NCBI GenBank assembly: GCA_964035545.1
Contig: OZ037767.1
Location: forward strand, 1,127,680-1,191,679
Length of the DNA stretch: 64,000 nt
Reading direction: 5' to 3'
Source of the DNA: Bugula neritina
Lineage: Eukaryota > Animalia > Bryozoa
Under the pieces are notes generated by a model. That model did no database searches and was not told the origin of the DNA. It saw only the letters and a list, made by a program, of their open reading frames with translations. The stretch's first letter is position 1. Each line of letters opens with the position of its first letter. Below, in pieces: positions 1 through 64,000 of the stretch. The translations under genes and the position numbers were made by a program.

Positions 1-830
1 CATTAAAGCTTTATATAACTTTTTACACTCAAAGGTAACAAGCCTAGTTTTTCCTGATATTGTTGCCATTGCTTGTCTCCACATTGCTTAACTAGCATAA
101 TAGCAAACTCTAAAATAAATTTTCTTTGAGCCACATTTATTTTCAAATTGGCCACCCGGGCACAATAGGCCACCTGACCATTGAACCCTGATCGCTGTTA
201 TTAGTTTGGTAAAATCCATGGATATAGCCATAACTGATTTGCATGTTTTGTAAAATATCAAAGATATAATGATAAGAGTACTACACTACCAGGTTAAGCT
301 GCCAGCATATACATCTGGTGAGGTTATAGCTTTGCCGTTTTATACATAATACAAAACACTCTGCTATTGCTACTGATGGACATGCCATAATATTCATTAT
401 ACATTATATCATTGAGGAAATATACATGTATTTGACTAAAATAAATTGTGATTTGCTCTTTTCCTCCCTTTCCCCTTTCCCCCTTTCCACACTCCAGTCA
501 CAAACTTCAGCCACCTTAGCTGCATTTCATAGTAATGTTACTAAAGTTTTTTCTAATAAAAGTTTCTGTGAAGTGGAGTTTTTATTCAGAAATAGAAAAA
601 ACATTTTTAGTTCCAAACAGTAATGATAATGGCACCCCTGCTATCTGCCAATCTCCCCCCTCCCCCCCACCCGCTGGCCCTATATATATATATATATCAA
701 ATAGAAAATTATTCTAAAAATATTCTCTATTTTGAAATATGTGTTATCCGTGATGCTTTTATTTACTTGTGGATGTACATTTGACCCAGGGGTGTTTTTA
801 AGCATTGCATTATAAAAAAGTATATAGAGG

Positions 831-950
831 GAGCAGCCGTGGTCTAGGGGTTAGAGTATTTGCCTAGTAAACATGAAGTCATGGGTTCAGTTCCGGACAA
901 ATGCCATTGGCTGCGTTAGGAAAAGCATCCAGTCATAATTACTTTTGTGC
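831..950 (+). mobile_element. tRNA-derived SINE-like head
   Basis: A-box-like TGGTCTAGGGGTTAGA and B-box-like GGGTTCAGTTCC at tRNA spacing; no convincing cloverleaf; 3' limit approximate. Confidence 0.55.
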
Positions 951-3900
951 CTCATTTAAATAAGTCTTTAGCCAGATTTAAAAAAAAACCCTTTCTATCA
1001 GGGGTTTCTCACAGAAATAGTGACTATAAACTTTTGTGAGTTTTTAATAAAAGAGTAAATCATTAGAGAGAAAATGCACTTGTACAGCTACTGCACTACA
1101 AGAGTTCTACTGCTTGAGGTGCTGGTATTGAACTGGGCTGGAAAATTTCTTCATCCACACTCTTCACTTGGAAGACAAAAATACTGGTAGAAGGGTTGCA
1201 GTTACGTAATTTTACCTATTCTATTCTCTATTCTCACATATCTCCGCTTTGTCCTGTGCGGGTAGTGGGAGTTACATAATTTTACCTGTTAAAGGAAAAT
1301 CGCGCTATATAGTGGGATTTCCACTTTCCTCATGCAATTATACTATTTTACGCCAAAGGCTTTATTGAAATTTTATAGTGTTTATTTGCTTTATTTTATA
1401 AAATTGTTACACTCCAGCAATTTTGGTTTCGTCTGCCCTTGCTTAGAATCCATGAGTTCAATAATTCTGCTAGAATTTCTGTTTCATGACAGTTCAACTT
1501 ATTTTATATTTATGTGTTTTGTAGACTCAAAGCAACTGTTAGCTTGCTAAAGCTCTGAACCACCAGAATATAACAGTAATTTCTACCAAGAATGTTCACT
1601 CGTGTCATCTAAATTTTAGCTGAACGCTTCGTAGGCGAGCTGAATTCTGATTGGCTAAATGGCATTCTAGCGTGACCATTGGTCACCAATTCAATACCAA
1701 TGCCTGTTCGTAGTAAATAATCTTTATTAATTGTAATAAATATATAAGAATGTTGGAATAGAATGTTACTACTGCAGAAAAGCATTATCACCACTAGTAA
1801 TAAGGAAAGAAAGCGAAAACTACAGCAGCATGAGAGAGAATACTAAACAACTATTGAAGTAGATGACACTATTTTCTAATAATATTTAGGTAAGAGTACA
1901 ATGCAACCCACAGCTTCTTCTCTGAGGTTATGTAACACAATACAAATGACTACAAGTACATAAGTGCTTCAGGTATGAATATTACTAGAATAATTTATTT
2001 TAAAGTGAAATTTAGAATTTAATTTATTAAATATTATGTATACTATCACTATTCTATCTACTAGTCAACCTGATCAGCAAAGCAATTTCTCTATAGAAGT
2101 ATGAAGTAGATATTCATTATTAATCTACATTGTTGTCTATAAGATATCTAGTTATCAATATAATTATTTTAGGAGTTTATTTTTCAAGCTAGTAACTAAA
2201 ACCAATTGTTCATAGTCATTTAAAAACTCAACTAAATATAACATATTATGTTGGCTAAACAGCTGTAGCACCCCTTTAGCACTACTACCAAATGACGCCA
2301 TGCTTAGTTCAACACTAAACTGAACTAAAACCTTCATATTTTACTTTTCCAATATGAATATTCATCTCAGTAACTTTGTAATATTTTTATACTACACTAT
2401 GAAATAGGTACTATAAATAGATGTAGAATATACTATAAATATATATACAATACAATATATATAGATATATAATATAATAATGCATGAATTGATATATAAT
2501 TATAATGTAAAATAAATAGCTATCTGATATAATAGAAATAAATACATAATATAATATAAATAGATATTATATAATAGAATAAATGAATAGATATATAATA
2601 TAATATAAAAAACCATATCACTACCCGCTCTTGAACAAGCAATGCCTAAGCTGAAATTAGTCATAAAAATGTTTTGATAATAATTGAGAGAGCTATAACA
2701 TCAGTGTGCAAATAATGTTCATTTTCATTATTTTTAAAGCAGACTCATAAGGTATTGCAGAGGACTGGTTAATGAAATGCTTTCTCTATTATGCAGGCCG
2801 AAATAAGTACTCTTACAATAATACCTAAAACTGTTGCTTTGGAGTTGTGTTCTCTCAAATTGAGACTAAGTGGAAATATAAATACAATTCCTAAAAATAA
2901 TATTTGTTTAAAATTTTGGGCGTAATAATAAAAACTCCTCAAATCTATAGATGACGAAATCACACAAAAACAAAATTTACATAATGATGGTCTTGTGGTA
3001 TGCAAGGTGGTTGAATTTTATATATATTTAATAATCATTATAATTTCTATGCTTGAAAAATATAATTTTATTTATTTCAACATAAAAAACTGCTTGAATG
3101 TAAATTATGTAAATGGAGATATATTGCATACCCAAATTTTTATTTATCACTGCATATGATGTTTATAGCAAAGGATAAATAAACAGGTAAAAAATTTATT
3201 ATAAAGGAGATTTCTCTGACCTGTAAGATGCAGGTGGGGGGGGGGAGGGGTGGGGTTTATAATGATACATTGCGGTAGATTATACAACTGTAGAGAGATG
3301 TCTCCAATAAGAGTAAAGCCCAATGTAATTTATTATGTAGATGATATGCAGCTTTTGGCCAAAATTCACTAAAATAATTATAGTACAACATAATTTCTTA
3401 CAAGGCTTAGCTGTTTATTAAACTAAAATTTAAAACAATTTTTCAAATGCTTAGGTTGAGCAAGGCTATCTGGCTAGTAGAAAATTTACTTCTATCTCCT
3501 GTTTGCAATGGAAAACATATAACTTGAGTGTGTGTCAGTAACGTGGTGGGGATATTTGACCAGTTGTGTACAATATTATGGAGCAATTTTCAATAATAAA
3601 GTATATTGAAGTTACATAATACTATATAATAGGTGCTTGAATGACCTGTGTTATGTAATGATTACATAACTTAGAGTTAGAGCAAGCGTCTGTCTACACC
3701 TAATTATTCATCAGCTAGTCTCGGTCATCAATCCTAGATTCAACAGCCTTCGTCTTGCAATGAAATGATGCTTTACGATTGTGCCACAGAAACTGAAAAT
3801 TCAAGAGAAACCCTACATTGCTGTATTTCATTCTCTTTTATTGGCTTTTTAACTCTTAAAAAAAGTAACAGTACTTTATATTTACTGCTTCTTGTTTATG

Positions 3901-4234
3901 AACTTAAGTAATTGATTGTCAATTTAAACTATTTTAACTAATATAATAAAAAAGTAATGATTTATTCCAGAAGCATTGCAGTTACTTCAACAACTTTATT
4001 GATAAATAAATTTAGTTATTTGTCTCTCTTCTATCTGCAACTATAAAACAAATTAATTCAGAAATCTTTTTGAAATTCTCAGATAAAAACTTTAATTTTA
4101 CTGCTACCTTTTTAGAATCGATAGCTCTGGAAATTATGTAAAAAATTATTTTCATATTTAAAAAGACTCGCATTCTATTTTATTATATCAGCATTATCAA
4201 GCAATCAGTCGACGCTAGGTGCAGGTGCATTTTG

Positions 4235-4262
4235 TGACGTCACCTAACAAAGTGTGACGTCA
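4235..4262. promoter_or_regulatory. Two perfect CRE palindromes (TGACGTCA) 20 bp apart
   Basis: TGACGTCA at 4235-4242 and 4255-4262, about 1 kb upstream of the bZIP ORF; could instead be part of a repeat. Confidence 0.4.
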
Positions 4263-5273
4263 TCAACTTTGTAGTGACTCTGCCGAGACTATAAGTATCA
4301 ATATGAAATAAAGCCATAAGAAATACGAAACAATTTCATGTTAAACTTTGTATATTTTAAGTTATAAAATCACACCAAACTCATACATCAAATATATTAT
4401 ATTATGATAATATTATATTGCGCTTTTAATATACTACGTATAATTTATCATATTATATTATTATATTATATTATAGTATCATATTATCATATTATAATAT
4501 AATATTATGTTATTTAGTTAAAATCTAAATCTGTTCTCATTCTCAATTGATACAATGTAATGTATTCTTTTTATAAACTGACATGATATAATATAATACA
4601 ACATATTTTTCTATGGTTTATCATAGTATAATATGACATAGCATAATATAAATAATTTAATTTAATAATATCAAAGTAACCATTCAAATTTAATAAATTG
4701 AAACATAGCATATAATGTATAATTTTTCCTGAAAATAATTAATTTCAAACTCCATAGCTTTAACTTTATTAAATGTGTTTTATGCCAGAGAGCACCCTTA
4801 TACTATATTGACATGCTAAGCAAATTATTTAAATTTCCACTACTTTTATTCTAAGTGTGTTAAAGAAAAACAGTTTTATATTCTTAACAATAAATAAATG
4901 GAGAAATAAATTTCTGAGAGTAAACATTTTCAAGCAGTTGGAATTGACTGCAAGTTTTTGTATTACAATAAAATTTATAACTTTCCACTATTGCTGTGTT
5001 CTGTATCTATATAATCTTTCTATCTGGTTTAAGGGTCTAAATTGCTGCACTCAGTCACCCCAACTCGGAGCTGTTTATAGACAAATTTGTACTATATGCT
5101 GCATTCAAGCTCTGATCAACTTAGGATCAATTCAGAATTTTCTTTGGCTTGTATAGGGCTAAGGCTCAGTCGTGTTATAATACAGTAGAGATTGCGTAAC
5201 AAAGAGTGCAGCGACACTCAGTTGACCACATGGCAACAAAAGCAGCTACTAATCCTTACTATATGTTTTAGGT

Positions 5274-6149
5274 ATGGAGAAAGTGGATGTCACCAGCACA
5301 CAGCTAACGAGCGACTTGTCCAATAAGCCGCCAGCTCACTTACACTCGACCAATAAGCTATCATCTCACTCTAACAGCTCTTCATCTGGTCACGCCTCTC
5401 CCAGTCAGATATCACCAGAAGAGAATCTGTCTAATCTGAATCAATCGTATGCAGCCTCAATGACAAATTTAGGTGCGGGCACCACCATGCCCAACCCACT
5501 ATCCGCAGTGGATCCTGGTCTATCTCCCTTCACAAACTCTTTTAACCCCCTGACATTACTGCAAGCATCGAACCCTTCACTCCCCTCATGCTACTCTGGC
5601 TTTGATTCTCTCTCCATGATGTCCATGCTCCAGGCAGCTTCTCTGGGACTTCCCGGCACAGTAGACATGCCTCAGTACCTCACCAACAGCAACTGGCTCA
5701 ACAGTTTCAACAGCAGGAAACGCAGACACACCAAATCAACTGCTACGCCTGAGCTGGTAGATGTTAAGCCGCCCGACCTTGAGAAGAAAGCTTTTAAACA
5801 GACCCAGAGCCAGCCAACTTCCACGTCTGCTTCCAGTGGAGAAAAGAAAGATGACAGCTATTGGGACCGCAGACGGAAAAACAATGAAGCGGCGAAACGA
5901 TCTCGAGATGCGAGGCGGTTGAAAGAAGATGAAGTTTTAAAAAGAGCAAAATTTTTAGAGCAAGAAAATACGGCTCTAAAAGCTCAGATGAAAATGTTGA
6001 GGGCCGAGTTTTCAAGACTTCAATTCTTTATATATAGTCAAGCAGCATCGGGGCCGGGTGCTCTACACCCCCAACCTGCATCATCTCTCCATCCAAGTCT
6101 ACTACTAAACAACTCATTCGAAAGTGATGCTGCCTCAGTTGAGAGCTGA
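5274..6149 (+). CDS. PAR-family bZIP transcription factor (giant/CES-2/TEF-HLF-like)
   Basis: 291-aa ORF with [30 protein letters not shown] basic region and leucine zipper; Ser/Pro-rich N-terminus; a splice acceptor (ttttag) just before the ATG means an upstream exon is possible. Confidence 0.92.
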
Positions 6150-8995
6150 GAGAACACAACTCTAACAAAACTGAAACATTGAAACAGAGAGTAGATGACT
6201 CCAACTCATCTGCTAAAAGCTATGCAAAGAGTCATTTTGACTTTACTAGTCGGGCCCACACTAAGCTAAGTTATTGCTGTCTAAATGATGTAATTATTAC
6301 TCTGAGTCCATTTGACACTAAGGCTTTGGTACTGGTATTCCATTTAAAACACATGCAATGTGTAAAACAATTATAAACATTTGCTATACGTTTATATGTT
6401 TGAATCTACATATTTAGAATTTTATTTCCAATACTTGGTTTCAATTTTTTATGTGGGTTGGAAGCTTTTATTAGAAAAAAATTAAAGACAAATTTTTAAA
6501 ACTTGAATTTGGTATATTTTAAAACCTGGACATTTTGTTTTCTAACACAATTTTCAAATTTTAAAGTAGTGTAGCAAAACATGTTATATAACCATGGCTT
6601 TGCTTTCTATTTAGAATAGCAATTTATATAAGTAAAGGCCAACATTTTACCCACTCTGTCTACCTCATGTCACTAGCATGCTATTTAATTACTGTATTTT
6701 ACACCTGTTACATTACGTAACGTCAGCGCTCTCAGCTTATGTTACGTAATGTTATATTATTTTATTATATAGAAGTAATAACACATCTAGACTATACCGG
6801 TTGCTGTAGAAAGAAAGAAAGCTTGGCATAGCTAAATGCTAGCTTTCACCATAAAGAAAACACACTTGCATATTTGAACTGAGAAAGTCTCCAACAGCTT
6901 AACTTCAGCAAATATAAGAGGCTAGTTTGAAAATCCTTAAGCTGAATAAACTGAAAGATGAAGTGATTTTAATGCAGTGATAAGAGACAACACAATTTGG
7001 CCCCCACTTTATGCAAAGATATTACAATATAGCTGCGAAAACTAAGTTTAAAATTTATAAAACCCACCCACATATAATATATAACCGTATCCCACGAAAA
7101 CAAACTCGATTACTTATCTATATGCAGAGTGCATCCTCTTTCCAATATTTTAATATTTAAATTGGCTAAATTGCACACAAATTTGGAGTTGTCTACACAA
7201 CGTGTAGTTGCAAAATTCAAGCTCTTCTCAGTAAAGTGACTTATTGTGGGAAATAATTCGAACTTACAGTTGACCTTTTAGGTCATAAAATAGCATACCT
7301 AAAAATAAAATAAAAACTAAACTTTTAGTCTATAAATATCAGGTTTATACTTTGTTTATTCTCCACTACAACAATCATAACCGAGTTATCATCGAGGTTA
7401 TCTTCAATTATTAATGGGACAATAATTCAGCTATTAGATATATTCACTATACAATTATTTAGTAGATTATAAATCGATCTTACTCAGAAAACTTACAGCT
7501 GCACTTAGATCAGAGGATTTGCATGTATTTAAGGAAAGTAACCAACTGTAGAGCGATTCCAACCAATAGTCCAATAATTTATTATGGTTCCCAGTGACAA
7601 ACAGTTTTGCACCTTGTATGTATAAAAACTTGTTTTTACATAATATTTAAAATAAAATCATGGTTTTGTTTCATCAATCAAGGACAGGATTAAAAGGATA
7701 ACTCTAAACAACTACCATGGTCTAGTTCAAAACTTTTTGCAGCTACATTGAAAAGACGACTCTTCATTTAATTGATTGAAACCAGATGCTTTTATCATCG
7801 GGATATAACAAGCCTTGCTTACTGGGGAACATTGAAGAAACAATAAAACTTAACAGGTTTTTCCATATTGTGCACAAGTTATAACTTTATTGCAACAATA
7901 CAAAATTTACCAGTTTTTTCGTGGCGCTGTAATGACAATAGTATCGTCACGTTATGATGACAATCAGCCTGCTAGGCTAAGCAGACTAAAAGAAGCTTCT
8001 AGACTACATTTGCTGGCATAAAATGTAGTCTGGTTGAGGGAAGGGAAGCACTTTTAGCTGGGGAGAAGAAACTAACACCAATGAGTGAGCCGCAGCACAG
8101 GCTACTGAGGAAAGGTGATCGTCTTACCATTGTACCTGCTTGGGAACTCATACTAAGAGGTCAAGGATTATAACAGATAACAAATAAACAATAAAAACCA
8201 GCAAAAACATTTACAGTATGATCAGAAGACAGAAATGTCACTGTAAGTGCTATATGGCAGTTTTCTACCCTTTGAAGTGTCATTTTAAGCATAGCAGGAA
8301 ATTTTAATATGATTCGATTGTCATAAAATTTTAGGTAGTGGTTTTTGTGAAACATGTTCTTTTGGAAATTTCTGACTTTTATTAATTTTCTTTTTCTTTT
8401 ACTCAACTTATTCTGGTATTATTCACTTACCAAGTGTAATCAATCAAATTGAAAATAGTAAAATTAGTAAAAAGTTGTAAACATCAAAGACAAAGGATGA
8501 TTATTGGAGGAATGAAATGACAATAAAAAGATGCTTTTGTGCAACATTAGATATTTTGCTTTTCAGTCTCCTGGTTTAAACTATAATTTACCTATCCCAA
8601 GTAGAGAGTCTTGACGTGAGCTAAATTTGGTTTGGTGACTGGCAAGCAGTATTTAGAAGTTGCTTTTCTTTTTTATGATGCTAACTGGTAAAATAGTGAT
8701 AGAACAATTTGGGTGCCTCACTGATGTTGAATTGTTCAATTGTTTTGTCAAATAAGAACAATTTACGAAACGATCAAATGTTTAAACTACATCTTCCTAA
8801 GCACTGAATGGTACTAATAAATGTAATTTCCTGCCCTGCTAGTGATAAGTGGCTGTCTAATACTATATAATGATACGATGGTGATGGTAATGTTTTTAAA
8901 TCCCTAATATACTGTATTTATAATGTTGATAATATCAAATAGGCTATAACATATTGCAATATTATCTATTGAGCAATTTAACTTCACATGCCATA

Positions 8996-9716
8996 ACAAT
9001 AGTCATATATGTCTTATAGCAATAGTCATGTATGTCATATAGCAATAGTCATGTATGTCATATAGCAATAGTCATATATGTCATATAGCAATAGTCATAT
9101 ATGTCATATAGCAATAGTCATATATGTCATATAGCAATAGTCATATATGTCATATAGCAATAGTCCTGTATGCCATAGCAATAGTCATATATGTCATATA
9201 GCAATAGTCATATATGTCATATAGCAATAGTCATATATGTCATATAGCAATAGTCATATATGTCATATAGCAATAGTCATGTATATGTCATATAGCAATA
9301 GTCCTGTATGCCATAGCAATAGTCATATATGTCATATAGCAATAGTCATATATGTCATATAGCAATAGTCATGTATATGTCATATAGCAATAGTCCTGTA
9401 TGCCATAGCAATAGTCATATATGTCATATAGCAATAGTCATATATGTCATATAGCAATAGTCATGTATATGTCATATAGCAATAGTCCTGTATGCCATAG
9501 CAATAGTCATATATGTCATATAGCAATAGTCATATATGTCATATAGCAATAGTCATGTATATGTCATATAGCAATAGTCCTGTATGCCATAGCAATAGTC
9601 ATATATGTCATATAGCAATAGTCATATATGTCATATAGCAATAGTCATGTATATGTCATATAGCAATAGTCCTGTATGTCATAGCAATAGTCATATATGT
9701 CATATAACAATAGTCA
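8996..9716. repeat. Minisatellite (~23-bp unit AGCAATAGTCATATATGTCATAT) with 92-bp higher-order repeat
   Basis: 21-, 23- and 25-bp variants; the CCTGTATG variant recurs at 9303, 9395, 9487, 9579, 9671. Confidence 0.95.
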
Positions 9717-10027
9717 CGTATCTTACAGTTTGAAAGATTGCTTAATATTATACACTGCAGCTGGAAAGCCTTCAGTACCGTTAGCATACTTAATGAAATA
9801 GAACATCAGTGCCTATGACTATAAATAGCACCTGATTTCCTGTATAACAAAGCAACAAGTTGATACTGATTTACCACAAGTTGTCTGAAATTAAGGGTGA
9901 AATATATCACAGCGTCTTTTATAATAAGTGTATATTATATATATAGATAAAATATATATCTACTGTATGTATAATAAATGTAGAAGTGTTTATAAACAAC
10001 TATAATATGACAAAACAAAAAGTAGTA

Positions 10028-10094
10028 TGCGCGAGTGTGTGCGCGCGTGTGTGTGGTGCGCGTGTGTGTGTGCGCGTGTGCGCGTGTGCGCGTG
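10028..10094. repeat. (GT)/(CG) compound microsatellite
   Basis: gtgtgcgcgcgtgtgtg tract. Confidence 0.9.
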
Positions 10095-13000
10095 TAAAAC
10101 TAGCTCTAAGTTGTAGTGTTAACAGGTCTGCAAGAGTTTTAGTTAATTTCATGATGGCAAACTACCCATGATGGTGTTTCACTAGTAATTTCTATAAAAC
10201 CTTTTATTCAGATTATCACACTTTATGCCTTACAGAGACTAACTGACATAAGTCTATAAGATTAAAGCTTACTTAAGCCACAGTTCTTGAGAACTGTATC
10301 AAAACTTTGAGGTTTGATACCATAGGAACATATTTTGTTAGAACCAGGGCTAAAGATTATCTTAGAAATTGAAGAGCCACTATTGAATTACTTGAATTGT
10401 TTCTAAAACTCCCAACTTAACGAGAGATTAACCTTGGTGTGTCAGTTTAATATACAGGAAATGCTTCTAGTAGTATTTTCTAACTACTCAATAGAAAGTA
10501 CTGTAACTCAATTTACAATGTCCTATTGTATGAATTAATTCAACTTCTCATATCTATTAAAATAACGAAAATACTCATCAATCAGATTCAAAATTGAATT
10601 TTTCCATCAAAAGTTTAGTCTGAACGCAGAGCTTTGGTTACAAAGAAGCACATCATCTCACTACCTTACAATGTCGGCAATAAATTTACAATTTCAAGAA
10701 AATTCGAGTTCAATAATCCACTTGTAATGTCTGCCTCTTTTTGAAACAGAACAATATGGGTGTAACTATTCCATGTATAAAATAATTATACGAATACATT
10801 CTGCATGAAAGTGTAAGTGAGATTGCTTGAGTACTGTATGTGAAAAATGCTTATATTTTACTCATTACTAAAAATAACATTTTGATCAATTGATGTTATT
10901 CGTGATGATTAAACAGTGTCTATTATGAATAACTACTATGTCATTAGTCGAATTGGCTAATGTGATAACAATTTAATCTTGTTATGATTGTTATTCGAAA
11001 TATTCTAAAATATCACACAGATGCACTATTTCACTACTCATTGATGTCATTATTTATTGCTCCAAATTGTTTACTCCAGTCACGGTAGCCACTTCATCTG
11101 CTGAACTGATGGATGGGAAGAGCTAACTATTTGCACTGATGCATGAACACTGTATACACTCATAATTATGTTTAAAGGCAAAACAATAACTTGTAGTATA
11201 TTATGTCAATGAAAAGCCTAACTAAATTTCTAAAAGCTTACAACACAAAATAAAATAATATAAAAAGTTATTACTTAATATTCAAACACTAATTGTTAAT
11301 TAAAACTATTCTTTTTATTTTGAAAATGGTAATATTATTTTTGACCAAAACATAATATTAAACTCTAAAATTACATAAGACTGCATTTATAGATTTCAAA
11401 ACTATAAGGACTTATTGAGATTAGCGTCATGCCTAATGTATGGTAATTAATAACACTGGAGTACTGGAAGTGAATTATGAAGGGCTGTGACATGAGGGAC
11501 ACACCTGGTACTGGCTGGAAACGATTCCGCTTGCCAGCCAATAGAATGCCTCGTTGAGTTGGCTGATGCAATACAGCCAAGCTTGTGTTGTACAGATGGA
11601 TTTTAGTAAAATATGAAATATTGTCAGAATATTGCTTTTGCATTGGAACGCTTATACTTTCTGTGGATTGTACTATTAATTAATGAAAATATAAAAAGAC
11701 TCAGGAATTATTATGCTTGTTTGTAGAACACTGCATGTGTAGAAAAATGTGGAATAGGTAGGCCACATTTTGAGTAGCAACATAATGACTTTTAAAGTAG
11801 AGCATTTTTGGTCCTGTTGACAGCATTTTCTAGTACAATCAGACTACTACCACTGAATACCTACTTCATTAAAACAATGAAAAAGACTGTAGTTGAATTC
11901 ATTTTAACAAATTGTTAAATAAACAATATTTACCACCAATGCATGGCTTGCCGCAGCCTCAGTGGTGCCATTTCTGGGTTACTAACACAATCAGTACTTG
12001 CTGCAAACCTGCATATGGTTGGATTCTAAACAATGCAGTCCTTGATGCCAGCTTGTGTTCTATTAAAATTGCTATACATTTTATTTTAGCGTTGTTGCTG
12101 ATTAGGTTTTATAGTTTGCAAAATTTTATAAATAAAAAATCAATCTTTCCCAGCAATTTCTCCAAAGAGTTAAATCATAGTGTTATGTCACAATCGCCAA
12201 CGGAAGTGAAGCATTTATAATATTTTAGCTTGAATATATTTTGGATTTTGATTTTATGTCATCTAGTTTCAACTAGGCTAGTTCAAGTATAATCCAATTA
12301 AATTTAAAAATGGCTTCAGCCTTGCTTTAAATAAAGAAATGACTGATTAATGAATAAATTAATTTGCCAGGTGCTTATAATATATGCTTACATATGCTTA
12401 CACATGCTTATATAAGCTAGTAGTTACACATGCATATAGGAAAAATAGCTTTTCACACAAATGAAACGACAAAATTGACAATTGGTAATAATAATATATA
12501 ATATGGGAAAATAAAATATATGCTTATATATGCTTATAATATATGCTTATATATGCTTATAATATATGCTTATGTGGATATAACATCTGATGCATTATTA
12601 GTTTATATAATAGTAATTAATATTTGATATGCAATAATATATGTATATATGTATATCAACGGTATATAAAGTTACAATGCATAAATATTGATAGTTACAT
12701 GATTAAAAAATATATAAGTTAGTTTGATAAAAGTATAATATTATGTTTAAACATTTAAAAGTTTGAAAACAAAAATAAAAACCAAAAATTTGTATTTTAG
12801 AGCTGATGCAATGCAAGTTTTTGTAATTAATTGTCTCATAGGTGAAGCAAAACCAAAGTGTTGAATGTTTTATTGCACATAGAACTTGCATTAGGCCACA
12901 TCAAACAATACATTAGTCCCAGACACACGTGCAATTATGAGCACATGCTGGCGACTGTGTACAGCGTTGTCATGGATATGGGTCTTGCTAAAAAGGCTGA

Positions 13001-13202
13001 TGCAATGCGCATAATAATATAACGACTATATAGGGCGCGTTGGCATTACGCCTTTGATATAGTATATAGCGTAGCATTGCATCAGCAGCCGATGTCAATG
13101 AGTTCTTTCAGCTGTAGCTGAGTGTATATAAGTAGCATTGTCCGTATTGGCTTTCATTCATATAGCAACAGTTAGAGCTAAAGCACACGAATACTATTCA
13201 AC

Positions 13203-16200
13203 ATGAGGTTAGACAAGAAAGATAGCTTAGTAAATGCTGGTGAGTTTTGATATATTATTATAATAGTATAAATATATACACTTATAGTACGTGACATTGT
13301 ATTATAGGCATATGATGCAGTAATATAAATATATTATAATTATGCCAAGGCCTAAGTACTGGTTTCAGGGGTTTTATTGAACAAAATACCATTTTAGTAT
13401 ATACTAAAACATTTAAAATTGTACAATATGGCATAGCAACAGGCATTTATACAACATTTATAACTAGAAGTTACAATATTAATATATTTAAGCTGGTTAT
13501 ATATATAGTTGTGCATTCCTAATTCTTTTACAACAGAAAGCCAGCATTACTTTTGTAAATTCTAAATTACAAAAGTATGATTAGGGTACGTGTTTTACAA
13601 ACAACATATAAAAAAATATATTTCAAGCTCTCGATATTTGGCATTTAGCCAAGTTTAGATACTTTTTTCTACTTCTGTGAACTATTAGATTTCTTTGACC
13701 TTACATCAAGGTCATTAGCCTAAACAGCTTGTTTCCCTAGATTAGCTTCCCCAGGGCAATAGCAAGCCTTAAATAAGCTGTAATTATGTAATGAATTAGC
13801 TATAAACTCTACCCACTGCATGCATTTAAAAACTATTTTCCTCTATTGGGTAGGGCTGTAATAGCTAAATGCTAATGTATCCATTTTACTAATTAGCAGT
13901 CTTGAAATAAAAGCTAGTATTCAACTGAACTACATTGGCTAGTTATTAAACTTCATTATATAACTGGGTGTTAGTTGTTAAAGTGAAAGGATATAAGCAT
14001 GTGATAACCTCCTCAGGTGAAGGTCACTGCACTCTTGCTGATGCAAGGTTCAGTTGATTTGCTCTCAAGGAAACGCCTGATTAACTGTTGATTTAGCAAG
14101 ACATTGCATTGTGGGGAAGCTTGAATTGCGACAGTATTGAAACAGAGGTCTAACTGAAAATAATTCACCAATCAAAGAGTGTTTTTGATTAGTGCAATAA
14201 TAAAGTCATAACAATGGCTTTCATCACAGTATGAGTGACTGTGGTTGTAGATTTGTACTTTGATCTGGGGAATAATGGAGTACAGTAGTGGAAATTTCCA
14301 CTCTGAGAACTGCGTTGGTGGTTAATGAGTGTGCCCCTGATAATTATTAATATTGACTTCTCCCCTAAAAGCTATTGAAGACAGTTGCTGTCTCTTTCCA
14401 TGGAATTTTTTCCATGCACGTATTTCACAGATATTGTTATTTTATTATTTTTATCAAAAGATCCCATTTCGTTATTTCTATTACACATTTATTTCTATTA
14501 AGCACTTAATTTCTATTTAAATACTGACCAAAACAATGAAATTCGTTCCTGGCTGGTACATACTTTGCTTAGGAAAGTTTAGCACTACTACCGCTGAATA
14601 GATTAAGGGAAATCCCTTGAGCCATCACTCCTTCCACTGCAATCAATAAATTTGCTCAATTTCCAGATTAGCTGAGTAGGGGGCTTGATGTATGATTCCA
14701 TAAATTCTATTGTTTTGACTTTTTTAGAACTGTGGCTTTGTTCATTAGTATCAATGATTAGCTGTCTGTTTGTTTACTTGGCAGCCTGATATAATAGCAT
14801 CAGGAGTGTGCTGTGGGTGGGATTCTCTACTAGCTAATGAATGAATAACTATTTTTATTTCCTCTTACCAGGAAATGACATAAACACACGTAATTTGTTT
14901 ACCTCAATCATCTGTGAGTGCTTAAAGCAAGCAAACATGCATGCAATTATTTTATTATGCAACTGAACTCACGTGGATATGATTTTACCAGATTTACAAC
15001 AACACTCAACTAGTGAACATACTGCATGAATAACACCATAATACTGCATTATATCATAATACCTAATAATCTGGTGGATAATAATTTTATGCTCACAAGT
15101 TTTGTTACCTCCCAAACTCAAGAGTAAAGTGAATAATCTTGTAGATTCGGTAGATGTGACGAACTGCATCGAATGCCTCGACAGCTGTCTAAGTGGAGTG
15201 GAATGTGATTCTGATCTCCACAGAATGAGAGACATCAGTGAAGTCATCAATCTGAGTGACTACTCCGACTGCTCCCGGCAGCGGGAGCAGCGGAAGGTCG
15301 AGTGGCCGAACTCTCCCCTCGACAGAGGCGGTCAGTACAGATTCGCAAGCGTTTCCTGTGCCGAGAAGAAATGCTCAGCGGTGGGAGTGTGAGTAGTGCC
15401 TGATATTCTTCTTAATATCGAATTGTATTTGAATGACTAGTAGAAACATGTAACATAATAATTATAAAGCTTGTTCATAGTTTTTATCATTAAATACTAT
15501 ATTATATTACAGATATATCATGCACTATACTGCATATAATACCATTTAAAAAAATATGTTGTATTATTTTCTATCAATGTTGTTGTATGTTAATTCTATT
15601 CTCGATATTTTTACAGACAAATGTTGGCTGAAGGCGGGTCAGCTGTTGATGCTGCCATAGCTGTGTCACTAGCAATAGGAGTTGAAAGATCTCTGTCTAG
15701 TGGCATTGGTGGAGGCGGTTTTATGACATACTACAGCAGGTGAGCATCCCCCCCCCCCCGCATAGCCTTATGTACTTTCTTAGACATTTGCTAGAGTAGA
15801 CAAAATGTTTACATACACAAAATAGAAATGAAGATAAATAGTACATGATATCAATTTATTGTTCTAGAGAATTGGAAGAATCGTATATCCTAGACTACAG
15901 GGAAACAGCACCTAAGTCAGCCTACAGTACCATGTATGAAGACAGCAACCTAAATACAAAAATAGGTAAGTCTATTGGACATGATGTAAAATGTCTAAAC
16001 ACTCACTCACTTTAATTCTATGACATATTGTATAATACTTGCTGGTGTTATAGGAGGTGGTTCTATTGCGGTGCCGGGTGAAGTATCGGGAATGTGGGAA
16101 GCCCACCAGCGATTTGGTAAACTGAAATGGTCGAGATTGTTTGAACCGGCAATAGAAATGGCGGAGAAAGGCATAAAGCTCAATGGCTACCTTTCTAGAC

Positions 16201-19200
16201 AACTAGCAAAGTACTACCCCGAGTTTGATTCCACACTGCAGTAAGTCATAGTCACAAGTATTAACGAGATGTTAACAAGGGACTAGTGCTCATATTATTA
16301 TTGTGAATCGATTGCATTTCTGCAACATTTGATTTGATTTTGCAGAGAGATATTCACAAACACAGAAACTGGAGAAGTAAAAAAGGAAGGAGATACGGTA
16401 GTGTTTACCAAACTAGCTGAAACTTACAGACGTATAGCAGCAGAAGGACCAGAAACTTTCTACAATGGAAGTCTGAGAGACGATATTGTGGCTGATTTAG
16501 AAGAGCTAGGTTAGTAGAAGTTTGTTTTATATTAACTTGAAAGTTTGATGTTACTTATAGATAGTAATAATAATTTAGAACATAATTATATCAGTTATTT
16601 AACAAAAACCCTTACAAAATTAACTAAATATATTCATGTTAAGTAGAAAAGGAAAAGCCTATAGAAAGGGAATATAGATAAAAATTAACAGAAAAATATT
16701 ATTGTATTGTTTTTAGTTTATTCCTCTTTAGCTATACATTATTTCAGTGAGGAGTAAACAATTTATCTCTGAGAATTCTATATTGATGTTTAATGAGATC
16801 TCGTTAGGATGAGTATTTGTAAATAATATATGGATACAAATATGCCAACTGATGTTTATCTAGAATGTTGTTGTTGCAGACGGGCAAATAGTCACAGCAG
16901 AGGATCTTGCTGAATACAGAACAGAATTGCGGGCACCTGTAACAACCACCCTCAAGAATGGAGGATATACAGTTATATCTCCACCACCTCCATCTGCAGG
17001 TCCAGTCTTACAAGGAATACTCAATATCTTAGACGGTAAGTGTTGAAACTACCCAGTGGCCCCTGCGGTGTAACGGTTAGGGCGCCGGTTTACAATTCGG
17101 AGGTTTGAAACCTAGTGGGTACAAATATTTTACAGTAGGAATATATTATGAAAAAACTTTTAAGTTTCTAAATGCAAATTATTAAATTTGTTTAAATTTA
17201 TCTTCAAAATAAAACCTTTCCATTTCAGGATATCACTTCACCGCAGACTCCATCTCGTCTAAAAGAGAGCACATAGAGTCTACAGCCACCACCTACCACC
17301 GTGTGGTGGAGGCAATGAAGTTTGCCTACTCCACTAGAATGGACCTGGGAGATCCAAAATTTTCCGACGTGTCGGAGGTATGTTGTGGAAAATTACCAAA
17401 AGATTGCATGGCTAATCCATCATCTCCTAATCCAGAGCTGCCAAACGCATTTTTAATGGAATATTTTAATGGAGATGATCATTATTAATCCTGCCAGAAT
17501 AAATTATGACAGTAATTTCCTTTTCTTTAATGGTTCAATTTAACTGATCAATGTAGCTTTTTATGTTAACTTAAAACGTCCATTTTTTATTTGGTTATTA
17601 GATAGTTGAGAATTTAACTGACTCCGAATATGGAGCTGAGTTGAGGAGCAGAATATGTGATGACACAACTCACAGTATAGAGTATTACGGAGCCACAACA
17701 GACTCTAGGAAGACAACAGGAACTAGTCAGATATCCGTACTAGCTGGTAACGGAGACGCCGTATCACTCACCACTTCCATCAATGCGTGGTAAGTCCTAC
17801 ACTCATTAGGAGGGAAGGAGTGACAGCTGTAGACAATGCTTGATATGCAGCTTGTAGACATTAGAAGAGTAGTTTTGTTGAACAATTGATATCTTCAATT
17901 TTTTTATATACATACTAAGCAGAAGTGAATAAAAATTGAACTGAGAATCAAAGGAATAGCCCCACTCTAACATTGCTGAAGGCTGATACATTGTCCTAAT
18001 ACAAGTTTCTTATAAATCATAACATCTAAATTTATATCAAGTTGTACCAGTATTTTTCTGTGCACTGTAGCTTCACAAGTTATATTTATCAACGTTCGAT
18101 ACCATTGTACCTAGTAACCTAAAACAGTTTGCATAACCAAGTGCTGGTAGACTTTCGATTATGACAACCCAATGCTTAATTTCTACATCTCACAAAGGTA
18201 AAAATTTGTAATAAAAATTAGTTGCTAAGCAACAAAACATTCACTTCCTATTTTTGCTTTTAATAGCTGGGGATCCAAAAGAATGGGAAAAAGAACGGGT
18301 ATCATATTCAATAACCATATGGATGATTTCTCTATGCCCGGCACACCAAGTTGGACAGAAGACGCGTGGGTAGCGCCATCTAACTCAGCTAATTGGATAG
18401 AACCAGGGAAGAGACCTCTATCAGCCATGTGCCCTTCGATAGTGACAGACTCAAATGAAGATGTCATTTTGGTCACTGGTGGATCAGGGGGAGCACAGAT
18501 TACCACTGCTACAGCTCTGGTACGTATCAACAGCTGAAGTCAAACTGATCGTTAAGTGAATTCATTACTTCTATTAATAACTGTTTGGTTGGAGGAAACT
18601 TAATTCAATTAATTCATATTTCAGACTATGATAAACTACCTGTGGTTTGGTCACAACCTACTAGATTCTGTATCAAAGCCAAGATTACATAATCAGCTTC
18701 TACCCAACACCATATTCTACGAAAAAGGATTCCCAGAGGTGAGCCGCTGCACAGCTATTATAATTTTGACAAAACTTGATTGTTTGTTTGTTTGTTGTAT
18801 TTCATTAAAATAATATCTAGAAAAACATTAAAAGAAGAAATGTCTTTATAGAAAATACTTTACTAAATTGTGTTTATTTAAAATATTAATATTACACAGG
18901 ATAGTTAAGGGCATCCTCCACATAAATATGATGAATTTGTAGTCTCAGTTCTTAATTATTATTTCTCTGTGGGTGGTGTGCGTGTTGCCTACTAATCATA
19001 ATATAGCATGAGGTTTAGCCGTGACCAATATACAGCCACATCTACTAGAGCTGCACCTCTTCGAATTATTATTATTTGTGCAGTCAATGTTGAGTTTGCT
19101 CAGTGTCTGTGGTTAATTATCATCAATTTATCATAGGCTGCATGTATTACAACATGGCATTCTCTTCTCATCAAGTTACAGCTCAATAATAAGCCTACTA

Positions 19201-22200
19201 TTTGGTGATTGAAATTATATCAATTTAAATTATTATGTTTTACCCAGTTGGATTACAAAAGCCCTCAATACTTTTTTAATCTCGTTACCTTTTGGGAAAT
19301 TTTTTCAGAATGGCTATGTAACAAATAATCTAAATTGTACTCTCTTGTAAACTAAGGTTGAGATCATTGACTATTAGCTTTCTATCCATAGATGCCATTG
19401 GCATGACTGTAACACTTTCTGTGAGAGAAGGCAGTTCTAGTTCTACATCTTTTTAATCAAAGCAGCAAATAGTGATGATATGACTCATCAAACACAGTGG
19501 CCCTGCTTAGTAAGGTAGCATTGTGAAAAATACCAATATGAGAAATATAGTATGGTTATGAGTTTACGGCTAATTTCTATCCCAAACATACATATACAAT
19601 GCATATTTTAGATTAAAGTTTTATTTTGCTATCTATACTACAGATTATTCAAAGCTGTTTAGTGTAAGGCAGTGTACTATATTATATTTTAAAGAATCTT
19701 TCTATTGAACGGGGATGCAAGGATGTTTTATGGCCTTGTGACTACATCACTTCATAATCAATTATCTGTTTTAACATTTAACTAGTGTAGTGAAAATAAT
19801 AAATAACATACTGGAGCCACTTGAACCTTGTAAGAAGCTGACTTCAGTGATGGTAGTTTACTTGTTAATTGGTAATTTAACTAGGTTGGTGCGTCTACGC
19901 ACTATAATAGAGGGAATTTAGGAATTTAAGTCATGGGTGCTTAGGTTGAAATATCAAAAATTTTAATTTATATAAAAATAAAAAATGCAAAACTTAAACT
20001 AATGCTAATCAACAATGCTTATATATAAACTTTCCATTATAAAACTTGTTGCCCAAATTTGGAATTAAACCACAGACATTTGGTTTTTAAGCTGATGAGC
20101 TATGACAGTCACATCAAAACTTCTAAATTCTGCCTTAACCCATTGTGGTCATACAATTAGCTAGGGTGCTGTTTTCGATAGCTACAATTAATATTTGCTA
20201 CAGCCAGACCCACACAACCTGTTGTTTTTGTGGTTGCATTACGTAGGAGCAGTTGCTGCTTGGAATTACTAAAATACAAAAATTGCGCCTTTTCTGACTC
20301 AGTGCAGGGTTATTCAGTTCAGTTACAAACAAGATAGCCATGGGGAAAAATTACAATGAGAATCAGTGTGGATTTTTAGCAACAATTTACTTTATACACC
20401 TTAAATCAGGTGCTGAAGTAGAGCATTTCAACAGAGAGTTTAAAGTCACAAAAGGATTAACTGCCAAGGATTTTAGTAGAAAAAGAAAGCAAGCTAGTAG
20501 GCATTTCAATAACGCCCTATCCTACGTTAATAATAATAAGGAGAAAGAAAAAGATAATTTTGTTTCCTATTTCTCATTTCAAAACTTCAAGAAGCTGTCA
20601 GCAGCAAGTAAACTAAAGCACAACTACAATAATTGCCTAGAATGCGCTGAAAACCATAGACCAATGTGGATAATGAAAAGAAGCAACAAATGCCATCTAG
20701 AGACTCCTGCTAAAACTGCTTTGAATTCTTTAAAAGCTGTATTGGACAAGACACCGACTGAGATAACTGCTACTGTGGTGGATGATTTTGTTAGAAATGT
20801 AATAAAACCAGCCACAGAAAAATTAAAAGGAACACCCTTCTCAGCAAAGTTATCTATTGGCTCAAAGCGTAAAGCAGTGACAGTTGACGCAGTCCCTAAG
20901 AAGGTTCGCAGAGCCATCATCAAGTCTGCCAATGATGAAATGAATGATGAAACCACTAATAAAGATTTCATATCACTCTATGCATCTAAGCAATCACAAT
21001 CAGAGTGGGATGTGCAAAGAAAACGATCATTTGGTGAAATGAGGCAAAACAGAAAGAAATCACACACCGGCAGACTAACTGATTATACATTCAATGAAAT
21101 AGTTGTAAAATCAGCTTTAAAAGAAAATGAGGACATAAATTGGTCTGCTCTAAGCAAGTCAGCAAACTTGAAAAATGCCAACAATAAAGCTCCCAGAAAC
21201 GCAGGCCAGGTAAGACTTAATCAAATTGTAACTACTACTGCTAATTACTTTTTTGACAGAGTTACCATTTTTTATTTTAAATATGTTATCTATGCAGAAA
21301 AAGTTTGACAAGATTATCACCATTACTTTATTTCATCTTTGATGGATCTTCCAAAAACATAAATTGCACACACACATAATATATACTGACATATATACAC
21401 ACACATAATATATACTTACATATATACATACGTATACACACATAATATATATGTCATAGAAGTTGAGCAAAAGTAATATTTGCAAATGTAGTACATCTAT
21501 CATCTATGAAACAGGAGTGTATTGACTTGTTTACCAGGTTATGAAAGAAGTCGCAGAACATGTTTTGAAGCATCCTGTACAAAGAAAGCCAAAAACCCGA
21601 ATATCATGGCTAAATTACAAAAATCTCAGTCTAAATATCAAACGAAAAGCTTCTGTAACTAGGCTAAAAATAAAGAAAAAGCGGATGATAGACAACGGAG
21701 AGATTGATGTTGGGAAAGCCATAGTACCAATAGAATACCAGACTGTACAAGTTCAATCAAATGGCACATTGGTAGGTTGATTACTCCTAAAGTCAATAAC
21801 TGAGCTTTTCAGCACACTTGTACTATGTTACAGTAAGTATAAAGGACTGATAATATCATTTCTTACTTTATCTAGTTATTATTTAAAGTATTTGGTATAT
21901 CATTCTTTAATTTTGCAGGTCAAATCTAAAAAAGAGGTATCTGGTAGAAAGTTCTCTCTTCTAAACATACGGAGAGATCATCTCGCCAGAATGGAAAAGC
22001 TGAAGATTTTAAGATCTGCAGCTGACATAGAAAAGATGTCTGTAGTAGATTCACTAGCTTTCCTGGAGAGAAATGGTAGGATTTGAATTAAGTATATCCA
22101 GAGGCTCATTTGTCTTTAAAACTTGTTCTACAAATAAATGATACTGATTTTCTTAACATAATGAACAACATTCTATGACTTTTGAGATTTATGAGCTACA

Positions 22201-25200
22201 TAAATCAAAACTAGCGCTGCAATAGCTATAGAAAACTTTATTTGAACAAAAAAAGATATTTACAGCTAAAATGCTTGCAATGTGGAGCAAGGCTTATCTC
22301 AATATATCCATGCCTTGTGGAAATCAAAGAAGCCTCAAAATTTCTGTCATCTTTTTAGAGATAAGCTTTTTTAGACTAAGACCAAGTAAATTTAGTCAAT
22401 ATTCCAAAGGCCCATTGCTCCGAAGGTGCATTATTCCGAAGGTGCATTATTCCGAAGGTGCATTAGTCTGAAAATTGGTAGATATAGTATTAAATCACTG
22501 AGAATATCATAAATTTTACTCACAATCTTGCTATATTATTGCTAGCTGTGGGTGGCATGCGTGTGGCCTACAAGTTTGTAATTTTTTAGCCTGAAATTAC
22601 GCTATGATGCTGCCTCAATTAAGGGCTGCATCATCTATCAACATTCCACTGTGGATGCTCCATAAACTAAGTACACAGCAAGCTATTCACTAGCCTGTCA
22701 GCTAGCAAGCCTGTAATTAGTAATCTATGCATTAGTTTCTCTTCATCTCCAAGTGTTCACTGAAGTATGAAGTGTTGTGCAAGGGTGATATAATAAGTAT
22801 TTTTATTTCACAGTTTATATAAAAATAACAGCTATAGGCAATGAACTCAAAATATCCAGTTCAATGGCTATAGCGACTGCAATTCTATTCTAGCTACAGT
22901 CAGTCAGCTTATATAGGCCCTTCACACGTTGACTATTAACTGAAAAACTAAATTAAAAAATATTAAAGGAAGCAAACATTTTGGGTCTAGTGTAGTGCAT
23001 TTATGATAAGCTTAGAAAAAGTTTACCTTGTATTTTATAAAAAATAGTTTGCATTTGAAGTTGGCGTCAAAAAATTATTGGTATTGAATGAAATAGTAAA
23101 TTTCTGGCTTGGCAGTTAATTATTTAATATCACATATTTAATCTCTAAAATTATTTGTAAGCTGCTAAACTGCATTATTCTATGCTAGTATTCTTAATAT
23201 CAGTAAATACGAGCATTGGAGACAAAAAATAATAAACATCTTACTCTGAAATTAAATAACCAAAGCTGCACACCAAACCAAACAACCCTACAAGACATGT
23301 AGATGAGGGCAACATTATTAGTATATAAGAGTTCAGGCCCAAATAAAACCTCACCTAACCTAAAATTTGAAAACCATGTTGCAGATCTTCCTGTTGCTCA
23401 GACTATGTTCAATAAATAATTTTAGTTCTAATAATAGTTCTACTAATTTTCGGACTAATGCACCTTCGGAATATTGCCCAGTCCCCCCTAAAACTACCAT
23501 AAAAAATCAGTCTGGAATGCGCAATCACATTGAATGCAATTCTTTAAAATAATTACTATTAAATGTTTAGGGATAGTGGTTGGCAGTATGGACAGCCCCA
23601 AGGAACGCCTTAAAGAAGCCTCGCAAAGTAGACATATGGTTTTGTGGCATGACCATTCAGAAATTGCTGGTAAACATTTATTGATTCATGTATTTTTGTA
23701 CAAAGAAATGTTAGTTACATAATCAAGCTAAGCTGTTCACCAATATATCTTATATGTATTTTTTTCAGGTAAAAGCCACTACTTGTTCATGGTATGGTTT
23801 TTGTACGACCCATGTACATACTATACAGATGGAGAGTTTTCAAAGATGAACTGCAAAGTAAGCTGATAGAATTATGCAAGCTCAATATAGAACACATTTC
23901 AATTAGGGTCATCTTATTTGGATTAAAGTTGCTACAATAAGCCAAGCTCTCACTACAGTATTACAAGTGTCGTTTAGTCTTTGGTAACAGCAATTACTAA
24001 TGACTAGGTGTTTTAAAGAACAAATGTTGAAATACACCAAAATATTCTGAAACATAAATGTTTACTTTATGCTAATTCAAGAAACACCAGTCAATGTACA
24101 ATCAGTGGTGGAATCACCTTACATCTATCTACTTGCCCAATCCAACTCTTCCGTTAAGGATCAACTTCTTTATGTTCCTACTCGACTAGAAGACCTTAGA
24201 GAATTGGAGGAAAAAATTAGCTCAAAAGATGGACGAACATTTACTGACAAACTAAGATTTTTTTCTGGTGATAGTCCAGCAAGGCAACTAGAAGCTGGGC
24301 AGCAATGTGGAGGTAAGAGTGATAAACTATAAATTGTTTACACAGGATGAAATACAAGATAGCTTTTGCTACAATAATAACAATACGTGTTTGACTTATT
24401 CCATGTATAAATTCCCCAAAAAGAATACATATTTACAAGAAACTATATTATTTATGATGAAACTTGATAAAAACATGCATATGTATGTTCAGGAATGTTC
24501 CCATGTATGTGTGGCACCCAAGACATTTACTTCAGTAACACTAGCAAATATAGCCAAGAAGGAGCTTTCTATAGTTCACAAGACCGCCTTCAGCTGCTCC
24601 ATAAGACAAAAACATGGGAAGATGGTTTTACTAAAGGGAACCTAGCAGTCTTTCAGACAATGAAGGTATGAAATTAAGCTGAGTTATAAATAAACACTGG
24701 TTGGGAGAAACGGCACTTCCATGTAATACATTTATATATGAGCAGCAATAATTACACTTTTTCAGACTGAAGGGCTCAGGAATGAATTGTTTCACAGAGG
24801 GGTTGCCTATTCAAGTGCAGAGAACATTTCAGGGCTAAGAAGAATTTTGAATGTTAGCCTAAAAGGTCAGAAAATTTAGAATGATAAGTTTAAACTATAT
24901 GTGGTTACAGCGTTGTCGGATGAGATACATAGAAAAAATATGGGCTGCATGAAGCCATAGTAACATAGAATAAATCTTCATCCAATCTTAGTTTTGCATC
25001 TAGTGAAAGTAGCGATTCATTGTTATGTATAGACCCACACAAGCTACAGTGGGTGCACACATGTATATATAATCTTTATGAAAAACTTAGTTACGAATAT
25101 AACTTAAGCCTCACATAAGTTTCTAAATACCTACTTTACAGGTGTGAAAAGGCCTCCTGCTCTTCTTTGTACTAAGCTGGAATCACAGATCGATATAGGC

Positions 25201-28200
25201 AGCTACGAAATTTCATCAATAGAACCATTACATGATCTAAAAAATGTTATCAACAAAATTTTAAAAGAACTACCTAAAGCTGCAAAGAATAAAGAACTCA
25301 AGGAAAAATTGACCAATCTTGTTTCAGACATTGAAGGTGAGTAGAGATTCTAACTTGCTAGTAGAAATTGCTAACACACATTTTCAATATTGTCTATATC
25401 AAAATTAAATAGCCATTTCAAAAACAATTATAAACCTATACAAACATGAATTATAGCTCAAAATAGAGAAATGAAGGGAACAGAATGCCGGCTTAATTTG
25501 GTAAAAGTTACCATCATGCTACAAGATTTCCAGCACACTGAAGATGGGAGAGCCATGTACGTTATGCTAGCAGCATTGACAGAGCTGCAAAGTTTGGCAT
25601 ACATGTGTGACACTAATAGATGTCCTAGAACAATCCTCAGGGCATATAATCAAAGTTTTCTTTTTGCCATTAAGTGCATGGAACTATTTGAAAACCCAGA
25701 AACTTGCACCAAGCGCGCTATGTTTGGGATGCCCTTCCATTGCCTTTCAGTGCACTTGCCTGAAACATTGAGACTTGTTTCAGGCAGATCATTAGTAGCC
25801 GAACACGCTGAAAGGCACTTTTATAAACTAAGGTGCGTACTAAAAAATAATACTAGTACAACAGGAATTTATGCAAAGTTTGTCCACTCACTTGAAAATG
25901 AATGCAAATAGCTTACTATAGGGGTGCTGTAGAAAGAACTCAGACCTATTTAAATTCAGCCCTGATAATATTACTGTGATCTATGAAAACAGTATTGTTT
26001 TAGGGAACTAACGCTGAGGTGCTCCAATAGAAAATCGCAAAGTATTATAGCAAGTGCTATGTTTAGAATAGTGGTAGAAAGAAAGGCTGCTGATGATGCC
26101 ATTACCAGCTACGGCAGACAGGAGCACACTATCTCCAATGCATGTAGTGGCCTTAGCCTAGGACACCACACCATATTCTCAAACAAGTAGGTCACTGTCT
26201 GATAAGTAAGAATAGTAGCTACTTTGTTGTGTATGATATTGCTACTAAACACAGGCAAATATGCTACTTAAAAGTCTATCACTATCTTTACACTAGTTTC
26301 CTCAAAGCTCATAGGACAGCAACACTTCACCATTTCCGACGAATTGCTGACTTTCTAGAAATTGGAGAAGGAGTTTGGTTCAAGGTACATGATGGGGGAG
26401 TAGAGTTCAAGGATGGAAAAAACTGCCCAGACAACTACAATTCAGGGCCAATATTAACTCATTTCAGGTAAATATCTTAACTACCTATATACCACTATAC
26501 ATCATATATTGTATATATCATACAACAAAAGTAGACTGTTTCTTCCTAAAAATTAATCAAAGAAAATAAAATTAATTAAAGAAAATAAGCTTCCACTTGA
26601 AGAAAATTAAATGGAAATTCTTTACAACTTGAATCTAAATTGCATGTCCTAGCTTGAAAAAAATTGCATACAAAATTTGAACAGCTACTATCTAATTTTT
26701 ATTAATTCTAAGCAGTACGTTTTATTTAACATATTTGGTAACCACCAGAAAATTTTTTGTTAGATCGAGAAACATGAAAGACATTAACAACATGCTGAAG
26801 ACAAGCTGGGAGTTTTGCATCAGAAATAAAAACTCATTAAAAATTCCACTTTTGTGTGACATGCTGACAGATAAGAAGACAGCTGATAAGCAAGGTAAAA
26901 TATTCTTTTGAAATATATATATATATACACACACACACACATATATATATATATAGTTATTTATATGTTAATTACAAGCAATTTGAAAAATGAGCAATAA
27001 TTTTCTTCTGCCTAAAATGTCTATTGATAAAATTTTAACAGTGTCAAGAAAATATGAAGAAATCAAGCCTGCTATAAGCAATGTGTTGAGGAGTTTGGCA
27101 GAGGACAAGCATAAAGAAGTAGAGAACTCTATTGCTGTTTCTGCATCCAATACCTTGAATGAAACAGATGAGAAGCTTGATGAATCTTCATATGTGTGTG
27201 CTGTACCATTGTTGACACAATGTAAGTAATTTTAGATGCTGCCTCCCAATTTTAAAATTACTTATCAAGTTGAAATACATCAAATACACTGAGAAAAAAT
27301 TATTTTAAATTGGCAGGCCAGACAGAGGTACCAAGCATTTTGCCTAAGAAACTTCAACAAAAGAACACAGTTACTGGTACGTTGCTTTAAGTATGGTTAT
27401 CATACACATATAACATACTTATTTTCAGTAACATAAGTTATAGTCATTTAGATTTAGAAAATAGAACCATGCAGCTACTATAATGACTTCAGGGCAGCCA
27501 ATGCACTCACATGTAATCTGAAATAATTAGAATCACCCTGGTGTTTTACAGCATATATTTCTGCCCACCTTACTTGCAATCAGTTGTTTTTCAATTTTAG
27601 ATGCTATGAGGAGTCTATGGCCTTACAGTAAAACGATTTTAGAAAGCTTTCTTTCAGCTAAACACCGGTTTAAACAACATAACTCTTGCGTTAATAAATT
27701 AATGTTGAAATCTGCAAGCCTTAAAGTAAAGCCATATTTCTTGAAATTTGTTAAAATATTAGAGGAAGAAGAAAAAGCAAAAACCATAAGCAAGTTCAGA
27801 GATAGAGGACTGATTTCTATGGAAAGTAACTCAGAAGACAATTGGAAGATTAAAATTATTAATTATTGGTTGAATCAAATTAATGAGTTTCTATAATAAA
27901 ATTATTCGCATCCTTTTTTTCTATTTTTTTTTCTAACTTTAAGAAAAATAAACCTAAAGGTGAAACCAAATCAATATCAAAAGATGAAACTATTTTTTCT
28001 GAAGTGTAATTCAACATCACTAAACATGTTTGTTCTAGTTCAACATCATTATGATTAATATTATGACATGAGTCTTACAGTTAGTGTTATTGATACTCAT
28101 ACTGATACTCAGTCTCATGTCGATACTCAGTCTCATGTCGATACTCATAGCTGATGACTTTTATTAGATACGTCATTGCCAGTAACAAAATGAATACAAA

Positions 28201-31200
28201 TATATAAAAAATTTAATGAATAATAATTATAATAATAATATACATTATATTAAATTAAAATAATACTAATAGTAATAGTAAATAATAAAAAATTATTATT
28301 AAAAATTACTAATATATTACTATTAGTATTAGCCGTAATACTAATACTAATAACTATAAGATCATCACTATGAATATTATGTGAGTATTTGCTGAAAAAT
28401 TTACTTACCCTGTCCCGCAAAAAATACTTTCACTGTTGTATAATTCCAATCTCAGTTTGTCACTTGGAGAGTGAGAATAATATGAACACGCAGACAGTAC
28501 CCAGCTATCGCACTTTGTACACTGTATAGGCAGGGATGTAGTGGTACCCATACGGTCCCATACGCCGTATGGCCTAGAAGAAAATAGGCTGTTCTTGGCC
28601 ATACGCCCGTATGGGCATATTTTTGAAAGATGATTAGTGCACAGGATAGTTAGGGCATCCTCACTGAGAATATTATCATAAATTTCGCTCACAATCTAGT
28701 TTAGGTTCTTGTTATGTTAATGCTATGTGGGTGGCATGCGTGTTGCCTACTTGTGATTGTTTAGCTTGAGATTACACTATGAATAATATGCAGCTATCAA
28801 CATTCCATCTTCTCATCTCTCCATGTTCATTGAAGCGCGAAGTGCTGTGCATTGGTGATTACTAAGGAAAAAATTTTCATTTTCAGTGTATAAATCACTA
28901 ATTTGTAGAAAATCTATGGAGGCTATTGAAAAGATAAAAATACATGCTATGCATAAATTTCTCAGGTTTCCGACAGTGTTGGTTTTATTCGAATACCATG
29001 CTTTCCTGCTGAGATATTTGGCAGGGATTGAAAAATAAACTTCTCAAGTAAAATTGGCTAAAAATGAGTAGATTTTTGTCTACAACTTTGCAATAAAAAA
29101 ATTGAAAACTCGAAAATGCAGGTGCTCTGAGGAAGATCTAAAATTTTAATTCTAGGCTTTCTAGCACAATTAAGTATACGATTTTATTTTGCGGGATTGA
29201 ATTCTTATAATATACTAATAATTAATGTGGCCTCAGCAAGGCAGTGACAGCTAGAAAGTTGCCCTTAGCTATCTTGTGTGGACTTGAATTTTGTCAATAA
29301 GCAATGAAATTTGGAAAAAAACCAACATGAAATCCAGAAATAAAATCAAAATGTCTTCAGGAAACAGTACCAGGTGTGTAGGAGAGGTTAATGAAAATTT
29401 ATCACTGAGGTCTACAGGTACTATATCCACATTTTGGTCAAAAACCTAGCAGCGTTATTGCATGTTCATGTTAATGATTTTTTTTGCAAACTGTATACCG
29501 CCATAAGTAACCTTTTATGTCTGGTTGTACTAACGTCTGGCTTTACATTTAATCATCTTCTAGAATCTAGGCTAACACATATTAAACCTGTCAAATTTGT
29601 TCTTTTGGGGTATATTTCTTTGATGTGTCTAGTGGAAGCTCAGGGGTTTTACTTTAAAACCAAGTTAACATACTCTTCTTTGGTGTGTTTTATTGTGTGC
29701 AAGGAGGTGTGGTGGTATCTCCCTATGGATTAGACTAGTGCTCTAATAAACTCCAAATAGGTTTTCTACCAATTTCTGCTTGCCAATGAGATATCAATTC
29801 AAATTGCTTTTTCTGATTTGCAATCTTCCTCTGTTCTGATAAATAATTCTTTTTCTGTCCACGTCAGTGTATTAAATATTTGAAGTAATCAGGTTGCATT
29901 TGGAGAGCACTTGTTACCTGCCTCTATCCTCCCATTTTTTTGAGATCTTCAGCAATATTTCTGTACAGGTTGGACTTAGTGTCAGTTGAGTAAGACTACA
30001 TTTAAAATTACAGTCAACAGGTATGGCACAATACTGAATATTTATATAGTTTGCAGCAATGCACAGACGTCGTGTAGCTGGTATGGCATGAAAATAATAG
30101 CAAGGTGCACATTTCAACACAGATTTTTTTCAGAAGAATTATAATTCACAATGGCTTTGAATTGCATAAATTTACATCAGAAGGGCTTCGGCGGCGGGGC
30201 GCTGCCCCGGACCCCGCCGGGGGCCTGGGCGGCCCCCTGGACCCCGGCCTGAGAGTATGGCCATGAATATTTTTACCACTACATCCCTGTGTATAGGTCG
30301 CGAATAATGAGCCAATGTAATGGATTCTCATCCTCATTATTATAATTACTGTTGCGTATGTTTTGAATGCTGTAATTGTAGCTAAGTTGGGCTAGCTTTC
30401 TAATGCCTTATTATTGTGATTGTTGTTAAAGCTTTCAGTATAATGTAATTTTCATGAAATACGCATTCCAGAGTTATTTCCTCTTTTTGCTATTTTATCG
30501 TTTTGCATTAATACTGATACTGGAAATTTGTGTGGCTTTTATGAATACCTTCAATACATAGGTTGGCCTATTGAATTATTCGTTTTCCTTTGTCTACTTT
30601 TCTTTTGTTTCTGTCAAGCTTAACTTTCTTTTGTCTGTTGGAACATTCTAGATGTGAATTCTTGTGTATAAAAGCAGGCGAATTTCCAGTATAGTTCAGA
30701 CTACTACTGGAGCTCGCTGGTAGTTGGGCCCTAAGCTGTATCTGATACAATAAAGGTTATCCTTATTTGTACTCAAATACTTGGCTTATTCTCTCTACCA
30801 CAAAGAGTATGTTCAGGCACTAGTTGCATTCATAACCCACAGTTTACTACACCATAAATACAGCAATTTGCTTGAAGTCTCAGTATGTTCAGGAGTGGAT
30901 GTTTCATATTTTATAACCCCCCCCCCCATTCAATATATAAACTCCCCATTCTAATTTTTTACTTTTGCGTTGTATTTACATGAATTATATTACGTTATTT
31001 AATTAATAATAGTTTAAGAAATATGCTGCAATTTTAGATAAAGTTACTTTTTCTAAATTAGGTTATTGTTTACTTCTCCCCCTAGCGTCACGACATCCTA
31101 CGCGCTCTTTTGACATTAGTACAATCACGCATTCAAAGCTTATCATAACATTGTCAACATTGCATTGCATAAGCAGAGAGCTAGTAGCTAGTAACTAGTA

Positions 31201-31931
31201 ATAAGTGCGTTGGTGTCTTCTCACCTCTACGTGTTCAACGAAGCGCGAAGTGATGCGCACTGCTAATTCCTCAGGGAAAAATATAGCATTTTCAGTGTAT
31301 AAATCACTAATTTATGAGAAATCTAGTAAGGTTATTGAAAAAATAAAAAAACTTACACTGGAGAAATATCTCAGGATTCCAACCGTGCAATTTTTATTCA
31401 GATATCATGTTTTACTGCTGAGATATTTTACTGGTACTGAAAAGTCAGCTTTTCAGCCAAAATTGGCCAAAATTGGGCAGTTTTTTGTCTATAACTTTGC
31501 AAAAAAAGTGAAAATTGAAAATTCCAAAAAAGTTGCACTGAAGAAAAAGAAGATCTACAACATAGTTTTTAAATTTTGGCTCTAGCACAATTAGGGGAGA
31601 TTTTATTTTACTGGTACTGAATTCTTATATGATTACAATGCAAACCTCAGTGAGGCAGTTGCAGCTAAAAGGTTGCCCTTAACTATCCTGTGTAATTCCT
31701 CGTGGAAACATAGTAGCTTGATAACCCTTGCTCTTTAAATATCTATCTTTAATAGACCAGCTGAGCAACTTGTATTTAATATTTTAGGAATATTTGGAAG
31801 AACTAGAAAAGAAGAAACACAAACTCACGCCAATCAGTTTTCCGCCAGTTACAGAGTCGGTCTGCTCGCACAACGGAGCCATCTTTGGTGTCGGTGACTT
31901 CAGGAGGTTAGGAGGAGCTGATGGTTTTTAA
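13203..31931 (+). CDS. GGT: Gamma-glutamyl transpeptidase / glutathione hydrolase (multi-exon)
   Basis: Exons encode GGSAVDAAIA, SGIGGGGFM, DYRETAP, IAVPGE, GT-SQISV (autocleavage Thr), NNHMDDFS, PGKRPLSAM, GGSGG, PRLHNQLLP; last exon 31788-31931 (..GDFRRLGGADGF*) joins the phase-0 donor at 18738; first exon 13203-13239 is tentative. Confidence 0.9.
17056..17130 (+). mobile_element. tRNA-derived SINE-like fragment in a GGT intron
   Basis: GTGGCCCCTGCGGTGTAACGGTTAGGGCGCC head, similar to the copy at 59395. Confidence 0.5.
20340..27896 (+). CDS. 16-exon divergent DDE transposase, ~1181 aa (CMC/Transib/RAG1-type core)
   Basis: Exons 20340-21209, 21538-21771, 21919-22075, 23571-23669, 23769-23857, 24081-24312, 24493-24665, 24766-24865, 25142-25336, 25457-25832, 26004-26186, 26297-26467, 26764-26894, 27042-27221, 27317-27376, 27601-27896 sum to 3546 nt in one frame; motifs WHD, FSGDSPAR..GG.FPCxC, IEPLHD, MKGTECR, FHxxxxH, AEHAER; exon-6 acceptor is AA, not AG. 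Confidence 0.8.
22397..23476. mobile_element. Non-autonomous inverted-repeat element in transposase intron 3
   Basis: CCGAAGGTGCATTAGTCTGAAAATTGGTAG (ends 22481) is inverted at 23440-23469; left arm has tandem 16-bp ATTCCGAAGGTGCATT units; exact termini and TSD not resolved. Confidence 0.6.
22496..22790 (+). mobile_element. Degenerate internal fragment of the CACAGG MITE family
   Basis: Shares CACTGAGAATAT.., GTGGGTGGCATGCGTGT.GCCTAC and CTATCAACATTCCA blocks with 28640-29278. Confidence 0.7.
28531..30289. mobile_element. Non-autonomous hAT-type element
   Basis: 16-bp TIR CAGGGATGTAGTGGTA / TACCACTACATCCCTG; perfect 8-bp TSD TGTATAGG (28523-28530, 30290-30297); subterminal CCATACG/CGTATGG repeats and a GC-rich tract at about 30183-30250. 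Confidence 0.92.
28640..29278 (+). mobile_element. 639-bp MITE of the CACAGG family, nested in the hAT
   Basis: CACAGGATAGTT-AGGGCATCC ... TTGCCCTTAGCTATCTTGTG; 2-bp TSD TG|...|TG; left part resembles 18895-19020 and right part resembles 31218-31692. Confidence 0.88.
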
Positions 31932-33866
31932 AAATGAAAAAAGTGGGAAACCATCAATTTATGTATATAAAAATACGTATTTATTAATTTATTTCAAATC
32001 ACTGAAGCAAGGCTAAGACTATTCTGTAATTGGTGTATATTATTTATATCTCCGTTACACGATTTTTTGCACCAAATCATTAAATTTTCTGTGTATATAT
32101 TTTGTACATTAAGACGAAATGCAGCATTTTTATGCAAATAATTAATTTATTTTCGTGCACTGATGAGAGAATTATAAAATTTAGTGCTAGACATTCTATT
32201 TATTTACTTTATTTATAGCAATAAGTACATCATTAATCAACTTCTAAATAAAACATGAAACAATCCACATCTATCAAGTGTTCTTGAGTGCTCATAACAA
32301 CTAGAAACATTAACTGGCCAATCATAGATCTCATAAATAAGTGAAAACATTAGCTGTTGATACTCTGTGCGCAGCTTCTTAAAAACACAACAAAATGCCT
32401 GCATACTACGGACTTTCGTTCTACTATTTTACTAATCTAAGTGTATGCTTGAAGTATACATATACACTCTGCCATAAAGTTTTAAATACCCTAAGAGCGG
32501 ACTACAGTAGTGAAAACTATACACAAAGTGATGAGAACAGTCCAGTAAATGGTAATAAATGAAATTATGATAGAACATGACTATAGAGATCAAAGAGATT
32601 AATATAACTTAATAGACTTACTCACCTGGTAGAAAGAAGTTTAGATATGTAATCCAAAGTTCTAAGCTGGTTGTAAATTTACTATAATCTGCAAAAACTG
32701 ACAGTGAAATCTGTTCATAAACTTGATCCCTGTGAGATAATTCCATATAAGGGCAGTTGGCACCTATTCATGATTTTATAAGGCAAAGTAATAAAGTTAA
32801 TTCTTTATTGTGTCAGACTTTCTAAATATGCATCCATTGAAGCACGCAACAGCTAAACGAATTCGCATATAATATATCTCTATATAGCATATATATCTCT
32901 ATAGCATATGTATCTTTATAGAATATATCTCTATAGTCTATAATCTATATAGTTGATGATTTGGTTCATTCATCATTACAAGTCCTGATTGAAAACAAGT
33001 TGTTTTATATTTTTTATTTATTAAGTTGCTATCGTTAAAAACTGTTCCACTACAACCACTATGCTGCTTATATGTGTAAGGAAAGGTTTTGCAGTGTGCA
33101 TGTTTCTTTTATACACATCAGCTAGTAAAACCATTTAATATTACTTGAAATTTATATTCTCCCCCAACTTTTCTAGCAAGTCAAACACAACTAAGAACCA
33201 AATTTTATAAATTTCTATGGAATTATGTTTAAATAGTTAGAGAACTGCTCTAATAGAGTTATTGTGTTCGTACGATAAGAGTATGCATGTAGTGTTGTGC
33301 TCATATATCTATATTTAATTACTGACTGCGGAACAGCTACATTAATTTTTTAGTCACCGTTGCTGGTTTGGAAGTTCTTCGACGCAATATATCATATGCA
33401 GATAAAAATACCAGACTCCCTAAAATATTAAACTCGTATAACATAAGATGCTGTATGTAGACTACCAGCATCTCCATCATTCCTATTGTTATATTAATGT
33501 CTATACTCTTCGTCACCTTTCTACGAACCATCACAACCCTGTATGTACCATGGGGCTAGAAATAGGGCAGCGGACTTTGGACCTTGTTTTTACTTATTTT
33601 TTTAAGAACACAGTTATAGTTAGAATTAAGTAACAAAGACCATAAACTATACAGTAATTTTAAGTAAATTCTGCAACCAAATACAGTGCAAGTGTTATCA
33701 CCTTAGTTATATATAAACAATTCTTAACTTGATACATTTCTAAGTAGATTAGAATAATGAGAGTATGCAAATCAATGAACTGGAAAAGTTCAGAGAGGCA
33801 AATAGTGTATTGAAATACTGATTTGAAAATATACTCATTAAGTTTATTGTCCTTGTTAAAGGGTGC

Positions 33867-33994
33867 TGTATTATATAGCTGTGTTATATAGCTGTATTAT
33901 ATAGCTGTATTATATAACTGTAGTATATAGCTGTATTATATAGCTGTATTATATAACTGTAGTATATAGCTGTATTATATAGCTGTATTATATA
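33867..33994. repeat. 13-bp tandem repeat (TGTATTATATAGC)
   Basis: About 9-10 near-identical units. Confidence 0.9.
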
Positions 33995-34650
33995 ATGTAG
34001 AAGTGACCCTACATATTTGTACAGATGTGTAGGATACAAGGCTATGGCGTGTTGCCCAAGAACCTTAGGTAATAGTCATACGAGTTCAAGTATTCCTACC
34101 TCTGCTCACCTAATTCTATATTTGTCATAGGTTAATGCAGACTATCCTACTTACTGCCCCAGACCCACCCTTTAATTAGACCAATCACAATCGTGGTACC
34201 CAGCTATACCCCTATTATTCATGACTTACTTACATAAGTTTACATGGTATCTATGTTTTCTATATGTCCTAAAACCATGACAGTTTATAGAATAATTTAA
34301 TTTTCATAATAGTTAGTACGTAACAGCTAATATTTATTATTGCTCTAATGTTTGTTTTCTTGATATTAATTATTTATTAATACAAACAGACAGGAATAAA
34401 GGTGTCACATGATCAGCTAAAGCATGACTCATCTCTGTTGGCTCTATTTATAGACTACCAGTAACTCCATCATTCTTACCAGAAAATTAATTCTACATTT
34501 TGCCCAGCCATATAGATTTTTTTTGCCAAGTGTAGCAACTTTAATATAAGCTCTATTCTATAGTTGATAGCAAGTGACTGTAAATATATAGTTTAGAATT
34601 GACTATAATTTGGTCTATATATGGTTATATTCATATTCGTATTTTTATTC

Positions 34651-34748
34651 GTGCGTGCGCGTGCGTGTGTGTGCGCGTGTGCGCGTGTGTGCGTGTGTGT
34701 GTGTGTGAGTGTGGGTGTGTGTGCGTGATTGAGTGAGTGTGTGTGTGT
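34651..34748. repeat. (GT)n-type compound microsatellite
   Basis: gtgcgtgtgtgt tract. Confidence 0.9.
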
Positions 34749-36031
34749 CAGGCAGACTAGACTAATGCTCAGACTAATCACTTCACTGTGTTAAATGTGA
34801 CTGCATTTCTTATCTCCTGCATTAGCCACCAACAACTGATAAATGTTGTGTATATATTAGCATTTTTGTTCTTTACTTTTTACTCAATACATTTTTTGTT
34901 TATGCACTTTTGTTATGTATTTTTTTATAGTGTAGTTCTTATGCATATACTTGTTGCTAATTTATTTTTGGTCACGAAGTTTCACCTTACTATCATAATA
35001 CAATATCAGTTGCTATATTATTGTGAACGGGAGTTGTCTTTCTATTTGTATCATAAACTTCACAGAAAGTATGCGAAATCACTGAACTGGAAAAATTATT
35101 TTTAGTTCAGTGTGCGAGATGAGCGAGTTTTCCGCCAGCCACATATTACTATATCGTAATCTATATATTTTAGTCCGATCTAGTGTTTGATTAGTTACTG
35201 CTTCACACGTGCGTTTATTTATATTTTTTCCAATCAATAAAGTGATCTTGAAAGACCTAAACTAAAACTTAAAGTTTTAGTTAACCTTAAAGCCAAACTT
35301 AACTCATTAGACTTGGTCATTAGTTTTTAGGAATAAAGTGTTGGACTCATCTATTATCTATGATCTAATTTTATAGTCAATAATAATAATTGATGATTAT
35401 AGTTAAAAAAAAATAATGGTAATCTCAAATTTGAATTATATTTATTGGTAATCTCAAATTTGAATTATTATGATTATCATTATGATTATCATAATTAATA
35501 TTATATTTATTATGATTATCACAATGTTATTGCTATAGCATTGCTATTACTGTTAGGTTGATCATTAGCATTATAATTATCGTTATATTTATTATGATTA
35601 TAAATATAAGTTTTTTACATTTTTACACATTGATCTTTTATAGTTATACTATTACTTTTACTTTTAGTTAGACTTGGTGGCTGTGACTATCAGTATCTCA
35701 ATATGTATGTTATTATTAATATTACGTGTGGATTGATTGTTAACGGGACTCTCAAAGTAATTTTTTTATACAATTACATGCATGTAGACTTGGTCGATTA
35801 TTAGAATTCAATATTTTTATTTTCACTTTACTTTCTTTGTTATTATAATTATGTTCAGCTGTATTTACTTCATAAATAATTATCTTATCGATTTTTTATT
35901 GACAGTAGCTATAACTTTAAGGCAGACTCAATCATGTGATCTACATTCTATATGGCTTTCTTTTATTAGTAATTAATTAGGTATATTTATATAAGGTTTT
36001 AGATAGGACACCAAGGCCATCGTTGTACAAT

Positions 36032-39000
36032 ATGTCAGCAACCTTATGGACGGTTGAACAAGCCCTTTCTGACCAAGTGAATATAGACAGAAACATCTGT
36101 GAAAACCTTGTAAACCTTATTGAGAAAGAACAGTGTACTTTGCCATTTATTGCCAGGTAAGTTATCGTATCAAATGTTATACTTTTATGAATTTTTCAAA
36201 TATTCTAATTTTGAGTTTATATGTTAAATTGCATCAATAAAATTTCTTTTCAATGCATTGAACACTGAGTTAGTCCAAACGCACTGAAGTTTAAACAACT
36301 GCTCTTGTGAAATGATTGAAGATATAGATTTATGTTCGCTTATTTTTGTAGATATAGAAAGAATGAAACTAAAAATATCGCCTTGGACAAGCTTCGTCAA
36401 GTTTTTGAATCTCTCTCTCAGCTGCGGTTAGTCTTCATTGTATATTATTGGTTAGTTTGTAAGTGAGTGAGTGAGCGAGTGAGTGAGTGAGTTAGTTAGT
36501 GAGTGAGTTAGTCAGCGAGTGAGTTGGTGAATGAGTGAATTAGTGATTGAGTTGGTGAGTGAGTCACTTTACCAGTCAATGTTGGTGGTAAATCTATATT
36601 TTAAAAATAAAGTTTATGGGTTGGCAAAAGTTACATAATCTGTTAGAGTTAGACAGGACGGGTATGGCTAGGAAACACATCAATTTATTACATATTTATG
36701 AAAACCATCGACGTCGCTATCTTTATCATGATATTTTCAGCTATTCTTAGTTGTCCTGTTTTATAGAGACATTCAGAAGAAGATAGACTCCACGATAAGT
36801 AAAATAGAGAAAACAGGAAATCTAACCGGGGACATCAAGTCCGCTCTGAGAGGCGCACAGACCCTGGAGGAAGTGGAGTTTATTGTAAGAGAAGTCAAAT
36901 ACTTTCCTGTACATTGTAGTGCATACAGTACATTGTAGTGCATACAGTACATTGTAGTGCATACAGTACATTGTAGTGCATACAGTACATTGTAGTGCAT
37001 ACAGTACATTGTAGTGTATACAGTACATTGTAATGCATACAGTACATTGTAATGCATACAGTACATTGTAATGCATACATTACATTGTAATGCATACACT
37101 ACAATGTACTGCATGCAGTACATCGTAGTGCATACAGTACATTGTAATGCATATTATTTGCCAAATTAGCAACTTATTTTACAATTTTTCTTGCTTTAAA
37201 ATGGTTTTCTATTAAAACTAGTCATAACAGCTCAAAGTCAGTTAAATATACACAGTAGTGTCTGATCTCTAAAATAAGCTTTCACGGAGCTGCTATTTAC
37301 TACAACCAACTAAAACTGGTGAACATTTATGAAATGATTTAAAATAAATGGCAGAGTGAGTTAGGTTTGCAATACACCCATATTATCTAAATATTGCTCT
37401 CCTAAAACTAGTCTGCATCTTGTGTCGTGTGATTGGTCGGCAAACTTAGCCTGTGATTTCAAACTGTTGCAGAGTGCCCCTTTCAAAAACACAGGTGGGA
37501 AAAGAACACTTGCTGGCAAAGCCTGTGAGCTTGGTCTAGATAAATTTGCTGAACAAATGCTCAATGGGGAAAACGTCAACTTGAACATTCAGGTCAAAGA
37601 TGAGAAAGGTGCTCAAGCTAAAATATTACAACTTTATTACAATTTTGCAACTTTTGTTTATGAGTAAAAGGCTAATTGCAGGAATTTTGGTCTCTTGTAG
37701 CCCAAACACTGTGGATATGTCTTATATTCACGACTGGTTGGGGCTGTTTTAAAGTTACCCGATTGCAGCTCAAGTTTTGTATTTAGCAGAAGAAAATGTT
37801 GAGATTGCTAAGCTTTGTTGAAGTTTCTATTATGTGTTTGTTTAGTTGTATGAGCATAGTATAACCTTGAAATGACCTTGAAAAATAATGGTACTATGAA
37901 CTGTTTTGCCAGTCTAGAGATTGATAACCAAAATCTGCAGTTCAAATGTTTGCGCTTGTGTAATTGTTATGCTTAGCGGAGTAGATTTATTCTTTCTCCT
38001 AGAAGCAGCCGGGCACCAGCCACACATTAATCTAAGGCTACTTCCTGTTCTGTAGGTAAACTTCTGAGTGTTAAGGAGGTGGAACAAGGTATCAAGTACG
38101 TCATAGCAGACATCTTGTCTAAAGATAGTGAGATATTAGCTGCTATTCGAACTCAGTAAGACTTATCTTCTCTTTGTAATGAGTAACACTGAGAAGACAA
38201 CTTCCTATGGCCCTGTCAGTCCCTACTTGAAGGTTTTCTGTCACTTGTTATTCTTTATGTGTTTAGAAAATTAGATACCAGTTGATCAATCAACATAATA
38301 GATATATTTAATATTGCAGGAAAACAAAGATGCCCTAAAATATCATTAAGTAATTCCTAAACCTCACATAATACTTTTATGCTACTCTTGCCCTGCTGTA
38401 TCATGGAACTAGTTTTTCTAATACACGTTCTAGATACATTTGATGAGGTTTGGAATTGTAATGTCAGGTTTTATGGTGTTATATATTATATGATGGCATG
38501 ATATATGCTATATACTATATAATGACATAGCGTATGATATATACTATATGATGACATAGTATATGCTATATATTATATGATGACATAGCATATGCTGAAT
38601 GCAGGTTTAAGAAGTGCGGCGCCAGAATTGTGACATCTAGAAAAGCCTCTAAAGCCGAATCAACGACATCTAAAAAGGAAACTAAGACCTCTAAAGCTGT
38701 GTCAGCAACATCTAAGTCAGTCAAAGGTGATAAAGTGAGGCTCAAGAAGGATGACTCTCACAAATATGAACAGTATTTTGACTTTTCTGTGGGCGTGTCT
38801 TCTGTGAGGCCACATCAGGTAACTTGTGAATGAGTCTCTCCAAGGGGTAATGACTCCCACTATTGTAAGGTTCTTCTTGGTACATCTGTCTATGAAGTAG
38901 CTTGTAGTTGAGATGGTGTATTGGCAATAGTGAGTTTAATCTCCTAAAATTTAAATTATGTTCTTTGCAGTATTCTGTGTTTTTACTCTATTTTGTTTTT

Positions 39001-42000
39001 GTATTTCAGCATATGTTTTGCTATTTTGATATTCAAGTTCAGTTTTATTATGCTTGCAGTTTGTAAATATACTTGCCTGGATATAATCTAATAATATACT
39101 CTGGTAATACTTCGATATATTTCAATCTACTCCGATACATGCTGACGATATGCTTACTGGCGATATACTTACTTACTGATGATACACGCTGATTATGTAA
39201 TGATATTTCTGCCTGTTTATAGATGCTGGCAATCAACAGGGGAGAGAGTCACAAGTACCTGTCAGTCAAACTTGATGTTCCTGACTCATTTCAGAAATTC
39301 TACTGCAAGTCAGTTTGGCTATTTATTATCTAATATATGTCCACCCCTGTATCACCCTTCTCTCTCCACCCCTGTAACACCCTTCTCTCTACACCCCTGT
39401 AACACCCTTCTCTCTCCACCCCTCTAACACCCTTCTCTCTCCACCCCTGTATCACCCTTCTCTCTACACCCCTGTATTCATTAAATGACTGGTGGTTGTG
39501 ATTGTATTCTTAACCCTTAAAGGCATATATGGCCACAATTTTTCACAAAACCCTATTTCTAATATAAATTGGCAACCACATTAATAGGGATATTCGACTA
39601 TTACGGACTTAATTTTAGAATATTATGTTATTTGTTTTCAAAGGCTTGTCCCTACAGTAACTTTGCATAGAGTTATGTAAGGTAATGACTGTGATTACAT
39701 AATTTGCAGTGCCTGTGCCCGACGCTGGCCGGCATTCTACAAATCCTACAGAAGGATTTTTGATGATGTCACAGAGGACTCTTACAAGAGACTCCTAATT
39801 CCCATGTTGACAAGGCAGTGCAGGTGAGTAAAACAGGTGCTACAGATAGAATGGAGTGTGGATTGTATATAGCAAAGCTCTGTATTCTATTACACTGAAT
39901 GACATAACTACTCAACTCTGTGCAGATCTGAGTTGAAGCAAGTGGCCGAGTGGAGTTCTATAGACACATTTGGTAGCAATCTGAAGGGGCTTCTGCTGCA
40001 GCCACCCTGTAGAGGGGAGACAATACTCGGTGTGGACCCAGGCTACACTAACGGCTGCAAAATGGCTGTAATATCTCCGTCCGGTACAGTTACTTCCTGT
40101 TATTGGTCTAGAATTCTAGCTGCACCCAGTCTAGCTGCTAGCGGACTCTTTTTGTCTCACCTACACTCTGTTACTCTTTCACCCACACGATGTAAAATAT
40201 TACTACTGTTGTTTAAACTCTGAGTACACCATTCAGTTTTGGCCAATTGCATGCTTGGTAATATATCCTAAACCAATCACATGTTGTGTTTTATGGTGGT
40301 AGGAAGCATACTAGATTCTGCCACTCTATACTTACATAACCATGTGAAGAAAGCCAAAGAAATAGTGAAACTCGCCGACCTCGTCAAAGGAAACAAGTCA
40401 GTGTAGAATTACTTTCTTACTCTATCCATATGGGCATAACTCAGAGATTATCTCCCATGCGTTGTTGAGTCAGACTTAGACTGAGAGCTCCGCTAGCCTT
40501 GCTGGTTCTCTACTATCCCCTGTATTCCATACTTAATGTATTCTTAAAAGTTGTCTTCTCTTTCTGTCATGTCTTGTAGATGTGGTGTCATAGCCCTGGG
40601 TAATCAGACAGCGTGTCGTGATACTGAGGCTATCATATCTGACTGTATAGGGAAGGGCGTGTTTGCGCCCCTTCCCGTCAAGTACTGCATTGTGAATGAA
40701 GATGGGTCCTCAGTCTACAGTGTCTCCAAACTGGCAGAAGAGGAACTTCCGCAGTTGGACCAGAACCTGCGCTCAGCTGGTTTGTCATAACGTTTCTCTG
40801 AAGAATCTTTTCCAAATTATTCAATAGAAAAGGTTTTTGTTGTCATTATCTAATGAGAAGCAACTCCTAAAGAAGTATACATATTAGATTGATATAGGCA
40901 AGCATCAGTAATTCAGTACTATAAATAGTAGTAAATAGTCAGCTGTAACTATGGTAACACAATAACAGTTAGAGAAAAGGCTATGTCACCACATCAGCAT
41001 AATATTTCTTTTATAGATCAGATTTGTCACCCCTGGATAAGTTTTACTCAAACATAAACTGCAGGAATGAATTGCTGAAAGTCACACAACATTTTTTTAT
41101 GTATTGCAAAGCCTTGTAGTTTCTAACCCTAAATCTGTTTGATGTTGTAGTGTCTATTGCGAGACGTCTTCAGAACCCGCTGATGGAGCTGGTGAAGATT
41201 GAGCCTCAGCACATTGGAGTTGGAATGTATCAACATGACATAGCTGAAGCTAAACTCAGCACCAGGCTAGACTCAGTTCTATCAGAGTGTGTCAGCTTTG
41301 TGGGGGTGGAGATAAACTCGGCCAGTGAACACATCCTCAGGTGCGTGTGAGATATCAGGCTATTACCAATGATGTGTGTATTGGGGTATTTTGTCTCATA
41401 ATTTCAAATATAAAATAGACCATACATATTTTTCTTACTAAAGATTTATTATTTAGTTTCTATACATAATAATGGGAGCAACAGGGGAGTATATAAAAGA
41501 GAAGGTAACTCCATGTGAGAGATTTGCAATCTCGTACAAGCAGCGTATTTATTTCTGTACTGAAGCTACCCCTGCCTGATTGTATGTAGTATCATTCTAG
41601 CCGTGTGTCGGGCCTCAATAAAGCCAAAGCAAAGGCTATCCTCAGCGAGCGGGAAAGGGTTGGAGGTCAATTCATCTGCAGAGAGCAGCTGATGAACGTG
41701 AAAGGACTCGGCGCCAAGTCGTACGAACAGTGTGCGGGATTCATCACAGTCAAGTAATGTTCAGATATATCTAACCAGTCAGCTATAGGTTTACAGCTTC
41801 CTGTGCTTGAGAGCCATTTAATAAAGTGGAAAGACAACTCTTTAGATATTACTAATATGACTATTATTAGTGATTTATTTTGAAAACCAATTATATTTGA
41901 TGATGCATATCTTGTAGAAAAGAAAGTTAAGTCAAATAAATTATCATCATATCTGTCACACTTTACCACGCTTTCGAGTATAGAATTATACAATGTACTG

Positions 42001-43569
42001 TGTACGCATCAACTACTTCAACTGCCAGTGTTTTGTAGACCTCTCCCAAATTCTAAGGGCTCTGTGCTGACTACCCCTAAAGGTACAAATGGTAAGAAGA
42101 AGGCCAAGTTGTTGTATAGCGCCAACCCCCTTGACCAAACCATGATCCACCCCTCATCTTATACACTAGCTGAGAGGTTCGTTGTTTTACCAGATGTTAT
42201 TTCGTTGATTTTAAAATTGCTGTCATGTAACATCAGCGTGTAAATTAAAACTATTCCAAGGTGACTAAATTTATTTATTTTAATTTTTGAGAATTAAAAT
42301 AGTTGCAGAAACATGACTGACTGATCATAGGATGTATTCCGATATTGGTTCAGGTTATATAATACATGATGTCTGATAGTTGATAAACCTAATAATATAT
42401 TGGTATAGTATGGTGGGTGTACTATTATGAATGTGTTTATTGGAACAAAATGATAGAATCTTTAAAGTAGAATAAAACTAAATTTCTAGTTGCAATGCTT
42501 GATACAGCCAGTGTGCAACATTGCCGTGAGGGGTGAAGATTTCGAAAGAATATTTTTATTTTCGCCCATAACAAAAATAGTGGTTTGTTATGTATTTTAG
42601 ATTTCTCAAGAAGCTAAATTTAGTAGCAAATGATGTTGGAACTATAGATCTAATAAATGAAGTAAAAAAGTGGGCTCAGGGTATGCTTCTTACTCCATAT
42701 CTATCAATAGTTAGTTGTGTGTATTTACTGAGTACTGCATGCCATAGTGTATGAATATATACCACCAAGTTAAGTACATCGAGGGTATAAAAGAGTGTAT
42801 ATTTAATGTAACCTTTGAGTTTAGTTTAACCTGGCAGCAAATAGTATTTAGTGTCAAAAGGTGATTTTACCTGCAGGCAAATGGTAAATTCAGTGCGAGT
42901 TCAAAAATGATTTTGAAAGTATAAATTACTCATTAGTCGCTGATTGTTGACTTATTTTTCTCTTGGATTTGGGTGATAATTTCTAAGCTATTTCAAGTAT
43001 TCAGCATTTGAAATGTTTGTTTATAATTTTATTGTGGTTAATAGATGGGCAAAGAGACTTGTCAGCTGTAGCCCAAGATCTTAACACAGATCCTGCTACT
43101 CTCACACAAATAGTGGAGGCGCTACAGCAGACACTCGACTATGATATGAGAGATCACATGACTAAACCACTGTTCAAATCCAGCAAGACGTCTATAGATA
43201 CTTTAAAGTCTGGTGATATCATGACAGGAGTGGTGAGTAAGGGTTTATGGGGAGGGGGGGGGGGGTTATGTTGGTAGTTGTGCATGAAATCAACTTGATA
43301 GGATTTAATTTTGCATCATTTGAAAATCTGCTACCTTGTCTTGTACTCAATGCTGTGCTATGTAATAAACATATTTACAAATATTTTAGGTAAGAAATGT
43401 GTTAGACTTTGGCGCATTTGTGGATATTGGTGTACAGAATGATGGGTTAGTGCACATCTCAGCTATGGGAGGGAAGAAACTGGCTCTGGGTAACCACGTG
43501 CAAGTTCGTATAACCAGCGTAGATGCTGTGAAAAGGAGAATTAGTCTTCAATTGGTGAAGTTACTGTGA
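36032..43569 (+). CDS. SRBD1: S1 RNA-binding domain protein 1 (Tex-like), multi-exon
   Basis: [20 protein letters not shown], YqgF-like [50 protein letters not shown], Hh[27 protein letters not shown]1 domain [16 protein letters not shown]; stop at 43567-43569. Confidence 0.93.
36908..37151. repeat. 19-bp intronic minisatellite (GTACATTGTAGTGCATACA)
   Basis: About 12 units; source of three spurious minus-strand ORFs. Confidence 0.92.
39341..39476. repeat. 25-bp intronic tandem repeat (CCACCCCTGTAACACCCTTCTCTCT)
   Basis: About 5 units. Confidence 0.9.
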
Positions 43570-43897
43570 ATTTGTTTTTATTTGCCATTTTATTTTGTTA
43601 GCCACTATTTTTTATTCAGTTAACAATCGAGATATATTTTAGTTATTTCAACACGAATTTCACTTTTCTGTTTTAAATCCACATGTTAAAATTGTTTCAC
43701 ATTTTTAACAATTATCAACAAGAATACAGAGAAACATTAGATGATGTTTGAGTTTGATAGTTGAATATATTTGTGAACACTCAAGCCTCTATATATCTAT
43801 ATACACGTGGGCAGTCCTTATGGTGTTTAGTTACAACTCAGTTTGATCTGTGAAACATAAATGCGGAGTTGATGTATTGAGAGTTTCCGGTATTTTC

Positions 43898-46475
<2,578 letters not shown>

Positions 46476-47819
46476 TTTTACCAATACAAACGTTTACAGA
46501 GCAAGAATATATAGAAAATAATTTACTTATAATTATGGTAATTGTTAGAATGAGCAAAAATGAAGTGAATCAGCAGTAACGATGCTATGTTGAAAAATTG
46601 CCCTTGAACAAAACCTAAATATGACCCGGTAAAAATCGTGCTGATACTGGATAGATTACGATATCAACTTTTAGTACCGTTAAAAGACTAAAATGAAATA
46701 ACTTGATCCTTTTTCTATAGACTAAAATGCTTGACTAGAATTATTAAAATTACTGAAATAGATATTTACGAGTCATTCGACAAAAACGAACAAAAGTGTC
46801 GACTGGTCTTATATTATCCTCTCTTGGTCAAGGTTGGAAAAAAGTTCTTGGTCTAATTCAAGTAGAATTTTCTTCTAAATATTATGCATTTACTTTTTCT
46901 CATTTGATTATATTTATAATAATAATAGAGCGGCTCATTGCGTCAACCTTTACAGTCCAAAGCCAAAGGAGTCAATAACAATTTTCAATGATAATTGCTA
47001 TTGCTAAATAGGCGTGCTTACTTTCAATTATTTGGAGTTTTAGTTAAAGTTTGGCTTCAAGCTTAACTTTAAGTAGTCATAGTGATAGTGATGCCGATGG
47101 GCGATGGTGATAAAAATAAATCATAATAATAATCATAAAGAATGAGATTATCATTTTGTTTTATAATTATAAATTAATGTTATTGTTTAGCAATAATTGT
47201 ATTTAAATTTCATATTTATGTTAGTGCTACGCAATGAATTTATAGCAATAAATGTAATTATAATATTGTCATTATGATTATTATTGTGATTAACATTAAC
47301 TTTAAATCCTTTTGATCATTAATATTAACTTTAAGTTTAACTTAAAACGATTAACGTAGTTTTACTTTAAAAACAAAAATATGTTGATGTTTACAGTTTT
47401 AGTCTAGTATTCTGATTTACATTGAGTTCAACATTCAAATCGACATTTGATTATGTCTATGATATTGATACTGAGTATGTCGATAATCACGAGCATTACT
47501 ATTACTAGTAACTAGGGATATTCTTCGACATTGATACTTAAAAGTCATACTGATAGACTTAGAAGCTAGAGTTACTGTTAGTGCTACAGAGTTACTCGAT
47601 GACTCATATTAATCAAAAAGTATTCTAATTGATGTTATTGTTAAGTTATTATATAAAATTATCATTTGTTTGTCATTACATTAATCTTAGTCATATAGTA
47701 GTATACTACCATATCTGTTTTGTTCTATCATTATGTTAGAAAAATTTGCTAATCTTAATGTAGGGCTGCTTGTGTTTTGTTTTTTTAAGACTTTCTTTTT
47801 TATTTTAGGTACTATATTA

Positions 47820-50800
47820 ATGGAAAATAAGGTATTAGTTCTATGCCAGTTGAAACTAAAACCTCATATGGGACTGACATTCATTTATCGTCATCTAACA
47901 CAACGAACTCTTTTAACTCGTCACATATCAGCAACAGCGTTACCCTCGGTGTTAGCGCAAAGACAGAAAGTTTTTAGTTCTCACCATAGCTTGACCCCTT
48001 CATTTCAAGAAAGAACACATCATCATAAACACGGCACAGAAGATGGTTCAACTGCTACCACTATTACATCATCACTTGCTCTTGTGACTTGGCTGTTTTT
48101 AAAAGATAGGGTCTCTGTTGTCGCAGCTGAAGATGAAAAGACAAGGAGCGCTAACCTCTTATTCATCTCCTGTAAGAATAATGACCTTGAGGCTGTTCGC
48201 AAGCTAATCAACTCAGGAGTAAGTATCAATCATGACACCAAACTAAAACTAAATATTTCAAGGCTTTGCTACATGAAAACTATGATGAAACTTTTAGTTT
48301 CCATTAGCTGCCCGATTAACTCATATGTTTTATTACCATTTGCATACACAGCAGTTGTCTAAATCTCAAGTCTCATTGCTGAATGCTGCGTAGAGTTGCC
48401 TACATGTTTCTGACTCCACGCACTCTATCCAATAAGCATGTTATGTCTAGCCTACAATGCTATTCTACACTAGACTTAGTTCCATACTTTATATTCCTTC
48501 TAGGTGGACGTCAACTGTAAGCATAGATTTGGCTGGACTCCACTTATGGTTGCTGCCATCAACGGCCACTACACTGTCGTCAAGTTACTGCTGGCAGCGA
48601 AAGCTAACCCTAATCTGGCTGACGGTTTTTCAACTTCTGGTAAATATTCGACATATATGATATATATTGTAATGTACGTTAGTAATAGTGATTATTGTGT
48701 GACCTCATTATAAACATATATCTGTGTATGTCTGGTGTCTCTAGCTATACTCTCTAATACTATGGGAATATCTCGGAAGGAAATACAGAGTGCTCGAGAT
48801 ACGGAGTTTTCTCCTCTTCTTTCTCTACACAGCTTCAAGTATGTGTATTACCTACGCTGTTATTTTTTTCTTTCTACTCACTTATGCTGTTATTACTCCC
48901 TTTTTATTACTTGTCTATGCTGTTATTACTTACCTATCCTGTTATTACTTACCTATGCTATTATTACTTACTCTCTGCTTACCTATGTTCACATTACTCA
49001 CAAGTAGGAGTTGTTTCAGGGGTTCCACTGCTCTGCATTATGCTGCTTTGGCTGATGATGACAAAATCATGTCTGCCCTCATAGATACAGGAGCGGATCC
49101 AACTCTAGTCAATGCTCAGGGGTTCAAACCAGCGCAGTTTGCGGATCCAAGAAAAAATAGTATGTTTCAGGTCAGGTCTACTGGAAGAAAGTATTTCATT
49201 TAGGAGTTGGCTGCCCTTTGAACTTAATGTCCTTAGAATTCCCTTTTGTACTGTGAAAAGTTAATAAATTCAAAGCTAACTTTATTTGATTATGTTTTGC
49301 TACATCCTTTTGTAGAAATGGGAAAAAGAGTACGAAGCAACTCGCAAAGCAAAAGAGGCAGAAATGAGGAGACGATTTCCGTTAGAGAAACGTTTGAAAG
49401 AGAGGCTAGTTGGACAGGAAGGAGCAATCAACGTCGTTTCTTCAGGTGATTTATTTATTCTACTTACTACTCTACTTACTATATACTTGCTATATTTACT
49501 ATGTAATTACTATATTTACTATGTATGTACTATATTTACCATGTACTTACTATATTTACTATGTACTTGCTATATTTACTATGTACTTACTATTCTACAT
49601 ATACATGTATGTAGCTGTGAGGAGGAAAGAGAACGGCTGGTTTGACGCTGACCACCCTCTGGTAATGCTGTTCCTCGGCTCCTCTGGTATCGGTAAGACG
49701 GAGCTGGCCAAGCAGCTGGCTAATTACATGCACGGAGAGAAGAGAGAGGCCTTCATCAGAATAGACATGTCCGAGTACCAGAGTAAGCACGAGGTGCGGG
49801 GCGCTTACCTACCCCCTTCTTATAAGGATTTTCGTAGCTTGAGATTTATTAAATATAACCCAAGTGGTGCTTTCAACGCTTTCAACATGTGTGGGTGACC
49901 CAAGAGTTTTCTTTGGGTGCACTTTTTGCCCTCCTATACTCTGGAAATGTGTTTATTGGCTCATGAGAGTTGTCTCACTCTCTGTTGATAGGCGGCCAAG
50001 TTCATAGGAGCTCCCCCCGGCTATGTAGGTCACGAGGAAGGAGGTCAACTCACAGAGAGGCTCTCAAAGTTCCCCTCCGCAGTCGTCCTGTTTGATGAGG
50101 TTGACAAAGCACACCCGGATGTGCTAACCACACTGTTACAGGTTCGGTATTGTCTGAGGACACGTCTAAACGTATTCTGTCATGTGCTGAATATAGGAGT
50201 TGTGTTCTTCCGTGTGTTAGATATTGTTTTGGTACACACTGTTCTATAATATCCATCAACCAAGTGTGACTCAGCTGTTACCTAACAAATGAGTGTGACT
50301 CAGCTGTTACCTGACAAATGAGTGTGACTCACCTGTTACCTGACAAATGAGTGTGACTCACCTGTTACCTGACAAATGAGTGTGACTCAGCTGTTACCTA
50401 ACAAATGAGTGTCTACCTCGAACTCCTGTTCTTTCGCAGCTGTTTGACGAAGGTCACATGACTGACGGCAAAGGAAAGAGAGTTGACTGCAAGGATGCTA
50501 CGTTCATAATGACAGCGAATGTGGCGAATGAGGAGATATCCCAGCATGCCCTTGACCTAAGAGAGTCAGCGAAGGAAATATCCGACATCAAAACGGCCAA
50601 AAGTGACCAGCCGGCAGGTGAAATTGAGCACTGTGTATTATATACTCACTAACATGTATTATAGCTCTATGTTATATGTATTGTAAACTATACAATCTGT
50701 ATTATATACTTACTAACATGTATTATAGCTCTATGTTATATGTATTGTAAACTATACAATCTGTATTATATACTTACTAACATGTATTATAGCTCTATGT

Positions 50801-53800
50801 TATATGTATTGTAAACTCTACAATTTGTATTATATACTCACTAACATGTGTTATAGCTCTATGTTATATGTATTGTAAACTATACAATCTGTATTATGTA
50901 CTCACTAACATGTAAATCCAGTATCCACATACATTTAGCTTGTTCACTGTATTGATACATTGCTGTAACTGATTCAATGGAGTTATATTCTCATGTCATT
51001 ATTCAATACCTCATGTTTGAGATTCCCTTCATTTGTATCCAGCCAATAACCTTCCAGTTACTCTTCCTTAGAAGCACTTGATGTCTAACAGCGTTCTAAT
51101 TCTTGTTTTATTGGCAGACATACCGGAGATATCGAGAGAGTTCAAGGACACTATCATACATCCGATTCTCAAAGCTCATTTCAAGAGAGACGAGTTTCTC
51201 GGTAGAATAAATGAAATCGTCTACTTTCTGCCCTTCAACACCGAAGAGTTAAATCGACTTGTTACACGGCAACTTAACTTCTGGGCTGGCAAGGTACGTC
51301 TGTGTGTCTATAAATATACTACTCATAGTCTACTAATATACTACTCATAGTCTACTAATATACTACTCATAGTCTACTAATATACTACTCATAGTCTACT
51401 AATATACTACTCATAGTCTACTAATATACTACTCATAGTCTACTAATATACTACTCATAGTCTACTAATATACTGATGGATGGTCAAACGGTTTTTTGTT
51501 CATGATACGCATTACCTTTTTTTGAAAAATAAAAATCTTGTTTAGATGGGTATTAGCTGCATTTCCCCAGGCCTCTGCACAATAATTTAACTTGGAATTG
51601 ATGAAAGAATTATATATCAAAAGTAAAATTTTTTGAGGGAGATATTCAGAACATCGGTATATTAATCCACTAAGTGGTCGTAATTTTGTAAGTAGGTTTG
51701 AGATGTGCAAGCTCCAATTTAAATTTTTATCTATTTGTACACCTAGAAAAGTTATGCTGTTAGAGTAATTTATAGGTCTTTTATTTAATAATATACAGTT
51801 TTCTAGAATTTGAAAAGGATTTTGGTAGTTTTTTAAAACAATATAGTTGCATTTTTCATAGTTTATAGTGAGTTTGTTTTTATTGCACCAAATTGACAGA
51901 GAGTTTAGATCTTGATTTATAGCTTCCAAATGGGAGTTCAAATCTTTTGATTCAAAAAATAAATTAGTGTCGTCGGCATAGAAAATGGGATTAAAAAGTT
52001 TAAATTGTTGAGCAAGATCGTTTATATATATCAAAAATAAGGTAGGGCCCAAGACAGATCCCTGGGGAACCCCACAGGTCACTGATCGTGAACTTGATAA
52101 GGTTGCATTTACTAGTGTGGAATGACTTCGGTTTGATAGGTAGTTAGCAACCCATGACACTGTGGATTCACTAAAACCAAGTTTTCTCATTTTTGCAAGT
52201 AAAATATTGTGATTTATAGTGTCAAAAGCCTTACTAAAATCTATAAAAATTCCGAGAACGCAATTTCCATTGTTAAAAGCTTCGAGCGTATTATTTTTAA
52301 ATTTAACAACAGCATCTGCAGTACTTAAATTTTTTCGAAAGCCATATTGATTCTTAGAAATCAAATTTTTAGATTCTAAAAAGTTTAAAATTTGATTGTT
52401 AACAATTTTTTCAAGTATTTTACTAAAAATGGGGAGGATTGAAATAGGGCGGTAGTTTTCACATCTGTCATGAGAACCTTTTTTGTAGAATGGTAATATT
52501 TTAGCAGTTTTAATTTGCGCTGGAACAATTTTTTTCTTCTATGCTTTTGTTAAATAAATAGGCAAGTGGTGTAGATAGTGAAATTTTGCAAAATTTGATA
52601 AGTTTAGTCGGGATATTGTCTAAACCTATAGCTTTCTTGGAATCTAGTTTTTCAATGATCTCAATTATTTGAGATTCATCAGTTTTTTTTAAATGAAATT
52701 CTTCTTTAGTAATATTTGTCAGCATTGAGTAGGTATCGGAGTTCGAATTTGTAAAATTTGAAGCTAGTTTTTGGGCTATTGTTGAAAAATACAGATTGAA
52801 ATTGTTAGCTATATCCATATTGCTATCTAGCATGGTCTCAGAGTCCTCAACCGAATACAGTTTTGATGAAAAGCATCTTTTGTTTAGTTTGGCTTTCCCT
52901 GTTTGTTCATTTATAAGTACCCAAAGCTGCGAACTGTTACAATTGCTAATAAAAGCTTTAAAATAATCATATTTAGCGGTTCTCAGATCAGCATTCAAAT
53001 TATTTCTAAAAGCATTATATCTTTTTAAAATCTTTTTATTCAGGGGTGCTTTTTTCACTCGTTTGTGAAGTGCATATTTCTTTTTGATTTGAGTTAAAAG
53101 ATGTTCAGTAATCCATGGTTTTTGTGCAAACTTTTTAGAAGGCCTATTGTTTTCAATAGTCTGTGAACAACTTTCAATGAGAAATTTTAGTCTAGTAATA
53201 AATATATCATAGTTTACTTCACAATTTTGTGAGTCATCAAAGAGCTTCAACCAGCAAAATGAGTTTATCTTGGAAACTAGTTTGGAATAATTAATAGTTC
53301 TATACATATCATCTGAGACAATATTAGTTCTATTTGAACAATTCAGTTGAAACGTCACAAAAGTGGGTAGGTGGTCACTCAAATCTGACTCAATGGTTCC
53401 AGATTTACCGTTTATGCAAGAGAAGTTTAGAAGGATATGATCTAAACAGCTAGCTCGTGACGATGAGATTCTAGTTGGGAGAGTGATAGCATTGTAAAAG
53501 GCATAGGTAGAAATAGTGGTGGAATAAGTGTCACTTACATTCATGTCAAGGGTATCTATATTGATGTCACCTACTACAATATGGGGAGAAGAATCATGGG
53601 AAATATAAGCCTCCAGGTCACTAAGAAACGCATCAGTGGAGGAAGCACCGGGCTGCCTGTATATAATTGTGAGTCTGAAATGGGAAGACTTTGAGGCCTG
53701 ACTGTGTAGAACAAGTGAGAGGACGTCTGCTCCAGACAGCGATACAGCCTTCGTGTCGGCCCCCAGGCCACACCGCACATAGGCCCCAACACCACCTCCT

Positions 53801-54812
53801 CTACCCAGTCTCTGACTACCTACAAAATCATAACCTTCAAGTTTAAAAAATTATACTACTCATAGTCTACTAATATACTACTCATAGTCTACTAATATAC
53901 TACTCATAGTCTATAAATATGCTACTCATGCCTGCTATATCTTGTTTTATCGAATATAGCATACAATAATATTCTTGTTCGCCCAACTCCGCACTTAGTG
54001 TTGTATTCTATGCTAACACACGTCTGCTAACACACGTCTGCTAACACAACCTCTACTCAGTACTCACACTCCTTGTAGGCATACTCTGTACACAAGATAG
54101 AGCTCACGTGGGACTCAGAAGTAGTAAGCCTATTAGCTAAGGGTTTTGATATTCACTACGGAGCACGCTCCATCATATACGAAGTTGAGAGAAAGGTATA
54201 CAGTTTGCTTTGTGGCATATGATGTCATGTTTATTTTCTTGTTTTTAAGTTATATGTACTGCTGGTATAAAGTTGATGACTTTTGAGTTTATTTTTTATT
54301 TTTATTCGGCTCTTGTGTATAATATATAATTATATTATAGTAAAATGAGTGTTTATAAAACGTTACTAGAGTGCTCTATAGAAATAAATCTAGAGCATAA
54401 ACATTAGAAGAAGTAAAATGAGATTTGATTAATATAATGGCATTTATTACTAGTAGTTTCGTACACAAGAACGATGTGCACTCGTCAGATAAATTAGCCA
54501 CTATGATTGCTAGTGGCTAATTTATCTGACGAGTGCACATCGTTCTTGTGTACGAAACTACTAGTAATAAATGCCATTATATTAATCAAATCTCATTTTA
54601 CTTCTTCTAATTATATTATATATAGTATTAATATATTATTATAATTTTATTTCTTTTTAATATTTTATGAACAGGTTATTGGAAAGTTGGCTTCCCTCCA
54701 GGAAATTCAAAAGATTGGTGCTAAAGACAAGCTGCACCTCAGCATACGTAACCATGACATCATCATTGAGAAACTAAACTCTAGCGGAAAGTTCAGTCCA
54801 GTTTCGAATTGA
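47820..54812 (+). CDS. CLPB: Mitochondrial ankyrin-repeat AAA+ disaggregase (Skd3), multi-exon
   Basis: Basic targeting-like N-terminus; ankyrins ([22 protein letters not shown]); RRRFPLE..L; Walker A GSSGIGKT; [10 protein letters not shown]; GAPPGYVG; Walker [15 protein letters not shown]; EFLGRINE; HYGARSI; stop at 54810-54812; start codon tentative. Confidence 0.94.
50264..50412. repeat. 29-bp intronic tandem repeat
   Basis: GTGTGACTCAGCTGTTACCTGACAAATGA x5. Confidence 0.9.
50631..50914. repeat. 64-bp intronic tandem repeat
   Basis: About 4.4 units of CTGTATTATATACT..AACATG..AAACTATACAAT. Confidence 0.9.
51317..53928. repeat. 22-bp minisatellite (TACTACTCATAGTCTACTAATA) split by a LINE
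   Basis: About 7 units at 51317-51474 and about 3 at 53855-53928, same orientation. Confidence 0.9.
51475..53852 (-). mobile_element. Non-LTR retrotransposon ORF2 fragment (APE endonuclease + RT; CR1/L2-like)
   Basis: [22 protein letters not shown] (endonuclease); [35 protein letters not shown] (RT); one frameshift in the T-run at about 52529-52535. Confidence 0.92.
54403..54611. repeat. Perfect inverted repeat with 101-bp arms and a 7-nt loop, in the last CLPB intron
   Basis: 54403-54503 is the reverse complement of 54511-54611; loop TGATTGC. Confidence 0.93.
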
Positions 54813-56406
54813 GTTCATGTTTAGTTGTAATACTGACCTGAGAGAGAATTCCTGTATGTTATAGTATTAGTGTGAAGTTATACGGGTATTATATTTATTA
54901 AGGGAATACTCAAGGTTTAATTGGAATGGCATAATTTCGTCTTTTATGTTCCATCCCATCTGTCAAGTCTCTCATTATCTAATAAAGAAAAAGTTGCTAA
55001 ATGAATGCTAGGGTTTCTTCTTGCTTGGCATCACTGAAACAGCTGACCGACTTATTTACCTCGGACTTAGCAGCCTAATTCTTGACTGTAGGTAGGTGGA
55101 AGTAGTGTTCAGCAAGTTGTCCTTCAACAAGGATGAAATCCACAGTGTCCTTTACTAAGCAAGCAGTTGTACTGGCTCATTAAATCTCACTAATGTCTTC
55201 AGTATTATCTGTCTGGAATATAGAATAGCTATTTGTTAATACATTATCAATGATTGGTGGTAAATAATCAGCACTAGGCTAGCCTTGAAATCTTTAGTCT
55301 TATTGTTTTCCTTGCACTTTTTTTCTATTCTCTTACAATTAGTTGGTTATAAGCTCAAGCTTATAGCATTGTGCTGTATGTATGGCGGCAACTTAATAGA
55401 AAGGTGTATACAGGTGTCAAAACCCAGAAAGCCCTGGCCCTATATACAAGATGTGAATTTATGGTTGTTTGATTTTATAATGATTTATTTTGTTTTATAG
55501 TATGAAACATGGATAAACAGCTGAGCTAGACTAAAAAATTTTATTATGTTGTGTGTGTTTCATAAGCCTCCGTATTTTTACTAAAAATTGGAATGGAAAA
55601 CCTTAGACTTCAACAGATTATTTCATTCATGAGCTTTTTATCTTAATGTTTATTAATAAAGACATTTTTGAGTTTTTTAATTTTGAAAACCTAAGTATAC
55701 ATGTTTCAGACAAAAAAATCAGACAATCTTTATGGTAACTGACCTTTCTGATTTGAGTAGTGATTTAAACACTACAGTCCTACAAAATATGTAAGGTTTA
55801 GTATTTCAGCTCAATATAGCAAAACTAGCAAGTCCGCTGTAGCTTGCACAAGTTTACCTACCTATTCAATATATTTACCTGCATATTCAAATATATTTAC
55901 CTACCTATTCAATATATTTCCCTGCCTGCGTGTTGAATTTGCTCACTTGAGGTTTTAATGTCATTAAGTATATAGTTTTAAGCTACATAGACTGTTGCAA
56001 TGAAGTTGTGTGTGAAATCTGAGATACGTTCAGAATACGTTAGAGTATCCAAGCACTTGCTGACATGTGACACCTGATAACCATGTGACAGTGTAACCAT
56101 GGAAACAGCCGATAGTGGAAAGTTTATCCACTGAAGCAGGCCTTGATCTTTGTAATTGAGTTTTAAAAAGCCCAGCTAGATTAGGTAGTTGGTAGTTAGG
56201 TTGTTAGCATTTTGTTTACTTATTTCTCCATTAGTACCATTTCCATGTATTTAATTTATTTGTATTAATCTTATCATTTGTCATTTATAGTTATTTTTGT
56301 TCAATATATTTCTTGTTAAGTGTTAAATAACCAACGAGTCGTTGCCTTTTTTAGGCTGTTCTTCCAGTGCGTTGTCAATTTGTATATTGTCTAGGTGTCT
56401 CAATAT

Positions 56407-56770
56407 ATGCAACTCGTGTCTAGTCTGGGGTGTTACTGCTTCTTGTAAGTGTCTGTAGGTGAACAGTTAGACATGTGGCACATCCTGGTGTCTCATGGTA
56501 CTATGTTTCTCATTTGTAATGTATTTATAGTACAAGTATATTATTCTCAATATGCCCATTATATTACTAAGTTAATTTCCTTTCCTTTAAAATAATTTTA
56601 ATTATTCATGCGTGCACAGACGAAGGCACACTCACACACACGCTCACACACTCAAACACACACACTCCCTCAAACTCACACACTCCCTCAAACTCACACA
56701 CTCCCTCAAACTCACACACTCACCACACACACACACTCGCACACACCACACACACACTCACACACACACT

Positions 56771-56802
<32 letters not shown>

Positions 56803-57069
56803 TCACACACACGCACACACTCACACACACACACTCACACACACACACACACACACTCACACACACACACTCGCACACACACGGACACTCACACACATAT
56901 CGCACACACGCGCGCACACACACTCACACACACGCGCACACACACTCACACACGCACACATTCACACACACTCACACACACACACTCAAACACACTCTCA
57001 CTCAAACTCACACACACACTCACTCAAACTCACACACATGCGCACACACACACGGACACTCACACACAT

Positions 57070-57104
<35 letters not shown>

Positions 57105-60100
57105 CATGTTATAAAAGCAGCCAGACCAGGTGTCGATTTTCTAGTCTTTAGAGATTTGAAGCAAACCTCTCTTTTTGACCGGCTGCTAGCGAAATAATGG
57201 ATCAGTTCCGCAATAATCTCCCAATCAATTGCCAGTTTGGGGTGATGAATGACCGTAGCAGCAGACAAGCATCATATAAAAGAGTTGGAATATGGCATTG
57301 CAGTCACATTAAATTGAAAGATGAAGTTATCAGGCAGGCAGATGCTATTTGCTGTTTTATTGTGAGAATAATATTATCAAAATACATAATAATGTTTTTA
57401 TGTTATAAGTTTGTATCTTTCAAAACTGGGTAAAATTAAATTTAAAAAAGCTGTGTTAATATCAAATATCATTGTTGAAATTTTGAACTTTACTCCAACC
57501 TTCTTAAAGAACTAGTAAATGTTAGATCTGAGTTGAGAAAGAATTGGCTGATTATATTATATAAGTTTGTAATATAACCAATGTGTTTATAATATATTTT
57601 TAGTTTCATCTCGCTGACAGTAAGGTATGCCAAGTCACAGGTGAGTGTTTACTTTCTACTTCCAGGTATTGAAATGCTGAGAAACTTGCAATTTGCATCA
57701 ATTTCTTGTATTAATTTTAGAACTTTTCAATTTATTCAGCTCAAACTAAAATCTGAATCGTTTAAAAAAAAAATAATACCCTATATTCATATGCAAAGAA
57801 ATGTTGGCTTTTTTTAACAGTTTGGTATTTTTGTAAACACTTACGAATTAAACATGTGTTTGTTTTAGAGCGGAGATGGTCTTTTAAAATGTAAGTATAA
57901 TTTGTTTATGATTTGCTTTGTTCAGAAACGCTAATCATCAAATTATTTAATAGCAATTGAGTTCTTCGCAAATTAATCAAGTGTGACTTTAATAATTTGT
58001 TGTGTAATTGTAATTTGCTAGTTGTTATTTATCAATTATATAACTTTTATTTGTTTGGACAAATTATTATAATAACTTTACCGAAATACTTGAAAGCTTG
58101 TTGTTGAATGAGTTAACATGACATTGCTTACCCTGTCTATAGTGGCTGATCGAAAGTTGGCAAATAGTCGAGTGAACATCTTCTTTAGTCATGATTCTAC
58201 ATCAAATAACTTCTTCCCAGCCAGCAGGTAACCAACTACCCTTTAGCAAAGTACAAGCCTTTCCTTTAGTTCACAACTGTGTACTGCTGTATTCTCATTT
58301 ATTTATATCTTGATTTACACTATAGCCTAAATATTAAATTACATGTAACTGTTTCAAACTGAAGGTAAACAAAAATGTGAAACTATTCTTTTATTTAACA
58401 AAAGCAAATTGCAACTTAATGCAAAACTTATACTTCCATAAAACTAAATTTCAAATTATTTTTCCAGTTCCAGGTGTATATATGCGTCAGCCAATAGCAA
58501 GGCCTGCAACTCCCCCTATAGAGAGCCAACTGGCCGTTGTACTACCACAGCTAGTGGCAGGAAGACATGGGGCATGGCTGGAACACCTTTCACCAGAATT
58601 CTCTCGCCAAAATATGAAGACGGTAAAATTTTAGATCTACCATTTCCTTGATATTTTCTTGATATTGGTCAAGTTTTATTATTAAAAATTATATATACTT
58701 TAGTTTAACTCTGCATACATTTTGTAGCAAATGGAAAAAGACAAGTTACGGAGCTGTATTCCAGAAAACCCTTAAAATCCCCTCGATTAATATCCACCAC
58801 TGTTTTTACTACTAATGTCGTTCTAAACTCTGAAGGCATCAGTGCTCACACCATGCAGTGGGGTCAACTTATAGCTCATGAGTTCACCCAACTTTCAGAG
58901 GCAAAGGGTAGGTATTATGGCAGCAAAGTTTCAAAAATGATTCCATCAGTTTATTCCATATTATTCCACGTCAGGTTTACTAACATTGGTGCAAGCATTT
59001 ACTTATATTGTACAATGTTTTATAATGCTGCCAATTTATGCGTCTGAATGCTGAATTACTGTGATTGTGTTTAGCTGACACCTTATGCTGTGCTGACGAG
59101 ATAGCTGAAACCGTTCATGGACGTGGCGCTACAACAGCTCAGATAAACGCTATACGAGACTTGGTGAAGAGGTTTAGAGGAGATATTTGTCAGCAGATTG
59201 AACTATCCAATGACCCGGTCTACAAGGGTCCAATCTGCATGAATAGTGTTAGGTCTAAGTCAGCACCTGAACATAACTGTGCGCGTGGTGAGTCACCATT
59301 TGTTGTTGATCTTTAAGTTGCTATCTGAAAACATGAGAATGTAAAAGTGAATATGTAGTCCCTGTGGTGTCTCAGTAGTCCCTGTGGTGTCTCAGTAGTC
59401 CCTGTGGTGTCTCAGTAGTCCCTGTGGTGTAATGATTGATGCGCCTGTTTGCAAGCTGAAGATTTTGGGCTCAACTCCCAGTAAGGGCAAAAATTTAATA
59501 GAACTAAATTTATAAACAACAGAACACTTTGCTATTCTGGCATATGCCCATGAGATGACATAGGGCTACTTGACTGATTGCCAAAATACTTTGAGTTCAC
59601 CAAGGCTATTCGTTTTCATAATGATCACTCTCCAGCTTTAATAGTCTTCTGATAATACATATTCAACCAGCAGGGAAATACCTGTCACTGCCTCAGGAAA
59701 AAGTTGCTGACTCACCGAATAGTCGCTGCCTGCAGTTTATCACAGAGTTCTTCTTCCAGGTCCTCGACAGCAGCTGAATTCTATCACCCACGTGTTTGAC
59801 GCCTCAAACGTGTACGGCAATTCTCAAGCAGAACTAAATAGACTGAGAGATTCATCAGGAGGTAGACTGAAAACTCAGACTGTGAATGGAGCTTCACTGC
59901 CTCCTCAGGACACCAGAGATTGCTCAGCTAGCAAGCGTAAAGCTAAACGCTGTCCTTTCCTTGGAGGAGACGCTCGTATCAACACTACACGTGAGTCATA
60001 GTATTCATGGTTACCAGTGTTTGTGTGTCAACACTACACGTAAGTCATAGTATCCATGGTTACCAGTGTTTGTGTGCTACTGCCTACTAACTTAGCTCAC

Positions 60101-63100
60101 GCTATGAAATATTTCACAAATAGTGTAATATAACTTACATATTAGTATTCATAACACAACTCAATTACTGTAGGGTCACTTGTTCTACTCTTGTAAAGCT
60201 GTGTATTATGAATTCAACCAATCATAGCTCAGTTTACATATAATTGTAGCCAATCTAATCTCTGCTATCACTGCGTTTATAAACAAGCACAACCAGATTG
60301 CTAAAGGATTGGCTACCCAGAATCCTCACTGGAACAATGAAAAACTTTTCCAGGTATAGTAACACTTCGGTCTGTGTCCTTGAAAATATTGAGGTTTCCT
60401 GATGTTACATAAATAATAGAGTGTATATAAGAAAGTAATTAGCATAACACAGCAAGGAAAAGAGTTTAATAGTTGAATCTTACCTTTTAGAGATATTTTT
60501 ATGATAAATATTTTACAGCACCTGCAATAAGATGTCCAGTCTTACAAGTTAGGAGTTGCTAAATTTTCTAATAAGTCAAAAGTACATGAAGAGCAAAATA
60601 TGATATATTACATTATTATAATATGGAGTGATGCATCACAATATACCATGATATATTATATAATAGAGTATTTGTATTTCAACTACAATGTTAAGTTATG
60701 AAAGTAATAGGTGAAAAATTTCTTCTATCAGGAATTTAAAAAATATTAATAAATAAAATAAACATGTTACAATATATTATAAAGTGGAATGATATAATGT
60801 GACACTATATAACACAGTATATTTTATAGATAATAAATTATTTATGTTTCAACTACAGCTATCTGCCATTTATTGAGAAATAAATTTGCTCTATTTTTAG
60901 GAAACAAGAAAAATCATCTCAGCCATTCAATCTAACATTCACTTCTACGAGTACCTTCCCATAGTTCTTGGGTCAACCATTATGAGAAAGTACAAATTAT
61001 CTTCCTACGCCGGATACGACCGTAACACCAACCCTTCCATTCTGTAAATAATATATAAATAAATAAATAGTTATTAGAAACTGTTTGTGAATGTGTAAAA
61101 CTGCTTTGTTTTATATTTGAAGGACTTTAGATTACCACGCTGTATGATCATAATTTTCTATATGTTTAACTAGGTTGACACTATATTTAAACGTGCATGT
61201 TAAAGTTCAAAAACACTAATACCACTTTCCGTACTGCTTTGTAAAATTTCCAGAAATGAGTTGGCTGGGGCAGCCTTCAGGTTTGGTCACTCTTCTATTG
61301 ACGGATTCTTCACAGTTGTTAAAGATAATGGTCAGTCCGATTTCATTGACTTGAAAGAGAATTTCTTCAACAGTGATTTGATTTATAAAGATGGTAAGAA
61401 AACTCTAGTACTACTTGCAGGGTTCTATCATGGTTACAATGTTACTCTGGCTGCACTAGGTTACCATAGTTACAAGGTTACTAGGTTACCATATAGTCTT
61501 GAAAGTATCTAGCAGATTTTATAAGTTTTACAATATATATTCATCTGCAGGTGTGAAGCAGTGTGCTAAAGGATTGTCTGAAGACAGACCATGGAATGTG
61601 GACAGACATTATCCAAGCCAGGTAACACCTGCTAGTTTATTGCATTATGTAACTTCTGTGTTTAGTGACTAACCAATAACATATTGTCATAATCAATTAG
61701 TGGTTAATCAATATTTACAATTATGTTTGTTAAAATTTTAGATGAGAGACTTCCTTTTTAACAAAAAGCTGGATATCGTGTCCATCAATATAAACCGTGG
61801 AAGAGATCATGGTTTCAGGTCATACGTTGACTACAGGTACGACTAATTTTCAATTTCTTTTATTTCTTAAACATCATTTCTATATTTCTATGGTCAAGGT
61901 ATTTCAATGCTTCACTAGATAAAGCTCTTTCATAGCTGTTTCACCAATATATACCTACTATATTGCTCTACATTTCACTCTCTGTTTTCTGTATTATACA
62001 GCGCCTGCATATTTTTATTATACAGGAAATACTATCGCCTCTCAGTACCTCAATCATGGAAAGATCTAGAAAAGACACACCAAAAAGAGGTCGTGAATCA
62101 ACTGAAGACAGTTTATACAAGTGTCAAGGACGTTGAGCTCTATATAGCAGGTACATGCTGTTATTTGATTGGTCAGTTTTCTGAGGGGAAACTTTATCAA
62201 ATTGAATGATGGGTTATACTTCGTTATTTCAGTTTGTGTTAGAAAAAACACACACTTAATGATATTTTTCAGCTGCACAATTTTCCAAGAAGAAGCCATG
62301 AATCTAAGATTTAGCTTTAAATATAATATTTTTAAATGTTTTCACAGCTCTATTACTGTCGCCCAAATACATGTGTGCTTTTCAATTTTACAGGAATCAC
62401 GGAGAACCCCCTACCTGGAGCTCTGGTCGGTGAGCTGTTTGCAAATATTATTGGTGACGGTTTCTCAAGGTCAAAGAAAGGTGACAGATTCTATTTTGAA
62501 AGTAGCCAGAGTGGATTAACTTCAGGTATGTCAGTACATATGTACTTCCTCTTTTGACTGAACTGTACTCATAATTGAAGACATTAAGGATCAAAAGTCA
62601 TTTACTTATCACAATAAAATCTAAGCAGTGGACGTGTTGAGTTGATAACTAAAGTTTTTTTGGCTTCAAGTCACATTATGTTGTATTTTGAGTGAAAGAT
62701 ACAATCATAAGTGATTAGAGAGCTTCAAGTCATAACTTATATATTATCATCATGTTGTTTTGCAGCTCAAGTTGCTTCAATCAAACGATATACTTATGCC
62801 CAAGTACTTTGCGAGGGACTCAGCATGGATAAGATTGTGAATAAAGTATTCTTCAGGAACGGACAGTAAGTAGCTTTAGTATTATCTGCACACACTTTAT
62901 GAATTCAGCATTGTAATACCACTGTGAATTATATAAATGGATATAAATCTGCAGCACTTGATTGCTATTAAGTTAGTAAAAAGGTAATGCTATGCTTTCT
63001 AAAAGATTTAATGCTCTCAATTAAATACTCAATTGGAATTCTTTACATTTAGTGTTGCATGAAGTTGTATTATTTTATGAATATCTTTTCCTAACAATTT

Positions 63101-64000
63101 GTTTGACTAAACTCATTTGTGTTAACAACTTTTGCTTCAGCAAATGGTGAGGTAGAGGTAGAGGTGTGGCCTTTCTCATCAGGTTGTCTTTATGTTTAGT
63201 GTCATTTACTTTTCTACTTCCTGTTTCACATCTGTCACTTCCTAAATACTGTTATTAACCATTTGCTTAGCATTTTGAGGCTTTGCCTGCAACTGTAAAA
63301 GTAAGTTGCAGATGGTATAACCAAATAACATACTAGGTTTAGCATTCAGCATCTGCATTTCATATTCCTAATGATATGGTTATTCTGTCAATAGAAAAGG
63401 AGCTCGAGAGGTGTCCTGCTCCAGTTTCCCATCTCTAGACTTTAAGTTATGGAAATCTAAAGGAAGCAGTAACAGTAATAGCAAGAAGTGTTATTGGAAG
63501 GTTACAAAAGCAGGCAAATGCTGTCGAGGTATTTATTATAATGTTTTAATATTATATTATAATATTATAATTTTTTAGAATTCAGCAGAACCATCTAGAA
63601 CATGCATAAGTGCAGTACTTTCATCTGAAACCTAAGTAAAATATACAAAATTAAATTGAAGGGTTTAGAACTTTTCTATTATGACAGACATTGTGTCTTG
63701 GCACAGTTTGGTTTATAGGAAAATTGATTAGAGTTACTGCACCAGAATTTTTTCAATGACAATTTCAAAATATTCTAGAATTGTTTTAGTAACTATTTTT
63801 AGCCAAATTTGAAAACTAGCAGCAAGATATTCTATCTAGTTTTGTTCTCCAGACTCTCTGGTTTGATATATGAACTGTAATAAAAAAGCTTTTGCTCTCT
63901 ACAACTTGTAGGACGGCGTCAAGTGTACAGGACGTGTGTCAACGCTAGCAGTTCTTGCCGATGTACAGGTAGAAATCAAACGAGTGAAACCTGCAAAGGT
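56407..64000 (+). CDS. Secreted animal heme peroxidase (peroxinectin/chorion-peroxidase-like), 3' end outside the window
   Basis: Signal peptide from micro-exons 56407-56444, 57604-57640, 57869-57890; YREPTGRC, SPRLIS, MQWGQLIAHE (distal His), RQQLNSITHVFDASNVYG, GGDARIN (distal Arg), FQETRKI, AFRFGHS (proximal His), INRGRDHG, KGDRFYFE. Confidence 0.92.
56628..57102. repeat. Degenerate (CA)n microsatellite in peroxidase intron 1
   Basis: About 470-bp CA/CT-rich tract. Confidence 0.95.
59355..59492 (+). mobile_element. tRNA-derived SINE-like fragment with a triplicated 5' 20-mer
   Basis: GTAGTCCCTGTGGTGT at 59355, 59375, 59395; the last continues as a tRNA-like head with a B-box-like GGGCTCAACTCCC. 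Confidence 0.5.

Follow-up and report, generated by a model that had tools for sequence, protein, structure and literature searches.

The window, a 64,000-nucleotide stretch of Bugula neritina contig OZ037767.1, contains a DNA transposon lodged in the last intron of a host gamma-glutamyltranspeptidase (GGT) gene (Table 1). The element is bounded by perfect 19-bp terminal inverted repeats (TIRs), both beginning CACAG and with TA on either side, as described in the initial annotation. Removal of the element together with one TA turns the interval 18739–31787 into a 249-bp GT..AG intron, as had also been proposed, and leaves the last GGT exon in frame; no empty site, that is, no element-free allele, was found in the searched assembly. 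Tabulation of target-site duplication (TSD) lengths across copies gives 2 bp in 41 of 44 family elements, against 6.8 expected. The 2-bp length claimed at this site is thereby borne out, but the duplicated sequence varies among elements, being any two bases with an A/T bias, and TA is therefore not a fixed target.

Table 1. Features of the element and its host gene in the window.
Feature	Position	Strand	Remarks
Host GGT penultimate exon	18625–18738	+	PF01019, E 2e-7
Left TSD copy (TA)	18893–18894		2-bp TSD is the family rule
Left 19-bp TIR	18895–18913	+	Carries lineage box C[ATG]CAG[GC]N4TTAAGG
Transposase exon 1	20340–21209	+	N-terminal helical region; Cys10 and H-x4-C-x2-C (aa 94–102), putative zinc site
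Exons 2–3	21538–22075	+	21538–21771, 21919–22075; one contig shows the exon 3–exon 4 joint
Older insertion in intron 3	22397–23477		Bounded by inverted repeats; also in other long copies
Exons 4–6	23571–24312	+	First catalytic Asp D448 (23651–23653, WHDHS); second Asp D547 (24270–24272, GDSPAR)
Broken intron-5 acceptor	24079–24080	+	AA here (24080); AG in all five other copies
Exons 7–9	24493–25336	+	Zinc C-x-C (C565, C567), SAP-like insert, EPLHD motif
Exon 10	25457–25832	+	Zinc H811-x4-H816; catalytic Glu E835 (25810–25812)
Exons 11–16	26004–27896	+	26004–26186, 26297–26467, 26764–26894, 27042–27221, 27317–27376, 27601–27896 (including stop)
PHD-like fragment, 46 aa	28408–30312	−	Cut by nested insertion into 30312–30298 and 28530–28408; not a functional gene
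Nested TIR element, 1,759 bp	28531–30289		CAGGG ends, 8-bp TSD; only in this copy
MITE of the CACAG family, 639 bp	28640–29278	+	Within the nested element; TSD TG
Solo LTR (TG..CA)	30316–30851	+	Immediately upstream of the PHD-like fragment
Right 19-bp TIR	31674–31692	−	
Right TSD copy (TA)	31693–31694		
Host GGT last coding exon	31788–31928	+	Frame continuous with preceding exon

The transposase gene comprises 16 exons (20340–27896) and encodes 1,181 residues, confirming the exon count and strand first assigned to it; 11 of its introns are seen as GT..AG joints in public contigs, whose source runs are presumed to be RNA. Frames of 1,179–1,183 residues are open in six of the six long copies found in this genome. 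Divergence among copies is 2.9% in exons against 5.4% in introns, and the two most distant copies differ by 48 synonymous versus 50 replacement codons. The catalytic residues D448, D547 and E835 and the zinc motifs C-x-C and H-x4-H show 97–100% conservation across 64 homologues; the cysteine pair, C-x-C in the window protein, takes that form in 27 of 41 homologues and C-x2-C in the other 14. Judged by its sequence, the copy in the window is probably defective, having lost the intron-5 acceptor.

The element is a genuine, recently mobile transposon. Five further copies of 10–11 kb, 95–99% identical, lie elsewhere in the genome, and the six long copies, at different sites and with differing TSDs, are 95–100% identical, two of them being 100% identical to each other. 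About 300 TIR pairs are present in the genome, most of which are 756-bp MITEs. Diverged relatives occur there too, at C4:21.81 Mb, C5:6.92 Mb, C2:7.69 Mb, C2:20.95 Mb and C1:12.53 Mb. The family unit measures about 11 kb, and this copy exceeds it because of the nested 1.76-kb insertion with its 8-bp TSD, a TSD length that suggests a hAT-like origin. Of the two-gene transposon of 12.8 kb originally described, the element itself thus stands, with a length that includes the nested insertion; the second gene does not, a 46-residue fragment being all that occupies its place. The older insertion in intron 3 includes the left end, now decayed, of a MITE belonging to this family, and the solo LTR is missing from the 95%-identical copy.

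Homologues of the transposase are found in molluscs, cnidarians (including Nematostella), amphioxus and a hemichordate, all named ones being from animals, and they are annotated as uncharacterised, the label that had been anticipated for this gene. The same TIR box adjoins homologues in four other genomes. In one of them there are two complete copies, each 6.6 kb long with a single gene, whose flanks give 2-bp TSDs of TA and AA; paired 19-bp TIRs in Pinctada have differing flanks (AT/TA). The homologue tree has no outgroup. The lineage is marked by the TIR box C[ATG]CAG[GC]N4TTAAGG, by a TSD of 2 bp and by a zinc-binding domain that carries a SAP-like insert. Several candidate features near homologues were rejected: an apparent 2,849-residue neighbour is actually a tandem repeat, ‘convergent genes' by the copy in ERZ25069764 are satellite beyond the TIR, CAC TIR pairs in L077 and L084 are due to chance, a nearby DUF6589 transposase is unrelated, a Myb gene in L085, which starts upstream of the TIR, resembles a host gene that has been interrupted, and an amphioxus PHD is of LINE-ORF1-like character and fails to align with the PHD-like fragment.

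Sequence searches used the spliced model exon by exon, the joined protein being compared locally with homologues already collected. Pfam searches with single exons returned nothing, and none of 64 family members matched Pfam Transposase_21, DUF4218, Plavaka or RAG1 at E 0.05, where the Transposase_21 model may miss divergent animal EnSpm elements, since it matches just 11–15% of members in two Atlas clusters. The family profile retrieved no RAG1, BbRAG1L or HzTransib chain from the PDB at E 10, and PDB sequence searches gave SAP-domain matches only and no transposase. Searches of the host genome with PF02992 and PF12940 were blank, as were their controls. Fold prediction used a scallop homologue (P0031) whose core is 35% identical to that of the window protein. 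The top structural match of this homologue model in the PDB is the RAG1 core (Z 17.6 over 459 residues, 4.3 Å, 13% identity); Transib (Z 14.4) and the P element (Z 11.2) are also matched, and comparison with EnSpm and Plavaka models yields TM values of 0.55–0.61, normalised by target. Among the matched systems, solved structures are available only for RAG, ProtoRAG and Transib. A model of exon 1 gave nothing above Z 6, which bears only weakly on a Chapa/NZD domain.

The element is very probably a one-gene cut-and-paste transposon of the CMCT clade (CACTA/EnSpm–Mirage–Chapaev–Transib), from a distinct and possibly unnamed marine-invertebrate lineage, and not ProtoRAG-like, named families having been compared by Pfam/PDB or by description. 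The clade comprises EnSpm/CACTA, Mirage, Chapaev, Transib, Plavaka, ESTA, Lanisha and RAG1 (Kojima 2025, PMC12730594). Its mostly 5′-CA..TG-3′ termini are present in this family (foreign relatives begin CT or CG), the 2-bp TSD fits its range of 2–5 bp, and its DDE triad, in which C(2)C and H(3-4)H separate the second D from the E, corresponds to D448, D547, E835 and H-x4-H, the cysteine pair being C-x-C here. The RAG1-type catalytic fold is predicted in the homologue model. The family shows no sequence match to the modelled members of the clade, from which it differs in that C-x-C is commoner than C-x2-C and in having a SAP-like insert and its own TIR box. The initial assignment to a CMC-related group is thus supported: the ends are CAC, the TSD is 2 bp long, and the divergent transposase, with its DDE and zinc motifs, belongs to the CMC/Transib/RAG1 clade.

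RAG1, the protein that shuffles human antibody genes, shares with this family the CAC terminus in addition to the structural match in the homologue model; the family differs in its low sequence identity and in having no RAG2L/kelch gene and no RING or NZD signature. Animal EnSpm and Mirage elements have CAC ends and a 2-bp TSD, both common to this family, and the predicted folds of animal EnSpm are similar, but the Transposase_21 and DUF4218 matches are lacking here. Chapaev and Chapaev3 share CAC ends, animal hosts and a long Cys/His N-terminal extension, but their two-zinc Chapa/NZD pattern is absent; exon 1 carries no such signature, and the alignment shows only Cys10 and H-x4-C-x2-C. Transib likewise has one transposase gene, a CAC terminus and, by the homologue model, the same fold, but differs in its canonical 5-bp TSD, in its length (about 480 residues in solved chains against 1,181) and in showing no sequence match; Transib TSD length is labile (bioRxiv 2026.08.26.747230). 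ProtoRAG and RAGL elements have a 5-bp TSD and AAA at TIR positions 8–10 (PMC7204232), neither of which is seen in this family, and a convergent RAG1L–RAG2L pair with kelch and PHD, in place of which only the PHD-like fragment is found. The right arm is without a long frame and no kelch or RAG2-like sequence was seen, and the ProtoRAG-like layout first suggested is not upheld.

The fragment itself was read initially as the remnant of a convergent PHD-like gene, and a half motif is indeed present on the minus strand (Pfam PHD E 0.018, under the cut-off). It could be taken as a sign of a two-gene element, in which this sub-branch has or recently had a convergent PHD accessory gene steering or regulating the transposase in parallel to RAG2. 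The convergent orientation, a GTAAGT donor after the fragment, the occurrence of the motif above chance (2 of 2,000 simulations, for a pattern chosen post hoc) and a relative at C4:21.81 Mb that keeps the homologous region at 68–70% identity would all accord with this; a second PHD-half motif in a sister family would too, but it lies on the opposite strand and has no Pfam match. However, the zinc histidine is replaced by Pro in four copies and by Leu in this one, a sixth copy has a stop and has lost a Cys, the solo LTR stands immediately upstream in five copies, and the fragment diverges by 6.1%, the rate of introns. No splice joint covers the fragment among the contig joints listed, TIR-defined foreign elements carry no PHD motif, and the sole intact PHD located downstream of a homologue falls within an 833-residue PHD-esterase frame of LINE ORF1 type, a common origin of such PHD debris (PMC4120745). 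On these grounds a working chromatin-reader partner is not supported, and a two-gene element is unlikely: the PHD piece is best read as a relic carried along by the element and not as a further subunit. A combined reading, in which the RAG1-fold lineage is unnamed, spans phyla and ranks with ESTA, Plavaka or Lanisha, and in which its branch in this host at one time acquired a convergent PHD gene by a capture independent of RAG2, is very improbable.

A more serious alternative retains the same mechanism and assigns the family to a lineage already named in Repbase/Dfam, for instance animal Lanisha (Lanisha-2_StPi, from a coral) or EnSpm-1/2_NV of Nematostella. Lanisha-2_StPi and the long-branch EnSpm-1/2_NV branch off deeply and in isolation in the CMCT tree (PMC12730594), and the window family has members in Nematostella and other cnidarians. 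Lanisha, described from moss, is similarly 10–12 kb long and was recognised solely via profile similarity to RAG1 (Carey et al. 2021, PMC8245031), much as this family is RAG1-like by profile or structure alone; but the moss elements, compared by description, have 35–40-bp TIRs, 5–8 ORFs and homologues in plants, against 19-bp TIRs, one gene and animals only here, and the Pfam models found no member of this family. Such an identity is quite possible, if short of probable, and we lean slightly towards an unnamed lineage without a PHD partner. That the ends are halves of independent MITEs around a domesticated host gene has next to no probability. MITE ends are abundant in this genome and 15 introns are atypical of transposases, but the five other full copies, which lie at unrelated sites, share these ends and this interior and each has its own 2-bp TSD, and the left interior departs from that of the MITE past about 24 bases. 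The full-length copies elsewhere refute this reading, which the initial annotation had itself named as the one that would overturn it; as homologues elsewhere sit inside related TIRs, it was not overturned.

In the mechanism proposed for this one-gene transposon, the transposase would bind both 19-bp TIRs and excise the element, probably via a nick-and-flanking-hairpin route as in RAG and Transib. The ends would then be joined to target DNA rich in A/T, with a stagger of 2 bases whose repair would yield the 2-bp TSD, and intact copies elsewhere may mobilise in trans the approximately 300 TIR-sharing elements, chiefly the 756-bp MITEs. The copy in the window would have inserted in the last GGT intron, later acquiring the nested insertion and losing its acceptor.

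To our knowledge, the RAG1 fold has few relatives that are active. The intact, spliced and near-identical copies, with a 2-bp duplication in place of the 5 bp of RAG, permit a direct test of strand-transfer spacing by the same catalytic core. No new RAG1/RAG2-like two-gene system is added; the family provides instead a further branch with which the Transib/RAG/CMC tree can be rooted, and it explains as transposases hundreds of proteins that are labelled ‘uncharacterised' in molluscs, cnidarians, amphioxus and hemichordates. The TIR box offers a means of finding such elements, and an autonomous partner is identified for the MITEs of this genome.

The element is real: a young RAG1-fold transposon with a single gene, whose lineage is distinct and possibly unnamed. 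Its ends, CACAG at 18895 and the other end of a perfect 19-bp inverted repeat at 31692, each flanked by TA, are genuine transposon termini. Exons of a gamma-glutamyltranspeptidase gene (PF01019) lie on either side, and deletion of the element with one TA restores a 249-bp GT..AG intron and leaves the last exon in frame; the initial annotation was therefore correct on terminal repeats, flanks and intron. No empty site was found in the assembly of the host genome. A search of the 216-Mb genome with the TIR gave 316 matches in forward and 312 in reverse orientation; the reversed TIR, used as control, gave none.

A 2-bp target duplication, as first proposed, is present in 41 of 44 distinct paired elements (6.8 expected), with the letters TA in 11, AA in 9, AT, TT, AC and TG in 4 each and five others once. 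The majority of these elements are 756-bp MITEs, in which the TIR and, at 90%, ~476 bp next to the right terminus are shared. The family has multiplied recently: four of five further long copies at unrelated sites of the same genome are 99.1–99.3% identical to the window copy and one 95%, and two of the five are identical to each other. These copies carry their own duplications (AT, AA, TA, TA and AG), which rules out that the two ends are independent MITE halves. There is also a 12,442-bp sister family, whose TIR is related and whose target duplication is TT. The flanks of many MITE copies and of both sister-family copies are satellite-like arrays of repeated ATACTG-type units (loci L010-L025, L039-L045, L070, L073), possibly reflecting target bias or clustering.

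The 16-exon plus-strand transposase gene initially annotated is confirmed, with a frame open in six of six copies. Beyond introns 1-2, public contigs (presumed RNA) cover a stretch with 12 introns, 11 of which appear as GT..AG joints; in one contig exon 3 letters adjoin exon 4. Divergence among copies is lower in exons (2.9%) than in introns (5.4%), and of the codon differences 48 are synonymous and 50 replacements, a pattern that indicates purifying selection on the transposase. Exon 10 alone retrieved 420 relatives among 50%-identity representatives; those named are, as anticipated, uncharacterised proteins, from bivalves, amphioxus, Ptychodera, Nematostella and Actinostola. D448, D547, E835, a Cys pair and H-x4-H are 97–100% conserved among 64 homologues. 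The N-terminus has one conserved Cys and H-x4-C-x2-C and lacks the Chapa/NZD pattern; its predicted model gave no clear structural match. Near-identical protein clusters of 494–497 aa (Nematostella) and 634 aa (P0022, P0207-P0211, P0177, P0195-P0200) hold part of the transposase only, possibly as young deleted copies or domesticated forms.

Complete relatives exist elsewhere. ERZ25069764 contains two 6.6-kb copies with one transposase gene each (intronless, 1283 aa, in locus L089); their perfect TIRs begin with CTCAGG and their target duplications are TA and AA. The box C[ATG]CAG[GC]N4TTAAGG lies upstream of a Mytilus homologue, downstream of a homologue from ERZ21784910 (present in 1.2% of shuffled loci) and on both sides of a Pinctada homologue, here with non-matching flanks; four other homologue loci examined had no TIR. 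Protein, box and 2-bp duplication thus define the lineage in hosts that are distant from one another. In Mytilus edulis the left TIR immediately follows exon 1 of a Myb/SANT-like (PF13873) gene. Inserted in a copy of the foreign relative, DUF6589 transposase fragments face DEAD/Helicase_C frames, which we take to be an AcademH-like layout. A diverged relative on contig C4 apparently has its last exon in three tandem pieces.

Features located in the window and in related loci
Feature	Location	Strand	Description
Transposase gene	20340-27896	plus	16 exons, 1181 aa
Intron 3 insertion	22397-23477		inverted-repeat-bounded
Nested TIR element	28531-30289		1,759 bp, 8-bp TSD
Solo LTR	30316-30851		directly upstream of PHD-like segment
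Sister-family PHD-like motif	L069:6877-7077	plus	1.9 kb after transposase stop
Mytilus left TIR	L085:7423-7660
DUF6589 and helicase frames	L090:14966-19105
PHD, coiled-coil, GDSL-esterase frame	L093:14816-17314	minus	833 aa, LINE ORF1 type
Diverged relative, own genome	G000:C4:21812846-21820760	minus	86% aa in part of exon 10

By sequence, the transposase is far from all compared families: a family profile search at E 10 retrieved neither a RAG1 nor a Transib chain, and a Pfam search of members gave no transposase family match, the only recurrent domain being SAP, within the zinc-binding insertion. In a quick tree of the homologue set, with no outgroup, the branch of the window protein is long and its position unresolved. 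The protein folded was the scallop homologue P0031 (pLDDT 83), not the window protein. Its model best matches the RAG1 core (Foldseek E 2e-9; Z 17.6, 459 residues, 4.3 Å, 13% identity), followed by HzTransib (Z 14.4), BbRAG1L (14.1) and the P element (11.2). Structures predicted for EnSpm and Plavaka match as well, at TM 0.55–0.61 by target, and rank behind two unnamed cnidarian clusters. Matches to RAG1, Transib, EnSpm and Plavaka folds therefore place the transposase in the CACTA/EnSpm-Mirage-Chapaev-Transib (CMCT) clade, which also holds RAG1, without showing it to be nearer RAG1 than EnSpm. CAC ends, DDE/zinc motifs and the RAG1-type fold of P0031 agree with the CMC/Transib/RAG1 grouping originally suggested.

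RAG1 and Transib proceed by TIR synapsis, nicking, flank hairpin formation and strand transfer. By analogy, the transposase would bring the two TIRs into synapsis and then nick, a hairpin would form on flanking DNA, and strand transfer would enter A/T-rich DNA with a 2-base stagger; MITEs would be mobilised in trans. The element would thus work like RAG1/Transib while belonging to neither: it shows each CMCT feature that was tested (PMC12730594) but lacks those tested for two-gene RAGL transposons (PMC7204232), canonical Transib and Chapaev (PMC4411706). That the lineage already has a name is a serious possibility, if not the one we favour. Two deep branches in the tree of PMC12730594 could be this lineage, EnSpm-1/2_NV and Lanisha, the latter including a coral element; by its published description, moss Lanisha has TIRs of another length and a different number of ORFs.

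The claim of two genes fails. Once the nested insertion is taken out, the minus strand does encode the reported PHD-like remnant, a 46-aa stretch containing I-Q-C-x2-C-x2-W-x-(Pro or Leu)-x2-C. It matches Pfam PHD at E 0.018, below cut-off, and the motif, its pattern fixed after it was seen, arose in 2 of 2000 simulations; the segment is probably a real PHD relic. As a gene it is contradicted by loss of the zinc His, a solo LTR immediately upstream of it in five copies, a stop codon and a missing Cys in the sixth copy, 6.1% divergence, like introns, and no splice joint over it listed in public contigs (presumed RNA). The relative at C4:21.81 Mb keeps this region at 68–70%, versus 85% for the last coding exon. 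The sister family has C-x-C-x3-W-x-H-x2-C, rare by chance and with no Pfam match, on the strand opposite to the window segment. No kelch sequence was seen and PHD was not found in foreign TIR-defined elements; the ProtoRAG-like layout is not supported. The sole intact PHD downstream of a homologue, in Branchiostoma lanceolatum, lies in a frame that combines PHD and esterase, as is typical of CR1/L2 ORF1 (PMC4120745), and retrotransposon debris is therefore a plausible source of the relic.

The window copy is not the family type. The annotated 12.8 kb holds for this copy, because of the nested TIR element, but not as the family unit, the other long copies measuring 10,280–11,027 bp. The nested element itself contains a 639-bp CACAG-family MITE with a TG duplication. 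The intron-5 acceptor is AA in this copy versus AG in five of five others, so that it is probably defective. The intron 3 insertion, with 16-bp subterminal tandem units varying in number, is common to the long copies, and the solo LTR belongs to an abundant family with LTR pairs ~6.8 kb apart at many sites.

Follow-up and report, generated by a model that had tools for sequence, protein, structure and literature searches.

According to PMC12730594, the transposons of the CMCT clan (EnSpm/CACTA-Mirage-Chapaev-Transib, or CMC/Transib) have in common CA..TG ends, target duplications (TSDs) of 2-5 bp and the motifs C(2)C and H(3-4)H. ESTA elements have 2-bp (TA) TSDs and were tied to RAG1 by HHpred (PMC12730594). 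Chapaev elements are characterized by CAC..GTG ends and by the motifs C(2)C, LH and H(4)H (PMC4079192), and have a published TSD of 3-4 bp. Animal CACTA elements with a 2-bp TSD have also been described (PMC1636069), and a preprint from 2026 showed that duplications of 3 bp and of TA occur among relatives of Transib (10.64898/2026.08.26.747230).

The window analysed here, a stretch of 64,000 nucleotides from Bugula neritina (GCA_964035545.1 OZ037767.1:1127680-1191679), probably contains a copy of a young DNA transposon of the cut-and-paste type, together with its transposase gene. The transposon would belong to the CMCT clan, and its hallmarks are closest to those of Chapaev-type CMC elements. 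In our reading it is part of the CMC/Transib clan at large rather than of the RAG/Transib group. The whole transposon copy (18895-31692, plus strand) has sharp ends in common with five other genomic copies, as revealed by blastn, and is about 11.03 kb long once a nested insertion (28531-30289) is subtracted. The 19-bp 5' TIR (18895-18913, plus strand) starts with CACAGGA and is the perfect reverse complement of the 3' TIR (31674-31692, plus strand), which ends in TCCTGTG; the termini CACAGG...CCTGTG are thus of the CAC..GTG type, and the TIR is identical across all full-length copies and MITEs compared. The element is flanked by a 2-bp duplication, TA, at 18893-18894 and 31693-31694 (no strand assigned). 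Matching 2-bp flanks were found for all six full-length copies (TA, AT, TT, TA, TA and CT) and for four of the five MITEs examined, and the sequence of the TSD varies (TA, AT, TT, CT, CA, GA). The subterminal regions contain sparse two-copy repeats and no obvious repeat arrays. The 2-kb tail of the element carries no intact second open reading frame, and a TnpA-like second protein was not found; a Kelch or RAG2-like reading frame was not found either, only a weak PHD-like fragment in the tail (E 0.021, below the Pfam cut-off).

The genome harbours six full-length copies, including the one in the window, which are located at unrelated loci and diverge by about 1% or less. Four of the five other copies retain an intact frame of 1181-1183 amino acids, and divergence among the copies amounts to 0.37-0.40% in the exons versus 0.88-1.03% in the introns. 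In addition, hundreds of 756-bp MITEs share the ends of the element. The intact sibling frames and the low divergence of the copies speak for a young and recently active transposon.

The transposase gene consists of 16 exons and 15 introns on the plus strand (20340-27896). As the earlier note had proposed, the exons join into one frame of about 1180 amino acids; their sum is 3546 nt, which corresponds to 1181 amino acids with zero internal stops. Exon bounds were set from transcript joints and from the collinear match to the family profile. Twelve exon junctions were present as GT..AG joints in transcript contigs, among the matches listed, in a comparison covering a 6-kb stretch that left out the interior joints of exons 1-3; the joints between exons 1 and 2, 2 and 3, and 8 and 9 are based on GT/AG sites and profile collinearity. 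The RNA junctions speak for the proposed splicing pattern; however, the contigs are only 95-99% like the window sequence and thus stem from sibling copies or another strain and not provably from the window locus. Exons 1-13 match positions 20 to 912 of the family profile in strict order, each starting at the end of its predecessor, which rules out chance for this series.

Exon 1 (20340-21209, amino acids 1-290) matches profile positions 20-196 with an E value of 1e-20 and carries a conserved H-x5-C-x2-C-x3-H knuckle (20619-20657). Exon 2 (21538-21771) is bounded by AG/GT sites and matches profile positions 231-284, and exon 3 (21919-22075) matches positions 286-326, its donor being confirmed by a joint from 22075 to 23571. 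The predicted first catalytic aspartate, D448, lies in the WHDHS motif of exon 4 (23571-23669, RNA joints; codon 23651-23653), which is followed by exon 5 (23769-23857, RNA joints 23669-23769 and 23857-24081). Exon 6 (24081-24312, profile E 6e-33) encodes the predicted second catalytic aspartate, D547, in GDSPAR (codon 24270-24272), and exon 7 (24493-24665, RNA joints) the putative zinc-ligand pair C565/C567 (24504-24512), in which C(2)C takes the form CxC. Exon 8 (24766-24865) occupies the position that bears a SAP domain in some relatives, and exon 9 (25142-25336, profile match) contains the EPLHD or 'LH' motif with L681-H682 (25222-25236). H811/H816, which form the H(4)H motif (25735-25755), and E832/E835 (25801-25815) are located in exon 10 (25457-25832, profile E 9e-42; RNA joints 25336-25457 and 25832-26004). 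Exons 11 (26004-26186), 12 (26297-26467) and 13 (26764-26894) are each bounded by RNA joints and match the profile, and exon 12 encodes a conserved RIADFL...G.WW C-terminal domain. The remaining exons, 14 (27042-27221, a lineage-specific tail with RNA joints but no profile match), 15 (27317-27376, RNA joints) and 16 (27601-27896, RNA joints and frame, stop codon included), have no counterpart in relatives, and the long N- and C-terminal extensions described before are real. A 16-nt micro-exon at about 23963-23978, considered as a phase repair between exons 5 and 6, was discarded, being countered by contigs that join 23857 straight to 24081 and by a normal AG acceptor in the sibling copies; starts of exon 10 at 25469 and of exon 12 at 26255 were replaced by the RNA joints at 25457 and 26297, respectively.

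The acceptor of intron 5 (24079-24080, plus strand) is AA in the window copy and AG in all five siblings, owing to an A instead of a G at position 24080. This AG-to-AA change is private to the window copy and is a new observation. Use of the next AG (24080-81) would shift the frame and lead to a stop at codon 519. With this acceptor lost, the window copy is probably unable to make the enzyme itself and is now probably a passenger that relies on its intact siblings. Together with the nested insertion, the mutation marks an early stage of decay, which is a modest point. The TIR-bounded multi-copy element, its 2-bp TSD and the lost acceptor go beyond the earlier note.

The positions previously assigned to the motifs (23651 for D448, 24270 for D547, 24504-24512, 25231, 25738-25755 and 25810) all proved right. 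Across 25 full-length relatives and an exon-10 alignment, D448, D547, C565/C567, L681-H682, H811/H816 and E832/E835 are invariant or at least 90% conserved: D547, the L and H of EPLHD, both histidines of H(4)H and E832/E835 are invariant, and the W and D of WHD, the unusual WHDHS context already remarked on for the first aspartate, are conserved to at least 90%. The residues follow each other in the order D547, C565-x-C567, H811-x4-H816 and E835, of which E835 is likely the catalytic glutamate, and the collinear D, D, CxC, H..H, E layout suggested earlier is upheld in the relatives. The cysteine pair takes the form C-x-C in the branch of the window protein and C-x-x-C in the family's cnidarian and amphioxus branches, so the replacement of CxxC by CxC is a property of the window branch.

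The fold was predicted with AlphaFold2 for residues 345-810 of a relative, P0146, which is 30-45% identical to the window protein in the core. The resulting model (pLDDT 94.3, pTM 0.92) is predicted with high confidence to be of the RAG1/Transib/CACTA type, with pre-RNase-H, RNase-H, zinc-binding and C-terminal parts. In a Foldseek search of the PDB, all 49 matches at E<=0.001 were RAG1, BbRAGL or HzTransib, and VIA-align superimposed the P0146 core on mouse RAG1 553-1004 with a Z score of 22.5 (396 residues, rmsd 3.9 A), followed by HzTransib (19.3), BbRAGL (18.7) and the P element (14.7). The RAG1/Transib/EnSpm-type RNase-H fold anticipated from the motifs is thus borne out in the model of the relative. 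Secondary structure and arithmetic on residue ranges served to place the D/D/E triad on this model: the first Asp lies in strand 1, the second just after strand 4, and the Glu where the helix that follows the H(4)H helix begins, which in the model fit the positions that an RNase-H-like DDE site needs. Conservation of the three acidic residues, on which the earlier proposal depended, was found in the relatives. Predicted CACTA (Transposase_21) models match the P0146 core with TM scores of 0.69-0.72 over about 395 residues, and predicted Plavaka models with TM scores of 0.65-0.71. As these transposases match equally well, the fold cannot separate RAG1/Transib from CACTA/Chapaev. For the N-terminal 400 residues, Foldseek returned nothing at E<=0.001; the N-terminal model is of low confidence over residues 1-50, and neither of its PDB searches listed an NZD entry, a result still compatible with such a domain.

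Relatives of the protein were found in bivalves, cnidarians, amphioxus and a hemichordate, and all are labelled "uncharacterized". A Pfam search of 60 relatives at E<=10 detected neither Transposase_21 (PF02992) nor RAG1; 12 of the 60 matched the SAP domain PF02037, for which exon 8 of the window gave no match. The window exons matched no transposase family in Pfam. Searching PDB sequences at E<=10 with profiles of the whole family and of its H(4)H-E block retrieved no RAG1 or Transib chain, and a profile search of a set of 5.8 billion proteins yielded more unnamed relatives and reached no named family. A sequence-level link to any named family was not found. As regards annotation, Pfam does not see this family, and many invertebrate proteomes list its members as 'uncharacterized'.

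It is conceivable, if rather doubtful, that the element represents a deep CMCT lineage of its own that has so far no name and ranks alongside Chapaev, Mirage, EnSpm, Plavaka, ESTA and Transib rather than falling within one of them. The lack of HMM-level similarity to named families, the exclusively 'uncharacterized' database relatives and a literature search that found no description of the family would agree with this, as would the mixed features: the motifs are Chapaev-like but the TSD is 2 bp long, some members have a SAP insertion, and one branch carries CxC. However, animal CMC elements are normally missing from Pfam, and the family may have been classified before as EnSpm or Chapaev, since bivalve, amphioxus and cnidarian genomes have long been mined for repeats. 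A tentative description of the whole family would be an unnamed deep CMC/Transib-clan lineage across marine invertebrates (cnidarians, bivalves, hemichordates and amphioxus), in which Chapaev-type motifs and a stagger of 2 bp go together with a RAG1-grade core architecture that includes an N-terminal element resembling the DDBD.

It is improbable that the element belongs to the Transib/RAG1-like lineage itself, as a divergent relative of ProtoRAG whose TSD shifted from 5 to 2 bp. The best solved-structure match is RAG1, above HzTransib, and the top five of 48,161 chains in a wide VIA search with the N-terminal model were the DDBD regions of HzTransib, RAG1 and BbRAGL, with weak Z scores of 4.7-5.5. 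Furthermore, the first seven bases of the element, CACAGGA, match the RSS heptamer consensus, which is CACAGTG, at five of seven positions; by eye, no nonamer-like block is present 12 or 23 bp inward of the ends. To our knowledge, solved structures from the clan comprise only RAG1, the ProtoRAG RAG1L and one Transib, and none of any CMC element; RAG1 therefore wins the PDB search by default, as no CACTA or Chapaev structure is solved. The CACTA and Plavaka models (TM 0.69-0.72, about 395 residues aligned) fit better than an arthropod cluster in which one third of the members carry RAG1_RNase_H (TM 0.62, 349 residues aligned) and which is Transib-like by our reading. The Pfam RAG1 model was unmatched by any relative, no RAG2-like partner gene was found beyond the weak PHD-like fragment in the tail, and the invariant LH and H(4)H correspond to the published Chapaev signature (PMC4079192). 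The 2-bp TSD is inside the CMC range and outside the Transib one, but its length is not decisive against Transib because of the 3-bp and TA duplications in the preprint (10.64898/2026.08.26.747230). Finally, a domesticated host recombinase gene is hardly credible: 15 introns, transcription and purifying selection on the exons would also fit, but perfect TIRs and TSDs, six unrelated loci differing by about 1% or less, cognate MITEs and the lack of a fixed single-copy locus all argue for a mobile element.

We infer that the enzyme would bind the CACAGG ends and cut by a two-metal site of D448, D547 and E835, which may be stabilised by a zinc ion with C565/C567 and H811/H816 as ligands. Re-insertion would occur with a 2-bp stagger, and the enzyme may also mobilise the MITEs in trans. 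An element with 15 introns can evidently stay mobile. The unusually confident model and the invariant residues, together with several intact young copies and a MITE substrate in one small genome, make the family a practical test system for the reach of RAG-like chemistry beyond Transib and for the cause of a 2-bp rather than a 5-bp target stagger. If it were indeed an unnamed deep lineage, it would provide a naturally active, experimentally usable outgroup, with four intact copies of about 99% identity and abundant cognate MITEs, for features of RAG1/Transib older than the Transib-RAG split, such as hairpin chemistry, zinc sites, dimer geometry and stagger length.

The comparison with RAG1, ProtoRAG RAG1L and Transib (PDB 4WWX, 6XNX, 6B40 and 6PQN) points to the same core from the pre-RNase-H part through the C-terminal domain, as predicted for the relative. 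The two Asp residues, the Cys pair, the His pair and ExxE also follow each other in the same order, and the end is likewise CAC-initiated. However, sequence identity is about 10% without HMM-detectable similarity, neither Pfam on the 60 relatives nor the PDB profile searches at E<=10 detected homology to Transib or to the core of RAG1, the copies examined have a TSD of 2 bp instead of 5 bp, and neither evident 12/23 heptamer-spacer-nonamer ends nor a RAG2-like partner gene was found. With the EnSpm/CACTA elements, including animal TRC elements such as SmTRC1, the transposon has in common a 2-bp TSD, a multi-exon spliced gene and a large size of about 10 kb (PMC1636069), and the predicted fold of the relative matches Transposase_21 proteins (TM 0.69-0.72). 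Other marks of this group were not matched: the ends are CACAG rather than CACTA (plants) or CCC (animal TRC), subterminal repeat arrays and a TnpA-like gene were not seen, and the Transposase_21 domain is absent from the 60 relatives, from the window exons and from the host genome in Pfam-based searches. Mirage, ESTA and Plavaka have the clan traits CA..TG ends, 2-5-bp TSDs and C(2)C/H(3-4)H in common with the element, but ESTA, Plavaka and the other lineages that PMC12730594 deals with are fungal, and ESTA duplicates TA specifically, whereas the TSD varies here. The clan features found in the element are the CA..TG ends, the 2-bp TSD, the order of the Cys-pair and H(4)H motifs and, in the model of the relative, a RAG1/Transib-like core. 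Compared with Chapaev (Kapitonov & Jurka 2007; Yuan & Wessler 2011, via PMC4079192), the TSD is 2 bp in the copies examined versus 3-4 bp, the window branch has CxC versus CxxC, and instead of the N-terminal two-zinc 'Chapa'/NZD-like domain, which was not recognised here, a small HCCH knuckle is present. The likeness to Chapaev is one of hallmarks, namely CAC...GTG termini, LH, H(4)H and a Cys pair as CxC or CxxC, and both groups occur across animals, amphioxus, cnidarians and molluscs among them.

The window DNA is AT-rich and eukaryotic (GC ~34%) and stems from a host genome of 216 Mb. On the plus strand, ORF pieces between positions 20340 and 27896 join into one frame across GT..AG introns. 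The 16 exons comprise 3546 nt and encode 1181 amino acids without an internal stop, in agreement with the 16 exons in one frame and ~1180 aa of the earlier note, whose motif coordinates are all correct when located on the joined frame. The joined protein was assembled by a local script, which was also used for the frame and stop count, motif location and codon comparison with sibling copies. Exon ends were set in two independent ways. Transcript contigs from four public runs of four studies, carrying the same organism label or that of its 'symbiont metagenome', were compared with positions 21900-27899; in addition, exons were translated singly and compared with a profile built from 25 full-length relatives. 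The first route yielded 12 contig joints matching the predicted introns exactly (22075/23571, 23669/23769, 23857/24081, 24312/24493, 24665/24766, 25336/25457, 25832/26004, 26186/26297, 26467/26764, 26894/27042, 27221/27317 and 27376/27601), which shows that spliced RNA is present in the four runs; all listed joints except one have GT..AG ends. In the second, profile positions 20 to 912 are covered by exons 1-13 strictly one after another, each beginning where its predecessor ends. A further transcript joint skips 3007 bases, from 22127 to 25135, and has CT..AC ends, corresponding to a minus-strand intron with GT..AG borders. This joint is seen in contigs of all four runs at a depth of 58-185, several times that of the sense exons, and connects ~21942-22127 (over exon 3) with 25135-25237 (over exon 9). 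The RNA could either be a spliced antisense transcript or derive, as a chimera, from a related copy.

Exon 5 terminates in phase 0. The sole AG that precedes exon 6 in the window lies at 24080-81, and its use would call for one additional base; the joint between 23857 and 24081 in the transcript contigs preserves the frame. The intron 5 acceptor reads TTCAG/GAAAC in all five sibling copies, but TTCAA/GAAAC in the window, and thus the canonical acceptor has been lost in this copy. Use of the shifted AG would lead to a stop at codon 519, ahead of the second Asp. The contigs are 95-99% like the window, with many differences in exon 10, and are most likely derived from other copies or a different strain. 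Eight amino-acid changes are private to the window copy, none of them in a motif; variants private to this copy lie, for instance, at codons 4, 45, 158 and 897. A nested insertion of 1.76 kb (28531-30289), bordered by an 8-bp duplication (28523-30 and 30290-97), is found in the 3' part of the transposon in this copy only. We read the window copy as recently disabled, although mobilisation in trans could still be possible.

The host genome was searched in six frames with exon 10, which revealed five further loci with 99-100% protein identity and about 10 more diverged or broken relics. Older paralogous transposase lineages are scattered in the host genome G000 (contig positions C6:7091407, C3:12191860, C2:20954688 and others), with 49-84% identity in exon 10 and stops in several of them; the family has therefore been resident in this genome for a long time and in several waves. 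An alignment of 20 kb around each locus defined sharp common ends at window positions 18895 and 31692. The termini form a perfect 19-bp inverted repeat starting with CACAGGA, and each of the six copies sits between 2-bp direct repeats of variable sequence (TA, AT, TT, TA, TA, CT). Four siblings have intact frames of 1181-1183 aa, and the fifth, older copy contains 14 stops. The window copy differs from the four young siblings by 0.37-0.40% in exons and by 0.88-1.03% in introns, which argues that the copies are young and that the coding sequence has been somewhat constrained.

Several hundred places in the genome match the last 300 bp of the element at 95-96% identity (637 candidates at first look; all 40 places that were scored match over the full 300 bp), and there are 419 candidates for the first 100-170 bp, with 70-77% identity. 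Of five sampled members, four are MITEs of 756-757 bp, and the remaining one spans ~1.7 kb between its ends; all five share the 19-bp ends of the element, and four have a perfect 2-bp duplication. The MITE family with these ends and the 2-bp TSD (e.g., L021:2545-3300, a locus elsewhere in the genome) is abundant, with several hundred candidate copies. A MITE-like piece, 70-72% similar, is also located in intron 3 (22477-22755) of all full-length copies.

Upstream of the element, ORF pieces at 16020-18537 (+) are, by their look, presumably gamma-glutamyltranspeptidase exons (GGSIAVPGEV..., ...TGGSGGAQITTAT...), and the transposon seems to be placed in or just after this putative host gene. No intact second gene was found in the 2-kb tail of the element. 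An ORF fragment at 28405-28692 (-) shows a weak match to the PHD finger PF00628 (E 0.021, below cut-off), and its intact version lies at another genomic locus (L012:5642-5794, minus strand). Near the 3' end, a 126-aa ORF (31205-31585, +) is similar to one of 50 aa within the nested insertion (28886-29038, +; ...YKSLI.EKS..IEKIK...). Since it lies within the part of the element shared with the MITEs, the 126-aa ORF is probably a shared repeat module rather than a gene.

A full HMMER scan with exon 10 as query, run against 1.84 billion representatives, returned 417 relatives, to which word-indexed searches with one relative and two profiles added further ones. Named sources are bivalves (Mytilus, Crassostrea/Magallana, Saccostrea, Pinctada, Argopecten), the hemichordate Ptychodera, amphioxus (Branchiostoma) and the cnidarians Paramuricea, Actinostola and Oculina, and all named relatives are labelled 'uncharacterized' or 'hypothetical'. 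No Pfam transposase family was recognised in the window exons, nine long relatives or 60 relatives at E up to 10, and profile searches of PDB sequences found neither RAG1 nor Transib. The sole recurrent Pfam match is a SAP domain that 12 of the 60 relatives carry as an insertion between Cys pair and LH motif (e.g., P0088:320-353; best E 1.5e-8 in one relative); Pfam does not detect this domain in the homologous exon 8 of the window (24766-24865). The 25 full-length relatives share an invariant GD in GDxPAR, E and H in EPLHD, His pair in FHxxxxH and Glu pair in ExxER, the W and D of WHD and both Cys are at least 90% conserved, and the window protein keeps every one of these residues. The earlier note had remarked on CxC instead of CxxC. 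C-x-C is indeed present in the branch formed by the bivalves and the window, whereas the cnidarian and amphioxus branches retain the canonical C-x-x-C, so that the window motif represents a one-residue loss within the family; one member has C-x3-C.

The fold was modelled on P0146, a full-length relative of the window transposase. An AlphaFold2 model of its residues 345-810, based on a 60-sequence alignment, reached a mean pLDDT of 94.3 and a pTM of 0.92. All 49 Foldseek matches in the PDB at E<=0.001 are RAG1, BbRAGL or HzTransib (best 5.6e-10), followed by the P element at 0.01; the RAG1/Transib-type fold suspected from the sequence is thus borne out on the core of this relative. VIA-align gave a Z of 22.5 for mouse RAG1 residues 553-1004 (396 aligned, rmsd 3.9 A), 19.3 for HzTransib, 18.7 for BbRAGL, 14.7 for the P element, ~9 for ISCth4 and ~8 for retroviral integrases and Hermes. 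In the model, the first Asp (residue 40) lies in strand 1 (30-44), the second (residue 139) two residues past strand 4 (128-137), the His pair on helix 397-412 and ExxE at the beginning of helix 421-435, a predicted placement that is that of an RNase-H-like DDE topology. RAG1 structures define D600, D708, C727/C730, H937/H942 and E962, and from the aligned ranges we infer consistent offsets to these residues: the second Asp and Cys pair are shifted by ~+17-18, the His pair and Glu by ~3-4. RAG1 has an ExxE motif, and by analogy the second Glu, E835 of the window protein, is likely the catalytic one.

Exon 1 encodes a conserved H-x5-C-x2-C-x3-H knuckle (20619-20657). P0146 residues 1-400 were modelled with moderate confidence (pLDDT 78.8 overall, 87-96 for residues 150-360), and Foldseek found no significant match for this model. 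The best five of 48,161 chains in an exhaustive VIA search were HzTransib 21-74, three RAG1 chains, which together span residues 458-527 of the dimerisation and DNA-binding domain, and BbRAGL 545-595, with Z of only 4.7-5.5 over ~50 residues; next-ranked were small helix-turn-helix DNA-binding domains at model residues 200-275. This DDBD-like match is suggestive, but lies in the noise range for helical models.

The structure of the element, its copies, its splicing and, on the model of P0146, its fold have been shown above. In the mechanism proposed for the family, the N-terminal region would bind the element ends and D448, D547 and E835 would perform two-metal catalysis, with a putative Cys2His2 zinc site (C565/C567, H811/H816) stabilising the catalytic site. 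Integration would occur with a 2-bp stagger, and the MITEs may be mobilised in trans.

To our knowledge, no structure of any CMC transposase has been solved, and a PDB search can therefore only answer 'RAG1'. The P0146:345-810 model was also compared with predicted structures from ESM Atlas clusters. Plant CACTA proteins (Transposase_21 plus DUF4218) matched with a TM of 0.72 (395-398 aligned, rmsd 3.7-3.9), fungal Plavaka with 0.65-0.71 (365-400 aligned), rotifer Transposase_21 proteins with 0.69 (376 aligned) and an arthropod cluster with RAG1_RNase_H in a third of its members, by our reading Transib-like, with 0.62 (349 aligned). By language-model features, a Transposase_21 cluster (0.89) ranked right next to RAG1 clusters (0.90). 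A RAG1-like fold is not equivalent to RAG/Transib membership, and such a shared likeness is expected from the literature. TSD lengths are quoted as 2-4 bp for CMC overall and 5 bp for canonical Transib; a preprint warns that TSD length varies even inside one Transib lineage (10.64898/2026.08.26.747230). TSDs of 2 bp have precedents among animal CACTA (TRC) elements (PMC1636069, PMC4298943). The published hallmarks of Chapaev (PMC4079192) are termini that invariably read CAC..GTG, a TSD of 3-4 bp, and C(2)C, LH and H(4)H motifs. The element described here has exactly the same motif set, but differs in its 2-bp TSD. We therefore file it in the CMC/Transib clan, nearest by hallmarks to Chapaev as known from its published description.
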